Source of the DNA: Halarcobacter sp.
GTDB taxonomy: Bacteria > Campylobacterota > Campylobacteria > Campylobacterales > Arcobacteraceae
DNA length: 64,000 bases
Direction: 5' to 3'
Assembly (NCBI GenBank): GCA_963676565.1
Contig: OY781089.1
Location: 160,001-224,000, forward strand
This document shows, piece after piece, positions 1 through 64,000 of the stretch (positions within the stretch are counted from its first letter, which is position 1; every line of letters begins with the position of its first letter). The translations under genes were made by a program, and so were the position numbers. The notes beneath the pieces are model-generated. The model was given only the letters and a program-made list of their open reading frames with translations. It was not told where the DNA came from and ran no database searches.

Positions 1-224
1 ATTGAACGCTTTGATATGTTTTTATAAATAATTTTATATAGTCTATTCATCTCTTTTTTTGCAAATGCAGATGTATTTTCACTGCACATAGCAACAACCG
101 TATTATTTATTTGACCTTCTTCATGAATACAATCATTGTAATTTTTCTCATATTTATTTTTTGTTTCAGCAAATAAAATAAAAGGCATTAATGCAATAAA
201 TAATAGTAAATTTGTGACCTTCAT
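1..224 (-). CDS. Secreted protein, probable lysozyme inhibitor LprI-like (DUF1311); 3' end outside window; cassette gene
   Basis: Not in ORF track. Manual translation from ATG at 224 (RBS AAGGAG): MKVTNLLLFIALMPFILFAETKNKYEKNYNDCIHEEGQINNTVVAMCSENTSAFAKKEMNRLYKIIY. Signal peptide, two Cys and an EMNRLY motif. Confidence 0.6.
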   Translation of the reverse strand, partial: MKVTNLLLFIALMPFILFAETKNKYEKNYNDCIHEEGQINNTVVAMCSENTSAFAKKEMNRLYKIIYKNISKRS

Positions 225-243
225 ATATTACTCCTTTGTATCA

Positions 244-295
244 ATATAACGCCTACCTCAGCCGCTGAAGATCGGCTCAGAGTCTCTTGTTAGCC
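244..295 (-). repeat. Short atypical attC-like site
   Basis: Minus strand GGCTAAC-AAGAG-ACTCTGAGCCG-ATCTTCAG-CGGCTGAGGTAGGC-GTTATAT; only 44 bp from AAC to GTT; followed by the RBS and ATG of the next gene. Confidence 0.6.
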
Positions 296-668
296 ATTTT
301 CTAGTTATTATAGGCAACCATGTAGCCCCTATAGCACACAGCTGAAAATAGGCTAACCGGTACGGGTGAGCCCAGCCACCCGAGTAGCCAACATCAAAAG
401 CCAGCCACACAACAAATGTGGAACTTGAAGCCAAAGCCGCAATCAGCACCCTTTCTGGAAATCTCAGTACAGCAAAACCCTCTAATACCGCCAATATTCC
501 GAACCACGCTGTAAAAAAGCCTAAGGTTAGCCCCCAGGAATACCCACCTCTGTATTCTCTACCTATAGCTTCCGCCACGAAGTGGCCGACTCCATATATC
601 GCGGTCAGAAGAAGCACCCTGATTATTGGCCGTAACAAAAGCAGATAAACTATGCGCTTTGTCATCAC
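258..668 (-). CDS. Hypothetical integral membrane protein (about 4 TM), GC-rich cassette gene
   Basis: 136 aa with four hydrophobic segments; C-terminus reads into the attC-like site; 120 of 240 bases in 361-600 are G/C. Confidence 0.75.
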
Positions 669-736
669 GATTAACCTTTGAAACGCTTAGTTAATAAATC
701 GGAAACTTTCATGTAAATCCTTCTTATAATTTTAGT

Positions 737-805
737 GTATAATGTTTAAAATGAGCCGATAAATTTCCCTCAGGGTAATTTATTGGCTCCTCTGATTTGT
801 TAGAC
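737..805 (-). repeat. attC-like site, family copy 1 (crossover GTT mutated to ATT)
   Basis: 61-bp core 741-801 differs at 5 positions from the copy at 1917-1977; geometry R''-5bp-L''...L'-6bp-R'. Confidence 0.9.
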
Positions 806-808
806 GTT

Positions 809-1693
809 TTATAATTCAAATCTAAATTCTTCTGGATGTTCATCATTAGGATAGTACGCTTTTATTTTGTATACATTTGTTTTGATTACATTTTCATCAA
901 TATTTATTTCTTTGTCTACCAATAATCCAAACAGCCATGGTCTTTCAAATTTTTCAATGTATTCAAATGAAATGAGCTTTCCTTCTTCCGTATCAACTTC
1001 ATTAATATTTATTATATTTGATATTTTAACTAATTCAGTTAGAAAAATTAATACACTTTCATCAATATATAAAGAAGACCCACCAATATCTTTTTTTGAG
1101 CCCATATCATCTAGAATATATGCTTTTGCTAAGGCTGTATTCATTTGAAGTTCTTTAAGATTACTTATTACAATTGGATTACCTGTTCCTTTTGCTATAT
1201 TAGAATAACCACCTTTAGGTCTTGTATAATTTAAAACGAAATCATCAATTCTTGCCTCACTAAAAGTATATTCAGCTTTTTCACCAAATGCAATTACAGT
1301 TCTTGCACCTGGCAAATTATTTGAAATCTCTGATTTCATAATAAATACATGAGACATAATAATATCTCTAAGCCATAGCTCAATACCATGGAGAATATTT
1401 ATAGCTTTATCCATAATATTGTTTTCAATGAAATATGTTTTGATAACTCCATCGTTTAACACAAACATATAACTATTTGATGGAGAAAAATGTCTACTAT
1501 GAATTTTGTAAAATTCATCTAATCTATTAGTGATTTTTAACCAATCTTTTTTAGATAATTTCCAATTTGTTTTTGTAAAATGAGAACCAAATCCTAATAA
1601 GTCAGACCATGCACAAAGATTTAAGGATATTTGAAAACCCTCTTTATTTTGCAGTTTATCTCCTAAAGGACTAGAATACTTATTACTATACAT
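809..1693 (-). CDS. Hypothetical protein with class III nucleotidyl-cyclase-like motifs; cassette gene
   Basis: Ordered motifs WSDLLGFG ... VLNDGV ... GARTVIAFGE ... NTALAKAYILD ... LYIDES resemble the adenylate/guanylate cyclase fold. Confidence 0.55.
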   Translation of the reverse strand: MYSNKYSSPLGDKLQNKEGFQISLNLCAWSDLLGFGSHFTKTNWKLSKKDWLKITNRLDEFYKIHSRHFSPSNSYMFVLNDGVIKTYFIENNIMDKAINILHGIELWLRDIIMSHVFIMKSEISNNLPGARTVIAFGEKAEYTFSEARIDDFVLNYTRPKGGYSNIAKGTGNPIVISNLKELQMNTALAKAYILDDMGSKKDIGGSSLYIDESVLIFLTELVKISNIININEVDTEEGKLISFEYIEKFERPWLFGLLVDKEINIDENVIKTNVYKIKAYYPNDEHPEEFRFEL

Positions 1694-1870
1694 TTATATA
1701 TCAATCTTTTTTCCACTTAACTTGAAGTAAACAAATCCAGCACTCACTAACGCTATTACAAAAATAATTCCTGTTTCTTCTTTTGCTGGGTTACCTACTA
1801 GACTTAAAAGTCCAATAAATAATCCAAAAAATATAACAATACCTATAGTTCGTGCAAAATTTTCTTTCAT
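1694..1870 (-). CDS. Small 2-TM membrane protein (58 aa), abutting the cyclase-like ORF
   Basis: Not in ORF track. RBS AAGGAA, ATG at 1870: MKENFARTIGIVIFFGLFIGLLSLVGNPAKEETGIIFVIALVSAGFVYFKLSGKKIDI*. Stop TAA is directly followed by the ATG at 1693. Confidence 0.75.
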   Translation of the reverse strand: MKENFARTIGIVIFFGLFIGLLSLVGNPAKEETGIIFVIALVSAGFVYFKLSGKKIDI

Positions 1871-1886
1871 TTTATTCCTTCATATG

Positions 1887-1921
1887 ACGTTATCGGGTCG
1901 CCGCAGGCGAGCCGATAACGT
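1887..1921. repeat. GC-rich hairpin (16-bp stem, 1 mismatch, GCA triloop) at an attC crossover point
   Basis: ACGTTATCGGGTCGCC-GCA-GGCGAGCCGATAACGT. Confidence 0.85.
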
Positions 1922-1981
1922 TTAAAATGAGCCGATGAATTGCCCACAGGGTAATTTATTGGCTCCACTGATTTGTTATGT
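1913..1981 (-). repeat. attC-like site, family copy 2 (intact AAC and GTT)
   Basis: Minus strand ACATAAC-AAATC-AGTGGAGCCAATAAATTACCC-TGT-GGGCAATTCATCGGCTCATT-TTAAAC-GTTATCG; the stop codon of the upstream gene lies in R''. Confidence 0.92.
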
Positions 1982-2755
1982 TTTTTTCTTATTTATAATT
2001 AAGTTATAAGCTTGTACTTTATAAAAGTCTAGCATTACTTCTTGCCCCTTTTTGTTTTTATCATTAATTTTCTTTAGTTTTGCAAGCTCATTCGCATTTT
2101 TACCAGTTAATTCAAAAGCTTTTAAATACATAGTTATATTATTAGGGTTCTCTATTCTAAAAGTATTCAAGCTTTTTTTATCTTTATTGTTAATTTTAAT
2201 GCCTACAAATACATGACCACCTTCTTCATTTCCATTTTCATCAATAAAAGACTTACGATGAAAAATATAAGTCTCATACCCAATATAACTCAACAGTGCA
2301 GCTGCAAGAATTGATTGATCTTCGCAATCTCCTAACTTTGTTTTGTAAGTTGCATTTATTGATTTTAAGATATCCTCATTTTTTTCATCTTCTTGGTATT
2401 TAACTTCATAAATCATAAAATCCAATACTTTTTTTAATTTATCCTTTTGAGACATATCGTTTTTAATTCCTATTTCAATTGCAATACTTTTTACATTTTG
2501 GATATTAGAATTTACATAATTTGCATATTCTTTCATTTCAATTTCAGAAAGAATATTTTCTATTTTATTTTTAGAATAATTTTGTAATCCATATTGATAA
2601 AGAATATTTTCTTGTTCTTGTATAGTTTTTGCTTTGTTTAATTTATTTTGAATTGATAAAAAACTATTTTGTTCTTGTATAGTTTCATTATCACCTAATA
2701 CATAAATTATAATTAGTAATAAAACTGCTATTGCTATTAATATGTTTTTTTTCAT
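1976..2755 (-). CDS. Transglutaminase-like (Cys-His-acid) domain protein with N-terminal membrane anchor; cassette gene
   Basis: GDCEDQSILAAALL and GHVFVG motifs; hydrophobic N-terminus. Confidence 0.75.
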   Translation of the reverse strand: MKKNILIAIAVLLLIIIYVLGDNETIQEQNSFLSIQNKLNKAKTIQEQENILYQYGLQNYSKNKIENILSEIEMKEYANYVNSNIQNVKSIAIEIGIKNDMSQKDKLKKVLDFMIYEVKYQEDEKNEDILKSINATYKTKLGDCEDQSILAAALLSYIGYETYIFHRKSFIDENGNEEGGHVFVGIKINNKDKKSLNTFRIENPNNITMYLKAFELTGKNANELAKLKKINDKNKKGQEVMLDFYKVQAYNLIINKKKT

Positions 2756-2800
2756 TTTTAATCTTTCCTCTTAAAAAATAATTGAAACTGCAGACATTAA

Positions 2801-2869
2801 ACATAACGTTTAAAATGAGCCGATGAATTACCCACAGGCTAATTTATTGGCTCCACTGATTTATTATAA
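2801..2869 (-). repeat. attC-like site, family copy 3 (R'' AAC mutated to AAT)
   Basis: 61-bp core 2805-2865 differs at 3 positions from copy 2. Confidence 0.9.
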
Positions 2870-3156
2870 GTTACTGACTTGAAATGTTCTACTATAGGAA
2901 AAGGATCATAAAAATGATGAAGCAGTGTTTTCCATTCTTGATATTTTTCAGAACCTCTAAAACCTTCCGTATGGTCTTCTAATGTCTCCCAATTTACCAG
3001 TAAAATATATTTATTTGGTGTTTCTATGCATTTTTGTAATTGATGTGAAACATACCCTTTCATTTTTGAAATAATGGCTTGTGCTTTTTCAAATGCAATT
3101 TCAAAATCATTTTCTTGACCAATCTTTACATCTAAAACTGCTACTTCTAATATCAC
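2839..3156 (-). CDS. Antibiotic biosynthesis monooxygenase (ABM) family protein; cassette gene
   Basis: MILEVAVLDVK...YILLVNWETLEDHTEGFRGS...LLHHFYDPFP is a typical ABM sequence; the tail YNKSVEPIN is attC-encoded. Confidence 0.85.
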   Translation of the reverse strand: MILEVAVLDVKIGQENDFEIAFEKAQAIISKMKGYVSHQLQKCIETPNKYILLVNWETLEDHTEGFRGSEKYQEWKTLLHHFYDPFPIVEHFKSVTYNKSVEPIN

Positions 3157-3173
3157 TTTATTTCCCCTTTGAT

Positions 3174-3192
3174 TTATAACTCTTTGTTAAAT
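3174..3192 (-). repeat. Collapsed attC / simple integrase core site
   Basis: Minus strand ATTTAAC-AAAGA-GTTATAA between two cassette genes, followed by RBS and GTG. Confidence 0.65.
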
Positions 3193-3500
3193 AACTGATT
3201 GCTACCAATTACTTCATAGACTTTAACTTCTGTATCAGGTTTAATGCGAAATTTTTCGTCTTCTGGATAAAGAACAGCTTTATACAAATTATCACCTGTG
3301 TATCGTTTCATAATATCTAGTTCTTCCCAATGTGATACGAATGTAATTTCAATCTCACCATTTAACTCACGTTTTAGAACATGATACCCTATACACCCGT
3401 CAATATTTTGAGTATCTTTTATACCTGTTTCTGAAAGGTAATTAATAAATCCATTTGCTGTCTCTTTAGGGCAAACACATTTCCATTCTCGATGATACAT
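3174..3500 (-). CDS. ABM-like dimeric alpha/beta barrel protein; cassette gene
   Basis: Probable start ATG 3500 after AAGGAA (MYHREWK); FVSHWEELD...AVLYPED pattern. Confidence 0.65.
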   Translation of the reverse strand: MYHREWKCVCPKETANGFINYLSETGIKDTQNIDGCIGYHVLKRELNGEIEITFVSHWEELDIMKRYTGDNLYKAVLYPEDEKFRIKPDTEVKVYEVIGSNQLFNKEL

Positions 3501-3520
3501 ACTATTCCTTTGCAATTTTT

Positions 3521-3587
3521 ATATAATATTTAAATACACCAATAAAGTGCCGCAGGTACTTTATTAGTGTGCTATGATTTGTTATGT
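3521..3587 (-). repeat. attC-like site, divergent variant (crossover GTT mutated to ATT)
   Basis: Minus strand ACATAAC-AAATC-ATAGCACACTAATAAAGTACC-TGC-GGCACTTTATTGGTGTATTTAAAT-ATTATAT; same AACAAATC end as the family copies. Confidence 0.85.
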
Positions 3588-4303
3588 GCTTCATTTTCGT
3601 TTAAGTTTACTTTGATTATTTCTTCATTATCTTTTCTTTTAATTAATAAAGTTGCAATGGAAAAATTTTTAACACCTCTATACTCTTCAACATTTTTTTC
3701 GCCAAATATAAAATAACCTTCTTCGTCAAGTTTTTTTATTTGGTTATCAAATTCTAAGCCTATATTAATTTTATCTCGAATTTCTAAATCACTACTGATT
3801 TCACCATAATCAATAAATGTTTGTAATGTACTTCCAATATAGTCAGCTTCATCTTTTGAAATTATATTATCGTAATCGACCCTATATCCCATCACATCAG
3901 ATAAGATATTCATTAACTCTTTCCCAGATGAGATTCTTACTAAAAATTTTATTTCTTCTATATTTTTATTGCCATCAAGTTCTTTTTTTAAAGTCTTTTG
4001 TACCCAGTTTTCATGATTTTGTTTCATATATCTTAATATTTCTTCTGGAAAAGAATCTATTAAAGTATCAATTTCTTTGTGATGATTTCTACATAATAAA
4101 ATCAAGTTATCAAATGTATCATAATCATTTAAATTTGGCTTATGTCTTGGTCCTTTTGATTTGCTACTTATAATATGACATTCTTCACCAATATTTAGGT
4201 TACTATCTGTTTCTTGTTCTGTAATTAGTTCGATTTTACAGATAGCACATCTATTACCTGATTTTGCCCAAAGCATTTTTCTAGTTTTTTCTGATATTGC
4301 CAA
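3572..4303 (-). CDS. HNH endonuclease domain protein with unknown C-terminal domain; first cassette
   Basis: LWAKSGNRCAIC...EECHII...GPR...NLILLCRNHHKEID; probable TTG start at 4303 after AGGAA, inside the cassette boundary at 4341. Confidence 0.85.
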   Translation of the reverse strand: MAISEKTRKMLWAKSGNRCAICKIELITEQETDSNLNIGEECHIISSKSKGPRHKPNLNDYDTFDNLILLCRNHHKEIDTLIDSFPEEILRYMKQNHENWVQKTLKKELDGNKNIEEIKFLVRISSGKELMNILSDVMGYRVDYDNIISKDEADYIGSTLQTFIDYGEISSDLEIRDKINIGLEFDNQIKKLDEEGYFIFGEKNVEEYRGVKNFSIATLLIKRKDNEEIIKVNLNENEAHNKS

Positions 4304-4333
4304 TCTACTAATTCCTATTTTATTTTTAAATCT

Positions 4334-4364
4334 CACATAACTATCTATTGAATACCCATTATAT
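4334..4364 (-). promoter_or_regulatory. attI-like site with upstream -10 box (candidate cassette promoter)
   Basis: Minus strand TATAAT-GGGT-ATTCAAT-AGATA-G/TTATGTG: a 7-5-7 simple site with no hairpin; second TATAAT at 4397-4392. Confidence 0.6.
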
Positions 4365-4456
4365 AAATAAAGCACTTAAATCCACTTATTTATTATATAT
4401 TCTTAAAAGAGCATATTTTAGGTATAGCTTCTAAAATGTTGGATTTTTAGAGAATC

Positions 4457-4577
4457 GAAAATTCATATTTTTATTAAAATCAAGGCAAAGAGAATTTTTC
4501 ATGAAGGAGTTTACTGTAGTAAATGACTGATTAAAGAATTTTATTTAACGAAGATTCTGATAAAAAGATGGATTTTC
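4457..4577. repeat. 121-bp nested palindromic element (MITE/REP-like or structured RNA)
   Basis: 25-bp terminal inverted repeats (21/25 match), a weaker inner inverted repeat and an apical TTTAC-TGTA-GTAAA hairpin. Confidence 0.7.
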
Positions 4578-5099
4578 CCTCATCATACATTTTAATATCT
4601 CATAAGTTTTACTAACATCATATGTAGCACTATGATAAGATTCTTGGTCAAAATCTATATTATAAAAAATACAAGTCTCATCTAGTTTTGGATTTTTTAT
4701 TCTCCCATTTTTATTTAAAGCTTTTACAATATGCTTATTCTCTTTCATAGTACAAATATGATTTTCAAAGGAAGCCAAGCCTTCGACTCTTGCAAGCTCA
4801 AAACTTATATTGTGAGCAACTAAAGTTTTTGCATCTTCACAAAATTTTACAAAGTCCTCATCCTCTTTAAAATATGAGGCATATTTTTCTTCACTTTTAT
4901 TTCTATGTTCAAGTATTAATTCAGGGGTTAATCTATGAACTTGAAAGGCGTAATAATTAACTGGATATCTTGAAAGATAATATCTATGAAATTTGTCTAC
5001 AACTTTTAACTCATTATTTTGTATTTGAACTTTAACTGCAGCTGCTTCTATAACGTCATGTGGGTTTAAAGTATTTGTTTCGAAGTCTAATATAATCAT
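4545..5099 (-). CDS. DEDDh 3'-5' exonuclease (DnaQ-like)
   Basis: ILDFET, VAHNISFE and HSATYDV motifs; probable start ATG 5099. Confidence 0.85.
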   Translation of the reverse strand: MIILDFETNTLNPHDVIEAAAVKVQIQNNELKVVDKFHRYYLSRYPVNYYAFQVHRLTPELILEHRNKSEEKYASYFKEDEDFVKFCEDAKTLVAHNISFELARVEGLASFENHICTMKENKHIVKALNKNGRIKNPKLDETCIFYNIDFDQESYHSATYDVSKTYEILKCMMRENPSFYQNLR

Positions 5100-5301
5100 A
5101 GTGCAATTATATTCAATAAAATGTAAATAATATGTAAGAAAATAAGCACTTTCCACAAATTTTTAAAGAGTTTTAGAATTATTCAAAAAAAAATGGATTT
5201 TTCCTTTCAATTTTATTTATTTTTTGATTTTTTTTCATAATACTTAGTTATAAAATGTGCCTGACTAGCATATATGGTTAAACAAAAAATAAAAAAGGAC
5301 A

Positions 5302-5811
5302 ATGATGTATTACCAAACTGCAGACTTATGTGATTTGAATCAAGATAAAAAAATTCAAGTATTATCCCCCAACTTTAAATCTTTTGGAGGGAAAAAAGGT
5401 TTTCAAGGAAGGGTCATAACTATAAAACTTGATAAAAGTAATTGGGATTTAATTGATATTTTAAAAAATGAAGATGGAACAGGAAAAGTTGTTGCTATTG
5501 ATGTTGATGAAGCTTATTATGGAGTTGTGGGTGATAAACTATCAGCATTTGCAGCAAAAAACAACTTTGTAGCTATGATTATAAATGGATATGTTAGAGA
5601 TACTAGAGAAACTGTTAAATTTGATATTGGTTTATTTGCTTTAGGAACTTGCCCACTTAGAAATTTTGAAAAAACAAAAGGTATTAGAGATATTGAGCTA
5701 AACTTTGGTGGAGTAACTTTCAATAATGGAGATTATGTTTATGCAGATGAAGATGGAGTAATAGTTTCATCTATCGAGCTTGACACAAGTGATGCCCCTA
5801 TAATCTCTTAA
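5302..5811 (+). CDS. rraA: RraA family / HMG aldolase-like protein
   Basis: TADLCD, GYVRD and GDYVYADEDGVIV motifs. Confidence 0.85.
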   Translation: MMYYQTADLCDLNQDKKIQVLSPNFKSFGGKKGFQGRVITIKLDKSNWDLIDILKNEDGTGKVVAIDVDEAYYGVVGDKLSAFAAKNNFVAMIINGYVRDTRETVKFDIGLFALGTCPLRNFEKTKGIRDIELNFGGVTFNNGDYVYADEDGVIVSSIELDTSDAPIIS

Positions 5812-5893
5812 TACATTAAAAAATTATTCAAGTTTTTCTTATTAAATATAAAAAATTTAAGTATAATTCGAAAAAATTTAATAGGATAAAAAC

Positions 5894-6691
5894 TTGGATA
5901 AAATTAAATCCCTTGTAGAAGCAAAAAAGTTTCAAAACTTTATTATTGTACTTATCATTTTAAATGGTATCTCAATGGGTCTAGAAACCTCAAAATCAGT
6001 TATGTCAAGCTATGGTAGCATACTTCATGCTTTTGATGTGTTTGTGATTTCTGTCTTTACTATAGAGGTAACTCTTAGAATAATTGCCCATAGATTATCT
6101 TTTTTCAAAGACCCATGGTCTTTATTTGATTTCTTTGTTGTGATTATCTCACTAATTCCATCAAGTGGAAGTTTCTCCGTTCTAAGAATCTTAAGAGTTC
6201 TAAGACTTTTTAGACTTATTACAGTAGTTCCACAAATGAGAAAAATTGTTGCTGCACTAATAAGTGTTATTCCTGGAATGATTTCTATTATTGGACTTAT
6301 GAGTTTAATATTTTATGTTTTTGCTATCATGGCTACATCTTTATATGCAGAAACTTTTCCCCAATGGTTTGGAACTCTTGGAGAATCATTTTATACCCTA
6401 TTCCAAATTATGACTTTAGAATCTTGGTCGATGGGAATTGTAAGACCTATAATGGAGCAACACCCACTAGCTTGGGTCTTTTTTATTCCATTTATATTTG
6501 TGGCAACTTTTATTATGATTAACCTTGTTGTTGCAATAATTGTAGATGCAATGAGTATAATAAAAGAAGAAGAGATTGAAAAGATAGAAGAAGTAAAAAC
6601 TTCTGAAAGTGAATTGAAAACTGAAATCAAATCTTTACAAGAAGAGATTAAAGAGTTAAAACATCTAATTATAAAATCAAATAGAAAGTAA
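5894..6691 (+). CDS. Bacterial voltage-gated sodium channel (NavAb-like)
   Basis: S4 [12 protein letters not shown], selectivity filter TLESWSM, 6 TM segments, C-terminal coiled coil. Confidence 0.95.
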
Positions 6692-6712
6692 ACCCTAATT
6701 AGGGTTTACTTT
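6685..6712. terminator. Perfect 28-bp palindrome over two convergent stop codons (bidirectional terminator candidate)
   Basis: AAAGTAAACCCTAA/TTAGGGTTTACTTT. Confidence 0.65.
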
Positions 6713-7489
6713 TTTTATTAGTGATGGAGTATACCCAGAATATCTTCTAAAAACTTTTATCATGTATGATTGGTCAGAGAAACCACACTCATAGGCTATA
6801 TCAGACAAAGACATATCAGTTTTTAAAAGTTCTCTTACTTTATTAACTTTTTTTATTTGAATAAAATGGGAAGGGGAAATACCAAAGTTTCTTTTAAACT
6901 CCCTAGAAAAATGGAACCTTGACAAACCTGCATTTTTTGATAAATCATCCAATGAAATATTTAGATCCTTTATATTTGCATCTATAAAATCTATTGTTGA
7001 AGAAAAACTTTTTGTAGTTTTTTTATCTTCAATTATTTGATTCTCTTTAATTGTTGAATGGTATTTTAATATATAATCTAAAAAATCAAATATTGCATTA
7101 TCAACGGCTAAATCATTTGTCCCTTTAGTTTCAAAAGTTTCAAACATAGTGATAAACAGATACGAAGCTTTTTCATCATCTATCAAACTGTTAAAATGAA
7201 TCGTTTCTAAACTATCCTTTTTAAGTATATCTTTTGCGATAGAGTTAACCAAAGAAACAGTTGGCATAATATTTAGATGAGACCATGTACTATTATTTGT
7301 TGTGTGTATCTCATATGGGTTTACTACTTGAATTATTCCAGGCACTATTTTATGCTTTTCTTTTTCATTTGCAAAAAAGTGTGCACCTTCATATACTAAA
7401 CTAATAGTATACTCTTCATGAAAATGCTTAGTTAAAGTAACATTTTTAAAATTGTTGTTAACATAAAATATATCGCTCATATTTTTCAA
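6695..7489 (-). CDS. AraC family transcriptional regulator
   Basis: N-terminal cupin HFHEEY; C-terminal SRFHFSREFKRNFGISP and IAYECGFSDQSY. Confidence 0.92.
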   Translation of the reverse strand: MKNMSDIFYVNNNFKNVTLTKHFHEEYTISLVYEGAHFFANEKEKHKIVPGIIQVVNPYEIHTTNNSTWSHLNIMPTVSLVNSIAKDILKKDSLETIHFNSLIDDEKASYLFITMFETFETKGTNDLAVDNAIFDFLDYILKYHSTIKENQIIEDKKTTKSFSSTIDFIDANIKDLNISLDDLSKNAGLSRFHFSREFKRNFGISPSHFIQIKKVNKVRELLKTDMSLSDIAYECGFSDQSYMIKVFRRYSGYTPSLIKKVNPN

Positions 7490-8055
7490 TTTTCTTTTAA
7501 AACTCTTTTTGAAGTATCATAAACAAACTCATAATAGTTGTTATTGTTAAACTCGAACTCTTGAATAACTTCAAGTCCCATTTTTCTTTTGTGAGCTTCG
7601 TATGATCTTGGATTAATTTTATTTACAAAGGTAACTAATATCTCATATTTTTTTGACATTTCATCTAAAGCAAAATCAAATAGTTTTTCTAAAAGTCCAC
7701 TACCTCTATATCTTTTATCTATACAAACAGGTCCATATTGGTATGAATTATCTATAGTGATTTGTTTTCCAAGATATTGTAAATTTGGTAAATCTTTTAT
7801 CATAAATGCAAACATTGGCCATTTTGACCAATACTGCCACGATGCAGACATAACATACCCAACAACTTCACCATTATCAACTGCTACAAAAATACCTTTT
7901 TCTTTTTCTATAATATCTTCTAATTGTTCTTTTGAAAAAGCTGTTGTAACAAAACCATCTTTTTTATCTTCTTCATCTATTGTATCAACTTGATATTTAC
8001 TATGTAGTTTTAAAATATTTTCTACATCTTCAAAACTTGCTATTTTTAAAACCAT
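7486..8055 (-). CDS. GNAT family acetyltransferase
   Basis: VCIDKRYRGSGL acetyl-CoA motif; NPRSYEAH. Confidence 0.85.
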   Translation of the reverse strand: MVLKIASFEDVENILKLHSKYQVDTIDEEDKKDGFVTTAFSKEQLEDIIEKEKGIFVAVDNGEVVGYVMSASWQYWSKWPMFAFMIKDLPNLQYLGKQITIDNSYQYGPVCIDKRYRGSGLLEKLFDFALDEMSKKYEILVTFVNKINPRSYEAHKRKMGLEVIQEFEFNNNNYYEFVYDTSKRVLKEN

Positions 8056-8115
8056 GCATACTCCTTAAAACAGAGATTATAGTAGTTTCTATATTATTTG
8101 TATAGTAAAATATTG

Positions 8116-9123
8116 CTATATATTTTTTCTAACTACTTTTATATCTTTAATATCCATATCTAAATAGCAAGAAGATGAGTCTTCTAATCCTTCAATAGAA
8201 AAAGTTTTTACTATGATTTCACTTTTTTCATAATCATCTAAAATTATATTTAATTCAAAGAAATCGCCACAATAAGAGATATCAAGAATTGTCCCTTTTA
8301 TCTTAGATTTATCATCTACAATTTTTACTTTATCAATTGGAATAATTCCAACATAATCTTTAGGAACACTACAAGCAATCTTTTCCACTAAAGGTTTAGG
8401 TAATTTATTTATTCTATTTAAAAAATTAGCTATATAAAAAGATTTTGGATTTTCAAATAACTGCTTTGGTGTTCCAAATTGCTCTATCTTTTTGTTATTT
8501 ATAATTGCAATTTTATCTGACATACTAAGTGCTTCTTTTTGATCATGGGTAACAAGAATAGCACTTAAACCCAACTCTTTAATAAGTTTTTTTAACCAAA
8601 TTTTTGTTTTATATCTTAATAAAGTATCTAGATTTGCAAAGGGTTCATCAAGGAGTAAAACCTTAGGTTCATAGGCTAAAACTCTAGCTATTGAAACACG
8701 CTGTTGTTGACCACCACTTAATTCATGAATTTGTTTATGTCTATGCTCAACTAAATCAAACTGCTTTAGAAGATTATCAACCCTTCTTTGTCTTTCATTT
8801 GCTTTTAATCTATATAGGGCAAACTCAATATTTTGTCTAACATTTAAGTGAGGGAATAAAGCATAATCTTGAAATATATAACCTAAATCTTTGTGACACT
8901 CTCTTTTTCCATTTTGAATTAAACAGTGTTCATTAATAAAAATTTCACCGTCATATTGTTCTTGTAGCGATGCAATACTTCTTAAAATAGTACTTTTACC
9001 ACATCCACTAGGACCCAAAATTGTTACAATCTCTCCTTGTTTTACACTAAAAGAGATATCTTCTAAAATTTGTGTTTGTCCAAAAGCAATAGAGTAATTT
9101 TTTACACTTATACCTGTAATCAT
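8116..9123 (-). CDS. fbpC: Fe(III) ABC transporter ATP-binding protein
   Basis: GPSGCGKST, LSGGQQQR, LLLDEPF; operon context. Confidence 0.85.
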   Translation of the reverse strand: MITGISVKNYSIAFGQTQILEDISFSVKQGEIVTILGPSGCGKSTILRSIASLQEQYDGEIFINEHCLIQNGKRECHKDLGYIFQDYALFPHLNVRQNIEFALYRLKANERQRRVDNLLKQFDLVEHRHKQIHELSGGQQQRVSIARVLAYEPKVLLLDEPFANLDTLLRYKTKIWLKKLIKELGLSAILVTHDQKEALSMSDKIAIINNKKIEQFGTPKQLFENPKSFYIANFLNRINKLPKPLVEKIACSVPKDYVGIIPIDKVKIVDDKSKIKGTILDISYCGDFFELNIILDDYEKSEIIVKTFSIEGLEDSSSCYLDMDIKDIKVVRKNI

Positions 9124-9130
9124 TATATTA

Positions 9131-9160
9131 ATCCTTTAAAATGTCCCATTTTAAAGGGAC
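9131..9160 (-). promoter_or_regulatory. Shine-Dalgarno-pairing hairpin motif, copy 1
   Basis: mRNA GUCCCUUUAAAAUGGGACAUUUUAAAGGAU ending 7 nt before AUG; related copy at 48541-48570. Confidence 0.55.
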
Positions 9161-9178
9161 AATAATTGTCTTAATGTC

Positions 9179-10759
9179 TTAATCTTTTACCATCTTTTTT
9201 GCAAGTATTAAAACTGATACCATACTAAATAATACAATAAACATAGCAGGAACTGCTGATTCTATAATCTGCGCTTGAGTTACAAGTTCATGGGATAACA
9301 CAGGTAAAGTATCAAAGTTAAATGGTCTTAATATCATAGTTAAAGGCAACTCTTTTAAAGTTTCTATAAATATCACAATAAAACTTGCCATTATTGACCC
9401 TCTAAGTAGAGGAAAAATCACTTTTAAAAAAGTATAAAAACCATCGACATTCATAGTCTTACATGCATCATCATAACTTTGAGGTATCTTACTAAAACCT
9501 GATTCATAATTATTAATTGAGATAGCTATAAATCTAACTAAATAACCAAACACAACAGCTATAACAGTTCCACTAATCAAAATATCAAAGTTCTTATCAA
9601 TAAATGAAAAGAAGCTTAACACCCCAATTGCAACAACTGCTCCAGGGATTGAATACCCTAGTTTAGAAATTTGCACAAGATTATCAGCTATTTTACTTTT
9701 ATGCACTCTTACATTATAAACAATAAAAAATGCCAATATAGTTATTAAAATAGAACTTGTTATACCAAGGGCTAGGGTTTGATAAAGTATTGTTAAAAAA
9801 TCCTCATCAATAATCTCTTCATATGAAATATAAAACCAATAAGACATTTGAGAAAAAGGTAATAAAAATCCAAAGAAAAAAGGGATAAAACATGCAAGCC
9901 ATGCAAAAAAACCTTTTACTCCTGTAAGTTTTTGTTTTATAATTGGTTTAAAATCCTTACCACTACTTTTATATTTTTTATTTCTTCTTTGAAATCTTTC
10001 CAAGAAGATTATAATAAAAATAAAAAGCATCAACATAGAAGCCAATTTTGAAGCATCTTCAACACTTCCCATACCAAGCCATGTTCTAAAAATACCTGTT
10101 ACAAAAGTTGATACCCCATAATAATCCATAACCCCATAATCAGCAACAGCTTCCATCACTGCTAATATGCTTCCTGCAACAATTGCAGGTCTTGAAATTG
10201 GTAAAATTACCTTATAAAATATCTGAAAATTACTAAGTCCCATAGTCTTAGAAGCATCAAGAATAGAGCTTGATTCAGCTTTTAAGTATGTTTTAGAGAT
10301 TAGATACACATAAGGGTACAAAACCAAAGACATTACAATAATAGCACCCTCTATTGACATAATATCAAAGAAATAAACTTCATTTAAACTCTTACCTAAT
10401 AAATCCAATATAAATGTAGTAACTGAGCCTGTAATATCAAACATACCACCATAAATATATGACATAATATATGTAGGGATTGCAAAGGGTAAAATCAAAC
10501 CATAGTGGAAAAATCTTGAACCAGAAAATTCAAAAAATGTAGTTATATAAGCTGTTGTAAAACCTAAAAGAATAGTTAATATTGCAACTCCAAACATAAT
10601 ATATAAAGAGTTATAAATATATTCAAATAAAACTGTATCAACTAAATGTGACCAATTATCACTAGTTACAAAAATATTTGAAATTAGTATAAGTCCTGGT
10701 ATAGAGATAAGAAGTGTTAAAAGAACACTACTTATTGTAAGCTTATTTAAAATTTTCAA
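9179..10759 (-). CDS. fbpB: Fe(III) ABC transporter permease
   Basis: 526 aa with two permease repeats; LPFAIPTY and KELPLTMILRPFNFDTL motifs. Confidence 0.9.
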   Translation of the reverse strand: MKILNKLTISSVLLTLLISIPGLILISNIFVTSDNWSHLVDTVLFEYIYNSLYIMFGVAILTILLGFTTAYITTFFEFSGSRFFHYGLILPFAIPTYIMSYIYGGMFDITGSVTTFILDLLGKSLNEVYFFDIMSIEGAIIVMSLVLYPYVYLISKTYLKAESSSILDASKTMGLSNFQIFYKVILPISRPAIVAGSILAVMEAVADYGVMDYYGVSTFVTGIFRTWLGMGSVEDASKLASMLMLFIFIIIFLERFQRRNKKYKSSGKDFKPIIKQKLTGVKGFFAWLACFIPFFFGFLLPFSQMSYWFYISYEEIIDEDFLTILYQTLALGITSSILITILAFFIVYNVRVHKSKIADNLVQISKLGYSIPGAVVAIGVLSFFSFIDKNFDILISGTVIAVVFGYLVRFIAISINNYESGFSKIPQSYDDACKTMNVDGFYTFLKVIFPLLRGSIMASFIVIFIETLKELPLTMILRPFNFDTLPVLSHELVTQAQIIESAVPAMFIVLFSMVSVLILAKKMVKD

Positions 10760-10765
10760 TTTCTC

Positions 10766-11767
10766 TTATTTCCATCCTGATTTATCAAATATTTTAACTG
10801 CATTAATATTATATTTTCCCATAGTATTTATTGAGATATTATCATCTTCAAACGTCCCCCATGAAGAAACCACATCATTTTTCTTAACACCCTTTGCAAC
10901 AGGATATTCAAAGTTCCCATTTGCAAATAAATCTTGTGCCTCAGGACTTAATAAAAACTCTATAAATTTAATAGCATTTTCTTTATTAGGAGAATATTTT
11001 GCAACTCCTGCACCACTTACGTTTATGTGTGTTCCACCATTCTCAAATTTAGGAAATATAATCTTTACTTTTTTAACTGCTTCACTTTCAGCAATATCTT
11101 TATTACCAATCATTTTACCAACATAATAAGTATTTGCAATAGCAATTTTTCCAATTCCATTTGCTACAGCTTTTACTTGATATCTATCATTTCCTCTAGG
11201 TCGTCTTGCCATATTCTTTACAACGCCTTTTGCCCATTTTAAAGCGTACTCTTCACCATGGTGAGCAATAACAGCGGCAAGCATTGATTGATTGTAAACA
11301 TGGTTTGATGATCTAACCATAATCATTTTTTTATACTCTGGTTTTATTAAATCTTCATAGGTTTTAATCTCAATATTACTATCAATTGGAACAATAAAGG
11401 CTCTTACTCTTTTTGTCAATGCAAACCATTTATTATCTTCATCCCTTAGATTTTCAGGAACAACTTCCATTAGATATTTTGATTCAATTGATTGAATTAA
11501 GCCTTTTGATTTTGCTTGATAAAGTCTTCCTGCATCAACAGTGATTAAAACATCTGCTGGTGACTTTTCACCTTCACTTTCTAATCTTTTAATTAAAGCA
11601 TTAGCATCTGCATTTACAACATTTACTTTAATACCTGTTTTTTCCTCAAACATTTTATATAATTGTTTATCTGTATCATAATGTCTGTGAGAATATACAT
11701 TTACTTCATTTGAAGCAAAAACAAAATTTGTAAAAATAAAAAAACTTAATAATATTTGTTTAATCAT
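10766..11767 (-). CDS. fbpA: Fe(III) ABC transporter substrate-binding protein, paralog 2
   Basis: VNVYSHRHY, ADVLITVDAGRL and ANTYY motifs (FutA/CfbpA type). Confidence 0.9.
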   Translation of the reverse strand: MIKQILLSFFIFTNFVFASNEVNVYSHRHYDTDKQLYKMFEEKTGIKVNVVNADANALIKRLESEGEKSPADVLITVDAGRLYQAKSKGLIQSIESKYLMEVVPENLRDEDNKWFALTKRVRAFIVPIDSNIEIKTYEDLIKPEYKKMIMVRSSNHVYNQSMLAAVIAHHGEEYALKWAKGVVKNMARRPRGNDRYQVKAVANGIGKIAIANTYYVGKMIGNKDIAESEAVKKVKIIFPKFENGGTHINVSGAGVAKYSPNKENAIKFIEFLLSPEAQDLFANGNFEYPVAKGVKKNDVVSSWGTFEDDNISINTMGKYNINAVKIFDKSGWK

Positions 11768-11820
11768 ATTTGTACCTTTTTAAAATATAGATTATATCAT
11801 TTATGAAGTAAAACATTTCT

Positions 11821-11839
11821 TATAGTAATAATTGTTATC
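11821..11839. promoter_or_regulatory. Fur box candidate
   Basis: TATAGTAATAATTGTTATC, 14/19 match to GATAATGATAATCATTATC, upstream of iron ABC genes. Confidence 0.55.
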
Positions 11840-11856
11840 AAAATGATAATAAGAGA

Positions 11857-11891
11857 TAAAAAAAGGGAGTAGCAAAAACTATTCCCTTTCT
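11857..11891 (-). terminator. Intrinsic terminator between the two binding-protein genes
   Basis: Minus strand AAAGGGAATAG-TTTTTG-CTACTCCC followed by a T run. Confidence 0.7.
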
Positions 11892-11914
11892 TCTTTGTTA
11901 AATATTAGATTGTA

Positions 11915-12922
11915 TTATTTCCAACCAGCTTTATCAAACACTTTTACTGCTGCTGCATTGTTTTTCCCAAGCTCATTAATTGAAATTGTGTCATCTTCAA
12001 ATTCACCCCAAGATTCAACTATAGGATTTTTCTTTACACCATCAATAACTGGATATTCAAAGTTCCCTCCAGCAAATAATTCTTGTGCATCTTTGCTTGC
12101 TAAAAACTCAATAAATTTAATTGCATTTTCTTTATTAGGAGAATATTTTGCAACCCCTGCACCACTTACATTTATATGTGTTCCACCATTTTCAAATTTA
12201 GGAAAGAAAATCTTAACTTTTTTTACAGCTTTAGCTTGTGATTCATCTTTATTATCAACCATTTTACCAATATAATAAGTGTTTGCAATTGCAATTTCAC
12301 CAATACCATTTGCAATAGCTTTTACTTGATATCTGTCATTACCTTTTGGAGCCATTGCCATATTTGCAACTACACCTTTAGCCCAGTTTAAAGCATATTC
12401 TTCACCATGGTGAGCAATCATACCTGCTAATAATGATTGGTTATATGTATTATTTGAAGATCTAACCATGATTTTACCCTTAAATTTTGGGTCTGCTAAA
12501 TCTTCATAAGTAGATAATTCTTTTTCTATTCCTGATCCTAATTTATAAACTGTAACTCTTGCTCTTTTAGTTAAACCAAACCATTGGTTATCTTTATCTC
12601 TTAATTTTTGAGGAATTGAATTTATTAATTTTTCAGACTCAATTGCTTGAAAAAGACCTTTTTCTTTTGCTGTATATAATCTTGCAGCATCTACAGTGAT
12701 TAAAACATCAGCTGGTGATTTTTCACCTTCAGATTCAAGTCTTTGAACTAAAGCAGAACCTTTTGCTTTTACAACATTTACTTTTATACCTGTTTTTTCT
12801 TCAAACATTTTAAACAATATTTTATCTGTGTCATAATGTCTTGTTGAGTAAATATTAACCTCATTTGCAGCATAAATTGAACTTGTCAATAATAATGCAC
12901 CTAAAAATAATTTTTTTAGCAT
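11915..12922 (-). CDS. fbpA: Fe(III) ABC transporter substrate-binding protein, paralog 1
   Basis: Same motifs as paralog 2; start ATG 12922 after AAGGAA (MLKKLF signal peptide). Confidence 0.9.
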   Translation of the reverse strand: MLKKLFLGALLLTSSIYAANEVNIYSTRHYDTDKILFKMFEEKTGIKVNVVKAKGSALVQRLESEGEKSPADVLITVDAARLYTAKEKGLFQAIESEKLINSIPQKLRDKDNQWFGLTKRARVTVYKLGSGIEKELSTYEDLADPKFKGKIMVRSSNNTYNQSLLAGMIAHHGEEYALNWAKGVVANMAMAPKGNDRYQVKAIANGIGEIAIANTYYIGKMVDNKDESQAKAVKKVKIFFPKFENGGTHINVSGAGVAKYSPNKENAIKFIEFLASKDAQELFAGGNFEYPVIDGVKKNPIVESWGEFEDDTISINELGKNNAAAVKVFDKAGWK

Positions 12923-12931
12923 ATCTATTTC

Positions 12932-13003
12932 CTTAATGATAATTATTATTGAAATAATACACATCTTATACTTAATTTTTTATTAATAATAATAATGACT
13001 ATC
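12932..13003. promoter_or_regulatory. Two Fur box candidates
   Basis: CTTAATGATAATTATTATT (12932-12950) and AATAATAATAATGACTATC (12985-13003), each 15/19 to the Fur consensus. Confidence 0.65.
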
Positions 13004-13020
13004 ATATATGAAGTTGGGCA

Positions 13021-13051
13021 TAAAAAAAGGAAGCAGTAAAACCACTTCCTT
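13021..13051 (-). terminator. Intrinsic terminator after rpsR
   Basis: Minus strand AAGGAAG...CTTCC followed by a T run. Confidence 0.65.
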
Positions 13052-13075
13052 AAATTTATTGTTTAAAAATGTAAA

Positions 13076-13333
13076 TTATCTAGCGTATGCTGCGTCAGTT
13101 ACATCTTGAGTATCAACAATATATGGAACTAATGCCATATGTCTTGCTCTTTTAATAGCTTTTTCTACCATTTCTTGAGCGTTTTTAGAGTTACCTGTAA
13201 GTCTTCTAGGCATGATTTTACCTCTTTCACTCATAGATAGTTTTAATAACTCAGTGTTTTTATAGTCAATGAAATCAATTTTCATTTCACTATATTTACA
13301 AAATTTTTTTCCGTATTTTCTTCTTTCTGCCAT
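13076..13333 (-). CDS. rpsR: 30S ribosomal protein S18
   Basis: IDYKN...[12 protein letters not shown]...[13 protein letters not shown]. Confidence 0.98.
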
Positions 13334-13349
13334 CTTTAATCCTTATATT

Positions 13350-13898
13350 CTAGAAAGGTATTTCATCATCATCAATATCGATTTCAGGTATTTTATGTTC
13401 AGCTGGTTGAGTAGCTTGATTATTCATACCACCATAATTGTTTTGACCCATGTTGTTTTGAGGTGCTTGTTGCTGATTGTATTGATTTGATTGAGGATTA
13501 TAACCACCACCTTGGTTATTATAAGAGTTTTGATTCCCTTGACCTTGTGGTGCCCCCATATTTTGTGAATCTGCTTTTGAATCTAACATTTTCATAGTAT
13601 CTACTCTTAGAGCATGTCTACTTCTGTTAGAGCCATCTTGTGCAGTCCACTGTTCAAAAACAAGTCTACCTTCTAATAAAACTTTTGAACCTTTTCTTAA
13701 GTATTGATTAGCAACTTCAGCACTTCTACCAAAAATATTGAAATCTAAAAAACAAACTTCTTCTTTTTGTTCACCAGTTTGTGATTTATATCTATGGCTA
13801 GTTGCAATAGCAGATTTAGCTAATGCTGAACCATTTGGCATATATCTTAGTTCAATATCTCTTGTTAAGTTTCCTACCATTACTATTTTATTATACAT
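13350..13898 (-). CDS. ssb: Single-stranded DNA-binding protein
   Basis: NKIVMVGNLTRD OB fold; C-terminal DDDEIPF. Confidence 0.98.
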   Translation of the reverse strand: MYNKIVMVGNLTRDIELRYMPNGSALAKSAIATSHRYKSQTGEQKEEVCFLDFNIFGRSAEVANQYLRKGSKVLLEGRLVFEQWTAQDGSNRSRHALRVDTMKMLDSKADSQNMGAPQGQGNQNSYNNQGGGYNPQSNQYNQQQAPQNNMGQNNYGGMNNQATQPAEHKIPEIDIDDDEIPF

Positions 13899-13920
13899 AA
13901 GATGTTCCTACAAAATTTAA

Positions 13921-14274
13921 TTAGTTAGCTTTTTTAGCTGCCTCGTCGCTCATTTTAGTCCATGCAGCGATCTCTTTTTTATTTTCATATTTAATGAAAA
14001 TAAATCTCATGATATTTTCGTTGATTCTATATTGTCTTTCAATTTCAAGAATTCCAGAAGGCTCACCTTTGAAATATGCTACAAAATAGTAACCTCTTTT
14101 GTTTTTTTCAATTTCATAAGCTAAAGGTCTAGTTCCCATATCATCACAAGCAACGATTTCACCACCGTTTTTTGCAATGTCAGCTTTTACTTTTTCGATT
14201 TGCGCCGCAGTCTCTTCTTCAGTAAGAGTTGGCTTTAAGATAAACATTGTTTCGTAATGTTTTAATTTTGACAT
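13921..14274 (-). CDS. rpsF: 30S ribosomal protein S6
   Basis: [10 protein letters not shown]...LAYEIEK...GYY; rpsF-ssb-rpsR order. Confidence 0.97.
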
Positions 14275-14276
14275 CA

Positions 14277-14333
14277 GTTCTCCTTATAGTTTGTGCCGGT
14301 ATCTTTACAAATTGTTAATATCAGCAAGGATTT
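14277..14333 (-). promoter_or_regulatory. Candidate S6:S18 autoregulatory leader
   Basis: UCCUUG can pair with the SD-containing UAAGGA, with a CCG in between; this is the known architecture of rpsF leaders. Confidence 0.5.
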
Positions 14334-14351
14334 TTTGTAAAGTGGGAGATT

Positions 14352-15332
14352 TTATCTAATAATAACTGATAATTTTCTTAAAGAAGCCTGAAGATAGATA
14401 TTAGAATCACTAATTTTTGAAGACTTTAGTTCTAGCTCTAAACTTAATAAATATTCTAAAATTTCTAAAAATTTTTCTGGTTTAATACTTATTGCAAGTC
14501 TAGATTTTTTCTCCCAAACATTTTTAGGTGGTACAAAACCTAAAATCTCTTTTGCATTTGCACTTCCATAAACTCTAGCATAAGAACTTATCATAAAAAG
14601 TTGTTGAACAAATGAGGTGATTTGATTTAGAAGATATATTTCATTCATCCCCTCTTCTAGCAATAATGCAAGCTCTTCACTTATATCCATACATGATAGA
14701 AGATCATGCAAAAAATCTTCAAAATTAACAGCTCCAATACCAAAACAGTGTTTATTTACAGTGTTTGCTGAAATTTTTTCATCTAATATAGAAAGCTTTT
14801 TTAAATCATTCATACATAAAGACAAGTCTTGTCTGTGCATAAAATATAGATGATTAAGTGCTGAAAGTTCACAATTCATATTTAATTGTTTTGCTTGATT
14901 TTCTATCATTCTTACAGCTTCATTTGGAAAAGGAGAAAACATCCTAACACTAACAGCATTAAGTTTTTTTGTAAAATAACCACCCATAGTTTTAAAATCA
15001 CCATCCCCCATACAAGAGAAAATAACTTTTGAATCTGGATTTGTATTACAAGCTTCAATTAATTCTGTACACTCTTTTTTATTTAATTTTTTTTCTAATT
15101 TAATGATAAGAATATTATTAGCCGCAAAAAGGGAAGATTGAAGTAGTTTATTTTTCGCATATTTAAAATCAAAATCATCAAAATAAAGTTTTTCTATCTC
15201 GTCAGGTGTTCCCAATGAAGAAGCAACTAATTCAGTATAGTGTTCAACTAAATAGTTTGATTGCCCAAAAAACATATAGGCATTAAATTTTATATTTTGA
15301 TTTAAAAGATTATCGAATTCGTTTTTATACAT
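14352..15332 (-). CDS. holA: DNA polymerase III subunit delta
   Basis: LYFDDFDF...LLQSSLF...NDLKKL, Campylobacterota HolA pattern. Confidence 0.85.
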   Translation of the reverse strand: MYKNEFDNLLNQNIKFNAYMFFGQSNYLVEHYTELVASSLGTPDEIEKLYFDDFDFKYAKNKLLQSSLFAANNILIIKLEKKLNKKECTELIEACNTNPDSKVIFSCMGDGDFKTMGGYFTKKLNAVSVRMFSPFPNEAVRMIENQAKQLNMNCELSALNHLYFMHRQDLSLCMNDLKKLSILDEKISANTVNKHCFGIGAVNFEDFLHDLLSCMDISEELALLLEEGMNEIYLLNQITSFVQQLFMISSYARVYGSANAKEILGFVPPKNVWEKKSRLAISIKPEKFLEILEYLLSLELELKSSKISDSNIYLQASLRKLSVIIR

Positions 15333-15359
15333 GATGGAATATTAGCTAATTATTGCTTT

Positions 15360-16580
15360 TTAAAACATTTTCTCAAGTCTATTAAAAAGTCCAGACCATG
15401 TTTTATCCTCTAAAAGTTTTATAACCTCATCTATATCATATTTTCTACCTTCTAAAATTTCACAAGAGGCCTCATCAATAGTTTGTGCGAGTCTATCTTC
15501 AAACTCACAAACATCCTCTTCATATGGAGTATCAACATTTTTCAACCTTGGCATTTTTATATATCTTATTGCCCCAAGTTCTTTTAATCTTTCACCTAAA
15601 AAGTCATCAAGTCCAGGTAAATCTGTACAAATAACCTTAGCACCACTAGCTAAAGCTTCAATAACAACCAATGGTAAACCTTCAAAAAATGATGGAAGTA
15701 TAAAAAGATCACAAGTTCTAAGTAAAGATTCAAGCTCTTCTTGAGGTACAATCCCTAGATAATTTATCTTCGCTTTTCTATTATCAATGCTTTTTATAAT
15801 CTCATCACTTTCAAGGGCGCTTCCACTTCCTATTAGATTTAATTCAATATTCTCATATTTTTTACAACTATCAATTGCATTTAAAAGATGGGGAACCCCT
15901 TTGGCATTGCACATTTTTCCAACATATGCAATTTTTACATTATTGTTTTTTTCTCTATTTTTATTAGGAAAAAACATATCTGGGTTATATCCACTTCCAC
16001 TTACAATTACTTTTTCTTCTTCCACATCATAATACTCTTGGATTGTTTTAGCTTGGGCAGAATTTAAGGCAAATAGATATTCACACCTTGAAACCTTACC
16101 CTTTACTATTGAAGCTAAACGAGGGGAAAGCTTCATTTGTCTTAAATCTGTTCCATGGCATAAAACTAAAGTTTTTAAGTTTGGATATAAATCCTTAAAA
16201 AAAGTGCTTAAAAGCCAAATATGATTGCAAATAACAACATCAGGTTTAAATTCTTCAACAGCTTTTGTTATAACTTTTTTAAACTCTTTTTCATACATTT
16301 CATACATAGATTCATCCATTGAACTATATTTTGTACTTTTATAAGGCATTACATCACTCATCCCAACAACAGGGAAAGTCAGATTTTCACTTTCAAATAA
16401 AACAGGATAAAAGTTTTTTGACTCAAGGTTATCTATATCTGGATCTTGTTCTAAAAGAGGTACACCTGCAAGTACAGCTTGCTCATAACCTTTTTCATAT
16501 CCAGCTTTAAATAATTGCTGTAAAAAAACTCCACTTCCAGTTCTTCCTGGTCGTTGAGCCAATGCATGTAAAATTCTCAT
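15360..16580 (-). CDS. Glycosyltransferase family 4
   Basis: YVGK...KG, FILPSFFEGLPLVVIEALASG. Confidence 0.9.
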   Translation of the reverse strand: MRILHALAQRPGRTGSGVFLQQLFKAGYEKGYEQAVLAGVPLLEQDPDIDNLESKNFYPVLFESENLTFPVVGMSDVMPYKSTKYSSMDESMYEMYEKEFKKVITKAVEEFKPDVVICNHIWLLSTFFKDLYPNLKTLVLCHGTDLRQMKLSPRLASIVKGKVSRCEYLFALNSAQAKTIQEYYDVEEEKVIVSGSGYNPDMFFPNKNREKNNNVKIAYVGKMCNAKGVPHLLNAIDSCKKYENIELNLIGSGSALESDEIIKSIDNRKAKINYLGIVPQEELESLLRTCDLFILPSFFEGLPLVVIEALASGAKVICTDLPGLDDFLGERLKELGAIRYIKMPRLKNVDTPYEEDVCEFEDRLAQTIDEASCEILEGRKYDIDEVIKLLEDKTWSGLFNRLEKMF

Positions 16581-16680
16581 TTAATACCTTAATTTGAAAT
16601 TATTACTGAAATAGTATCCAAGAATTACTTTTCATAAAATATCAATTTAGTTACAATATCAAAAAAATAAAAGGTTTTTT

Positions 16681-17082
16681 ATGGAAATTGAAATATCAAC
16701 ACCTGCCCTACTATTTCCTGCTATTTCATTACTATTATTAGCATATACAAATAGATTCTTAACAACAGGACAATTAATTAGATCACTAAGTAAGCAATTA
16801 AAAGATAATAAAAGCTCAAACCTTAGTGGACAAATCAAAAATCTGAAAAAAAGAGTTGAACTTACTAAATGGATGCAGTTTTTTGGAGCGTTATCAATGC
16901 TTTTATGTACATTGTCTATGGCATGTTTATTTATGGGATATTATGATTTAGGTAAGAAGATATTTGGATTAAGTCTTATTGCTATGACTGGATCATTATG
17001 TATTTCTATATGGGAAGTTTATATCTCATCAAATGCTTTAAATTTAGAATTAAAAGATTTAAATGACAAATATAAAAGCTAA
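16681..17082 (+). CDS. DUF2721-like membrane protein
   Basis: TPALLFPAISLLLLAYTNRF N-terminus; 3 TM segments. Confidence 0.75.
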   Translation: MEIEISTPALLFPAISLLLLAYTNRFLTTGQLIRSLSKQLKDNKSSNLSGQIKNLKKRVELTKWMQFFGALSMLLCTLSMACLFMGYYDLGKKIFGLSLIAMTGSLCISIWEVYISSNALNLELKDLNDKYKS

Positions 17083-17113
17083 CTAATCTATAATTTTAAT
17101 AAAGGAGTTTTTC

Positions 17114-17452
17114 ATGCAAAAAGAAGCAAAAATTTTATGGACAACGGATAATAAAGAGACAGCTGAACATATGGTTTTACTTTATGCACATAATGCAAAA
17201 CTAAAAGGGTGGATGGATGAAGTCACTGTTTTAGTTTGGGGAGCCTCTCAACAATTAATAGCCCAAGATGAAGAGATTCAAAAAAAAGTAAAAGCTATGA
17301 TAGATGATGGTATAAATGTTGTTGCATGTTTGAAATGTGCTGAAAATATGGAGATAGAAGATGGCTTAAATGCTTGTAATATTGATGTATTTTACACTGG
17401 GGAATTATTAAGTGAGTGGATAAAATCAGGAGACACAATAATTACTGTTTAA
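17114..17452 (+). CDS. DsrE-like protein
   Basis: VLVWGAS...VVACLKCA pattern. Confidence 0.7.
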   Translation: MQKEAKILWTTDNKETAEHMVLLYAHNAKLKGWMDEVTVLVWGASQQLIAQDEEIQKKVKAMIDDGINVVACLKCAENMEIEDGLNACNIDVFYTGELLSEWIKSGDTIITV

Positions 17453-17514
17453 ATACTTAATAAAATAGTTTAATTTTCTTTGTAATTTTTTGATAAACTA
17501 CGAAAAATATTTTA

Positions 17515-18657
17515 TTGGAGAATTACTTGCGAGATTTTGAACTTGAAACATACTTCTCAAAATGGGAGTTTAATGCAAAATACCATATGACCCCATCAGA
17601 TATGGGAAGTATGACCTTAGATGAACTTTTAAAAATGGCAACACCTAAACAAAAAGAGGAATTTAATAATCTTTATTTAGGATATACAGAGATTTGGGGA
17701 GATAAAGAGTTACTTCAAGAAATTTCAAAAACCTATGAAAATATAAAACCTGAAAATATCCTTTGCTTTGCAGGTGCGGGAGAAGGTATTTATATCACTA
17801 TGAGAACAATGCTTAACAAAGATGACCATGCAATTGTTGTTGTTCCAAACTACCAAAGTGCCGAAACAATCCCTTTAGAGATTTGTCAAGTAAGCGGTAT
17901 AGAGCTAAAAGATGAAAACAATTGGCAGTTAGATATTAAAGAACTTGAATCTTTAATCCAAGAGAATACAAAACTTATAGCTATAAATTTCCCACACAAT
18001 CCATCGGGAACTGTATTATCAAAAGAAACCCTTGATGAACTTATAAATTTATGTAGAAAAAATGACATATATTTATTTAGTGATGAAGTTTTTAGAGAAC
18101 TTGAAAGGAATGAAAAAGATACTATGCCTCAGATTGCAGATGTATATGAAAAAGGTCTTTCTTTAAATGTATTATCAAAATCTTACGGTTTCCCTGGACT
18201 TAGAATTGGTTGGATTGCTTCAAAAGATAAAGAAGCTTTAATTAAAATGGAAAAATACAAACACTATATCTCTTTATGTAATTCTGCTCCAAGTGAAAAA
18301 CTAGCAATAATAGTTTTACAAAACAAAGAAAAAATCATAAAAAGAAATAAAGAAATTGCTTCTAATAACCTTGATAAACTAGAAGAGTTTTTTCTAAGTT
18401 ATCCAAAACTATTTCAATGGAAAAGACCAAAAGGTGGTTCAATTGCCTATGTAAAATACTTAGGAGAAGATGGAGTTGAAAACTTTTGTAAATCTTTGAT
18501 TGAAGAAAGCGGTGTATTATTACTTCCTGCTTCTATTTATAAATCACAACTTCTTGAGACCTCAAAAGAGCACTTTAGAATTGGCTTTGGTAGAAACAAG
18601 ATTTTTGAAGCTGGTTTAGAAGCTATGAAAAAACATATAGAAAAAAAATACTTATAA
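17515..18657 (+). CDS. PLP-dependent aminotransferase class I/II
   Basis: NFPHNPSG, SDEVF, SKSYGFPGLRIGW. Confidence 0.92.
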   Translation: MENYLRDFELETYFSKWEFNAKYHMTPSDMGSMTLDELLKMATPKQKEEFNNLYLGYTEIWGDKELLQEISKTYENIKPENILCFAGAGEGIYITMRTMLNKDDHAIVVVPNYQSAETIPLEICQVSGIELKDENNWQLDIKELESLIQENTKLIAINFPHNPSGTVLSKETLDELINLCRKNDIYLFSDEVFRELERNEKDTMPQIADVYEKGLSLNVLSKSYGFPGLRIGWIASKDKEALIKMEKYKHYISLCNSAPSEKLAIIVLQNKEKIIKRNKEIASNNLDKLEEFFLSYPKLFQWKRPKGGSIAYVKYLGEDGVENFCKSLIEESGVLLLPASIYKSQLLETSKEHFRIGFGRNKIFEAGLEAMKKHIEKKYL

Positions 18658-18688
18658 ATTAAACTAAGATAATTTATCTTAGTTTAAT
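18658..18688. terminator. Bidirectional terminator candidate
   Basis: 15-bp inverted repeat ATTAAACTAAGATAA-T-TTATCTTAGTTTAAT between convergent genes. Confidence 0.6.
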
Positions 18689-20534
18689 ATTTAACACTTC
18701 CAATAATTTTCTTTGAAACTATATCTGCTGATTTTATAATAACTCTTATTTTACTAAACAGCACCTGACCTTTATAATTATCAAGATATATTTTTGCCCC
18801 TGGAATTTGTCCACTTGTTACACATATTCCTCTCTCATTATCACTAATTCTTGCTTTTACTTCTAGGCCTATATTTTTTAAAGCCCATCTTGCATATTTT
18901 CTATCTTCATAATCCCAAACCATTTGATCTATTTTTCGCTCTTGAACTGAAATATGCTCACAAATCTCATCGATATTTTTTGGAGTTTGTTTTGATTTTA
19001 AGATTCTATGTAAAACTAAATCTGAATATCTTCTAATTGGACTTGTAAAGTGGGAATATGATTTAAAACCTAAACCAAAATGGCCTAAATTTTTAGATGA
19101 ATATTTTGCTTGGGTTTGAGCATGAATAATCAAATCATCAATCTCTTCCCTTAAGCTAGAATGTTTTGCTTTTTCTTGAATATGAGTGATAGTATCATGT
19201 ACATCATTTTGTAATTTTGCTTTTATTCCTAAAGCATTTACATCATCAATTAGTTTTGAGATTGCCTTAAAAGGTGGCTCTTCATGGATTCTAAAAATCC
19301 CAACTGTATTTACTTTTTTACTAGCTTCAATATTTGCTAATAACATACACTCTTCAACCAATTGATGAGAAGCAGAAGAGGTTTCAACTTCAATACTTTG
19401 TATCTCACTTTTATTATCAAGCTTAAGTCTATTTTCACTTGATCTAAAATCATAACCCTTTTCTAATCTTTTCTTTCTAAAAGATTTTGTTACCTCATAT
19501 AAAGGGATAAGATAATCAAAAATATCTTTTTCTTGTTTGGTATAAGTATCAAGCTTCTCATCTAAAACTCTATCGATTCTTCCATAAGAAAACTTTCTAT
19601 GAGAATTTATAATTGCTTCAAAAACTTCACTTTTTTTAATGCTCATATTGTGTACATCTAAATAAATTTTAAAAACATAAGAGTATCTATTAACATTTTC
19701 TTTTAATGAGCATAAATCTTCACTTAGTTCATTTGGAAGCATAGGTAAAACTTTGCCAGGCAAATATGCAGAAAGACTCTTTTTAAAAGCTTCTTTATCA
19801 ATTTCGCTTCCCTCTTTTACAAAATAAGAAACATCAGCAATTGCCACATACAAGATATTTTCAATAAAATCAAAATAAATAGCATCATCATGATCTTTTG
19901 CACTAGCAGGGTCAATGGTACAAAAAGGAAGCTGTGTTAAATCAACTCTTTGATTTTTATCATCCATTTTTGCATCAACTTCTAGTTTTTTGTATCTGTA
20001 ATCTTCTTTAAACAAAATTGTAGATATTTTTTCATCAATCCTAGCATCACTAATATTTCCAAGATTTTGTGAAACTTCAAAAGATTTTGAATCTACCAAT
20101 AAAACATCACCTTCATTTGCATGAATTTGTGTTTTGTTTTGAAGCATAATATTTTCTTTGATTGTGAAATAATTGTCATTTTTTACAAAAACTAAAATCT
20201 CACTTTTATTTCCATCAAACACTTTTACAATTTTTGCTTTGATTTTACTTCTAGGATTAAAAACTCTTTTTGCTAAAACAAAATCTCCATCATATGCACC
20301 ATTTAACTGTTCAAAATCTAAATTTAGATTTTTATGCTCATTATCTAAATCCTCTAAAACAGCTTTATTTTTTTGAACTTTTATTGTACCCACTCGATAT
20401 TTTGAATTTAGCTCAAATCTATTATTATTTTCATTTACAATGTCATCTTTTATAAATTCATTTAGTATTTTTCTCTCTTCTTCTGTGAAATCATCTTCAT
20501 TATTAACTAGTTTTATAAATAAGTTTTTTATCAA
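18684..20534 (-). CDS. rnr: Ribonuclease R (RNB domain)
   Basis: TIDPASAKDHDDA, HFTSPIRRYSDL. Confidence 0.92.
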   Translation of the reverse strand: MIKNLFIKLVNNEDDFTEEERKILNEFIKDDIVNENNNRFELNSKYRVGTIKVQKNKAVLEDLDNEHKNLNLDFEQLNGAYDGDFVLAKRVFNPRSKIKAKIVKVFDGNKSEILVFVKNDNYFTIKENIMLQNKTQIHANEGDVLLVDSKSFEVSQNLGNISDARIDEKISTILFKEDYRYKKLEVDAKMDDKNQRVDLTQLPFCTIDPASAKDHDDAIYFDFIENILYVAIADVSYFVKEGSEIDKEAFKKSLSAYLPGKVLPMLPNELSEDLCSLKENVNRYSYVFKIYLDVHNMSIKKSEVFEAIINSHRKFSYGRIDRVLDEKLDTYTKQEKDIFDYLIPLYEVTKSFRKKRLEKGYDFRSSENRLKLDNKSEIQSIEVETSSASHQLVEECMLLANIEASKKVNTVGIFRIHEEPPFKAISKLIDDVNALGIKAKLQNDVHDTITHIQEKAKHSSLREEIDDLIIHAQTQAKYSSKNLGHFGLGFKSYSHFTSPIRRYSDLVLHRILKSKQTPKNIDEICEHISVQERKIDQMVWDYEDRKYARWALKNIGLEVKARISDNERGICVTSGQIPGAKIYLDNYKGQVLFSKIRVIIKSADIVSKKIIGSVKY

Positions 20535-20592
20535 TTTTTTACCTTCATTTTTATTACATTTACTGTATAATTGTTATTACGAGGATATTAAA

Positions 20593-21354
20593 ATGCAATA
20601 TAGAATCATACTCTCATTCATCTTAACATTTTTATTCATAAACAACTTATTAGCACAAAAACCAACTTTGATATTTTATTGTGGGATTACCATGGTAAAA
20701 CCTATTACAGAAATGGCAAAAATCATAGAAAAAAAACACAACTGTACAATCAAAATATCTCAAGGTGGTTCAAAAGATTTATATGATTCAATTAAATATT
20801 CAAAAAAAGGTGACTTGTTTCTTCCTGGAAGCCAATCATATAGATCAAATAACTTAGAAGATGGATTTTTGAGCGACTTCGTAGAAATAGGCTACAACAA
20901 AGCCGCAATTTTTGTAAAAAAAGGCAACCCTTATAAAGTTAGTTCTTTAGATGATTTTTTAAGTGAAGATTATGCATCAGTCTTATGTGATTCAGAATCA
21001 GGAAGTATTGGTAGGATGACAAAAGATATTTTTTTAAATTATAAAGGTATCCATTTTTATGAAGAAGTTTTAGACAATACCGTTGAGATAGGAACTGATT
21101 CAAGAAATTTAAACAAAGCTCTAATAGATAGTAGAGCAGACATTTCAATAAACTGGAGGGCAACTTCTTTTTGGAATGAAAATAAAAAACATATTGATAT
21201 TATTGAGATTGATGATAAATATGCACCTAAAAAAAAGCTTATGATTTCCCTTTTAAAGTTTTCAAAAAACAAAGAGATTGCAAAAGATTTTATGAATTTT
21301 GCTATTTCTAAAGAGGGGCAAGAAATAATGAAAAAATATGGATTTTTAAAGTAA
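20593..21354 (+). CDS. ModA-like periplasmic substrate-binding protein
   Basis: Start ATG 20593 after GAGGA; signal peptide; YCGITM, GGSKDL and GDLFLPGS motifs. Confidence 0.75.
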   Translation: MQYRIILSFILTFLFINNLLAQKPTLIFYCGITMVKPITEMAKIIEKKHNCTIKISQGGSKDLYDSIKYSKKGDLFLPGSQSYRSNNLEDGFLSDFVEIGYNKAAIFVKKGNPYKVSSLDDFLSEDYASVLCDSESGSIGRMTKDIFLNYKGIHFYEEVLDNTVEIGTDSRNLNKALIDSRADISINWRATSFWNENKKHIDIIEIDDKYAPKKKLMISLLKFSKNKEIAKDFMNFAISKEGQEIMKKYGFLK

Positions 21355-21358
21355 CATC

Positions 21359-23383
21359 ATGAATAAAAAAAATAAAGACAATACCTTACAACAATTGATT
21401 TTATTGTTAGCAATATTTATTTTAGGTATTTTTTCACTAATTTTAATCCATATATTTTTCTTAAATTTAGTAGATAATCTTGATAAAAAAACTGACAATT
21501 TAAAAGCAAAAATTGCCATTGGGGAATATATTGTAAATGATATAAATATGATTCGTTCTGACTTTTACGAACTTGCTACAACAGCAACAAATAGAAGAGG
21601 AAGGGAGATAATAAATAATAGAATTATTGAAAAAGTAAAACTAATGGAAGATGCCCTTGAAGTTCTTAGAAATGGAGGAACAATAAAAAGGCTTATTAGA
21701 TTAAATGTAGTTGAACACAATAGTATTACAAAAAAAATTGTTTATAAAAAAGATGCCAATGACATTTTATTGGAAGTTATTGATTTATCTCCAAAAATCC
21801 ATCAATTTAAACAGATGTTACAAAAATTGAATATCATGTTACAAACACAATATTTTTATAGAAAAAACAAAGATGTTTATAACTTTATGGAACTAAACAC
21901 TCAAATAAAAAGATTTTATAAAAGAACTCCTGCTTTTTTCATAAGAATATCTGAAAATGCAAGTAGACTCTTATATGAAGGCTCACTTGAACTTGAAAAA
22001 CTTGAAAATCATATTAAAAAACAAAAAGAGTATTATATAAATATCGAACTTACAGTGATTTTCTTAATAGTTTTACTATCTTTGATAATAGGTTCAATAA
22101 TCGCATTTAGGATAAATAGAAACACCAAACTCTTAGAAAGACAAGAGAGTTTTACAAGAGGAACATTGGATTCCCAAGACAATATTGTAATTGTAAGTGA
22201 TGGTGAAAAAATGATTGATGCAAATAGTGCCCTAATCAACTTTTTTGATAGTTACAAAAACTTTAATGAATTTGAAAAAGAACACAAGTGTATATGTAAT
22301 TTTTTTGAAGAGGGTATTGGTGAAAATCTAATTACAGGAAAGTATGTCGATGAAACATTATGGTATGAATATATTATCTTAAACCCTGACTCAAGTCACA
22401 GGGTTATTATGAAAAAGAATGGAAAAAGTTACTACTTTATAATCACTGCCACAAAAAAAGATTTAGATAACAACGACTCAATTATAATCGTTACTCTAAA
22501 CGATATCACTAAAGAAATAGAGATTCAAAAAAGACTAAAACATCTAAATGAAAATCTAGAAGATTTAGTTGATGAGAAAACAAAAGAGTTACAAGTTCTA
22601 AATGAAAACCTTGAAAAAAGGGTTCACCAAGAGCTTGAAGAGAATAGAAAAAAAGATAGAACATTAATCCAACAATCAAGATTTGCAGCATTAGGTGAAA
22701 TGTTAGGAAATATAGCCCATCAATGGAGACAACCTTTATCTGCAATTAGCTCAACTGTTAGCTCTATGAAGATTCAATTAGAACTTGACTTAGCTTCCAA
22801 AGAAGAGATAAATAAATCCTATGATTCAATAACAAAATATGTTGACTTTTTAGATCAGACAATTGATGATTTTAGAGGATTTTTTAGAAAAGATAAAGAA
22901 AAAGTTGAGTTTGATATTCTAAAAAAGATACAAAACTCAATAACTATTACAAGTGCAACATACAAAGATAACTCAATTCAAGTTGAAATTAAAAAAGATA
23001 GTGACTCTTACTATGCCTTTGGTTTGCCAAATGAATTAACCCAAGTTTTTTTAAATATTTTAAATAATGCAAAAGATATCTTAATAGAAAGAAAAATAGA
23101 TAATAGAATAGTTTTTATCAAAATAAGTCAGTCAGCGCAAAACTTTATTATTAAGATTTTTGATAATGCAGGTGGAGTTGATGAAGATATTATCCAAAAA
23201 GTTTTTGACCCATATTTTACTACAAAACATAAATCACAAGGTACAGGTATTGGACTTTATATGAGTAAATATATTATTGAAAAAAATATGAATGGACAAC
23301 TTAGTGTTGAAAATGAACACTTCAAGATTGATGATAAAGAGTATTATGGAGCATGCTTTAAAATTAAATTACCTAAATTTTAG
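21359..23383 (+). CDS. Membrane sensor histidine kinase with PAS-like domain
   Basis: 2 TM segments; GNIAHQWRQPL H-box, DNAGG, GTGIGLY. Confidence 0.92.
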   Translation: MNKKNKDNTLQQLILLLAIFILGIFSLILIHIFFLNLVDNLDKKTDNLKAKIAIGEYIVNDINMIRSDFYELATTATNRRGREIINNRIIEKVKLMEDALEVLRNGGTIKRLIRLNVVEHNSITKKIVYKKDANDILLEVIDLSPKIHQFKQMLQKLNIMLQTQYFYRKNKDVYNFMELNTQIKRFYKRTPAFFIRISENASRLLYEGSLELEKLENHIKKQKEYYINIELTVIFLIVLLSLIIGSIIAFRINRNTKLLERQESFTRGTLDSQDNIVIVSDGEKMIDANSALINFFDSYKNFNEFEKEHKCICNFFEEGIGENLITGKYVDETLWYEYIILNPDSSHRVIMKKNGKSYYFIITATKKDLDNNDSIIIVTLNDITKEIEIQKRLKHLNENLEDLVDEKTKELQVLNENLEKRVHQELEENRKKDRTLIQQSRFAALGEMLGNIAHQWRQPLSAISSTVSSMKIQLELDLASKEEINKSYDSITKYVDFLDQTIDDFRGFFRKDKEKVEFDILKKIQNSITITSATYKDNSIQVEIKKDSDSYYAFGLPNELTQVFLNILNNAKDILIERKIDNRIVFIKISQSAQNFIIKIFDNAGGVDEDIIQKVFDPYFTTKHKSQGTGIGLYMSKYIIEKNMNGQLSVENEHFKIDDKEYYGACFKIKLPKF

Positions 23384-23430
23384 CTTTACTTGGATATAAT
23401 CGTCCACAAAATTTTCTAGAGGAATATTAA

Positions 23431-24453
<1,023 letters not shown>

Positions 24454-24459
24454 TTTTTT

Positions 24460-24487
24460 AAAGTAAGGGATTTTTTCCCTTACTTTT
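24460..24487 (+). terminator. Intrinsic terminator after ilvC
   Basis: AAAGTAAGGGA-TTTTT-TCCCTTACTTTT. Confidence 0.75.
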
Positions 24488-24501
24488 ATTACACTGCATA
24501 G

Positions 24502-25614
24502 ATGACAAAAAGAAAAAATAGAAAAACTCAAAAAAGAAAATCTACTAAAAAGCATATAAAAAAGCCTAGTAATACTAAACTTATAAATATTCTTTTAATT
24601 ATAATTATCTTCTTAATTATACTTATAGGAATTATTCTTTTTAATCTTGATTCTAAAAGATTGAAAGAGGTTAATTCTACGGCAAAAGAAACAACAAAAA
24701 AAGTTGAGAAAACTGTAAATAAAGAGCTTGATAAATATATTGATGAAATAAAGATAAAAAAAGATAAATTTGAAGAATACACAGATCATTTTTATGAAGA
24801 ATATATTGATAAAGAGACTGTAGAAAAACTAAAAGAACAAGTTGAATCTGTTAAACAAGAGATTCAAAAACCTAATGTACCTGATACTAAAGAGGAAGTA
24901 AAAAAAGAGACTCCTAAACAAACTATTGTAAAAGATACTCCAAAAGCAGTTTTAACTAATAAACCAAAACTAGCAATTGTAATAGATGATGTCACAACTT
25001 CATATCAATTAAATAAAATAAAAAATATAGGATATAAAGTTACTCCATCTTTTATGCCTCCAACAAAAAAGCATCCAAACTCTGCAAAAATTGCCCAAGA
25101 TTTAGAATTTTATATGATACATTTTCCACTACAAGCAACATCTTTTAATAATGAAGAATCAAATACTTTACATATAGATGATAACTATGAAAGAATAGAA
25201 AAAAGAGTTGCACAAATTAGACAATGGTATCCAAATGCTAAATACACAAATAACCATACTGGAAGTAAATTTACTGAGAATAAAGAAGCCATGGATAAGC
25301 TTTTTAAAGCTTTAGTTAAATACAATTTTATTTTTATGGATAGTAGAACTACAGCAAAAACTGTAGCTAAACAAATGGCATCAAAATATCATATGCCTTA
25401 TATTGTAAGAAATGTATTTTTAGATAATGAACAAGATTTTAACTATATTCAAAATCAATTAAAAAAAGCTATAAAAATAGCGAAGAAAAATGGTTTTGCA
25501 ATTGCAATTTGCCACCCTCACTCAATAACTTTAAAAACTTTAAAAGAATCTAAACATCTTTTAAATGATTTAGAAATGGTTTACCTAAACCAATTACCTT
25601 TTTTAAATAAATAA
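24502..25614 (+). CDS. Divergent polysaccharide deacetylase family protein, membrane anchored
   Basis: LAIVIDDV, NNHTGS, DSRT, AICHP. Confidence 0.9.
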   Translation: MTKRKNRKTQKRKSTKKHIKKPSNTKLINILLIIIIFLIILIGIILFNLDSKRLKEVNSTAKETTKKVEKTVNKELDKYIDEIKIKKDKFEEYTDHFYEEYIDKETVEKLKEQVESVKQEIQKPNVPDTKEEVKKETPKQTIVKDTPKAVLTNKPKLAIVIDDVTTSYQLNKIKNIGYKVTPSFMPPTKKHPNSAKIAQDLEFYMIHFPLQATSFNNEESNTLHIDDNYERIEKRVAQIRQWYPNAKYTNNHTGSKFTENKEAMDKLFKALVKYNFIFMDSRTTAKTVAKQMASKYHMPYIVRNVFLDNEQDFNYIQNQLKKAIKIAKKNGFAIAICHPHSITLKTLKESKHLLNDLEMVYLNQLPFLNK

Positions 25615-25677
25615 TATAAATACTTATCTTAATCTTTTTTATGTATAATTTTATAAATTATATTTAAAAAGATTATT

Positions 25678-26445
25678 ATGACTAATGAAATCAACAATAC
25701 TATAACTGAATTAAATCTTATGAAAAAAGCTCCTAAAACTTTATATTATAGAGGAGATTTAAAGATCTTAGAAAAAAGAAAGATCTCTATTGTTGGTTCT
25801 AGAAAACCTTCAAAATATACAAATTTAATTACTCACAAAATTGCCAATGAATTAAGTAATAGAGATGTTGTTGTAATTAGTGGTGGTGCAATTGGTGTAG
25901 ATGCAATTGCCCATAAAGCAGCCAAAAGTGAAAATACTATCGCAGTAGTAGCAAATGGTTTAGATATAAAATATCCAGCTATAAATAAAAAACTTCTTGA
26001 TGAGATTGAAAAAAATGGTTTACTCTTAAGTGCATATAAAGATGGAGAAAAACCAAGAAACTATACCTTTGTTCAAAGAAACGAAATTGTTGTTGCCTTA
26101 GGTGAAGTGTTAATTGTAACACAAGCAGATGAAAACAGCGGCAGTTTAACATCTGTAAAATATGCCCTTGATATGGGGAAAAAGGTTTATACTATTCCCC
26201 ATAGATTAAATGAGAGTTTAGGCACTCTAAAACTTGTAGAAAAAGGTTTAATCGAGGTTATTTATGATTTAGATAAATTCTTAGATAATTTTGGAAAAAT
26301 AGAAAAAGAAAAAGATGAATTTACTATGTTTTTAAACACTTTCCCAAGTTATGAAGAAGCAATAAATAAATACTCTAATAAAATATTTGAGTATGAACTT
26401 GAAGGTAAAATCAAAATTGAAAATGGGAAAGTTTTTTTAATATGA
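25678..26445 (+). CDS. dprA: DNA processing protein A
   Basis: SIVGSR, ISGGAIGVDAIAH, FVQRNEIV. Confidence 0.93.
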   Translation: MTNEINNTITELNLMKKAPKTLYYRGDLKILEKRKISIVGSRKPSKYTNLITHKIANELSNRDVVVISGGAIGVDAIAHKAAKSENTIAVVANGLDIKYPAINKKLLDEIEKNGLLLSAYKDGEKPRNYTFVQRNEIVVALGEVLIVTQADENSGSLTSVKYALDMGKKVYTIPHRLNESLGTLKLVEKGLIEVIYDLDKFLDNFGKIEKEKDEFTMFLNTFPSYEEAINKYSNKIFEYELEGKIKIENGKVFLI

Positions 26446-26451
26446 TTTATT

Positions 26452-27336
26452 CTATCTATTTTGCCTTAATAAAAATATTGTAGCTAGGATAGATAAAATA
26501 ATTCCTATAAACATAAAGATATTGATTCTCTCAGCCTCAAAAATATACATAAGTAAAGCAACAACTGCTGGGTTTAAATATACATAGGCCATTACTTTAT
26601 TTGGTCCAAGGGATATAGTTGCTTTTTGATATAAAAATACAGTAAAAAGAGTTGCACCAATTGATAAATATAACATATAAAAAAGATAATTACTTTGTAT
26701 TTTTTCCCATTGTAAAGGTACATCTAAAACTATTAAAGCAATACTCATCCAAATAATACCACCTAATAAGGTCATCAAAGTCAAAACTAAAGTATTATCA
26801 CCCTCTTCAAAAAAGTACTTTACACTAATAGAGTATAAAGCCATAGATAAAACCCCAAATAAAAATATGATATCCCCATAATTAAATGTAAGTTTGATCA
26901 TAGCTTCTATACTTCCATCAAAAATAACTATCAAAGTACCAATCATACCTAAAAAATATGTTGCTACCTTATTTCTGTTTAATCTATCTTTGAAAACAAA
27001 TCCTGCTAAAAATGCAGTTAATAATGGCACTAGAGTGAATAAAGTAGCTGTATTTAATGCACTAGTATATTCTAAAGCTTTAAATAAAAGGATAAAATAC
27101 AAACTATAAAAAAGACTGATTTTAAGACCTTTTAAAAAACTATTTTTGATTTTTTCTCTAAATCTTTTCTTCATTAGAATAAAGGGTAATAAAGCAAAAA
27201 AAGCTAGTATAAATCTAAATAAAGTTAGAGAAATAGGATGTATAACACCTGATAATTTCCCTGAGACAATAAATGATAATGATACTAGAATTGTTGCAAT
27301 CAGCACTAAAATATGTGCTTTTATTTCTTCATTCAA
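26452..27336 (-). CDS. DMT/EamA family transporter
   Basis: About 10 TM segments in two EamA repeats; probable TTG start 27336 after AAGGAA. Confidence 0.88.
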   Translation of the reverse strand: MNEEIKAHILVLIATILVSLSFIVSGKLSGVIHPISLTLFRFILAFFALLPFILMKKRFREKIKNSFLKGLKISLFYSLYFILLFKALEYTSALNTATLFTLVPLLTAFLAGFVFKDRLNRNKVATYFLGMIGTLIVIFDGSIEAMIKLTFNYGDIIFLFGVLSMALYSISVKYFFEEGDNTLVLTLMTLLGGIIWMSIALIVLDVPLQWEKIQSNYLFYMLYLSIGATLFTVFLYQKATISLGPNKVMAYVYLNPAVVALLMYIFEAERINIFMFIGIILSILATIFLLRQNR

Positions 27337-27421
27337 AATAAATTCCTTTTTTTGATAGATTTTATTATAAAAAAAATATTTTGTCATTTACATATGTTGA
27401 TAAATTAGATAATCTATCAAA

Positions 27422-28006
27422 ATGAAAAATGAAGAGATATTTAACAGTTTAAAACAAACTATGGATTCTTATCATCCTTTGGGTGAAGAAACTTGGAATG
27501 AACTAAAAAAGATACTTACTATTAGAGAAATTAGAAAAGATGAATATGCATTTAACTTCAATGAAAAAATAAATGCCATATCTTATGTATACAAAGGCTT
27601 ATTTAGAGTTTTTGCAATGAATCAAAATGGGGAAGAATTTAATAAAAATTTCTTTTGGGAAACTAGAATTTATGGTGATATGATTGCACTATTAGATAAT
27701 AAGGAAACCCAAACATCAATACAAGCATTGGAAAACTCAATTGTAGTTGAAATTGCCCATGATAAATATAGACATCTACTTAATAAATATAATGACTTAA
27801 AAATGTATCATATCTATTATTTAGAGAAACACTGGATATTTCAAAAGGATAATATCAGTTATTCTTTAGTTTTAGAAGATGCCTATGATAGATATAAAAG
27901 ATTTTTAAAAGAGTATGGTCATATAGAAAAAAGATTATCTCAATACCATATAGCTTCATATCTTGGGATTAGCCCTACTCATCTAAGCAGGATTAAAAAA
28001 TATTAA
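27422..28006 (+). CDS. Crp/Fnr family transcriptional regulator
   Basis: cNMP-like barrel (IQALE) and HTH IASYLGISPTHLSRI. Confidence 0.88.
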   Translation: MKNEEIFNSLKQTMDSYHPLGEETWNELKKILTIREIRKDEYAFNFNEKINAISYVYKGLFRVFAMNQNGEEFNKNFFWETRIYGDMIALLDNKETQTSIQALENSIVVEIAHDKYRHLLNKYNDLKMYHIYYLEKHWIFQKDNISYSLVLEDAYDRYKRFLKEYGHIEKRLSQYHIASYLGISPTHLSRIKKY

Positions 28007-28067
28007 ATACTATTTAAAAGAAAAGCCCTAATATAACTAACCTAGGGCAATCTTTTATATCAATTTT

Positions 28068-29372
28068 TTAGTGTCTTAATTGATAAGTAATATCCCCTGC
28101 TCCAACACCTAAAATAATACCTTCTGAATATTCATGAATTATTTTACCATCTTTTATAAGTTCAATTTTTCCCTTTGATGTTTTTAAACTATCTGCAAAA
28201 ATTGGATTATAATATTCAAACTCTTTTTCAAAATCAATTTCAATTTTTTGTTCCCCAGCAACTGTCCAAATTGGTAAAATCACTAGTTCATCACATCTTC
28301 TAAAACATTTTTTAAAACCTTCTAGATTGTCATTAGTTCTTGAATATTTATGGGGTTGCCAAATCACTATTCTTTTGTTCAAATTTGTTAGATTATCATA
28401 AAGTTCAACAGATTTCATAGTTGCGTCTATTTCCGTTGGATGGTGGGCATAATCATCAATTACAGCCATTTTTTCATTTTTTTGAACCACATCAAATCTT
28501 TTTTTAATACCCTTATAGTTTGCTAGATTTTCTCTTATTTCATCAATTTCTAACTCATTTAAAGCTGCAAGAATAGCTAAAGAAGCATCAACTGCAATAT
28601 GGTAACCAAAGCCCCAAACTTCAAAAGAACCTAAATCTTTTAATTCAAATTTTGTAAATGGTTCCCCATCTTTTAAGAGATAAGATAGATTTTTAATATC
28701 AACACTTGGATAAAGATAAGTTGCACCTTTTATTTTAAGTTTTTTAATATCTTTATCTTCACCATTTAAAACTTTTTTTTGTGCAAGGTCTATAAATGTT
28801 TCATAAGCTCCATAAAACTTATCTAAGTCATAATGATAATATTCCATATGCTCTGGTTCTGCATTTGTAACAATTGAGCAATATGGATTTGAAAGTAAAA
28901 ATGAAGCATCTGACTCGTCTGCTTCAAAGGCAACTAAATCATTTACATATCTAAAGTTTGAACCAAAATCTTTAGAGATAGCTCCAATTAAAGCTGAACT
29001 TTTCAAGATTGAAGCTAAAATTGCTGTTGTTGTAGATTTTCCGTGGGCCCCAGCTACACAATAGTTTTTTTTATCACCTAAAATTATTGGTAAGGCTTCT
29101 TTTCTAGATAGGGTTCTTATTTGTTGAAGTCTAGCTTCAATCAATTCTGGATTTTCATCTGTAACAGCAGCTGAATAGATAACTAAATCTAAATCATCTG
29201 TAATATTTTTTGAATCTTGCGGACAAGAAACTTTAATACCTTCTTTTTCAAGCTCTTTTGTAATTGGTGAACTTTTCATATCAGAACCACATACTTCGTG
29301 TCCATCATATTTTAAAAATCTTGCTAAGGCAGAAAGTCCAATTCCACCAATTCCTATAAAATGTACTTTCAT
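28068..29372 (-). CDS. murC: UDP-N-acetylmuramate--L-alanine ligase
   Basis: HFIGIGGIG, GAHGKSTTT, EADESD, DDYAHHPTE. Confidence 0.97.
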   Translation of the reverse strand: MKVHFIGIGGIGLSALARFLKYDGHEVCGSDMKSSPITKELEKEGIKVSCPQDSKNITDDLDLVIYSAAVTDENPELIEARLQQIRTLSRKEALPIILGDKKNYCVAGAHGKSTTTAILASILKSSALIGAISKDFGSNFRYVNDLVAFEADESDASFLLSNPYCSIVTNAEPEHMEYYHYDLDKFYGAYETFIDLAQKKVLNGEDKDIKKLKIKGATYLYPSVDIKNLSYLLKDGEPFTKFELKDLGSFEVWGFGYHIAVDASLAILAALNELEIDEIRENLANYKGIKKRFDVVQKNEKMAVIDDYAHHPTEIDATMKSVELYDNLTNLNKRIVIWQPHKYSRTNDNLEGFKKCFRRCDELVILPIWTVAGEQKIEIDFEKEFEYYNPIFADSLKTSKGKIELIKDGKIIHEYSEGIILGVGAGDITYQLRH

Positions 29373-29956
29373 TAACCTTCCAATAAGTGTTTTAAATTAT
29401 CATACTCTTTTTGCAAAATATCTTTATTTTTTTCTAAATGAGTATCTAAATCGTATTTGAAATTTGAGATAAAATATCCATATCTTTCATCATCGTTTGA
29501 AGCCTCTAAATTAACTTCTTCATCATAAAAATTATCTAAATCTTTATTGTTTGAAAGAGCAATAATATGCGCTTGTAAACATTTACTTAAAAATGGATCA
29601 TCAATTATATTCGATAAAACAAATAAAAGTTGCTTTGCTCCATCAATATTTTCATAACTATATTTTTCAATTCCATGTTCATAAAAGGCTCTAACATAAC
29701 AAAGATCATCACCTTCTAAACTTAGCTTTTTATTCTCATTTACAATTTTTTCTACATTTGCAAAGGAGATTTCTAAGATATTTTGATAAATATCATTTAT
29801 CTTATCTTCACCTAAATCAAGGATTAAATATGAATCTAAAACCTCATATAAAGCTGAGATATTTTTTGTAGCAATGGCATCACTTCTTGTTTCTTCTAAG
29901 TATTTCAAAAACTCTGGATTTGTTCTTGCCTGAAAAAGCTCTTCTTTATCCATCAA
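29372..29956 (-). CDS. Hypothetical acidic protein
   Basis: 194-aa ORF overlapping both neighbours in the operon. Confidence 0.75.
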   Translation of the reverse strand: MMDKEELFQARTNPEFLKYLEETRSDAIATKNISALYEVLDSYLILDLGEDKINDIYQNILEISFANVEKIVNENKKLSLEGDDLCYVRAFYEHGIEKYSYENIDGAKQLLFVLSNIIDDPFLSKCLQAHIIALSNNKDLDNFYDEEVNLEASNDDERYGYFISNFKYDLDTHLEKNKDILQKEYDNLKHLLEG

Positions 29957-31076
29957 TGAAATCCTTTAATCTTTGTAAAACTTTTCTAGTCTTAGTTTCA
30001 TTTTCCACTAATGCAATTCTTACATAACCTTTTCCAATCCCATTTCTTCCTAAGAAGCTTCCTGGCAGTACTTTGATATGTTTCTCTTTAAAAAGCTCTT
30101 TTGTAAATTCTAATTCATCTTCAACTTCTAACCAAATGTAAAATGTGGCCTTTGGAGGAGTTACACCCAAAATCTCTTGTGCTATTTGAAAATTTTTTCT
30201 ATAGATTTTTCTAAACTCTTCCACATGATTGTCATCATTCCAAGCAACTGCAGCAGCTTTTTGTAAAGGTATTGGTGAAGCACATCCTATATAAGTTCTA
30301 TACTTCATATACCCTTCTAAAATCTCTTTATCACCTGCAATAAAACCACATCTTAACCCTGGAGCTGAACTTCTTTTTGAAATTGAGTTCATCACAATAA
30401 CATTTTTAAAGTCACTATTTCCAGCTTCTATTGAAGCTTCTAAAAGTGAAGCTGGTTTTGTTGCTTCTTCAAAGTAAATTTCAGAATAACACTCATCATT
30501 TACTAAAATAAAATCAAACTCTAATGCTTTTTTTACCCAAATTCCCAATTCTTCTTTTGTCATCTCAGCGGATGTTGGATTATTTGGATAGTTTAAAATA
30601 ACTAAATCACATTTTTTTAAGTCTTCATCACTAAGACTTGCTTTAAAATCATTTTCTTTTGTTAAATCAATATGAATAACCTTAGCCCTACTTGCAATTG
30701 CTGCACCTTCATAGATTTGATAAAACGGATTAGTAAAAGCAATAATTGGGTCTTTTTTATCAAAAAGAGCATATTGAGGAAAGTTAAATAATACCTCCCT
30801 TGTACCAAATGTTGGTATTATTTGATTAAGTTCTAAACTTACTGCAAACCTATTTTTAACAAAATTTACTATCGCCTCTTTTAAATAAGGTTCCCCTGCA
30901 CTTGCAGGGTATTTTTGTAATAAAGATGTATTCTCTTTTAATTCAGATTGAATAAAATCTGGTGTTTGGAATTTTGGTTCACCAATTGTTAGAGCTGATA
31001 ACTCATACTCTTCATTTGGTTTAATCCCTTCTAATAATTCATTTAATTTCTCAAATGGATATTTTTCAAAATTCAT
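29946..31076 (-). CDS. dapC: Succinyldiaminopimelate transaminase
   Basis: YPFEKL, LTIGEP, NPFYQIYEGAA, SKRSSAPGLR. Confidence 0.88.
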   Translation of the reverse strand: MNFEKYPFEKLNELLEGIKPNEEYELSALTIGEPKFQTPDFIQSELKENTSLLQKYPASAGEPYLKEAIVNFVKNRFAVSLELNQIIPTFGTREVLFNFPQYALFDKKDPIIAFTNPFYQIYEGAAIASRAKVIHIDLTKENDFKASLSDEDLKKCDLVILNYPNNPTSAEMTKEELGIWVKKALEFDFILVNDECYSEIYFEEATKPASLLEASIEAGNSDFKNVIVMNSISKRSSAPGLRCGFIAGDKEILEGYMKYRTYIGCASPIPLQKAAAVAWNDDNHVEEFRKIYRKNFQIAQEILGVTPPKATFYIWLEVEDELEFTKELFKEKHIKVLPGSFLGRNGIGKGYVRIALVENETKTRKVLQRLKDFIDG

Positions 31077-31096
31077 TTATTTCCTTTTATTGGTGC

Positions 31097-32524
31097 CTAT
31101 TCTTCTATAATAGGTATTAGTAATTGATTAAATTTTCTCATATCAAACGATATTAAATCTGGGTTTGTATATAAAAATTTCCAAGAAAGTCTTTTATTTA
31201 ACATATCCTCTTTTAAAGGTAAGATTTGTAAGATATTTTCTTGTTTTTTTAATTCCCTAATTGGATTTTTATCATTTGAGATAATTTCAATCTTTTCATT
31301 AAATATTTTTGATAGATTTTCAAAATGATCAAGAAGATGAGTTTTATCTTCATGCTCCCCAACAGGGTCCATATCAAAAATCTTTGTTTTAGTTTTAAAC
31401 TGACTTGCAACATCAAATACAACAGGAGATATTTGCTCATAAGAATTTATATCATTTAGAAGAATAACTGTTCTTTTAATAGAAGCATTTAAATTTTCTC
31501 CTAATTTAAATATTGGTAATCTTAAATCCAACAAGTGTTTAATTCTTGCTTTAGTTTTAAAGTTTTCATTTGCGAGGATTATCATCCCAATATCTAAAGT
31601 TTTTGTATCAGATTTTAATAACTTTTCCATCCCAATATCATGATAGTCCATTTTTATCTCAACGGCATCATTTTTCCCAAATACCTCTTTAATATATTCC
31701 AAAACTCCAACATTTGTAGGTCTTGTGATTCTAATAAAAAGTTTACTATTTTTCAATCTTTTATTTAAGTATTTAAGCTCTTCAACAATATCTAAAACTC
31801 TTTTTTTTGTAAGTATAAACATATCAAGATATAAATAAATATTGTGCCCAAAAGGCATTGGAAATTGTCCTTGAGACTTTCCAATTGCATTATAAATTTG
31901 CATCAATACAGTTGGTTTTCCAATTACTAATATAATATCATTTGGTTTTAAAATCAATGATGGTTTTATATTTACTAATTGATCATTTCTGTATAAGCCA
32001 AAAATTTTCCAATCTCTTTGCTCAATTGAACCAATATATCTATAGGCATAAGAACTACCAAAAGGTATTTTAATCTCCATAATTTCACCTTGTTTTAGCC
32101 CAATATTTTGTGCCATAACAGGAATATTTGGAAGCCTTTCAACCATCCCATTTGCTAAAACTTCAATACCTTTGTAGATGTTTAAATATGGATCACTTAA
32201 TTCAATCCCCCAATAATCTAAAACTGAAATTGGTAAATTATTTTTTCTACTTCTAATATTTTTAATTACATTTAACATCTCATCTTTTGAGTTAAGTGCA
32301 ATTAATACTTGACTATGTATATCTTTATCTAAAACCATCGCTAGTTTAGACTCAGAAGTAGGATCAAATTTATAAAAAGTAAAATTGGAAGCTTTGTTTT
32401 CAGGGACAATGGAATCGTTCATATAAACTACGTCATAGTTGTTGTCCCTAGTATTAGTTTCAACAATTCTTTTCATAAGTTTTTTAGCAACAATACCATC
32501 TAAAATTACTAATATTTTTTTCAT
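31097..32524 (-). CDS. TrkA-C domain-containing protein (COG3400-like)
   Basis: IGLKQGEIMEIKIPFGSSYAYR, NDIILVIGKP. Confidence 0.75.
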   Translation of the reverse strand: MKKILVILDGIVAKKLMKRIVETNTRDNNYDVVYMNDSIVPENKASNFTFYKFDPTSESKLAMVLDKDIHSQVLIALNSKDEMLNVIKNIRSRKNNLPISVLDYWGIELSDPYLNIYKGIEVLANGMVERLPNIPVMAQNIGLKQGEIMEIKIPFGSSYAYRYIGSIEQRDWKIFGLYRNDQLVNIKPSLILKPNDIILVIGKPTVLMQIYNAIGKSQGQFPMPFGHNIYLYLDMFILTKKRVLDIVEELKYLNKRLKNSKLFIRITRPTNVGVLEYIKEVFGKNDAVEIKMDYHDIGMEKLLKSDTKTLDIGMIILANENFKTKARIKHLLDLRLPIFKLGENLNASIKRTVILLNDINSYEQISPVVFDVASQFKTKTKIFDMDPVGEHEDKTHLLDHFENLSKIFNEKIEIISNDKNPIRELKKQENILQILPLKEDMLNKRLSWKFLYTNPDLISFDMRKFNQLLIPIIEE

Positions 32525-32569
32525 AGGGTATTATATCAAAAAGTACTAAATATAATATTGCTTATTTGA

Positions 32570-33415
32570 TTAATTTTTTCCTGTAATTTTTAAATAATCT
32601 TCATAAAATTTATCAAGGGGTTTTAGTTCATCATCTTTTAAAATCTTTATGCCATTTATATCTATATGTTTAAAACTTTCAAGTTGAAGATTATTTTCAT
32701 TTATATCTTTATCTATACTATCATGTAAATATTTCAGTTTTTCTGCTAAATCTTTTCTATCTAGACTTAAAGAAATTGGAAATATTTGTTCAGACTCTTT
32801 TATAATCTCAACTTTTGTTTTTATTTGAGGATTTATTTTAACCATAGTATCATATAACTCTTGTCTTACAACAGAAAATTCATTTTTAAAAAAAACATTA
32901 AAAACTAATTTGTTATCTTTCTCAATTTTTTTAAACTCTACATTTTTTATATTATTTTTTAAAGTGTAATACTCAACCCAGTTTTTAGACATCTCTTCTT
33001 TATATAAAATTGTCAGGTTTTTTACATTTTTTATATTACCTTTAAAACTTTTGTTTTTTAATAAATAAAATTTTGAAAAAGTATTTTTTCCTCTTGTGAA
33101 AACCCATTTTAAATGAGTAATTTTATCAAGCTTTTCTTTGTCTAAATAATACTTTCTTGGGCTTAAAATTATTGAATATAATTTTTTATTTACATACATA
33201 TCTATCATTTCATCAAAGTCATCATATATTTTAATAATCACTTCATCTTTATATCTATTATCATTATTTACTTTTGTATTCCAAATTTTAGCAGCAACCA
33301 TAGCTTGTTTTTTAGAAACAAAAATTCCATCAGGATATATTCCCATATCGACAACATCCTTTGCATTTAGAAAAGAAAAGGATATGATTAAACCTATTGA
33401 AATTAGTATTTTCAT
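32570..33415 (-). CDS. PhnD/SsuA-like periplasmic binding protein, paralog A
   Basis: Signal peptide; VFF...YDTMVKINPQIK...IIKESEQIF block shared with three paralogs. Confidence 0.65.
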   Translation of the reverse strand: MKILISIGLIISFSFLNAKDVVDMGIYPDGIFVSKKQAMVAAKIWNTKVNNDNRYKDEVIIKIYDDFDEMIDMYVNKKLYSIILSPRKYYLDKEKLDKITHLKWVFTRGKNTFSKFYLLKNKSFKGNIKNVKNLTILYKEEMSKNWVEYYTLKNNIKNVEFKKIEKDNKLVFNVFFKNEFSVVRQELYDTMVKINPQIKTKVEIIKESEQIFPISLSLDRKDLAEKLKYLHDSIDKDINENNLQLESFKHIDINGIKILKDDELKPLDKFYEDYLKITGKN

Positions 33416-34260
33416 TTTAAAACCTCACCATAATTTTTATATAAAATCTCTAATTCTTCTAACTCATTATCTTCAATTAAAAAAACATTTTGAATTTGAA
33501 CATAAGATAATACAGCTAAATCAACTTTACCATTGTTAATTTTATCATTTAAATCTCTATATATCTTATCTAAAGACTCTCCTACTCCATCTCTTGTTAA
33601 ACCAATAGCCCTAAAAAAAATCTTAGGTGATTTTGCAATAATTTCCGTTTTATATTTAAATTGAGAATTAAACTGCAACATAAGGTCATATATATCTTTT
33701 GGTATGACTATGATTTTATCTTTATGAAAAAAGGCATCTAAAGCTACAGATTTTTCTGATTCTTTTTGTATATAATTTATTTTAGTTTTTTTATTATCTA
33801 TATTTTTACTTAATAAACTATGTGCCCAAAGTTTTTCTAAATCATTTTTATATGAAACTTTTATATTTTTAAAATCTTTAATATCAAAATTTGATTCTTT
33901 ATTTTTTAGCATATAAAACTCTACAAATTTAAGTTCATCTCTAGCTAATACCCATTTATATTTAGAATACTTTTCAAAAAACTCTTTATTTTCAAAATAG
34001 AAAGACCCAGTTGTTATAATGTTAGTGATTTTTTTATCTTTATAATCTTTTAATATGTCATCTTTATTTTCATAAAAGAACACCTCTAATTCTACACCGA
34101 AGTCGACTTTTTCCATATTTTTAAGCCAAAGTTTTGCACCTAACTTTACTTCTTTTTTTGAAAAATGTATATCTCCATACAATAATCCAAGAACTATTTT
34201 TTCCTTTGCATTTAAACAAAAAGATAAAAGTAATAGACTTAAAAATATTTTAATAAACAT
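33412..34260 (-). CDS. PhnD/SsuA-like periplasmic binding protein, paralog B
   Basis: Signal peptide; AFF...YDLMLQFNSQFK...IIAKSPKIF. Confidence 0.65.
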   Translation of the reverse strand: MFIKIFLSLLLLSFCLNAKEKIVLGLLYGDIHFSKKEVKLGAKLWLKNMEKVDFGVELEVFFYENKDDILKDYKDKKITNIITTGSFYFENKEFFEKYSKYKWVLARDELKFVEFYMLKNKESNFDIKDFKNIKVSYKNDLEKLWAHSLLSKNIDNKKTKINYIQKESEKSVALDAFFHKDKIIVIPKDIYDLMLQFNSQFKYKTEIIAKSPKIFFRAIGLTRDGVGESLDKIYRDLNDKINNGKVDLAVLSYVQIQNVFLIEDNELEELEILYKNYGEVLK

Positions 34261-34262
34261 TT

Positions 34263-35864
34263 TTATACCATTGGTATTTTAATGGTAAAAATTACACCAT
34301 CATTTATATTTTTAGCTGTTAATTTTCCTTGCATATTTTGTTCAACAATAACTTTAGACATATAAAGACCAATACCCGTACCTTGAGACTGATGTTTTGT
34401 AGTATAATATGGCTCAAATATTTTTGGTAAAACCTCTGCATCAATTCCACCACCATTATCTTCTATTTCTAAAACTCCACATTTATTTTCTTCATAGATT
34501 CTAATAATAACAAGTGGATTATCTATTTTTCTTTCAACTAAAATATCTTTTGCATTGGTTAAAATATTCATAACAGCCTGTGAAAACTCATTTGGTAATC
34601 CATAAACTTTACCACATCTTTCAAACACTTTTTCCACTTCAATATAATTAAATTTCAAACTTGCTCCAACCAAAGTTAAAGCCCTATCAAGTTCAGTTTC
34701 AATATCAAATTCTTGTTTTGTTTTATTTGGTCTAAAAAAGTTACTAAAATCATCTATTGTTTTAGATAAATAGTTAGAAGTTTTTACAATAGTATCAAGT
34801 TTGTCTAATTCCCTTTCATCATCAGACATTCCAAACTCTTTTTCTAATCTAATTCCAGAAGCTGATGTTGTAATTGCAGATAATGGTTGTCTCCATTGGT
34901 GTGAAATATTTGCAATCATCTCACCCATTGCAGCAAGTCTTGATTGTTGTATCATCAACTCTTCTTGTTTTTCTCTTTTTTTAAGTTCCTCTTTTATCCT
35001 AGAATCAAGACTTTTATTTAACTCTTCTAAAGCTTTTGTTTTATCTTCAAGTTCTTTATTTGTTTCATACAATTCTAAAGTTCTATCTTTTACTTTAATC
35101 TCTAAATCTTCTCTAGATTTTTGTAAAGCTTTTTGTGATTTTTCAATTGTTGAAATCATCTCATTGAAACTCGTAGAAAGTTCTCCTAATTCGTCATTTG
35201 ATTTATAATCGCTTCTAAGCTCCAAATTCCCTTTTTTTATCTTTTTTGCAACTTTATTTAATTCTATAACTGGCATTGAGAATTTCTTTGCAATAAGATA
35301 TGAAACTATAATAATTGTTAAAATACTAAAGAAAAAGAAAGCTGTAAATTCTAGATACATATTTTTTAAATTTGAATTATATTCTTTTAATGAAAGACTC
35401 ATATGCAATTCACCCCATTTTGTATTTGATAAAAAAATGGGATATGTGTATAAAAAAACATCTTTTTTTAAATTTTGGGAATAAACAATTTTATAAGATG
35501 GCTTATTAGAATTGTTATTATCATAAATTTTATGTAGTTTGTTTTCATAACTCCAATTACTATCACGAACAACATAAGAATCCCCAGAACTTCTTGAAAA
35601 GATTAATTCTTTAACCATTGAGTTTTGATTTAAAAATTTATCAAAAACTTCAACTATAATAGAACCATCATTTAAAATTATTGCATCTGAAGAGATATAA
35701 ATAAGCATCTTTGACATATTAAATGCCTGTGTGTCTAAAGCTTTAAGAATTTGTGATTTTTGCTTTGATAGAGTATATATAGAATATATAGTGGTAAAAA
35801 ACATTATAGAGATAAACATTACTACAAATATTTTAATAAAAATCTTATTACTTCTAATTAGCAT
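34263..35864 (-). CDS. HAMP sensor histidine kinase
   Basis: 2 TM segments, DELGELSTSFNEM, ISHQWRQPL, GTGIGLY. Confidence 0.93.
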   Translation of the reverse strand: MLIRSNKIFIKIFVVMFISIMFFTTIYSIYTLSKQKSQILKALDTQAFNMSKMLIYISSDAIILNDGSIIVEVFDKFLNQNSMVKELIFSRSSGDSYVVRDSNWSYENKLHKIYDNNNSNKPSYKIVYSQNLKKDVFLYTYPIFLSNTKWGELHMSLSLKEYNSNLKNMYLEFTAFFFFSILTIIIVSYLIAKKFSMPVIELNKVAKKIKKGNLELRSDYKSNDELGELSTSFNEMISTIEKSQKALQKSREDLEIKVKDRTLELYETNKELEDKTKALEELNKSLDSRIKEELKKREKQEELMIQQSRLAAMGEMIANISHQWRQPLSAITTSASGIRLEKEFGMSDDERELDKLDTIVKTSNYLSKTIDDFSNFFRPNKTKQEFDIETELDRALTLVGASLKFNYIEVEKVFERCGKVYGLPNEFSQAVMNILTNAKDILVERKIDNPLVIIRIYEENKCGVLEIEDNGGGIDAEVLPKIFEPYYTTKHQSQGTGIGLYMSKVIVEQNMQGKLTAKNINDGVIFTIKIPMV

Positions 35865-35865
35865 T

Positions 35866-36750
35866 TTACCTCCTTTTTAAACTTTCATATTCTTTAAAAA
35901 AGTTTACCATATCTTTCATTTCTTCTTTACTAATTCTCTCTATTGAAGATTGATCCAATAATCTATAAATATACTCTAATTTTTTCATGATTTTAAGATC
36001 ATTGGTATATTTAAAAAACTTTTCAACAACCTCATCAGGTGTATTTTTATGAAAAGCCCCTACTCCATATAAAAATATCTTTTTGGATTCATCAACTATA
36101 GTTAATCTTTTTTTTAAAGCTGGATTGAGGTTAATCATATTATCAAAAACAACTTTTTTTACTACAGTAAAATCTGCTTTATTAAAATATAAATTCAAAA
36201 TTGCTCTACTTGCTTTTGCAACATTGATTTGTTCTTTAACTAAGGTTTTATAAGGTTTATTAACTTTTTTTAAACTTTTATAATCTAACCATGTATGAAG
36301 ATTATCATCTCCTAGAAAATTTACATAAGTTTTATTTTTAATATCTTTTATAGATTTTATTTTTGATTGTTTGTTTACTACAAGTACATAACTATGAAAT
36401 TTGTCTTTAGAAGAAAATGCAAAATAATCTCTAGTGTACTTATCTATTATCTCTCTATTTTTTAAAAAATAGTTAAGGTAAAAAACTGCATTGTTAAACT
36501 TTTTGAATTCTATATAAGATTGAAGCATTTCATCTTCACTATCAAAAAATTTTATATTTACTTCAAGTTCATTTCTCAAAATTTCAGTCAATAAAGCTTC
36601 AACTTTATAAACTGAACTTTTTATTTTATTTTGGTGAACTTTATCAAAACTATGAATTGTACAAGCTAGACTATAATTTTTATTGATGAATTCATCTGCA
36701 TTTAAAAACAATGCAAGAAACAATAAAAAAAACAACCTAAAAGTTTTCAT
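35866..36750 (-). CDS. PhnD/SsuA-like periplasmic binding protein, paralog C
   Basis: YVLVVNKQSKIKSIKDIKNK; YFNKADFTVV...NLNPALK. Confidence 0.72.
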   Translation of the reverse strand: MKTFRLFFLLFLALFLNADEFINKNYSLACTIHSFDKVHQNKIKSSVYKVEALLTEILRNELEVNIKFFDSEDEMLQSYIEFKKFNNAVFYLNYFLKNREIIDKYTRDYFAFSSKDKFHSYVLVVNKQSKIKSIKDIKNKTYVNFLGDDNLHTWLDYKSLKKVNKPYKTLVKEQINVAKASRAILNLYFNKADFTVVKKVVFDNMINLNPALKKRLTIVDESKKIFLYGVGAFHKNTPDEVVEKFFKYTNDLKIMKKLEYIYRLLDQSSIERISKEEMKDMVNFFKEYESLKRR

Positions 36751-38197
36751 CTACCTTACTTCCAACAAGTTTATCAATGGTGGCTAAAGAAAGCATATAA
36801 TCATGTACACTTTTTAAATATGCTGATTTAACATACACTTCCATTAATTGAGATTGAACTAAATCTTCAGCCTCAACCATTTCATATTGATAACCTTTAA
36901 AGTTCATATCACTACTTTCAATTGCTGTATTAACTGCATCTTTTAAAGTTTGAACTTGTTCATATCCAATTGAGCTTTTTAGAAACTCATTTTTAAGTTG
37001 TAAGGCTACGCCCTCTTCTAAAAGAAGTTTTTGTTCATTTATAACTTTTTTGTCTAGTTTTTTCTCTATTACTTCATTTGTGGTTTTAAAACCATTAAAT
37101 AAAGACATTTTAACAGCAAGCCCTATGCTCCATCTATTTTCATCATCTTCATTTAGATAACCATATTCATATGAGTTATATGTATGGCTTGCATTTCCAA
37201 AAAGATTAACCATTGGATAGTAATCAGATTTTGATTCTTTAATTTGCTCATCTTTTATTTTTAAAGCTATATTTATTGTGTTTATCTCTGGGTTTAATGA
37301 AGAAGCTTTTTTTACTAAATCTTGAAGTTTTCTATTACTTTTTAAAATCTCTTTTTGATTATATTCAATTTTTAAAACATCATCATGTTTTAATCCCATA
37401 GTATTTGCTAAAGCTGACCTTAACATCTCTTTATTTAGTTCAATGGTTGATAAACCTGATTTAATCATAGAGGTTAAAAGTTTAATATTTAAATAATCAC
37501 TTCTATTAATTTTTAGTTCAGTTCCATTTTCTAAAAACTCTTTTGTTATGTCTCTACTGAACTTCATATTATTGTAAATACTTTCTATTAAAGTATGTAA
37601 TTCATTTGTAAGAACATAACCATAAAAATATCTTTTTATGTCATATATAACATTTGCTTTTTCTCTTATTATTGCTTGTTTTTTAATCTCTTTATTTAAT
37701 CGTGCTTGTTCAATAATAGCTGAGATTTTACCACCAGTATATAGGGGATAATTAACTTCAACTTGACCTCGTACAGTGTCTCTACCTTTTGCAATAGTAT
37801 CAATATCAGCAGGTAATGTTCCAGTGGGGAATAATGAAGCTGGAGTATTAGAAATAGTAGTACGCGCCGCTTCTCTTGCTACAGGATCATCAATTGATAA
37901 AGTATTTGCAAGGGCTAAAGTTTTAGTTAATTCAGAAGATAAAGTAAAACTTCCTCTTTGCTGATAAATAGTATCAGTACTATCTCTATTCACATATAAA
38001 ATAGCATCTATAGTTGGATAGTTTGCACTTAAAGCTTGTTCATATTGAGCATTTGCAATATCTAAATTTAATTTTGAGATTCTATTTAGTGCATTGTTTT
38101 TTAATGCAGTTTCTATTGCCTTATCAAGATTTACACTAACTTCATTTGCACATAAAGTTCCCATTAGCAAACTTGCTAGAATTAAATTTTTAAACAT
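36737..38197 (-). CDS. TolC family outer membrane protein
   Basis: LDKAIETALKNN, YPLYTGGK, KSDYYPMVNL, SLFNGF; duplicated outer membrane efflux repeat. Confidence 0.9.
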   Translation of the reverse strand: MFKNLILASLLMGTLCANEVSVNLDKAIETALKNNALNRISKLNLDIANAQYEQALSANYPTIDAILYVNRDSTDTIYQQRGSFTLSSELTKTLALANTLSIDDPVAREAARTTISNTPASLFPTGTLPADIDTIAKGRDTVRGQVEVNYPLYTGGKISAIIEQARLNKEIKKQAIIREKANVIYDIKRYFYGYVLTNELHTLIESIYNNMKFSRDITKEFLENGTELKINRSDYLNIKLLTSMIKSGLSTIELNKEMLRSALANTMGLKHDDVLKIEYNQKEILKSNRKLQDLVKKASSLNPEINTINIALKIKDEQIKESKSDYYPMVNLFGNASHTYNSYEYGYLNEDDENRWSIGLAVKMSLFNGFKTTNEVIEKKLDKKVINEQKLLLEEGVALQLKNEFLKSSIGYEQVQTLKDAVNTAIESSDMNFKGYQYEMVEAEDLVQSQLMEVYVKSAYLKSVHDYMLSLATIDKLVGSKVDENF

Positions 38198-38202
38198 ATT
38201 AA

Positions 38203-39489
38203 CTAATCCTTCTTATTGAAACTAGATAAAACCACTTGATTTCTTCCATTTTCTTTTGCTTCATATAATGCCTTATCTGCTAATCTATACATATCTTTTG
38301 AATCTAATAACTTTTCAGAATTTACAATAATTAGTCCTGCTGAGATCGTCACATAATTACTACATAAACTATTTTCATGGGGAATTTTTAATGATTCAAT
38401 CTCTTCTATAATAGACTCTAAAAACTCTAAAGATTCTTCAACACTATTACTAGTAAATACAAGTCCAAACTCTTCTCCCCCAAGTCTAAAGGCATAATCA
38501 CTAGCCCTAGAAGATTTAAGTTTTAGAACATTTGCAATTGCAACTAAAGTTTCGTCGCCCTTTGGATGTCCATAGGTGTCATTATAGTTTTTAAAATAAT
38601 CAACATCAATAATTGCCAAAGAAAGGCTTGTTTTTTCCCTTGTTAATCTTCTATTCTCTTTTTCAATAATTCTATTAAAATATCGTCTATTATAAATATC
38701 TGTTGTTTCATCTTTAATAGCTAATTGTTCCAATTTTTTCTTATTTGTAATATCTTCTCTAATAGCTAAAAAGTTTTCTATTTCACCCTCTTGATTTAAA
38801 ACAGGAGTAATTGTTAAATCAGACCAATAAACCTCTTGGTTCTTCTTTCTATTTTTAATTTCAGATTTAAATACTTTCCCTTTATTTATCTCTTTCCACA
38901 TCTCTTGGTAAAATTCATCAGGAGTATCTTCATGTCTAAGTATACTATGGGTATTTCCAAGTAGTTCCTCTTTTGTATAACCAATTAATTGACAAAAAAT
39001 ACTACTTGCATCGATGATAACACCATCTTTATCTGTAACTGACATCAATACATTTTCATCTAAAATTTTTAGCACATTCTCTTTTTCAAATAATCTATCC
39101 TGTAACCTTTTATTTACAACTGATTCTTGAATATTTATAAGTAGCTCTTTTAAATCAACTGGTTTTATTATAAATTTATTAACTTTAAGTTCTATTGCAT
39201 ATAGAAAATATTCTATATCAGAAAAAGCAGTAGTAATAATAACTGGCGTAGTAGTATTTAGTTCCCTTAACATATCAATACCGTTCATTTTAGGCATTTG
39301 AATATCGGTAACTATTACATCAGGTTTAACCTTTTTATAAACCTCTATACCCTCTAAACCATTTGAAGCTATATGAAAATTAGGAATAAATCTTTTGCAA
39401 AAGAAAGTGACCTCTTCTTTGATCATCTCTTCATCTTCAACATAAAGTACAGTTAGAGATTCCAGTAAATCTTTATTTAACTTTTTCAT
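38203..39489 (-). CDS. REC-PAS-GGDEF diguanylate cyclase
   Basis: VLYVEDE/TDIQMP receiver, PAS, DVDYFKNYNDTYGH, RASD I-site and RLGGEEF. Confidence 0.93.
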   Translation of the reverse strand: MKKLNKDLLESLTVLYVEDEEMIKEEVTFFCKRFIPNFHIASNGLEGIEVYKKVKPDVIVTDIQMPKMNGIDMLRELNTTTPVIITTAFSDIEYFLYAIELKVNKFIIKPVDLKELLINIQESVVNKRLQDRLFEKENVLKILDENVLMSVTDKDGVIIDASSIFCQLIGYTKEELLGNTHSILRHEDTPDEFYQEMWKEINKGKVFKSEIKNRKKNQEVYWSDLTITPVLNQEGEIENFLAIREDITNKKKLEQLAIKDETTDIYNRRYFNRIIEKENRRLTREKTSLSLAIIDVDYFKNYNDTYGHPKGDETLVAIANVLKLKSSRASDYAFRLGGEEFGLVFTSNSVEESLEFLESIIEEIESLKIPHENSLCSNYVTISAGLIIVNSEKLLDSKDMYRLADKALYEAKENGRNQVVLSSFNKKD

Positions 39490-39625
39490 AAAATTTTTCC
39501 TAAATTGTAGTCTGGTATTTTCAAAACTTGAAACTACTGAATATTATAAGTTTATTATTTTTTTAATTTATTTTGTATTAATTAATTCTCCACCAAAGGG
39601 CTTTGCTGTTACATTTGTATTATTT

Positions 39626-40492
39626 TTATAAAGAGCTAATCTTATTTATTTTTTCTATAGCTCTTAGATAATCTTTTTTTTCTAAGTTTTTATTCAAGAG
39701 ATTATTTGTGATATTTTCAATTTTCTTTAATCTTTGCTCTTGGGTATCTATAAAAACTAGTACACTTTTATTTGTACTTTTAAAATACTTATGGGTAACA
39801 AAAAATTCACTTTTTAAATAGTGACCAGCTTTTTTCACTGAAACTAAATGGCTTTTATCACTATTTTGAACAATATGTTCAATCCAATTTTCATCTTCAT
39901 CTAAATTTTCAAGACTAAAAATATCTTTACATAACTTAGTTGCTTCTTTTAAAGAATTAATATTCTCATGCCCCAAATGTTCTAAAAACTTTTTACTCAT
40001 AAATTCAATCTCTTCCCCATGAAGAATAAACATAAAAGAGGGATTACTATCAAGTAAAAACTGCACATAATCATCAAAGCCATCACATAAATCATTTTTT
40101 TTGCCAAGATTTAATGATTTTTGAATAACAGTTAACATCTCAATCATATTTATTGGTTTTAAAAGATATTTTTCAATTCCAAGCTCAATAGCTTTTATTA
40201 AATAATCCCCATCACTATGGGCACTTGTTAAAATAATAGGAAAATCTTCTTTTATTTTTAAAATCTCTTCACACATATCTAGACCATTTTTAATAGGCAT
40301 TTGGATATCAGAAATTACAATGTCAGGTTCATGGGCTTTAAATAAATCAATTCCCTCTTGTCCATTTTTAGCAATTAGAAGTTTTTTTACACATTTTTTA
40401 AGAAAAAAACTAATCTCCTCAACAGTCATATCATCATCTTCTACATAAAGTACTGTTAAATTTTCAAATAAACTTTTATCAATTTTTTTCAA
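39626..40492 (-). CDS. Response regulator (REC plus PAS-like domain, no DNA-binding domain seen)
   Basis: VLYVEDD, SDIQMP, YLLKP; probable TTG start 40492 after AAGGAA. Confidence 0.85.
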   Translation of the reverse strand: MKKIDKSLFENLTVLYVEDDDMTVEEISFFLKKCVKKLLIAKNGQEGIDLFKAHEPDIVISDIQMPIKNGLDMCEEILKIKEDFPIILTSAHSDGDYLIKAIELGIEKYLLKPINMIEMLTVIQKSLNLGKKNDLCDGFDDYVQFLLDSNPSFMFILHGEEIEFMSKKFLEHLGHENINSLKEATKLCKDIFSLENLDEDENWIEHIVQNSDKSHLVSVKKAGHYLKSEFFVTHKYFKSTNKSVLVFIDTQEQRLKKIENITNNLLNKNLEKKDYLRAIEKINKISSL

Positions 40493-42050
40493 TATTAAAT
40501 TCCTTATATAGGGGTATTTTAACTGTAAATAATGCTCCATTTTTAGTATTTTTTACACTTAATTTACCCTCCATATTTTGTTCAACTATAATTTTTGACA
40601 TATATAAACCAATTCCTGTCCCTTTACCCTCTTCTTTTGTAGTAAAATATGGTTCAAAAACTTTATCTATAATATTTTGTGGGATTCCCCCTGCATTATC
40701 TTTAATACAAACAATTCCATAATCTTTATCATTTTTTACAGTAATAGTGACTTTTGCATTAGATATTGAATTCTCGCTAAAAGCATCCTTTGAATTATTC
40801 ATAATATTTAAAATGGTCTGTGAAAACTCATTTGAAAACCCAAATACTTTAATTTCACTCTCAAAGTTCTGTATAATCTTAATATTATGGTGTTCAAAGG
40901 TAGAATCAACAATATCTAGGGTTTTTTTAACAATATCATTTAAAACAAAAACCTCTTTCTCTTTATTTGGTTTAAAAAAGTTTCTAAAATCATCGATTGT
41001 TTTTGACATATTCTTAGATAATAAATTTACTTTATTTACAGATTTTTCCATAAATTCATCATCTAATTCATTAAGTTCATAGGCAAATTGGATATTTTGC
41101 ATCACTAAACTTAAGGCATTTAAAGGTTGTCTCCATTGGTGGGCAATATTTCCAATCATCTCACCCATTGAAGCTAGTTTTGATTGTTGAATTAATAATT
41201 GTTCTTGTTCTTGTCTTTTTCTAATCTCTGCATCAACTCTTTTTTCCAAGTTTTCATTTAAATCATTAAGCTCTTTTGTTCTTTGTTCAACCCTCTCTTC
41301 AAGTTTGGAATGAGACTCTCTTAATCTTTTTTGAGTCTCACTTAAAGCAGTAACCATTTTATTAAAACTTTGAGCTAACTTTCCTATCTCATCATTAGTT
41401 TTAATATCAACTTTCATAGATAAGTTACCCTTTGTTATCTCTTCTGTTATAGAGTTGAACTGAATAATTGGTGCGGTAATCATTTTAGCCAAAGTATATG
41501 AAATGATTAAAGATGTGAAAAGTAAAATTACGCCTAATGTTATAGCATTATTATCGATTTTTTCAAGCTGTTTTTGATACTCTAGTAGGTCTAATTCTAA
41601 AATTAAATCTCCCCAAATTATACCATTAAAATAGACTGGAAAAACATACCTAAAAATCTCTTGATTAAACTCTTTTGAATCAATAATTAAATACGAAGAT
41701 TTCTCAGCAGTTTTTATATCTCCTAACTTACCTCTTTCTATTAAACTCCAATTATCTTTTTTTACAATTATTCTATTACCATGATCCCTTGTAATTGTAA
41801 TAGATTTTAAATTTTCATTTAAAGAAACAAAATTTTGTACTGATTCTAAAAGTGTAATTTCATCCTCTACAACCATAGCATCGCTATTAGAGATATAAAT
41901 ATTTTGAGCAATACTTTTTGCTTTGATTTGTTGACTGTCTAAAATAGCCTCTTTTTGAGTAAAAATAAATTGATATGTAAAAAATACAAAAATAATAGTC
42001 ATTGTAAAAAATATGAGTATAAAAATTTTTAGGAATAAAGTAGATCTCAT
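40479..42050 (-). CDS. HAMP sensor histidine kinase
   Basis: 2 TM segments, DEIGKLAQSFNKM, IAHQWRQPL, GTGIGLY. Confidence 0.93.
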   Translation of the reverse strand: MRSTLFLKIFILIFFTMTIIFVFFTYQFIFTQKEAILDSQQIKAKSIAQNIYISNSDAMVVEDEITLLESVQNFVSLNENLKSITITRDHGNRIIVKKDNWSLIERGKLGDIKTAEKSSYLIIDSKEFNQEIFRYVFPVYFNGIIWGDLILELDLLEYQKQLEKIDNNAITLGVILLFTSLIISYTLAKMITAPIIQFNSITEEITKGNLSMKVDIKTNDEIGKLAQSFNKMVTALSETQKRLRESHSKLEERVEQRTKELNDLNENLEKRVDAEIRKRQEQEQLLIQQSKLASMGEMIGNIAHQWRQPLNALSLVMQNIQFAYELNELDDEFMEKSVNKVNLLSKNMSKTIDDFRNFFKPNKEKEVFVLNDIVKKTLDIVDSTFEHHNIKIIQNFESEIKVFGFSNEFSQTILNIMNNSKDAFSENSISNAKVTITVKNDKDYGIVCIKDNAGGIPQNIIDKVFEPYFTTKEEGKGTGIGLYMSKIIVEQNMEGKLSVKNTKNGALFTVKIPLYKEFNIEKN

Positions 42051-42949
42051 AAATTATATCTTTTTTCTAGTTCAAAATAATTTTCAAAAAATCTATTTAA
42101 ATCTTCTAAACTCTCATCTTCAATAACAAAAATAGCATCAACTTTTAAAATATTTATTATTCTTAGGGCATTTTTTGCTTTTAAATTTTGTGGGTTTTTA
42201 CCTTTTTCAAAGAAAAACTTTCTTGATGAGGCATCTGCATCTTTTGCATAAATACCTAAGTTATCAATAAAAATATTATCTGACATATCAATAATTTTTA
42301 CTTTCTTCTTAATTGCTGGATTAAAACTAACTATAACATCCCATGCTTTTTTTGTAATAACCCCGTAGTCTGATTTCCCAAAAAATACACTAAAAATGAC
42401 TCTTCTATCATTTTTTTCTTTCTTTAATTCCCCTAAAAGTTTATCTGATGATTTTTCATTTAGAATTAAAGAGTTTTTATCAAGCCAAATTTTTGCAATT
42501 TTATCATCGGCTTTTAAAACTAGCTTTTTATTTTTTAAATCTTTAAAACCTTTTAATTCTTTTTCTCCATTTGCAATTAGGTAATATCTTGATCTTTTCT
42601 TTTTACTTAAAGATATCCCCCATTTTTTATATGTCAAAGGGTCTAATACATCTTTATTTCTAAAATATGTCACTGCATCTAAAATAATTGTGTCCATTTT
42701 TTTGTTTATATAATCTTTTAAAATTGCTTCATTTTCATTGTAGATTTTAAGCTGTATTTTCATTTTTTCAGTTTTTGCAATTTCTGTTAACCATGAATTC
42801 ATAGCAACATTTCTATCTTTAAATTTTGATAAAATTCCTGCACCACTTGAGATACCAATGTTAGTTTCATAGATATAATTTATTTTTTCTGCAGAAAAGG
42901 AAAATATATTCAAAAAAAATATTATTGTAAAAATTCTAATTATTTTCAT
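42047..42949 (-). CDS. PhnD/SsuA-like periplasmic binding protein, paralog D
   Basis: Signal peptide; YYLIA...FKDLKNKKL; VFFGKSDYGVI...FNPAIK. Confidence 0.72.
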   Translation of the reverse strand: MKIIRIFTIIFFLNIFSFSAEKINYIYETNIGISSGAGILSKFKDRNVAMNSWLTEIAKTEKMKIQLKIYNENEAILKDYINKKMDTIILDAVTYFRNKDVLDPLTYKKWGISLSKKKRSRYYLIANGEKELKGFKDLKNKKLVLKADDKIAKIWLDKNSLILNEKSSDKLLGELKKEKNDRRVIFSVFFGKSDYGVITKKAWDVIVSFNPAIKKKVKIIDMSDNIFIDNLGIYAKDADASSRKFFFEKGKNPQNLKAKNALRIINILKVDAIFVIEDESLEDLNRFFENYFELEKRYNL

Positions 42950-43087
42950 CTATTCTCCTATTTATTATTAAAAAAATTATAGCATTTTTGAGATTATAAA
43001 TGTTTATTCATTAATTATTTGTAAAGCAAAATATATTTCAAATTGAAGATTTGATATAATCGTATTTTATAATAAGGGATAAAATTA

Positions 43088-44212
43088 ATGCAATTTAATA
43101 TTGATGCAAATGCAAATAAAGCTAGAGCTTGTACAATTAAAACAGCTCATAGTACAATAGAAACACCAGTTTTCATGCCAGTAGGAACACAAGCAACAGT
43201 AAAGGCTCTTGATGCCAATGATATGTTAAGCATGGGTGCAAAAATCATACTTGGAAATACTTATCATCTTTATTTAAGACCAGGAAGTAAATTAATCAAA
43301 AAATTTGGTGGACTTCATGGCTTTTCAAAATTTCCAAATTCTTTTTTAACAGATAGTGGTGGGTTTCAAGCATTTTCTTTAAGTGATAATAGTAAACCTG
43401 ATGAGAATGGAATTATGTTTAAATCACATATTGATGGTTCGAAGCATTACTTTACACCACAAAGTGTACTTGATACACAATACGATTTAGGAAGCGATAT
43501 TATGATGATCTTAGATGATTTAGTAGCTCTTCCAAATACAAAAGAGAGAATTAAAAAATCCATTGAAAGAACAACAAAATGGGCAAAAGAAGCAATTGAA
43601 TATCATAAAAGCCAGCAAGCAAAAGGGATTGGAGTAAATCAAAATATCTTTGCAATTATTCAAGGTGGTACAGATAAAGAGTTTAGAAAAATGAGTGCCG
43701 AACAACTTTGTGCTTTAGAGGATTTCGATGGCTATGCAATTGGTGGACTAAGTGTTGGTGAACCAAACCAAGATATGTATGATACAGTTGAATGGACAAC
43801 GCAATTTATGCCAGAAAATAAGCCAAGATATCTTATGGGAGTTGGAACACCTGAAGATTTAATAGAAAATATTGAGCGTGGTGTTGATATGTTTGACTGT
43901 GTAATGCCTACAAGAAATGCAAGGAATGGGACACTTTTTACTAGTTTTGGAAGAGTAAATATCAAAAAAGCAAGCTTTAAAGAGGATGAAAAACCAATTG
44001 ATGAAGAGTGTACTTGTTATACTTGTCAAAACTTTACAAGAGCATATATGAACCATTTATTTAGAGCAGGAGAGATTACATATTTTAGACTTGCATCATT
44101 ACACAATATCCATTACTATTTAAACTTAATGAAACAAGCAAGAGCTGCAATATTAGCTAACAAGTGGGATGAATTTAAAAAGGAATTTTATTCAAAAAGA
44201 GGTGTAAATTAA
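43088..44212 (+). CDS. tgt: tRNA-guanine transglycosylase
   Basis: [29 protein letters not shown], CxCxxC. Confidence 0.98.
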
Positions 44213-44276
44213 AGCTTTAAACTCTTTTTCGATAAAATATTAGCCATTTTAATACTTAAAAGTATAAAGGAAAATA

Positions 44277-44567
44277 ATGACAGTTGATGATAAGTTAATT
44301 GATAAATTAGCAAAACTTTCAAGTTTAGAGATTGATGATTCTAAAAAAGAGGGTTTAAAATCAGAACTTGCTGATATTATTAATTTTGTTGAAAATTTAA
44401 ATGAGATTGATGTATCAGATATTGAAGCTACATTTAGCACAATAGAAGGTGGTACCCCTTTAAGAGAGGATGAATCTAAACAAGATTTAGAGATGTCTAA
44501 GCATATCTTAAAACATGCACCACAAAGTGAAGAAGGGTATTTTATAGTACCAAAAATTATAGAATAG
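44277..44567 (+). CDS. gatC: Asp/Glu-tRNA amidotransferase subunit C
   Basis: KLAKLSSL...TPLRED...YFIVPKIIE. Confidence 0.93.
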   Translation: MTVDDKLIDKLAKLSSLEIDDSKKEGLKSELADIINFVENLNEIDVSDIEATFSTIEGGTPLREDESKQDLEMSKHILKHAPQSEEGYFIVPKIIE

Positions 44568-44575
44568 GACTAATA

Positions 44576-44920
44576 ATGAATATTACTGTTTATGGAATTA
44601 AAACATGCGGTAGTGTTAGAAATGCACTTAAATTTTTTAAAGAAAACAATATAGAAGTAGATTTTTTTGATTTTAAAAAAGAAACTCCTAGTGCCCAAAA
44701 AGTTAAAACTTGGACACAAAAAGCAGATATAAATATTCTATTTAATTCAAAAGGTACAAAATATAAAAACTTAGGATTAAAAGAGTTAAATCTTGATGAA
44801 AATGGTAAATATGAATGGTTGGTTAAAGAACCTATGCTATTTAAAAGACCAGTAATTGAATATGATGATAAAGTTTTAGTTGCTTGGAATGAAGAAATTT
44901 ATAAAGATACTTTTTTATAA
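44576..44920 (+). CDS. ArsC/Spx (YffB-like) family protein
   Basis: YGIKTCGSV...PMLFKRPVI. Confidence 0.88.
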   Translation: MNITVYGIKTCGSVRNALKFFKENNIEVDFFDFKKETPSAQKVKTWTQKADINILFNSKGTKYKNLGLKELNLDENGKYEWLVKEPMLFKRPVIEYDDKVLVAWNEEIYKDTFL

Positions 44921-44932
44921 AAGTATCTTTAT
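44901..44932. terminator. Bidirectional terminator candidate
   Basis: ATAAAGATACTTTT-TTAT-AAAAGTATCTTTAT. Confidence 0.6.
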
Positions 44933-45973
44933 CTACTCTATATTTATTTCAGGTTTATTTTCCACATTAAAAGTTTCTATAGAATATTGTCTATTTGAAT
45001 GTTTTAATAATATATAAGCTTTTTGTATTTCTGGATTTTTCAATAAAAAACTATCCTCTTTATCTATTTTAACATTTGTAAAACCAAATGATTTATACTG
45101 TTTTATTAACATATTTTTTATCTGCTCAAAAGATATCTCATACCTATCATCAATATTAATTTTATAACTATTTTCATTTTCTAGATACTCTATATCTTTT
45201 ACTTTCTCAATATTTTCAACACTTTTAGGCTGTTTACTCATTATAAATTCGTAGGTTACTGATAAAAAACCTATTGTAAATACTGTTATAAAAATATTTA
45301 AAAGGGATAAAAGAATACTTAGTTTAGAAGATATTAATCCCATTAAAAAATTTATTGCTAAGCCATAAACAAAACCTACAAGTAATCCTAATAGTACAGG
45401 AATTATAATAACACATACAAAAATTAAAAGTTTATACTCCTTTGAAATTTCAAAAGCATCCCCAAAACCCATAGGTTTATCAATAGCAATAGCAGGGAAA
45501 ACTAAAGAAACCCGTGAGAAAATAAGCCCTAAGAAAATTGAAATCACTATAGTGATAGCTAAAGTAAAATACAAACTAAACTCTTTTCCTAAAAAACTTC
45601 CCACTAATTTTTCAAATAATGACAATATAAAAAAGAATATTACTCCTAAAAATGCTAGAAGTAAACCTAAACCTATTGCTTTAAAAGCAAATGTTACTTC
45701 TCTACCTGTAAATTTATAAATACCCCACTTAGGAGTAGCATTTTCATCTAACAAAAGTATTCTATGAATTGTAATTGACATCACTATAGTTACTAAAAAA
45801 GATACTCCTACTAGTAAGTAGTAACTTGCACTACCTATTGTCTCTTTTACATCAGGGGTAGTAAAATACTCAATAATGCTTAATAATATAAAAGGTATTA
45901 ATAAACCTTTCATTAAACTATATTTTTTTTCAAAAATAGAATCAAAGGTTTTTTTAAATATGTTGAAATACAA
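44933..45973 (-). CDS. Hypothetical membrane protein (about 6 TM plus soluble tail)
   Basis: HRILLL and SRVSLVFPAIAID motifs; hydrophobic segments. Confidence 0.75.
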   Translation of the reverse strand: MYFNIFKKTFDSIFEKKYSLMKGLLIPFILLSIIEYFTTPDVKETIGSASYYLLVGVSFLVTIVMSITIHRILLLDENATPKWGIYKFTGREVTFAFKAIGLGLLLAFLGVIFFFILSLFEKLVGSFLGKEFSLYFTLAITIVISIFLGLIFSRVSLVFPAIAIDKPMGFGDAFEISKEYKLLIFVCVIIIPVLLGLLVGFVYGLAINFLMGLISSKLSILLSLLNIFITVFTIGFLSVTYEFIMSKQPKSVENIEKVKDIEYLENENSYKINIDDRYEISFEQIKNMLIKQYKSFGFTNVKIDKEDSFLLKNPEIQKAYILLKHSNRQYSIETFNVENKPEINIE

Positions 45974-46094
45974 AGTAGTCCTTTTTTCATCTAATTTAAT
46001 TAGATTTATAAAATAATTTTAGACTATAATATATAATATAGAAGATTATGTTTAATTTTGTAAAAAAAGAAAGGTTATTCACCTCTCTTTTTAT

Positions 46095-47447
46095 TTAAGA
46101 TCTAGCTTCTTTTAAAGTTTCTGCTATCATAAATGATAATTCTAATGCTTGATCTGCATTTAATCTTGGATCACATTGTGTATGGTATCTACTAGCAAGT
46201 CCATCTGCTGTAATTGCTGAACTTTTACTTCCTGTACACTCTGTCACATTTTGTCCAGTCATTTCAAGGTGAATACCACCTGCAACTGTACCTTCTGCTT
46301 TATGAATTTGGAAGAACTGTTTTACTTCAGTTAAAATATTATCAAAGTCTCTAGTTTTATAACCATTTGGTGCTTTTTCAACATTTCCATGCATTGGATC
46401 TGATGACCATACAACATTTTTACCCTCTTCTTTTACTCTTTTTAAAAGATTTGGGAATTTGTCAGCAATTTTATCATGGCCCATTCTAACAATAAGATTT
46501 AATCTTCCTGCTTCATTTTCAGGGTTTAAAGCATCAATTAATTCGATTAATTCATCTTCTTGCATAGAAGGTCCAACTTTACATCCAATTGGATTATTTA
46601 TACCTCTAAAGTATTCTAAATGAGCCCCATCTAGTTGTCTTGTTCTATCACCTATCCATAACATATGAGCAGAACAATCATACCATTTACCACTTAATGA
46701 ATCTTTTCTTGTAAGAGCTTCTTCATAATTTAATAATAAAGCTTCATGGGAAGTATAAAGTACTGTTTCTCTTAATTGTGCTGTATTTTCACTTGTGATT
46801 CCACATGATTCCATGAATTTTAACGTTTCAGAAATTTTTACTGCTAATTGGTCATATTTTTCACCAAGTGCATTGTCTTTTACAAAATCTAAATTCCATG
46901 CATGAACTTTGTGTAAATCTGCCATACCACCTCTTGCAAATGCTCTAAGTAAATTTAATGTTGCAGCACTTTGATTATAAGCTTTTAAAAGTCTTTTTGC
47001 TTTTGGTGTTCTATCTTTTTCGGTAAAATCTACATTATTGATAATATCACCTCTATATGAAGGTAAGGCGATACCATTTATCTCTTCAAAATCAGCAGAT
47101 CTTGGTTTTGCAAATTGTCCTGCAATTCTTCCTACTTTTACAACTGGTTTTCCACCTGAAAAAGTTAAAACAACTGCCATTTGCATCATAACTTTAAATA
47201 AATCTTTTATATTATTTGCATCAAAAGCATTAAAAGATTCAGCACAATCTCCACCTTGAAGTAAAAATGCATCACCTTTAACTACATCTGCAAGTTTTGA
47301 TTTTAAAGTTTCGGCCTCTCCAGCAAAAATAAGTGGAGGATATGTCGCTAATTCTTTTTCAACTTTAGCAAGTTTCTCTAAATCTGTATATGTTGGTTGT
47401 TGTTTAATTGGAAAATCTCTCCAAGAGCTAGGATTCCAAGTATTCAT
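46095..47447 (-). CDS. Class II DAHP synthase
   Basis: [33 protein letters not shown]. Confidence 0.97.
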
Positions 47448-47540
47448 AGCTTATCCTTATTTTTAAATAGAGATGATTTTATCTAAAATATTCTTAAGCT
47501 AGATAGTACAAACCCAAAGCTTAGCCTCGGGTTTATTTAA

Positions 47541-48536
47541 TTAGTTTTTTTGAAGTTTTTGTAATAGGTCTTTAAATGACTCTTTAAATGACTCTAATCC
47601 ATCATTTAATAATTTCTCATATATAGCATCAATATCAATTTGACTTGATTTCATTGTTTTGAAAAACTCATCACACTCACTCTCACTAATGATTTCACTA
47701 GCCTCTTTTGAACCATTTTCTAGCCATTCATCGATTGTTGCTAGTGGAGCAGTATTAACAGAGTTTGGATAGATTAAACTATCTACATAATAACTTCCTG
47801 GCAAGTCATCACCTTTTACACCTGTACTTGCAAATAAAGTTCTAATATTTTCATTAGCAAATTTTTCAACTTCATGGTAACATTTAGCTGCATTTACAAT
47901 TCCAAGTCTTCCTGTTTTTAAACCCTTTGCTCTAAATTCAGAATCACACATTCTATCAAATCTAGAAACAAATACAGAGATAACTGCCTTAATATCTTTA
48001 TTTGATGCTTTAATCCCTTCATTTAAAGCTTTTGCACACTCTTTTGCTTGTTCAGGAGAGAATATTAAAGTAGCATTTACATGAATTCCTGCACTTGTTA
48101 ATTCTTTCATAGCTTCATAACCAGCTTTTGTTGCTGGAACTTTAATCATTACATTTTCAGCACCAATTTGAGAATTTAATCTCATACCCTCTTCAATAGT
48201 TGCCTTAGCATCATCGCATAAAGCAGGATCTACTTCAATTGAGATAAATCCATCGTTAGTATTGTCTAAATAAAGGTCATTTAATAATTCTGCTGCTCTT
48301 TTAATATCTGTAATAGCAAGCTCTTCGTAAATAACTTTCGGCTCATTTGCCTTTAACATTTCAAACTGCTGTCCATAGGCAACAGAGTTTGTAATTGAAG
48401 ATTCAAATATTGCAGGATTCGATGTTGCACCATGAATAACTTCATCTTTGATAAGAGTTTGAAATCTGTTTTCTAAGAAATCTCTTTCTATAAAATCACA
48501 CCATAATGAAAAATTTATATCCTCTTTTAAACTCAT
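47541..48536 (-). CDS. tal: Transaldolase
   Basis: GATSNPAIF, MIKVPAT, RTLFASTG. Confidence 0.95.
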   Translation of the reverse strand: MSLKEDINFSLWCDFIERDFLENRFQTLIKDEVIHGATSNPAIFESSITNSVAYGQQFEMLKANEPKVIYEELAITDIKRAAELLNDLYLDNTNDGFISIEVDPALCDDAKATIEEGMRLNSQIGAENVMIKVPATKAGYEAMKELTSAGIHVNATLIFSPEQAKECAKALNEGIKASNKDIKAVISVFVSRFDRMCDSEFRAKGLKTGRLGIVNAAKCYHEVEKFANENIRTLFASTGVKGDDLPGSYYVDSLIYPNSVNTAPLATIDEWLENGSKEASEIISESECDEFFKTMKSSQIDIDAIYEKLLNDGLESFKESFKDLLQKLQKN

Positions 48537-48540
48537 ATTT

Positions 48541-48570
48541 TTCCTTTTAATAATCCCTATTAAAAGGGAC
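48541..48570 (-). promoter_or_regulatory. Shine-Dalgarno-pairing hairpin motif, copy 2
   Basis: mRNA GUCCCUUUUAAUAGGGAUUAUUAAAAGGAA ending 4 nt before AUG. Confidence 0.55.
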
Positions 48571-48656
48571 TTTTTTAATTTCTAATTTCTTTTATCGAAA
48601 GAAATAAATTCTTTCTAAAGAAACAAATCTAAAGAGCGTCAGAAGACGCTTTGTAA

Positions 48657-49277
48657 TTAAATATAGTCTAATATCTTTGTTAAATCTTTTTCATCAACAA
48701 TGATATTAGCTTCTTTTTTTAAAATATCTTTTGCACAAAAAGCAACTCTTTTTGATGCATATGGGAACATTGAAACATCATTTGCCCCATCCCCAGCAAC
48801 TAAAGTATTTTCTTTAGTCACACCTAGCATTGATTGAACCCTTTGAATCATATCACCCTTAGAAAAACCAAACATCATATCTCCACCAACAAGACCAGTT
48901 AAAATACCATCTTTTTCGTGTAAAATATTTGAAAAGTCTGCATCTAAACCTAACTTTTCTTTAGCTGGTGAGGTTCCAATCCTAAAACCACCTGAGAAAC
49001 AAACCACTTTATAATCTTGCTTTTTAAGTTCACTAACTAATTCGTAAGCACCTGGCATCAAAGGTAAATCTTTACAAATCTCTACAGCTTTAGAATACTC
49101 TAAACCTTTTAATAAAGATACCCTTTCAACTAGAGACTCGAAAAAGTCAAGTTCTCCAGCCATTGCTTTTTCAGTAATACTTGCAACTTTTTCTTCAAGA
49201 CCCAAAGGCTTTGCTAAAAAATCGATAGTTTCACCATCCATAAGTGTTGAATCAAAATCAAAAACAGCTAATTTCAT
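48657..49277 (-). CDS. serB: Phosphoserine phosphatase
   Basis: FDFDSTL, SGGF, GDGAND. Confidence 0.95.
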   Translation of the reverse strand: MKLAVFDFDSTLMDGETIDFLAKPLGLEEKVASITEKAMAGELDFFESLVERVSLLKGLEYSKAVEICKDLPLMPGAYELVSELKKQDYKVVCFSGGFRIGTSPAKEKLGLDADFSNILHEKDGILTGLVGGDMMFGFSKGDMIQRVQSMLGVTKENTLVAGDGANDVSMFPYASKRVAFCAKDILKKEANIIVDEKDLTKILDYI

Positions 49278-49344
49278 ACTTAGTTTTCCTAGATTTATTT
49301 TTTTGAAGGTATAATAGTATCCAAATTTATCTAAAGGATACTAT

Positions 49345-49728
49345 TTGAAGCTAGCTTCTATTGATATTGGACTTAAAAGAATTGGCGTTGCCATCAGTCT
49401 TACAGGTACAATTGTAACACCCCAAAATGCTATTTTAAGAAAAAATAGAAACCAAGCAGCAAATGATGTAAATAGTTTTTTAAAAGAATGGGAGATAGAA
49501 AAACTTATTGTTGGATTTCCTAGTGCAAGTGATGATATGCAAAAAAGAATTGCTCACTTTGTAAAACTACTTGAACTTGAAATCCCTTATGAGTTTCAAG
49601 AAGAGAATATGAGTTCTATTGAAGCTGAAGAACTTATGAGAGGTGATATAAAATATAAAAGAGATGGAAGAGTTGATTCCCTTGCAGCTAAAATAATACT
49701 TGAGAGATTTTTAGCCAAAAAAGATTAA
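49345..49728 (+). CDS. ruvX: YqgF/RuvX family nuclease
   Basis: IDIGLKRIGVA, VGFP, VDSLAAKIILE. Confidence 0.92.
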   Translation: MKLASIDIGLKRIGVAISLTGTIVTPQNAILRKNRNQAANDVNSFLKEWEIEKLIVGFPSASDDMQKRIAHFVKLLELEIPYEFQEENMSSIEAEELMRGDIKYKRDGRVDSLAAKIILERFLAKKD

Positions 49729-50087
49729 TTTTTTTTACTCTTTTTTTCTATATTAACTACAGCTATTGCAAAACCTGCATCATGACTTATTGAAAGGTAT
49801 GATTTTTTTATATTAAATTTTTTTCTAATCTCTTTTTTGTATTTAATTTTTGGAGCACCTTTTTTATCTTTTTTTATTTTTATATCATGAAAAGAACACT
49901 CTTTACCAATTCCTGTACCAATAGCTTTACTTGCTGCTTCCTTTGCTGCCCAAAATCCAGCAGCAGTTTCAGGTCGTTTAATTAATTGTATTTCATCTTC
50001 ATCTAAAAACCTTTGATATGCTTTTAAACCAAACTTTTCATACATATTTTTTATTCTATTTACTGAAGTTACATCTATTCCAATCAT
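49725..50087 (-). CDS. acpS: Holo-ACP synthase
   Basis: MIGIDV (start 50087), AGFWAAKEA, SISHD. Confidence 0.95.
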   Translation of the reverse strand: MIGIDVTSVNRIKNMYEKFGLKAYQRFLDEDEIQLIKRPETAAGFWAAKEAASKAIGTGIGKECSFHDIKIKKDKKGAPKIKYKKEIRKKFNIKKSYLSISHDAGFAIAVVNIEKKSKKN

Positions 50088-50118
50088 TATTAACCTGTCT
50101 TTTTGTATAATCTGCTTT

Positions 50119-51078
50119 ATGAAATTATTTATTAGAAAAGTATTATACCTTATCATCATGTTATTTATTATTAGCCTTATTTCATTTATGGCTATTCATC
50201 TTGCACCTAATTCATTTTTTGCAAGTGGGGAATTAAATCCTAATATTACACAAGAATCAATTGAGCAATTAAAAGCTATATATGGTTTAGACAAACCTTT
50301 ATATATTCAATTCTTTTCTTGGGTAGCAGCTATAGTACAACTTGACTTTGGTATATCTTTTGCAAGTGGAGAGATGGTTAAAAATGAGATTCTTGATAGA
50401 ATTCCAATTACTTTAACTATAAATATAATTTCAATGTTTTTAATATTTGTTATATCTTTATATCTTGGGATAAAAGCAGCACTAAATAAAGATAGTAAAT
50501 TAGATAGAGGTATTGGTCAATTATCACTTTTAAGTTTTTCGATGCCATCATTTTATCTAGCACTACTTTTAGTTTTAGTATTTGCCATAAACTTTGAGAT
50601 TTTACCAATTGCTGGACTTCATTCTGTACCAGATGATGGAAGTTTAACCTATTATTTAGATTTTGCTTGGCATTTGATTTTACCAATTTTTATTATAGTA
50701 TTTGGTGGTATTGGAAGTTTAATTTTATATATTAGATCACTTACCATTGAAATATTAAAATCAGATTATATATTTTTTGCAAAATCTAGAGGCTTAGATA
50801 AAAAAAAGATTTTAAGATATTATATTTTACCAAATTTGTACCCTCCTGTTATCACCTTACTTGGACTTTCACTTCCAGGAATTATTGGCGGCTCAGTGAT
50901 TTTAGAGTCAATTTTTTCAATTGATGGGATGGGATTATTGTTTTACCAAAGTGCTTTAAGTCACGATTATCCAGTTATTATGGGGATTTTGATAATTGGG
51001 GCATTTTTAACACTGCTAGGAAATATGTTAGCAGATTTAGTTTTATTAAAATTGAACCCAAATTATGATGGGAAATAA
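50119..51078 (+). CDS. Peptide/nickel ABC transporter permease (DppB-like)
   Basis: GLDKPL, DFGISF, SDYIFFAKSRGL, GGSVILESIF. Confidence 0.9.
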   Translation: MKLFIRKVLYLIIMLFIISLISFMAIHLAPNSFFASGELNPNITQESIEQLKAIYGLDKPLYIQFFSWVAAIVQLDFGISFASGEMVKNEILDRIPITLTINIISMFLIFVISLYLGIKAALNKDSKLDRGIGQLSLLSFSMPSFYLALLLVLVFAINFEILPIAGLHSVPDDGSLTYYLDFAWHLILPIFIIVFGGIGSLILYIRSLTIEILKSDYIFFAKSRGLDKKKILRYYILPNLYPPVITLLGLSLPGIIGGSVILESIFSIDGMGLLFYQSALSHDYPVIMGILIIGAFLTLLGNMLADLVLLKLNPNYDGK

Positions 51079-51098
51079 ATTTATTTTGAGGAAAATAG

Positions 51099-51917
51099 TT
51101 GATTATAATTAAGACAGTTGAACAACTGCAAGAGATTAGAAAAAATATAAATGGCACTGTTGGTTTTGTTCCAACAATGGGAGCACTTCACAATGGCCAT
51201 ATCTCTTTAATAAAAAAAGCAAGAGAAGAAAATGAAATTGTAATAGTTTCTATTTTTGTAAACCCAACACAGTTTTTACCAGGTGAGGATTTAGATGCTT
51301 ATCCTAGACGCACCGAGGCAGATAAAAAAATTTGTGAAATGTGTAAGGTAGATTATCTTTTTATGCCTGAAATCTCTACTATGTATAGTGAAGAAGAGGT
51401 TTTAATTAAAGCTCCAAATAAAAGCTTTATATTAGAAGGGAAAAGTAGACCTGGACATTTTGATGGTGTTTTACAAGTGGTTTTAAAACTATTTGGAATA
51501 GTTCAACCAACAAATGCCTACTTTGGGAAAAAAGATGCACAACAATTAAGTTTAATACAACAAATGGTAAAAAATCTATTTTTACCAGTAAATATTATTG
51601 CATGTGATATTGTTAGAGAATCTGATGGCTTAGCACTTAGTTCTAGAAATGTTTATTTGGATGAAACCCAAAGAAAAGATGCTCTTTTAATTTCAAAATC
51701 ACTTTATAGTGCCGCTTCATTAATTGCAAAAAATGTTTTTGATGTAAATATTATCAAAGATAGAATTTATGAAGTTATGGAAAAACTTGATGTTGAATAT
51801 GTAGCAATAGTTGATAGAGAGTTTAATGAGATAAAAACTATTCAAAGGGGCAATACTATAATTCTAGTTGTTGCTAGATTTGGAAATACTAGATTATTAG
51901 ATAATATCTGGCTTTAA
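51099..51917 (+). CDS. panC: Pantoate--beta-alanine ligase
   Basis: [33 protein letters not shown]. Confidence 0.97.
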
Positions 51918-51942
51918 AGAAAACTCATTAAGAGTTTTCTTT
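51917..51942. terminator. Bidirectional terminator candidate
   Basis: AAGAAAACTC-ATTAA-GAGTTTTCTT between convergent genes. Confidence 0.6.
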
Positions 51943-51944
51943 AT

Positions 51945-52328
51945 TTATTGATTCTTTAGCCACGTTATAGCATCTTCTTCATTTTCAAAAAACTTAACTT
52001 CGCCACTTATAAACCAAGAAGCAATTTTTGAAATATACTCTTGCCATTTTTCATTGCCATATATTGCGATTTGTTCAAACTCACTACCATGTTTTAAACC
52101 TAATTTAAAATCATCCCAAACAGCTCTTAACTCCCAACCTTCTAATTGAGTAATATCTATCAAAGCTTTTATTTTTGCATCAGTTACCCCAACTAATGCA
52201 TTATCAATCATAGGATTGATTTTTTCATAATCTTCATGGGTTAATTTTCCTACAGCTTTTAAAAGTAAAAAAAACTCATCATCTACCCTATTTATACCTA
52301 TACTAAGGCCATGTTTATATAATTTCAT
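51945..52328 (-). CDS. SpoIIAA-like (STAS/SEC14) protein
   Basis: GKLTHEDY, GWELRAVWDD, AITWL. Confidence 0.85.
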   Translation of the reverse strand: MKLYKHGLSIGINRVDDEFFLLLKAVGKLTHEDYEKINPMIDNALVGVTDAKIKALIDITQLEGWELRAVWDDFKLGLKHGSEFEQIAIYGNEKWQEYISKIASWFISGEVKFFENEEDAITWLKNQ

Positions 52329-52449
52329 AACATCCTCCTTCTAAGTATCTTATCATCTAATTATATCCAAAGTACTAAATTTTTTATATAAACTTATACA
52401 TTAAAAAAATATGATAAAATTGCAAAAAAATTAAGGCAATATTTTATTT

Positions 52450-53802
52450 ATGAAATTTACAACAGAAAAACCAACAAAATCTTTGCATCTAGTAAGCCTA
52501 GGTTGTACTAAAAATCTAGTTGATTCAGAGATTATGTTAGGAAAATTAAAAGACTACCAGATTATAGATGATGCTTCAAATGCTGATGTTATTATTGTTA
52601 ATACTTGCGGATTTATTGATAGTGCAAAAGAGGAAAGTATCAATACAATTTTAAATCTTCATGATGAAAGAAAAGATGAGTCAGTTTTAGTAATGGCTGG
52701 TTGTCTAAGTGAAAGATATAAAGAGGAGCTTCAAAAAGAGTTACCTGAAATTGATATTTTCACAGGAGTTGGTGATTATGACAAGATTGATACATTAGTT
52801 AATGAAAAAAGAAGTGCATTTACAGATGAAGTTTTTTTATTAAATGAAGAAAATGATAGAGTTATTACTGGTTCTTCTTACCATGCTTATGTAAAACTAA
52901 GCGAAGGGTGTAACCAAACCTGTTCTTTTTGTGCAATCCCTTCATTTAAAGGAAAACTTCACTCAAGAACTTTAGAATCTTTGGTAAAAGAGGTTAAAAA
53001 CCTTGTATCAAATGGTTATAGTGATTTCTCTTTTGTATCACAAGACTCTTCATCATTTTTAAGGGATTTAGGGATTAAAGATGGTTTAGAACAACTAATT
53101 GAAGAGGTTGAAAAAATTGATGGTGTTAAAACTGCAAGAATTTTATACCTTTATCCTTCAACTACAACTTTATCTTTAATTGATAAAATTGCTGATTCTA
53201 AAAAGTTTGTAAACTATTTTGATATGCCTTTACAACATATAACTCCTTCAATGCTTAAAATCATGAAAAGAGGAAAAGGGGTTGAGCAACTAAATGAACT
53301 AATGAATCATATGAAATCAAAGCCAAACTCTTTTGTTAGAACAACTTTTATTGCAGGACACCCTGGAGAAACACAAGAAGATTTTGAACTCTTATGTAAA
53401 TATTTAGAAGAGTTTAAATTTGATAGGGCAAATGTATTTTCATACTCTGACGAAGAAGGAACATCTGCTGCAACCCTTGAAAATAAAATTCCACAAGAAC
53501 TTATTGATAGCAGAGCTGAAGCCTTAGGTGAAATTATTTCTAAAACTACCCAAGAATCTTTAGAAAATGATGTAGGAAAAGAGTTTGAAGTTTATATTGA
53601 TGGAGAGAGCCAAGAACATGAATATCTATTAAGTGCAAGAAAAACAATTTGGGCACCTGATATTGATGGTGAGATTTATATCAATGATAATGAACTTTTT
53701 GAAGAAAATGGTGAACAACAACAATTAAAATTTGGACAAAAATATACTGTAAAAGTTACAGAACTTGTTGGAGATAAATTACTAGCAACTGTAATTGCAT
53801 AA
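52450..53802 (+). CDS. rimO: Ribosomal protein S12 methylthiotransferase
   Basis: SLGCTKNLVDSE, CNQTCSFC, APDIDG. Confidence 0.96.
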   Translation: MKFTTEKPTKSLHLVSLGCTKNLVDSEIMLGKLKDYQIIDDASNADVIIVNTCGFIDSAKEESINTILNLHDERKDESVLVMAGCLSERYKEELQKELPEIDIFTGVGDYDKIDTLVNEKRSAFTDEVFLLNEENDRVITGSSYHAYVKLSEGCNQTCSFCAIPSFKGKLHSRTLESLVKEVKNLVSNGYSDFSFVSQDSSSFLRDLGIKDGLEQLIEEVEKIDGVKTARILYLYPSTTTLSLIDKIADSKKFVNYFDMPLQHITPSMLKIMKRGKGVEQLNELMNHMKSKPNSFVRTTFIAGHPGETQEDFELLCKYLEEFKFDRANVFSYSDEEGTSAATLENKIPQELIDSRAEALGEIISKTTQESLENDVGKEFEVYIDGESQEHEYLLSARKTIWAPDIDGEIYINDNELFEENGEQQQLKFGQKYTVKVTELVGDKLLATVIA

Positions 53803-53803
53803 A

Positions 53804-54778
53804 ATGAATCTTCAAATTTCAAAAATCAACACCCAAAAAAACCTACTAGCCTTTAGTGGGGGTGTTGATTCCTCAGCTTTATTTTTTCTACTTCTACAAA
53901 ACAATATTCCCTTTGACATTGCAATTGTTGATTATAATATTAGAATTCAATCTAAAGAAGAAGTTTTATATGCAAAAGAACTTGCAAAGAAATATAAAAA
54001 AGAAGTTTTTGTAAAAGAGATTACAGAAAATATCCCATCTAATTTTGAAAAAAGAGCAAGAGATTTAAGATATGCTTTTTTTGATGAAATTATTGAAAAA
54101 AACTCCTATGAAAGTTTAATTACAGCTCATCAATTAAATGATAAACTAGAATGGTTTTTAATGCAATTTTCTAAAGGGGCAGGGATAGTAGAGCTTTTAT
54201 CCTTTGAAGAGATTACTTTACGAAAAAACTATCAAATAATAAAGCCCATGCTAAATATTTCAAGGGATGAGATTCTAGTTTTTTTAGAACAAAATAGAAT
54301 AAAATACTTCATTGATGAAAGTAATGAAGATAGTAAATATAAAAGAAACTATTTTAGAAAAAACTATGCAAATAAATTTTTAGATGAATATAAAGAGGGC
54401 ATAAAAAAGAGTTTTGAATATCTTAAAAAAGATAAAGAATCACTACACAAAGAAGAACTAATTTTTCAAGAAAAAGAGCTTGAAATATTTAGAGTATCGA
54501 ATGATTTTAATATAGATATTAGAACTATTGACAAGAGTTTAAAAAGAAGAGGAATATTACTTTCTAAAGCATCAAAAGATGAGATTTCAAAACAAAAAGA
54601 GTGTGTAATTTCCCATAAAATATCTGTGGCTATAAATAAAGATTTTATTTATATTTGTCCATATACAAAAAATATAATGCCAAAAAAATTTAAAGAAAAA
54701 TGTAGAATAAAACAAATTCCTAAGAATATAAGAGCTTATATCTTTAAAGAAAATTTGCTTGAAAATTTAGTTATTTAA
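53804..54778 (+). CDS. tilS: tRNA(Ile)-lysidine synthase
   Basis: AFSGGVDS, ARDLRY, TAHQLND, DESN...KRN. Confidence 0.93.
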   Translation: MNLQISKINTQKNLLAFSGGVDSSALFFLLLQNNIPFDIAIVDYNIRIQSKEEVLYAKELAKKYKKEVFVKEITENIPSNFEKRARDLRYAFFDEIIEKNSYESLITAHQLNDKLEWFLMQFSKGAGIVELLSFEEITLRKNYQIIKPMLNISRDEILVFLEQNRIKYFIDESNEDSKYKRNYFRKNYANKFLDEYKEGIKKSFEYLKKDKESLHKEELIFQEKELEIFRVSNDFNIDIRTIDKSLKRRGILLSKASKDEISKQKECVISHKISVAINKDFIYICPYTKNIMPKKFKEKCRIKQIPKNIRAYIFKENLLENLVI

Positions 54779-55036
54779 GAACCTTTTCATCTTTCTATTT
54801 TCAACCATTGATTGCCTAAGTTCTTCTTTGTGGGTTTTTAAAAAGTTGATATTTTTATAGAAAAGTTCTGATAGTTTAAGTAAGTCATCTTGTTCTAAAT
54901 CAAAGTCAGTGATTTTTGTTTCAATTAGATATTTATTATTCCATCTAACTAGGGCTTGAGCCCTTTCTTCCGTATCTAGAGAATCAAGATAATTTAATTC
55001 CTCTAGAGCTTTTAAAGACCTGTCTCTTCTTTCCAT
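54767..55036 (-). CDS. Small helical protein downstream of fliS (FliT-like position)
   Basis: 89 aa, overlaps the fliS stop; function inferred from position only. Confidence 0.55.
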   Translation of the reverse strand: MERRDRSLKALEELNYLDSLDTEERAQALVRWNNKYLIETKITDFDLEQDDLLKLSELFYKNINFLKTHKEELRQSMVENRKMKRFLNN

Positions 55037-55368
55037 GCGTCAATCAAACCTTGAACAACTTTCATAACTTGATTGATAGAATTAACATTATCATCAATAC
55101 CTGCGCTAAATAAAGTTTCAATTTGATAAAGATATAAACCATCAAGATAATATGCTACATCCCCACCATCAAAATCTAGTACATTTCTAAGTTCATCAAA
55201 AATTGCAACAGATTTATTTATATATGTAAATTTAGACTCAATATCTCCACTTTCCATAGATGCTTTAACAAATGAAAGATACTTCAATAAACCTTCATAA
55301 AGTTTAAGTACCAATACATAAGGGTCGTCAGATACTGCATTATGTTGTTGATAGGCTTCAATTCCCAT
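55012..55368 (-). CDS. fliS: Flagellar chaperone FliS
   Basis: AYQQ...LVLKLYEG...ELRNVLDF.GGDVA..LDGLY. Confidence 0.92.
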   Translation of the reverse strand: MGIEAYQQHNAVSDDPYVLVLKLYEGLLKYLSFVKASMESGDIESKFTYINKSVAIFDELRNVLDFDGGDVAYYLDGLYLYQIETLFSAGIDDNVNSINQVMKVVQGLIDAWKEETGL

Positions 55369-55489
55369 ATATTAACTCCAATTAATTCATTTGAGGTAAA
55401 GTATATTATATCTTTACTTAAAGAAAGTTATGAAAAAAAAAGCCAATACTACGAATGAGTATTGACTTTATAATTTTTTATTATTTATA

Positions 55490-57172
55490 TCATTTTGCAG
55501 TAGATTGCTCAATCATAAGACTTAAACCAGAGAACGAAGATTCCATTTGAGTTATTATTGTTGCATAAGAAGCAAATTGCTGAGCTAATAAAGCATATTT
55601 ACTTTCTAAAGCTTTTTCAGCTTTTTCTTTTTCAGCTTCTAATGATTCTTGTCTTGCGTTAAGTCTATCTTCATAAGTATAAAGGATACCATCAAATCCA
55701 TCTAAAGCATCAATATACTCTTTAAGTTCAGACCCTAAACCCATTATAGTTTGAGATTCACCATTTTCATCTTTTCCATAAGAATCAAAAAATAGATTTT
55801 TTAAACTTTCATAATCATCTGCTATAACTTCATTTAGTCTTTCAGTATTAACTGATAATGTACCTGATTTATCAAGGTCTAATCCTAGATTAAAAACATT
55901 AAGATCACCATTTTCACCATAATTTTTGAAAATCTTATCTTTAATACTTTCCATCATAGTTCTTAATGAATCAGTATCCTTCATTGGAGAATCAGCACTA
56001 TAAAGCTCTTCATTTACCATGTCAACTAATTCATTATATTTATTTACAAAATTTTGTAAATAAGTTTCTACATATGTTGTATCCTCTTCAATAGAGATAG
56101 TTGAATAATCGTTTGGATCATTAGGATCATTTGCTTCAACAGCAGTGATTTTTAATCCTCCATCAACTGTAATTACATTTGAAGAGACATCATATTCAAC
56201 ACCATTTACAGTTGCATTAAGATTTTGAGCTTGAATAGTTTGTCCATTTTTACTTGATTCAAGACCAAAATTAAAATCATCTTGAGTAACCGAAACTTCA
56301 GCACCATCAACTCTACTAATAATAAGTTTATCATTTTCATAAGATGCATTAAATGTAGCACTAGCATCAATTTTAGTAGCTAAATCTTGATAACTTTCAG
56401 TACTTCCATCTAATGTAAAAGTTTCACCATCTATAACTATTGAACCTGCACTTGGGATATCTGTTGATGTATAACTATTTGTAGCTGTACTACTTGCTCC
56501 AAAACCAAGACTTTGTGAAGTACTTTGAGAAATTTTTAAAGCATTTGCTTCACCTGAATTTGCACTTTTTATAACAATCCTATATGAATCATCACTAACT
56601 TGTTCTAATGATGCTGTAATATTAGCATTGAAATTTATTTCTGTAACTAACTCTTTATAGTTTTTATTGGTTGTATCAAAAGTATAACTTTCAGAAAATA
56701 AACCATCATCACCTGCAATTGCAATAGTTAATTCACCACCATTTATATCATTTTCAAGATTTGCACTATTAATTAACACCGATTGATAAACATCTCTTGT
56801 TGCTAATTGATCAACTTTTACGATTGTTGAACCTGTATTAAGTGAACTTTCACTTGCTGCGTCAAAAACTACAGAAGTACCTGTTGTATTTGCTGACTTT
56901 AAATCAAAAACTGTAGTTCCCGAACTAGTAAACTGATAAAAAGGTTCAACTGCTTCTAAAAGTTCATTTGCTTTTGTTGTAATAGCAGCTAACTTTAATG
57001 CCTCACCATCACTTGTTTCACCATCTTCACTTGCAACCCTTGTAATAGCATCAAGTCTATTTTCAATAGGTTCAACAGTTGATTTTCTTTCTGCATCTTT
57101 TAATTTATCGATTAACTCTTGGTTTAGTGTTGAGGCTTGTCCACTTCCAAGTCCTAAAATACCATCAGCCAT
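55490..57172 (-). CDS. fliD: Flagellar filament cap protein
   Basis: GLGSG...LIDKLKDAE, FVNKYNEL, QQFASY C-terminus. Confidence 0.92.
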   Translation of the reverse strand: MADGILGLGSGQASTLNQELIDKLKDAERKSTVEPIENRLDAITRVASEDGETSDGEALKLAAITTKANELLEAVEPFYQFTSSGTTVFDLKSANTTGTSVVFDAASESSLNTGSTIVKVDQLATRDVYQSVLINSANLENDINGGELTIAIAGDDGLFSESYTFDTTNKNYKELVTEINFNANITASLEQVSDDSYRIVIKSANSGEANALKISQSTSQSLGFGASSTATNSYTSTDIPSAGSIVIDGETFTLDGSTESYQDLATKIDASATFNASYENDKLIISRVDGAEVSVTQDDFNFGLESSKNGQTIQAQNLNATVNGVEYDVSSNVITVDGGLKITAVEANDPNDPNDYSTISIEEDTTYVETYLQNFVNKYNELVDMVNEELYSADSPMKDTDSLRTMMESIKDKIFKNYGENGDLNVFNLGLDLDKSGTLSVNTERLNEVIADDYESLKNLFFDSYGKDENGESQTIMGLGSELKEYIDALDGFDGILYTYEDRLNARQESLEAEKEKAEKALESKYALLAQQFASYATIITQMESSFSGLSLMIEQSTAK

Positions 57173-57182
57173 AATAAACCCC

Positions 57183-59456
57183 TTATCTTCTTATACCAAG
57201 TAAAGTTTGAAGCATCTCATCAACCACAGTAATAATTTTTGCATTTGCTGTATAGGCTGCTTGAAATTGAATCAAATTTATCATTTCTTCATCACTATCA
57301 ACTTTTGTTAATTGCTCATAACTAGCTTCAAGTGATTGAACAACTGCTGTTTGTGTTTCTTTTAAGAAATCATTGTTTTCTTTATCCGATGAAATATTTA
57401 CCCTTACTTCTTGAAAAAATTCACTAAAGGATGTTTTTTCTTGAGTACTTCCATCTTGGGCAAAACCATCAAAATCAATATCATCTTTCCATTGCATTGA
57501 ACTTATATAATCTAAATCCTCTTGATCTAAATCATTCACCATCTCTTCATTAAACACTAATGTTTTAACAGTACTTCCACTAAAAAGACCTAAGTTTTCT
57601 ACTGTTTCAGTGCCATTGTAAGAATCTGTTGAAGTATGTCCATATGTATAACTTCCATTATCTTCAACAACATATTTATTATAAATATCACTTAATGTTG
57701 AAGCTAATGAATCTAATTTATCTTTATAATCTATAATTTTGTTATTTGGTGATGTAGTCGTTAAATTTTCTATTTGTGCTTTTATAATACCTGAGCTTAC
57801 ATTAACCTCACTATCATAAACTGCTAAATATACTTTATTTTCTGCATCAACACTTTGGTAATCATCTTTAAATATTGTATCATTTCCATCTGTTGCAGTT
57901 GTGATTGAAATTCTTCCTATAAAAGATCCATCTGTTCCATCTTTATTTGCTTCAACTACCAAAAATTTATCAGAAGAAGATAAATCAATTTTATTTCCAT
58001 TTTCATCAACTTGATAGTTACCATTAAATGCAGTCACTTTTTCAGAAATATAAGTGTTATGATTTATTTCATATTTAAGTGCTCTAATAAAATTGCTTTC
58101 ATCAATTTGATCTGCAACTCCATCATTATCTAAATCAACTTGATTTCCGTTTGCATCGAGAACATAGTCTCCAAAAGTTACTGAAACTTCATGGGTATTA
58201 TCAAATTTATAAGTTACAGTTGTATCAACTTCAGATAAACCTGTTCCTACAGTTCTTTGCACATTTATACTATCTCCAGCATCGGGAAAATTAACTGTAT
58301 TATCTGAACTTGCAGTAAAGGTTCCATCTCCATTATCTGTCCAGTTTGCACTTCCTGAAATAAATGTTGTTAAATCACTATCTGTATCAGTTGTTATTGT
58401 TATTGTATCTCCAGCCTTAAAGTCAAAGCTATCTCCGTTTGCTTGTGCAGTAACATCAAAAGTTAAAACACCCTCTTGGGTAATTTTAAATGGTTCATTA
58501 CCATTTATTCCTCCATCTATTAAAACTTTTCCATTAGTTTCATCATAATCAAGATCTATTGCTGACTCTCCAGTTGGAGTAAAAGTAATTCCTGAATCAA
58601 GAATCATATTATTATTAGAAGCACCCGTTAAAACCAATTCTTGGATTTCAAAAGTTCTTCCATTTGCAATACTATCAATTGCATTTCCATTTGCATCTTC
58701 AGTCGCAAATCTATCAATTTGTGTAGTGTTGTCTTCTACTAAATTCACTTCTCTAATATTTGTGTTATATCTAACAGCTATTGCTCCACCAATTTTTAAT
58801 TGATAATCACCATCGGTTCTATCAACATCTATATCAACTAAAGCAGATAATTCTTTTTCAAGCTGATCTCTTTTATCAAGTAAATCATTTGTAGAATTAT
58901 TAGATAATCCCATTTGTTGATTTAATTCACCAATATCATTTAATATTGCATTTATCTCTTGAACATTATCTTCAAGTCTATTATAAGTGATACTTTCTTG
59001 CTGTTCTATATTTTCATATAAATTTTGTAAAGAATCAACTAAATTACTACCTGTAGTTTTAAGTGTCGTTTTATAAAGTTCAGAACTAGGTGTCGTTCTT
59101 AAATTTTCAACAGCTTGAAAAAATCTGTTTAAATCGTTTGAAAAACCAGAAGTATCAGTTTCTTTAAACATTTGTTCAACATTTCCAACTATAGATGAGA
59201 TTTCATCATAATAACTATTTTTAGTATTCTCTTTCATTATGTTATTAAACATATATTCTGAAGTGATTCTATATGCACTATCTGCTCTAACACCACTTCC
59301 TGTAAATCTAGAGTCTCCTAAAGTTAATTCATTTAGTTGAACTACCCTTTTTTTGTAGCCAGGAGTGTTTTCATTAGCTATATTGTTTGATACATTTTCA
59401 ACAGCTATTTTTGCTGCACTAAGCCCAGTTTGAGCTACATTTAAAGATTTAAGCAT
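57183..59456 (-). CDS. flgK: Flagellar hook-associated protein 1
   Basis: SNNIANENTPGY; VDSDEEMINLIQFQAAYTANAK. Confidence 0.93.
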   Translation of the reverse strand: MLKSLNVAQTGLSAAKIAVENVSNNIANENTPGYKKRVVQLNELTLGDSRFTGSGVRADSAYRITSEYMFNNIMKENTKNSYYDEISSIVGNVEQMFKETDTSGFSNDLNRFFQAVENLRTTPSSELYKTTLKTTGSNLVDSLQNLYENIEQQESITYNRLEDNVQEINAILNDIGELNQQMGLSNNSTNDLLDKRDQLEKELSALVDIDVDRTDGDYQLKIGGAIAVRYNTNIREVNLVEDNTTQIDRFATEDANGNAIDSIANGRTFEIQELVLTGASNNNMILDSGITFTPTGESAIDLDYDETNGKVLIDGGINGNEPFKITQEGVLTFDVTAQANGDSFDFKAGDTITITTDTDSDLTTFISGSANWTDNGDGTFTASSDNTVNFPDAGDSINVQRTVGTGLSEVDTTVTYKFDNTHEVSVTFGDYVLDANGNQVDLDNDGVADQIDESNFIRALKYEINHNTYISEKVTAFNGNYQVDENGNKIDLSSSDKFLVVEANKDGTDGSFIGRISITTATDGNDTIFKDDYQSVDAENKVYLAVYDSEVNVSSGIIKAQIENLTTTSPNNKIIDYKDKLDSLASTLSDIYNKYVVEDNGSYTYGHTSTDSYNGTETVENLGLFSGSTVKTLVFNEEMVNDLDQEDLDYISSMQWKDDIDFDGFAQDGSTQEKTSFSEFFQEVRVNISSDKENNDFLKETQTAVVQSLEASYEQLTKVDSDEEMINLIQFQAAYTANAKIITVVDEMLQTLLGIRR

Positions 59457-59521
59457 ATTACCTCCTTGACTATTATGGGTATATTATTGCTTATTATTGC
59501 ATTACAATTCTTAAAATTAGA

Positions 59522-60220
59522 TTAAAAAGGATAGAAGAAAAACTTTAAGATTTTCCATCCAAAAGGTATATGCATAACATCTTGCTCTTCCCCCTCTTTC
59601 TCATAAAGTATTTTTAAATTGGCAACTTGAGAAGAATCTACACTATTATCAGATGAGATATCATAAGGTCTTATAACTCCAGTTATTGTGATTGATTGTT
59701 TTTGTCCATCTACTAAAATTTCTTTAAAACCTTTTACAAAATAATTACCGTTTGCATATGTTTCTTCAATTATAACAGAAACAGTTGTTGAAAATTTTTC
59801 ACTTAAACTTGTAGTTACATCACCTTTATTACTTGAAGATGAACTTGACTCATATCCTAAATTTGTAATTGGATTTATAAAATTAGCAACTTTTTCAGCA
59901 ACTCCACCAGTTGTCCCTGCTGTTGCACTTAATCCTGTACTTGAAGCATTTCTATCTGAAGTAGTTTCCCTTGAATTACTAGTATTTGAAGATAAAGACT
60001 CATTTATATTAATTTGAAGGATATCACCAATTTGTAAATCTTTTTTATCGGCAAATAAAGAGGGACCTTTTAGGGTATATAAAGATCCTTTGTTTCTTTT
60101 TACAACTGGAGCTGGCTTTGGAACTTGCATTTCTGGTTTTTTAAAGTCTATCTTTGGCTCTTGAGAAACACAACCTAAAAAAAGTAAAGATGTGAAAAAA
60201 ATTAATAAACTAGTTTTCAT
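59522..60220 (-). CDS. flgH: Flagellar L-ring protein
   Basis: Lipobox LFLGC (start 60220), LFADKK, GVIRPYDI..DNSV.S. Confidence 0.93.
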   Translation of the reverse strand: MKTSLLIFFTSLLFLGCVSQEPKIDFKKPEMQVPKPAPVVKRNKGSLYTLKGPSLFADKKDLQIGDILQININESLSSNTSNSRETTSDRNASSTGLSATAGTTGGVAEKVANFINPITNLGYESSSSSSNKGDVTTSLSEKFSTTVSVIIEETYANGNYFVKGFKEILVDGQKQSITITGVIRPYDISSDNSVDSSQVANLKILYEKEGEEQDVMHIPFGWKILKFFFYPF

Positions 60221-60638
60221 TGTATTTACTTTCAATAATATATTTTAAATCTAATGCTATTTTTATATCTTTTAAATCTTTTTTGATAAGTGCAGTTGTT
60301 CCATATCTTACTTTCAATGCATCTAGATTAGTATCAGGGTCAACAACAATAAGTGCCTTATTTGATATAAGTTTTACATCAATAACTTTTCGTTGACCTA
60401 TTAAATCAACTGCGGTTTCAATTTCACGATAAATAATTCGCTCAATTTTCCTATTTTTTTCTTCTTCTTTGTTTTTTTCAATTAATTGTAACTGCTTTTG
60501 ATTTTCTAATTCTTGCTGTTTAGCATATTCTTCACTCATGTGAAAATAGTAATATACAAACATACCTACAACAGCAAAAGCTGAGATAAGTTTGATAAGA
60601 TTGCGTTTTTTATTATTTCTTTTTACAGCTACAATCAT
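60210..60638 (-). CDS. Hypothetical single-TM protein in the flagellar operon
   Basis: N-terminal TM and coiled coil; overlaps the flgH start. Confidence 0.7.
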   Translation of the reverse strand: MIVAVKRNNKKRNLIKLISAFAVVGMFVYYYFHMSEEYAKQQELENQKQLQLIEKNKEEEKNRKIERIIYREIETAVDLIGQRKVIDVKLISNKALIVVDPDTNLDALKVRYGTTALIKKDLKDIKIALDLKYIIESKYNEN

Positions 60639-60643
60639 ATTTT

Positions 60644-61174
60644 TTATTTAATCACAAATGTTGTGAATAATATCTTCTTGATATTATTTCTTTTTATATC
60701 TTCATTATTAGCTGTAACTTCATTGATGATATTATTAATATCTTCCATTAACTCTTCTTTTAATAACTCTTTACCACCAACAGTTAACAACTCTTCTGAA
60801 CTTCTTGCACTAATTTGTGCAATTACAACATCAACAATCTCTGGCTTATACTCTTCAACAATCGCTTCTATTGTAGGTTCTGTACTTTTTAAAGAGAAAG
60901 AAAGTTTCATTAGTTTTTCTCTTCCCTTAGCATTAGTGATATTTAAAACTAAGTCATTAATTGCAGCTTTATATGTTTCATTTGAATCACCAGACTCTTC
61001 TTTTTTAACCTGTTCAGTTCCTTGTTGTTGTTGCCCTGATAATACTCCACTAGAATACAATAAATATCCTCCAGCACCAACTGCAATTAATAAAATAACA
61101 ATTAAGGCAATAAGAACTATCATTAGTCCTTTTCCACCACCAGATTTTTTTACCTCTTCGTTTTCTTCAGCCAT
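60644..61174 (-). CDS. fliL: Flagellar basal body protein FliL
   Basis: MAEE..KK.GG, TM, EELLTVGGKELLKEEL, LFTTFVIK. Confidence 0.92.
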   Translation of the reverse strand: MAEENEEVKKSGGGKGLMIVLIALIVILLIAVGAGGYLLYSSGVLSGQQQQGTEQVKKEESGDSNETYKAAINDLVLNITNAKGREKLMKLSFSLKSTEPTIEAIVEEYKPEIVDVVIAQISARSSEELLTVGGKELLKEELMEDINNIINEVTANNEDIKRNNIKKILFTTFVIK

Positions 61175-61177
61175 TAA

Positions 61178-61675
61178 TTACCCTTCATCTTTATTATTTA
61201 TTTTATACTCTTGTAACATCTGTGTCAATAAAGAGGCATTTTTAGGACTTAAATACCTCATAAAAGATGTTACCTTTGCCTCTTTTAATCTTAAAATTAT
61301 ATCGAAAACTTCTTCAAGATTTCCATCACTAATCATTTGATTAAAAATTTCTGCAGCAATTTTAGGCTTCATTTTATTATAAATTGTTGAAAGTTTACTA
61401 TCAACTTCACCTTTTATATTAGATAAAAGCTGTTTATTTTCATCCCTTAGGGCTTGAATTTGTTTCTTCTCACTTTCTATTTTTTTTAATAAAGTTTCTA
61501 ACTCTTTTTTTCTTTCTTGGTATTCTTTTTCTTTTTTATTATAAAAATTGTTAAGTTCTTTTTTTAATTCTCTAACTTCTATTTTTTGTTTAATTAACAC
61601 TGCACTACTTACTCTTTCCTCTTGGGCAAAAGAAAATGAAAACAATAAAAATGTTGCTAAAATTAACCTATTCAA
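61178..61675 (-). CDS. MotE-like (MgtE-N/FlbB-type) flagellar protein
   Basis: Signal peptide, coiled coil, IYNKMKPKIAAEIF...LSPKNAS.LT. Confidence 0.7.
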   Translation of the reverse strand: MNRLILATFLLFSFSFAQEERVSSAVLIKQKIEVRELKKELNNFYNKKEKEYQERKKELETLLKKIESEKKQIQALRDENKQLLSNIKGEVDSKLSTIYNKMKPKIAAEIFNQMISDGNLEEVFDIILRLKEAKVTSFMRYLSPKNASLLTQMLQEYKINNKDEG

Positions 61676-62088
61676 AAATTCTCCTGTTCACTAATATATT
61701 TACTTTGGATATATTCACTTGCGGCTTCTTCTTCCATATAAAGAACTTTTCTAAAAGCTTCATCTTTTTGTTCTTTTAGAATGTAAGCGTATTGTTCCGT
61801 TTGCTTTTGTAATTCAACAATTTCTATAACTAAACTCTCAACTTGTTTTTGTAAAATAATCTTTTCATTATTAAGTTTTATTATATACTCTTTCATAGTG
61901 TTTTTATGAATTGCCAATACTGCAAAATCTGATATCGCTCCATGCTTTTGAACTGAAGTTGTATTAATTTTATTTTCTGTAAACATAATCTCATCTTCAA
62001 TACGAGAGATTTTTGCCATTAATTGACCTTTTTCAATTAACTTCTGATCAGTTTGCATTTTTTTTAATTCATGAAGCTTTGCTATCAT
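61672..62088 (-). CDS. FliJ-like coiled-coil protein
   Basis: About 140 aa, all-helical, between fliQ and the motE-like gene. Confidence 0.5.
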   Translation of the reverse strand: MIAKLHELKKMQTDQKLIEKGQLMAKISRIEDEIMFTENKINTTSVQKHGAISDFAVLAIHKNTMKEYIIKLNNEKIILQKQVESLVIEIVELQKQTEQYAYILKEQKDEAFRKVLYMEEEAASEYIQSKYISEQENF

Positions 62089-62089
62089 A

Positions 62090-62350
62090 TTACTGTCCAA
62101 AGGTTAATATCAAACCCCACAAATCGTTTGTATAGGTTTGGATATTATCACCTATCCAAGGTAATGAAATAAGAATAAAAACTGAAACAAATATAACTTT
62201 TGGGACAAAAGTTAATGATGCATCTGATACTTGAGTTACTGCTTGAAAAATTGAAATTATCAGACCAATAATCATACTTACTATAAGTGAAGGTAAACCA
62301 AGTATTAGGATTATTTTTACTGTATTTTCTGCAATACCAATTAAATCCAT
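62090..62350 (-). CDS. fliQ: Flagellar export protein FliQ
   Basis: GLIISIFQAVTQV.D.SLTFVPK. Confidence 0.96.
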   Translation of the reverse strand: MDLIGIAENTVKIILILGLPSLIVSMIIGLIISIFQAVTQVSDASLTFVPKVIFVSVFILISLPWIGDNIQTYTNDLWGLILTFGQ

Positions 62351-62351
62351 A

Positions 62352-63278
62352 CTAATCTTTAACTTTTACTGTAATCTCCAGCGTTTTGTTATTTAATAAC
62401 TGTGAGATTAGTTTTGCTATATCATCCACACTAGAACTTCCAATATCAATACTTTCTGATTTATTATCTTTTTGAAATTCAGTTGTTTGTATTTTTTTTG
62501 GAAGTGGTTGAGTTGACACCTCTTCATTACCTAAACCATCTAAAGCTGCCAAAATATCAGCTTCATTTAATGCATCAAATTCTGCAAATTCATTGGACAT
62601 GTCAACCCCTTGAGTATTCTCTTCTTTTTTTTCTTCTATAATATCAAAATCTTCTTCAAAACTCAAATCTTTAAGTGAAGATAACATATCTTCATTTTGA
62701 TTACCTTCTAAGCTTTCAATCTTTTTTTCATCTATTTGCTCAACAATTGAAGATAAATCATCAATCTCTTCAATCAATGGTTCTGATAAAGATTCTTTTT
62801 CATCCCTATGGGACAATAAACTACTTAATTCATCATCTAATTGAAAATAATTCTTTTCATCACCCTCATCTTTTTCATAAGCATCTTCAACAATCTCTAC
62901 AATTGAATCTTGAATATCATTTGATTCTTGTACAAACGCTTCAGCTTCAAGTTTTTTTATAATATGTCTTGATAATTCTTCCATTGAATCAACTGATATA
63001 TCACCAATTCCATGGTCTAATAAATACTCCTGATCAATACCATCTTTTGGCTTCAAAAAATTTATTTTTTGATTTAAAGTATTTTTTTTGATAATTTTGG
63101 AATCATCAATCAAATAGATGTTTTTTGGATTATCTTCAATGGCATTTTTTAGACTTTCTAAGGTTTTTAATTCTTTGATTTCACCGTTTTCGTCAAGCCT
63201 AAACTTTATGTTTGAATGATTTAGTAATTCTTTTATCTCTTTTTTGAAGCTTTCACTTCCATAAATATATATAATCAA
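62352..63278 (-). CDS. Highly acidic hypothetical protein heading the flagellar operon
   Basis: 308 aa with a D/E-rich middle region. Confidence 0.7.
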   Translation of the reverse strand: MIIYIYGSESFKKEIKELLNHSNIKFRLDENGEIKELKTLESLKNAIEDNPKNIYLIDDSKIIKKNTLNQKINFLKPKDGIDQEYLLDHGIGDISVDSMEELSRHIIKKLEAEAFVQESNDIQDSIVEIVEDAYEKDEGDEKNYFQLDDELSSLLSHRDEKESLSEPLIEEIDDLSSIVEQIDEKKIESLEGNQNEDMLSSLKDLSFEEDFDIIEEKKEENTQGVDMSNEFAEFDALNEADILAALDGLGNEEVSTQPLPKKIQTTEFQKDNKSESIDIGSSSVDDIAKLISQLLNNKTLEITVKVKD

Positions 63279-63368
63279 AGATAACCCTAAAATTATTTTT
63301 TAAAAAAATTATACCTATATTTTATAAAATTTTAGATAAAATATTTCAACAATCTTAGAGGTGTGAAT

Positions 63369-64000
63369 TTGAGGATACTAATAACTTTTTTTCTAATTAT
63401 AAATTTTTTATGTGCCATTACAATAAAAGATATTTCTAATATAGTTGGAATTAGAGATAACCAACTTATTGGATATGGTCTTGTTGTTGGATTAGCAGGT
63501 ACTGGAGACAAATCACAATTTACTATGCAATCTTTGCAAAATTTACTTAGAAACTCTTATATTAAAATACCAACATCATCAATAAAATCAAAAAATATTG
63601 CAGCTGTTATGGTAACAGCAGAATTACCTCCTTTTTCAAGACAAGGGGATAAAATAAAAGTAAAGATATCAGCAATTGGTGATGCTAAATCAATCGACCA
63701 TGGACAACTTTTACTAACTCAATTAAAAGCAGTAGATGGTCAAGTTTATGCATTAGCACAAGGTGCAATTGTTTCAGACTTAGAAAACCCAACAACAGGT
63801 TATATCTATGAGGGTGGAACTATTGAAAATGAGGTTGATTATTCTTTACAGAATGAAGATTCTATTACCTTAAGTTTATTTAAAAATGACGCTAAACAAG
63901 CCTTTACAGTAGAAGAAAAAATAAATAAAAAATTTGGTCAAAATATTGCTATGGCTATTGATACAAGAACAGTAAAGGTAAAAAAGCCTGCAAATATTTC
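63369..64000 (+). CDS. flgI: Flagellar P-ring protein; 3' end outside window
   Basis: Not in ORF track. TTG at 63369 after GAGGTG: MRILITFFLIINFLCAITIKDISNIVGIRDNQLIGYGLVVGLAGTGD...NIAAVMVTAELPPF. Confidence 0.96.
   Translation, partial: MRILITFFLIINFLCAITIKDISNIVGIRDNQLIGYGLVVGLAGTGDKSQFTMQSLQNLLRNSYIKIPTSSIKSKNIAAVMVTAELPPFSRQGDKIKVKISAIGDAKSIDHGQLLLTQLKAVDGQVYALAQGAIVSDLENPTTGYIYEGGTIENEVDYSLQNEDSITLSLFKNDAKQAFTVEEKINKKFGQNIAMAIDTRTVKVKKPANI

Follow-up and report, generated by a model that had tools for sequence, protein, structure and literature searches.

The first 4,341 nucleotides of a 64,000-nucleotide stretch of the Halarcobacter sp. genome (GCA_963676565.1, OY781089.1:160001-224000; hereafter the window) are an integron cassette array. 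The array has retained its attI but has no integrase, which makes it an orphan array (CALIN, cluster of attC sites lacking an integrase), and it shows signs of decay. The region from -205 to 4436 very probably corresponds to the remains of a chromosomal integron, a CALIN with attI retained, whose integrase was lost. The array contains four attC sites of one family, one G+C-rich attC-like site and six minus-strand cassettes. It ends at 4340|4341, where a conserved attI-like site (4341-4436) begins. The minus strand carries every ORF in 1-4375, in agreement with the initial annotation, which had described unrelated co-oriented genes between palindromes. Five of the six cassettes have an attC or attC-like site behind them.

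Three 61-nt palindromes are located at 741-801, 1917-1977 and 2805-2865. These previously reported coordinates were reproduced, as were the mismatch counts, five positions between copies 1 and 2 and three between copies 2 and 3. The genome-wide search for the 61-mer that the initial annotation had proposed was carried out with up to 14 substitutions allowed. It returned the three window copies and a single degenerate copy (2607224-2607284 of this genome, G000); the palindromes therefore form a local array and not a dispersed repeat. A covariance model was built on 51 family members; it is family-specific and circular for the sites used in building it. In the 64-kb window, it matches only 733-809 (attC1, 90 bits), 1909-1985 (attC2, 95.6 bits), 2797-2873 (attC3, 86.1 bits) and 3517-3591 (attC4, 48.3 bits, E 3e-8), all on the plus strand. 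In attC1 (AA|T at 742|743) and attC4 (3526|3527), the crossover triplet has become AAT; the attC2 crossover lies at 1918|1919, and R'' of attC3 is mutated to ATTA. attC4 is divergent and has the architecture of the family; its homologue in a relative, G086, has AAC as crossover triplet.

Two divergent palindromes had also been proposed as attC sites. The first is attC4. The second, at 244-295 on the plus strand, has 51% G+C and correctly placed outer boxes (TATAAC, 245-250; GTTAGCC, 289-295; crossover AA|C at 249|250), but the family covariance model R1 gives no match there and the predicted fold is no better than that of shuffled sequences (z -0.26). It is a plausible attC that probably arrived together with a foreign cassette. 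Another relative, G087, carries a 98% identical block that includes it.

Across the 51 aligned sites, AAC and GTT hardly vary, and the stem has 17 bp. Over 1274 pair cells, pairing reaches 98.4% on the plus strand versus 90.2% on the minus strand, with 112 G.T against 8 A.C. All three 61-nt copies also have a better predicted fold on the plus strand, which is clearly favoured by these predictions as the folding (bottom) strand. In the predicted bottom-strand fold, the spacers are 9 nt long and carry two 5-nt bulges, and the 17-bp stem shows no single extrahelical base. The single unpaired C formerly assigned to L'' is not recovered: the prediction gives a 5-nt bulge, C(A/T)CTG, and no single-base bulge. 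Such 5-nt bulges without a single extrahelical stem base differ from the canonical attC geometry.

Cassette 1 (3527-4340) carries an HNH nuclease gene (3572-4303, minus strand) whose N-terminal ~110 residues resemble CBASS/SAVED-HNH effector nuclease domains. Its start is likely TTG 4303 or ATG 4276; the GTG at 4375 chosen by the ORF tool would fall within attI. This cassette is common to G086 and a contig of run X7. Cassette 2 (2807-3526) contains two ABM-fold (antibiotic biosynthesis monooxygenase-like) ORFs on the minus strand, 2839-3156 and 3174-3515. Cassette 3 (1919-2806, 888 nt) encodes a 259-residue transglutaminase-like protein with an N-terminal hydrophobic segment (1976-2755, minus strand; Transglut_core, 28.6 bits), and the stop codon of the gene lies within R''. 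The genes of cassette 4 (809-1870, minus strand) are two ORFs, one of 294 residues (809-1693) and one encoding a 58-residue membrane protein (1694-1870), neither of which gave any family match. A G+C-rich perfect hairpin occupies 1887-1921 (z -8.3, predicted fold -18.7 kcal/mol) and shares nucleotides with the AAC of attC2. Its ends, GTTATCGG and CCGATAAC, follow the cassette start/end rule, and in G089 the same hairpin adjoins an attC. An empty or degraded G+C-rich cassette probably left it behind.

A remnant of a further cassette, located at 683-742 (minus strand), comprises a 5' UTR and the initial codons of a small ORF. G087 has the whole ORF (244 nt more) and a degenerate attC, and runs X2 and X8 retain another, smaller portion of the ORF. 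The gene of cassette 5 (258-668, minus strand) encodes a hydrophobic protein of 136 residues with no assigned family and only 4 relatives among 5.8 billion clusters; its ORF has 48% G+C versus 28% for the genome. Cassette 6 (1-224, minus strand) is the 5' part of a 133-residue LprI-like (DUF1311) ORF (Pfam LprI, 35.6 bits) that extends 177 nt beyond base 1. It is the last cassette and adjoins the cysS stop codon. No recognisable attC was found behind it, only a 23-nt hairpin. G086 and G106, a third relative, do not have cassette 6, and their flank homology stops at -204 and -212. The initial annotation had stated that stop codons fall in R'' or read through it. This holds for four of the five attC-followed cassette ORFs (1976-1978, 2839-2841, 3572-3574 and, reading through, 258-260) but not for ORF 809-1693, which stops 4 nt short of R''.

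At the other end of the array, conservation begins sharply at ..TAAC|TATTTATTG, with the crossover at 4340|4341. In the integrase-bearing relative G088, the interval that separates intI from the first cassette is 86% identical to window 4339-4436, and conservation stops exactly at TAAC| in 14 distinct attI-like copies. G088, G045, G096 and G130 have the attI-like sequence within the 300 nt preceding intI. A cassette promoter is suggested by a perfect TATAAT (4363-4358, minus strand) directed into the cassettes. The attI-like end had been overlooked in the initial annotation, which placed a possible intI just beyond base 1. The orientation of the site would put the integrase to the right of 4341, and the sequence to the left of base 1 contains the rest of the LprI-like ORF, cysS and nusA instead. 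The genes to the right of 4341-4436 encode a DEDDh exonuclease (4545-5156) and an RraA-like protein, and neither the TIGR02249 profile search nor tblastn detected an intI remnant there. A complete integron has intI beside attI and the array; here, attI and the array stand without it. Both nearest species, represented by one genome each, keep their platform at this locus. The Halarcobacter genome also contains a sister array with a class D beta-lactamase-like cassette.

The attC type is found next to integrases in relatives. In nine of the genomes listed, the 61-mer is within ~9 kb of intI, and in nine others it is within that distance of an intI fragment; intI is on the same side and strand of the 61-mer in 18/18, which corresponds to the canonical divergent layout (checked in loci L057-L061). 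More generally, the 61-nt attC occurs in 79 of 184 genomes of the bacterial family, representing 14 of 22 genera. IntI above the TIGR02249 cut-off is found in 44 of the 184, four of which have only copies with internal stops; that of G088 scores 395 bits, the cut-off being 265. IntI identity does not track genus.

The flanks of the sites carry a second type of evidence. In 28 of 37 adjacent attC pairs, compared with 178 of 1943 non-adjacent pairs, the right flank of one site can pair with the left flank of the following one over at least three variable nucleotides outside the core. Such complementarity, with R' and R'' split between neighbours, is the signature expected of IntI recombination; a cassette start that matches its own R'' across the G|TT crossover is the trace of a circular intermediate. 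In the window, GTTATGTTT (1975-1983) pairs with AAACATAAC (2799-2807) over 9 bp and GTTATGTG (3581-3588) with CACATAAC (4334-4341) over 8 bp, as already reported for the start and end of two cassettes. Clear complementarity is retained at only one of three adjacent attC pairs and at the attI junction; the other cassettes are degraded. These observations bear on another explanation of the palindromes, namely that they represent REP- or MITE-like intergenic repeats of an ordinary kind, or terminators, with a coincidental resemblance to integron sites. The hairpins do lie at gene 3' ends, an Rfam search gave no match to the palindromes, and single extrahelical bases are not evident. Nevertheless, only four copies, clustered, exist in 3.34 Mb, those of relatives are always co-oriented with and beside intI, flank complementarity is split across neighbours, no T-tract follows the palindromes, and homology breakpoints are at AA|C. 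A repeat or terminator origin is therefore extremely improbable and, as far as sequence evidence goes, refuted.

The initial annotation had suggested comparing cassette content at this locus, and relatives do differ. G086, with flanks 91.6% and 88% identical and the HNH cassette in common, has a different cassette (MNT/HepT) on the left side of AA|C in attC4. G106 has a single unrelated cassette between the shared flanks. G087 is 97.6% identical to window -73..683, compared with ~75% for core genes, and its homology stops at AA| of attC1. From run X7, a contig of 3,496 nt agrees with 3529-4633 except for one difference, then diverges from the window. Homology with relatives breaks exactly at the crossover nucleotide of AA|C, the position at which IntI would cut. 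G000 and G086 agree in the attI-proximal cassette and differ in the distal ones; insertion at attI, in its simple form, predicts the reverse.

At this locus, intI is missing from G000, G086 and G106 alike, yet their cassettes differ; the changes would therefore predate integrase loss or reflect action in trans. Alternatively, cassettes could have been exchanged in these three genomes by homologous recombination or transformation, with the conserved attC and attI repeats and the flanks as substrates, or by another tyrosine recombinase. The missing intI, the 61-mers, which are long near-identical repeats, and the three-cassette block shared with G087 in the same order at 98% identity, as block transfer would produce, fit this mechanism. 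We consider it unlikely, however: the breakpoints match the crossover nucleotide rather than arbitrary points within the repeats, and an intI pseudogene with an attI-like site of its own lies elsewhere in G106, so that an integrase was present there in the recent past.

No integron integrase was found in the genome, which is a complete single contig of 3.34 Mb (99.97% complete). The search with the IntI profile, also proposed initially, gave no match above the 265-bit cut-off of TIGR02249 (best score 50.4 bits). With IntI of the same genus as query, the best tblastn match has 24% identity and lies in a generic recombinase. The absence of a neighbouring integrase reported earlier thus extends from the 20 kb upstream and the 64-kb window to the whole genome. 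IntI acts in trans on matching sites, and one may ask whether the array is still served by an integrase encoded elsewhere in the cell. The genome has three attI-like sites and, in the bacterial family, 37 of 45 attI-like places have no intI match beside them (up to 4 places per genome), which fits platforms served from elsewhere. The integrase-free contig argues against it, as do the mutated crossover triplets, 3 of 8 in the window, and continued service is highly unlikely. In arrays without intact intI, 8 of 32 triplets are mutated, versus 0 of 58 in four arrays with intact intI (Fisher p 1.4e-4, for groups that are post hoc and interrelated). Orphan attI platforms are commoner in the bacterial family than integrase-linked ones.

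The preferred explanation is that of an integron that lost its integrase. The attI site, probably with a cassette promoter, heads the six minus-strand cassettes, four ending in an attC of the AT-rich family and one in the G+C-rich attC-like site. IntI would have inserted and removed cassettes by recombining the folded bottom strand of attC (the plus strand of the window) at AA|C with either attI or a second attC. Its gene, expected to the right of attI, would then have been lost, and since the genome has no other copy, the array would be frozen in this strain and decaying, with mutated triplets, internal deletions and a last cassette without attC. The promoter, the order of events and any later changes by a trans-acting integrase or homologous recombination are inferred, whereas the anatomy, the link of this attC and attI type to IntI in relatives, the recombination footprints and the absence of IntI are shown directly by the sequences. 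The core of the initial annotation, IntI-type cassettes bounded by attC and orphaned, is borne out by the attC next to IntI in relatives, the R'/R'' signature, the crossover breakpoints and the IntI-free genome.

Its idea of a lineage-specific system has to be abandoned. Beyond the 14 genera of the bacterial family, an exact 30-mer of the attC is present in records labelled Sulfurimonas, Sulfurovum, Sulfurospirillum and others, belonging to at least four named families, and in large plasmids. The attC type is near-invariant across Campylobacterota. Tentatively, one may envisage a distinct integron class circulating horizontally through Campylobacterota, with a near-invariant 61-nt attC, an unusual geometry in which 9-nt spacers bear two 5-nt bulges and G.T wobbles, in place of single extrahelical bases, set the strand choice, and attI/promoter platforms that persist and multiply without intI. 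If so, most arrays would be operon-like stores served occasionally by the integrase of a minority of strains. The wider pattern, with its near-invariant attC type, IntI identity that departs from genus and frequent orphan attI platforms, could interest those who study the sharing of cassette pools in aquatic and wastewater bacteria.

Vibrio-type sedentary chromosomal integrons have homogeneous attC sites (VCR), numbering tens to hundreds, of a species-specific type. By analogy, the present array may be compared with them for its near-identical attC and cassettes of unknown function, and for a toxin-antitoxin cassette in a relative. It differs in having 5 sites, an attC type that spans genera and families, and IntI identity independent of genus. 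Four integrase-linked arrays, in G088, G045, G046 and G159 (L057-L060), have the same 61-nt attC (87-98% identity) and the same layout, and the attI type is also that of G088 and G045. Unlike the present array, they have an intact intI (395-409 bits), 5-9 attC, intact crossover triplets and regular flank complementarity.

The link to sedentary chromosomal integrons suggested initially does not hold for large ones, since the definition given in one survey (PMC4889954) is more than 19 attC, or presence in all genomes of a species, and 5 sites are present here. Orphan arrays are a described class, already counted in this bacterial family by automated surveys. Like the CALINs described in two surveys, which have on average ~5-6 attC sites (Cury et al. 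2016, PMC4889954; Neron et al. 2022, PMC9024848), this array has at least two attC (4-5 sites), co-oriented cassettes mostly of unknown function, no nearby intI or pseudogene, and a genome without IntI. Unlike them, it keeps an attI-like head site, and its attC are very alike, whereas attC similarity in CALINs is described as particularly low (PMC4889954). Tables S1 and S3 of IntegronFinder 2.0 list complete integrons (5 attC) and CALINs (2-6 attC) in Arcobacter, Halarcobacter, Malaciobacter and Aliarcobacter genomes, and CALIN or In0 elements are given for Sulfurovum and Sulfurimonas (PMC10295459, Table 1). These are the same element types, tabulated as bare rows without the attC type, attI or cassette content described here. 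Alone, the array is one more orphan cassette array and matters little. It is, however, a clean case in which attI, the crossover nucleotide, the folding strand and decay after integrase loss can be read from comparisons alone.

The three 61-nt palindromes described in the initial annotation are present at 741-801, 1917-1977 and 2805-2865, and the differences reported between them hold (five positions between copies 1 and 2, three between copies 2 and 3). The host genome is a single contig of 3,340,668 bp with 28.4% G+C, of which the window spans 160,001-224,000. Across it, a search allowing up to 14 substitutions returned nothing beyond these three and a single degenerate copy at 2,607,224. 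Every ORF from base 1 to 4375 is carried by the minus strand. A covariance model was built on an alignment of 51 distinct sites of the family, of which the window supplied 3 and relatives 48. In the 64-kb window it matched only attC1 (733-809), attC2 (1909-1985), attC3 (2797-2873) and the divergent attC4 (3517-3591), all on the plus strand. A fifth, G+C-rich site at 244-295 has correctly placed outer boxes and a weak fold, and was missed by the model. An Rfam scan of positions 1-12000 with E values up to 1 gave no match. Stop codons lie in or read through R'', as had been proposed, for four of the five ORFs and not for the fifth. The complementarity between cassette start and end is real in two cassettes, over 9 bp and 8 bp.

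In the alignment, 98.4% of the 1274 pair cells are paired on the plus strand versus 90.2% on the minus strand, with 112 G.T cells versus 8 A.C cells. The plus strand also gives the better fold for all three window copies. It is the bottom strand relative to the cassette ORFs, and integron integrases recombine the bottom strand of attC. The predicted fold contains paired outer boxes, a 4-bp AAAT/ATTT helix with a 5-nt bulge on each side, then a 17-bp stem and a 3-nt loop. No single extrahelical base is found in this predicted fold, where the unpaired C formerly assigned to L'' could at most correspond to the initial base of the C(A/T)CTG bulge.

Once a cassette is integrated, the variable bases of R' are part of the cassette that follows. 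The right flank of an attC should therefore complement the left flank of the neighbouring attC. Flanks were compared for 45 model-found sites in eight arrays, scoring a pair when at least three variable bases outside the TAAC/GTTA core were complementary. Such complementarity was observed in 28 of 37 adjacent pairs versus 178 of 1943 non-adjacent pairs.

Homology to relatives breaks off at the crossover nucleotide. Genome G086 has the left flank in common at 91.6% identity, out to position -204, and the sequence from attC4 rightwards at 88%. Between these flanks it carries a 770-nt MNT/HepT-like cassette versus 3.7 kb in the window's genome, and the break is at the crossover point, AA|C, of attC4. 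In this G086 locus (L069, 11769-12429), an MNT nucleotidyltransferase and HepT-like pair replaces the window's distal cassettes; its HepT part is broken into two short ORFs. G106 has the same flanks, with one unrelated cassette followed by the attI-like site. The core genes of G087 are only about 75% identical to those of the window's genome, yet it matches window positions -73 to 683 at 97.6%, and this likeness stops at AA| of attC1. 

Related pieces also occur in sequencing runs. A further break of this kind is seen in run X7, where a 3,496-nt contig follows window 3529-4633 with one difference and then goes on in unlike sequence. Sequence near-identical to parts of several cassettes and to the attI junction, within window 1-4633, occurs in runs X2, X7 and X8, which are labelled as other organisms and as wastewater metagenome. 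Apparent joints in X7 with sides of 20-42 nt fall in attC repeats and were excluded. Contigs of X2 and X8 hardly cover 871-1914 and 2089-2784, which, lacking a bridging contig, is no evidence of cassette absence. Run X6 is letter-identical to the full holder and comes from the same study; it is thus not independent.

The integrase was searched for in 184 genomes of the family, calling IntI above the TIGR02249 cut-off of 265 bits (typical scores are near 400). The 61-mer is present in 79 of these genomes, in 14 of 22 genera, with identities up to 98%. IntI passes the cut-off in 44 genomes, 4 of which have only copies with internal stops. Reading the two lists against each other, both occur together in 25 genomes, and 54 of the 79 61-mer genomes, some of them drafts, have no IntI over the cut-off. 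The same cross-reading places the 61-mer within about 9 kb of intI in nine genomes and next to intI fragments in nine more. The side and strand of intI with respect to the 61-mer are the same in all 18 of these genomes, which is the canonical arrangement, with intI pointing away from the cassettes. Six of these loci were retrieved; in G088, G045, G046 and G159, 5-9 co-oriented attC sites found with the covariance model run up to intI; the G088 integrase scores 395 bits. Five IntI proteins share 82-93% mutual identity in a pattern independent of genus.

Given this orientation in relatives, the window's integrase would be expected on the right-hand side of 4341 rather than past base 1. The initial annotation had allowed for an intI just beyond base 1; this position is instead occupied by the remainder of an LprI-like ORF, followed by cysS and nusA. 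The lack of an integrase extends to the whole genome, where the top TIGR02249 match reaches 50.4 bits and a tblastn search with G088 IntI found only a generic recombinase at 24% identity.

At the right end of the array, window 4339-4436 is 86% identical to the stretch that separates the first cassette from intI in G088. Fourteen distinct copies, drawn from various genomes, become conserved abruptly at TAAC|TATTTATTG, and all that lies to the left of this point differs. This sharp start has the look of an attI site. The boundary, 4340/4341, coincides with the end coordinate that had been assigned to the array. Likeness to integrase-proximal sequence ends after 4436 and is followed by a DEDDh exonuclease gene (4545-5156). 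A scan for sigma-70 promoters and terminators gave 33 promoter-like sites versus 34.5 expected and is uninformative in such AT-rich DNA; a putative promoter within attI has its TATAAT on the minus strand at 4363-4358. A stretch of about 120 nt (4458-4576), covering the exonuclease 3' end and the spacer, matches several unrelated loci of congeneric genomes at about 80%; the window's own genome holds only one partial extra copy, at 490049-490109. Across the family, 28 of the 184 genomes carry attI-like sequence, at 45 places in all, with at most four per genome and three in the window's genome; 8 of the 45 adjoin an intI gene or fragment.

A reading of the attI-like repeat as cassette-borne, and not as attI, was considered, and dropped given the integrase deletions in G104 and G087. 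In G104 (locus L169), one attI-like copy runs into the intI leader and initial codons, which are joined to the 3' half of an attC. In G087, the region upstream of intI comes after an attI-like copy, and MITE-like repeats come after that region. Both arrangements read as integrase deletions, and the G104 fusion indicates deletions between neighbouring platforms. L169 also displays, at 2549-6637, three attI-like copies about 2 kb apart in a single gene row. MITE-like structured repeats of about 600 nt occupy the expected place of intI in G087 (L071, 10400-11340) and G106 (L070, 11960-12360), with the attI-like site on one side and the following genes on the other.

The window's array looks frozen and decaying. 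Its crossover triplets are mutated in attC1 (AAT), attC3 (ATT) and attC4 (AAT). Mutated triplets amount to 8 of 32 in arrays without an intact intI versus 0 of 58 in four arrays with one (Fisher p 1.4e-4, for groups that are post hoc and mutually related). Region 683-742 is what remains of a cassette still complete in G087; in runs X2 and X8 the deletion is a different and smaller one. The hairpin at 1887-1921, rich in G+C, looks like what is left of a further cassette, and the last cassette is missing its attC.

ORF 258-668 has 48% G+C and its attC-like site 51%, compared with 28% for the lineage, showing that cassettes were acquired from outside it. A homologue search with this ORF returned four proteins, none of them named. 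PADLOC matched two of eight proteins, the HNH ORF and the flanking DEDDh exonuclease, and found nothing for the other five cassette ORFs tested; none of the eight window proteins passed a curated NCBIfam cut-off. The N-terminal ca 110 residues of the HNH protein of the first cassette (3572-4303) resemble CBASS/SAVED-HNH effector nuclease models (102 bits), and its C-terminal half has no match. This protein may be a defence-type nuclease.

The window's genome contains a second orphan array (L015 7216-10185, genome positions 2,607,216-2,610,185), headed by an attI-like site next to guaA. It shows three attC matches (50.5, 31.2 and 39 bits). Its cassettes hold, among others, a 281-residue class D beta-lactamase-like ORF (Pfam Transpeptidase, 132.7 bits) and, as in the window, an LprI-like ORF. 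The third attI-like site (L072 2948-4122, genome positions 2,657,948-2,659,122) is next to radA and adjoins one DUF5677 ORF; neither an attC match nor intI was found at this locus.

Beyond the family, an exact attC 30-mer occurs in 94 stretches of a species-representative genome collection. The 80 listed are distributed among the Arcobacter group (33), Sulfurimonadaceae (19), Sulfurospirillaceae (4), Sulfurovum (3), Helicobacter(aceae) (2), unspecified Campylobacterota (15) and other labels (4), on contigs of 3-29 kb. A phage collection contained no attC copy; three large plasmids carry attC. On the 161-kb Aliarcobacter cryaerophilus plasmid (L167, NZ_MK715471.1 132076-146140), an attC scoring 93.8 bits lies inside a co-oriented gene row with annotated TIR-domain, phospholipase D-like and DUF4365 genes, and no integron integrase is annotated in this stretch. 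A single integron type that spreads horizontally among Campylobacterota, with platforms that mostly persist after the integrase is lost, is supported, not proven, by these comparisons.

Literature searches on integrons or attC in Arcobacteraceae and Campylobacterota, covering journals other than subscription ones, found no account of these chromosomal integrons, only resistome surveys and tables. Arrays of attC sites without an integrase (CALIN) have been described as a common class (PMC4889954, PMC9024848). Complete integrons and CALINs are tabulated for named Arcobacter, Halarcobacter, Malaciobacter and Aliarcobacter genomes (PMC9024848, supplementary tables), and CALIN and In0 for Sulfurovum and Sulfurimonas (PMC10295459, Table 1). 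The array belongs to the known class of CALINs.

Follow-up and report, generated by a model that had tools for sequence, protein, structure and literature searches.

A stretch of 64,000 nucleotides from Halarcobacter sp. (the window) holds a gene for a small protein with two transmembrane (TM) segments, directly followed by a gene with motifs of nucleotidyl cyclases. An earlier note on this DNA had proposed a divergent anti-phage system of a cyclase and a membrane effector, with the caveat that two cassettes could have been fused by chance. This raises the question whether the two genes belong together functionally. According to the analysis described here, two cassettes were likely fused, the cyclase-fold enzyme likely acts alone and probably in phage defence, and the 58-aa TM protein is likely a passenger; a probability of about 0.6 is given to this reading.

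Locus and cassette array

Both open reading frames (ORFs) are present on the minus strand of the assembled window sequence. The ORF at 809-1693 encodes 294 aa; its product has a predicted class III nucleotidyl-cyclase fold and belongs to an unnamed family. The ORF at 1694-1870 encodes a two-TM protein of 58 aa, whose family is small, likewise unnamed and has the conserved loop LLSLVGNPA.EET. As described in the earlier note, the stop codon (TAA) of the small ORF is immediately followed by the ATG of the large one; since 0 nt separate them, there is no attC in between. An AAGGA ribosome-binding motif lies 5 nt before the TM start (1876..1880, minus strand), whereas the 25 nt upstream of the cyclase ORF are free of AGG-type motifs. 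From this arrangement of motifs, the AAGGA likely drives the cyclase as well by translational coupling, and the 58-aa protein most likely serves here to supply translation.

The unit is closed by an attC at 737..805 (minus strand) with R'' GTCTAAC at 805-799 and R' ATT at 743-741. The attC consensus has GTT at R', and this attC is therefore probably inactive. The attC of the preceding transglutaminase-like cassette (1913..1981, minus strand) belongs to the same 69-bp family, of which three copies occur in the array (at ~739, ~1915 and ~2803) besides other attC-like hairpins. The integron-cassette setting is supported. The array is a short run of minus-strand cassettes from -177 to ~4375 of the window, which converges on the end of a plus-strand housekeeping gene; its other cassettes encode the transglutaminase-like protein, two ABM-type proteins and an HNH nuclease. 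No integron integrase scored over the cut-off in the complete 3.34-Mb genome. A second attC with ATT replacing GTT at R' was seen at ~3520-3530. With two such attC and a genome without integron integrase, the array gives the impression of being frozen and in decay.

The start of the unit (GTTATCG) and its R'' (GTCTAAC) do not match, as had been noticed before. In the metagenome runs X1, X2 and X5, this TM unit begins with GTTAGAC, a box that matches R''. Compared with X1, the window has 24 additional nt inside the R' box, at the site of a hairpin formed by a 31-nt inverted repeat (1889..1919, minus strand) that is absent from the 97%-identical TM unit of X1. Because the three runs keep the matching box and the hairpin interrupts that of the window, the mismatch is regarded as a secondary change.

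Elsewhere in the genome, near 2,607,000-2,659,000 of C1, the attC family has a fourth copy, which is partial, and copies of the array's upstream leader are also present. They lie near a tyrosine recombinase and an ordinary cyclase, and this is perhaps a second cassette region. Two tandem paralogous genes with ~78% identical DNA were seen at 10761-12855 of the window. Promoter-like sites were not above shuffles (21 vs 26.2).

Fold and active site of the 294-aa protein

The AlphaFold (AF2) model of the 294-aa protein had a pLDDT of 93.6 and a pTM of 0.90. The Foldseek matches listed for it were class III cyclases, with Cya2 (2w01) as the best at E 1.6e-7. The best VIA-align match was a guanylate cyclase (Z 14.9, rmsd 3.3, 179 aligned), followed by Cya2 (Z 14.8), PycC 8jsz (14.2), PycC 7r65 (12.8), GGDEF (~10) and mCpol (9.6). 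From this ranking a class III fold is predicted; the substrate cannot be told from the fold.

All five motifs were located in class III order, i.e. DLLGF (31-35), NDG (80-82), RTVIAFG (131-137), ALAKAYILD (187-195) and YIDE (209-212). All 108 aligned relatives share residues D31, N80, D81, R131, G137, Q183 and N185. In class III cyclases, metals are described as bound by two Asp and the terminal phosphate by an Arg; Asn and Arg serve the transition state, and a Lys/Asp or Glu/Cys pair serves the base (PMC6592433). D31 and D81 are accordingly predicted as metal ligands and R131 as phosphate binder; N80, Q183 and N185 are family-specific invariant residues. NDG aligns on the canonical GDA in an hhalign alignment that is not significant alone, and R131 lies in the strand aligning on IRIGI. 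The dN/dS of the cyclase is 0.11-0.13 against 4 close loci. Owing to the invariant residues, the match to the class III fold and the low dN/dS, the motifs are more than chance. The earlier note had suggested a structural check for a cyclase fold and two catalytic Asp, and both are supported.

Four residues ahead of D81, at the base-specifying position, 103 of 108 relatives have L, F or I. In the register deduced from the motifs against 28 canonical domains, the transition-state positions correspond to S/A189 and I/L/T193. The invariant N185 and K/R190 (K or R in 105 of 108) may stand in for the transition-state residues.

The best probability in hhalign comparisons with 28 canonical PF00211 domains was 0.5%, which is not significant, and 0 of 108 family members matched the PF00211 profile at E<=0.01. 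At the same threshold 0 of 108 matched the PycC models of PADLOC 2.0, a library from 2023 that need not hold clade F. Searches of Pfam, NCBIfam and PADLOC gave no real match for either ORF, and profile searches of PDB sequences found nothing. In the ESM Atlas, the cyclase was matched by unnamed clusters only (0.96-0.98); a Guanylate_cyc cluster, at 0.89, provides a lead, and the 30 nearest clusters share no common Pfam family. No description of the family was found in searches of the literature; the word 'cyclase' is absent from the main text of three integron defence-screen preprints, the supplements of which could list the family under another name. On the basis of these sequence searches the family is considered unnamed.

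The small two-TM protein

The 58-aa ORF codes for two hydrophobic segments joined by a short loop and for no soluble domain. Its relatives form 18 clusters at 70-91% identity, which argues for a real gene, and the loop motif is invariant in 18 of 18 clusters. PycTM matched neither the ORF nor the genome (the control of the genome search matched in 1 of 14), and the ESM Atlas gave nothing usable for this ORF. Viral contigs, plasmids, 183 other genomes of Arcobacteraceae and 400 genomes of the phylum were all free of the TM family. Six distant homologues do not lie in clear cassettes, and the cyclase was found in 0 of 6 genomes, all drafts, with distant TM homologues. In L146 and L149, the distant homologue is coupled to an unrelated ORF of 424-476 aa.

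Distribution and gene neighbourhoods of the cyclase family

The relatives of the cyclase comprise 66 clusters and 207 representatives at 50% clustering, and are spread over many phyla. Their distribution is patchy, with members in 4 of 183 other Arcobacteraceae genomes and 0 of 24 in a genus tally. There was no phage record and six weak plasmid matches. The GC content of the cyclase is lower than that of its flanks in 51 of 59 loci.

The neighbourhood sample, which leaves out the surroundings of the 18 close TM clusters and of most close cyclases (e.g. P0002, P0238-P0251), consisted of 109 non-self cyclase loci (26 + 79 + 4); the TM family was found in 0 of these 109 loci. It was likewise found in 0 of 5 whole genomes holding the cyclase, several of the genomes in this two-way comparison being drafts. 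Neighbours were counted in 104 loci grouped into 69 clusters at 85% identity; L031, L046, L065, L083 and L107 were dropped as they had no called cyclase ORF. Six of the 69 cluster representatives had no neighbour of at least 100 aa within 1.2 kb; 63 loci were scanned. No neighbour family recurs in more than three of the 69 clusters, and the one that reaches three looks like a transposase. A same-strand ORF with at least two TM segments lying at most 150 nt upstream was present in 0 of 69 representatives, 59 of which had at least 400 nt upstream. Two downstream multi-TM ORFs were seen: a cation-efflux gene and an ORF that is probably spurious.

Four of the five closest loci are single-gene cassettes, namely L032 (94%) and L033, L034 and L006 (80-81%). 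Their layout comprises an attC, an R' box (GTTAGAC or GTTAAAC), AAGG at a distance of 5 nt from the ATG, and an R'' that matches or nearly matches. The DNA likeness of these loci to the window begins at the cyclase ATG, and the window is without their leader. The cyclase is also found as its own cassette in record 6 of run X3. In the window, two whole ORFs are followed by an attC only after the second, and the second gene occurs elsewhere as its own cassette; both features mark fused cassettes, and the caveat of the earlier note is thus supported by the single-gene cassettes and the TM-free loci.

In the fifth closest locus, L007 (65%), and in L046 (53%), the cyclase follows an Mrr-type nuclease gene. 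The Mrr-type genes (L007:5294-5992 and L046:157-957) are tightly coupled upstream, at 8 nt and 0 nt, and could represent a second facultative pairing. A gut-type cluster of cyclases (L060-L064, L068, L070-L072, L075, L078, L079) lies, as seen in L062, between genes for a polysaccharide pyruvyl transferase and a glycosyltransferase, not among defence genes.

The gene pair in metagenome runs

Eight runs hold part of the TM DNA, and five of them (X1, X2, X3, X5, X8), chosen for TM DNA, were examined. In X2, X3 and X5, a TM homologue that differs at 9 positions in 191 nt and a cyclase with ~88% identical DNA are joined on a single contig. The joint measures 89 letters against 66 in the window, i.e. 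23 extra bases. As variants are shared, the three runs represent one lineage, from two studies. The unit of X2 and X5 begins with GTTAGAC, which is complementary to the R'' of the window, and lies behind different attC arms. The pieces from X8 do not bridge the junction of TM gene and cyclase. Homologues of the cyclase are without the TM gene in the 109 loci and joined to it in one other lineage.

At all 11 of the listed amino-acid changes, the cyclase of this lineage agrees with P0003. In the tree, the window protein groups with that of the single-gene cassette L032 (99/99), and P0003 lies outside that clade. The pairing therefore arose twice, or once with a loss in L032. It has persisted, and the second lineage speaks against pure chance.

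Run X1 holds a TM unit that is 97% identical to that of the window and lies behind the same attC type, without the cyclase; 29 further letters are visible. It matches the window for 8 nt past the TM stop (with at most 1 mismatch), followed by other DNA. The cyclase gene begins with the same 8 nt. Either the fusion formed through this microhomology, or X1 goes back to a fused unit from which the cyclase was lost.

Defence context

Nearest neighbours of the cyclase family include AbiEii, Drt8, QatD, OloB, AbiLi, type IIG RM, Mrr, AbiV, AbiJ, TIR and MrcB. By our own count, a defence- or toxin-antitoxin-type gene is the nearest neighbour in 24 of the 63 scanned loci, a different one each time. 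PADLOC matches at E<=1e-25 were obtained for 12 of 107 neighbours and 4 of 87 control proteins, a difference that is not significant (Fisher one-sided p 0.078); the 12 probably include a housekeeping desulfurase. The surroundings of many cyclase loci are housekeeping or polysaccharide regions.

A TIR gene was present in 1 of the 63 scanned loci. This gene, of CAP12/Pycsar type (L092:457-1557), lies 61 nt upstream of the family member and is the only classic nucleotide-effector neighbour seen. An AbiV-type HEPN gene overlaps the cyclase start by 1 base in two Arcobacteraceae genomes belonging to one cluster (L114:2379-3038 and L115:836-1495). The cassette array L032:31-8712 is rich in defence genes, with an ATPase and helicase-like pair, the cyclase cassette and then a Drt8-type reverse transcriptase. 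In the array of the window, the HNH nuclease cassette (3572-4375, minus strand) resembles models of a CBASS effector and of PDC-M68A (E 1e-29 to 6e-27, N-terminal part only) and is a candidate defence gene.

Two fusions were found within the family. One relative carries ankyrin repeats; another, P0122 (432 aa), has AbiGi (E 1.2e-59) in front of the cyclase domain. To our knowledge, AbiG has no known mechanism. It is described as having no known fold (PMC13064643). No longer fused forms of the cyclase were found among proteins of 824-2350 aa.

Integron cassettes are reported to hold single-gene defence systems often (bioRxiv 10.1101/2024.07.02.601686, 10.1101/2024.07.02.601719), and among the streamlined systems described is one of 64 aa (bioRxiv 10.1101/2024.07.02.601686). 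An anti-phage role of the lone cyclase is plausible, with the odds about even.

Proposed mechanism and alternative explanations

The window unit is probably a fused cassette with a member of an unnamed, mostly solitary family of class III cyclase-like proteins. Two separate cassettes would have fused with loss of the first attC, leaving one integron unit; cassette fusion by attC loss is a described event (PMC4670013). The ribosome-binding site of the 58-aa passenger would now translate the cyclase by coupling. The cyclase would be a lone metal-dependent nucleotide-converting enzyme; nearly all relatives are without this or any fixed partner. Following class III enzymology, a head-to-tail homodimer would bind NTP and two Mg/Mn ions via D31 and D81, and R131 would hold the leaving phosphates. 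W29, N80, Q183, N185 and K/R190 would replace the canonical base and transition-state residues, so that a product other than plain cAMP or cGMP is probable. A phage cue would activate the enzyme, and NTP would be drained or the cell flooded with cNMP. Since no receptor travels along, the enzyme would be its own effector. Such self-acting defence is the weakest step and is put forward tentatively, as less likely than not. The host genome contains five cNMP-binding-domain ORFs and two ordinary cyclases, which could be affected. A bolder version is speculative: the family would be a widespread one-gene anti-phage cyclase without receptor, its rebuilt active site (N80, Q183, N185, K190) would form an unusual cyclic nucleotide, and the 58-aa peptide would have been captured more than once as an anchor or brake in one branch.

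The recurrence of the pair could also point to a facultative two-gene cassette, in which the TM protein was recruited in one branch as a cyclase-binding anchor, inhibitor or sensor and kept by selection, L032-type copies having lost it. The same gene order, tight spacing and a matching R' box in a second lineage from two studies would agree with this, as would the TM loop motif invariant in 18 of 18 clusters. P0003 stands in an open fork of the tree, where one gain and one loss fit as well as two gains. The distant cyclase P0101 has an N-terminal hydrophobic extension; this is, however, unrelated to the TM family. Further, the TM family is absent from 109 of 109 cyclase loci, the outgroup cassettes are all single-gene, distant TM homologues are coupled to other genes, and the runs were picked by TM DNA and represent one lineage. 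Selection for the pair is thus considered rather unlikely, and fusion with a passenger is preferred.

It is quite unlikely that the protein serves outside defence, as a constitutive or stress-linked nucleotide-modifying enzyme or as an NTP-binding protein without cyclase activity that is found in islands only through mobility. The base-specifying Lys/Glu position occupied by L, F or I (103/108), the transition-state Asn/Arg off the usual register and the defence enrichment short of significance would fit this, and a solved structure is described as a class III-like ATP-binding protein (6yii, Z 12.2). Against it stand the invariance of both Asp, the phosphate Arg and further polar residues, the patchy spread (4/183 other family genomes) and the many different defence neighbours. 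From the proposal of the earlier note, the class III fold and the metal Asp are retained, but not the partnership. In a divergent Pycsar-like system, the cyclase would make cNMP on infection and the 58-aa protein would be a cNMP-gated membrane effector. The fold is tied with PycC (8jsz Z 14.2, 7r65 Z 12.8), the order of TM gene and cyclase is that reported for clade F Pycsar (PMC13069673), streamlined defence systems, including one of 64 aa, are known from integron cassettes (bioRxiv 10.1101/2024.07.02.601686), and L092 has a CAP12/Pycsar-type TIR gene upstream. However, 0 of 108 members match a PycC model, PycTM is found neither in the ORF nor in the genome, two helices and a short loop leave no room for a nucleotide-binding domain, and no type of effector is a recurrent neighbour of the family. 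A system of this kind is very improbable. The pair is probably neither a conserved system nor Pycsar; the two genes probably result from a cassette fusion.

Comparison with known systems

With class III adenylate/guanylate cyclases (PF00211; 2w01 Cya2, 3r5g CyaB, 3et6), the predicted fold is common over residues 17-294 (Z 14-15, rmsd ~3.3), and the two metal Asp and the phosphate Arg also occur in motif order in the window protein. The family differs from them by an identity of 9-14%, a hydrophobic base-specifying position and transition-state Asn/Arg out of the usual register; it is without a sensor or membrane domain and moves as a single-gene cassette.

Pycsar cyclases (8jsz, 7r65, 8jsf; PMC11224242) are likewise described as stand-alone class III domains of similar size in mobile, defence-rich DNA. 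Two PycC proteins have an aromatic residue two positions before the first Asp (F100, F60), where the window protein has W29. Unlike Pycsar, the window family has no match to PycC or PycTM models and travels without a cognate receptor; Pycsar receptors are reported to bind cNMP and then to form a pore or cleave NAD (PMC11224242). In Panoptes (mCpol + 2TM-beta; 9mnr; PMC12657230), a palm-type nucleotide cyclase adjoins a two-TM gene, as in the window. Its mCpol, however, is a 119-residue palm, and the Panoptes effector is described as binding c-di-AMP through a soluble nucleotide-binding part (PMC12657230). Panoptes was rejected as an identity for the pair, because mCpol (9mnr) is the worse structural match (Z 9.6 vs 14.9 for class III) and the 58-aa ORF is without a soluble ligand domain.

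In the descriptions of Pycsar and Panoptes, the synthase comes with a dedicated receptor (PMC11224242, PMC12657230). A conserved cyclase that moves alone with a non-canonical pocket would, if the present reading is true, point to a self-acting enzyme or to a signal read by host proteins, possibly a new nucleotide. A single 885-nt gene suffices for testing the lone cyclase.

The closest parallel for the unit as a whole is given by fused cassettes such as blaGES-1/aacA4, described as two whole coding regions that have lost the first attC and are moved and transcribed as one unit (PMC4670013). The window unit differs in its location in a short chromosomal array without integrase, and in that its second gene has also lost the ribosome-binding motif.
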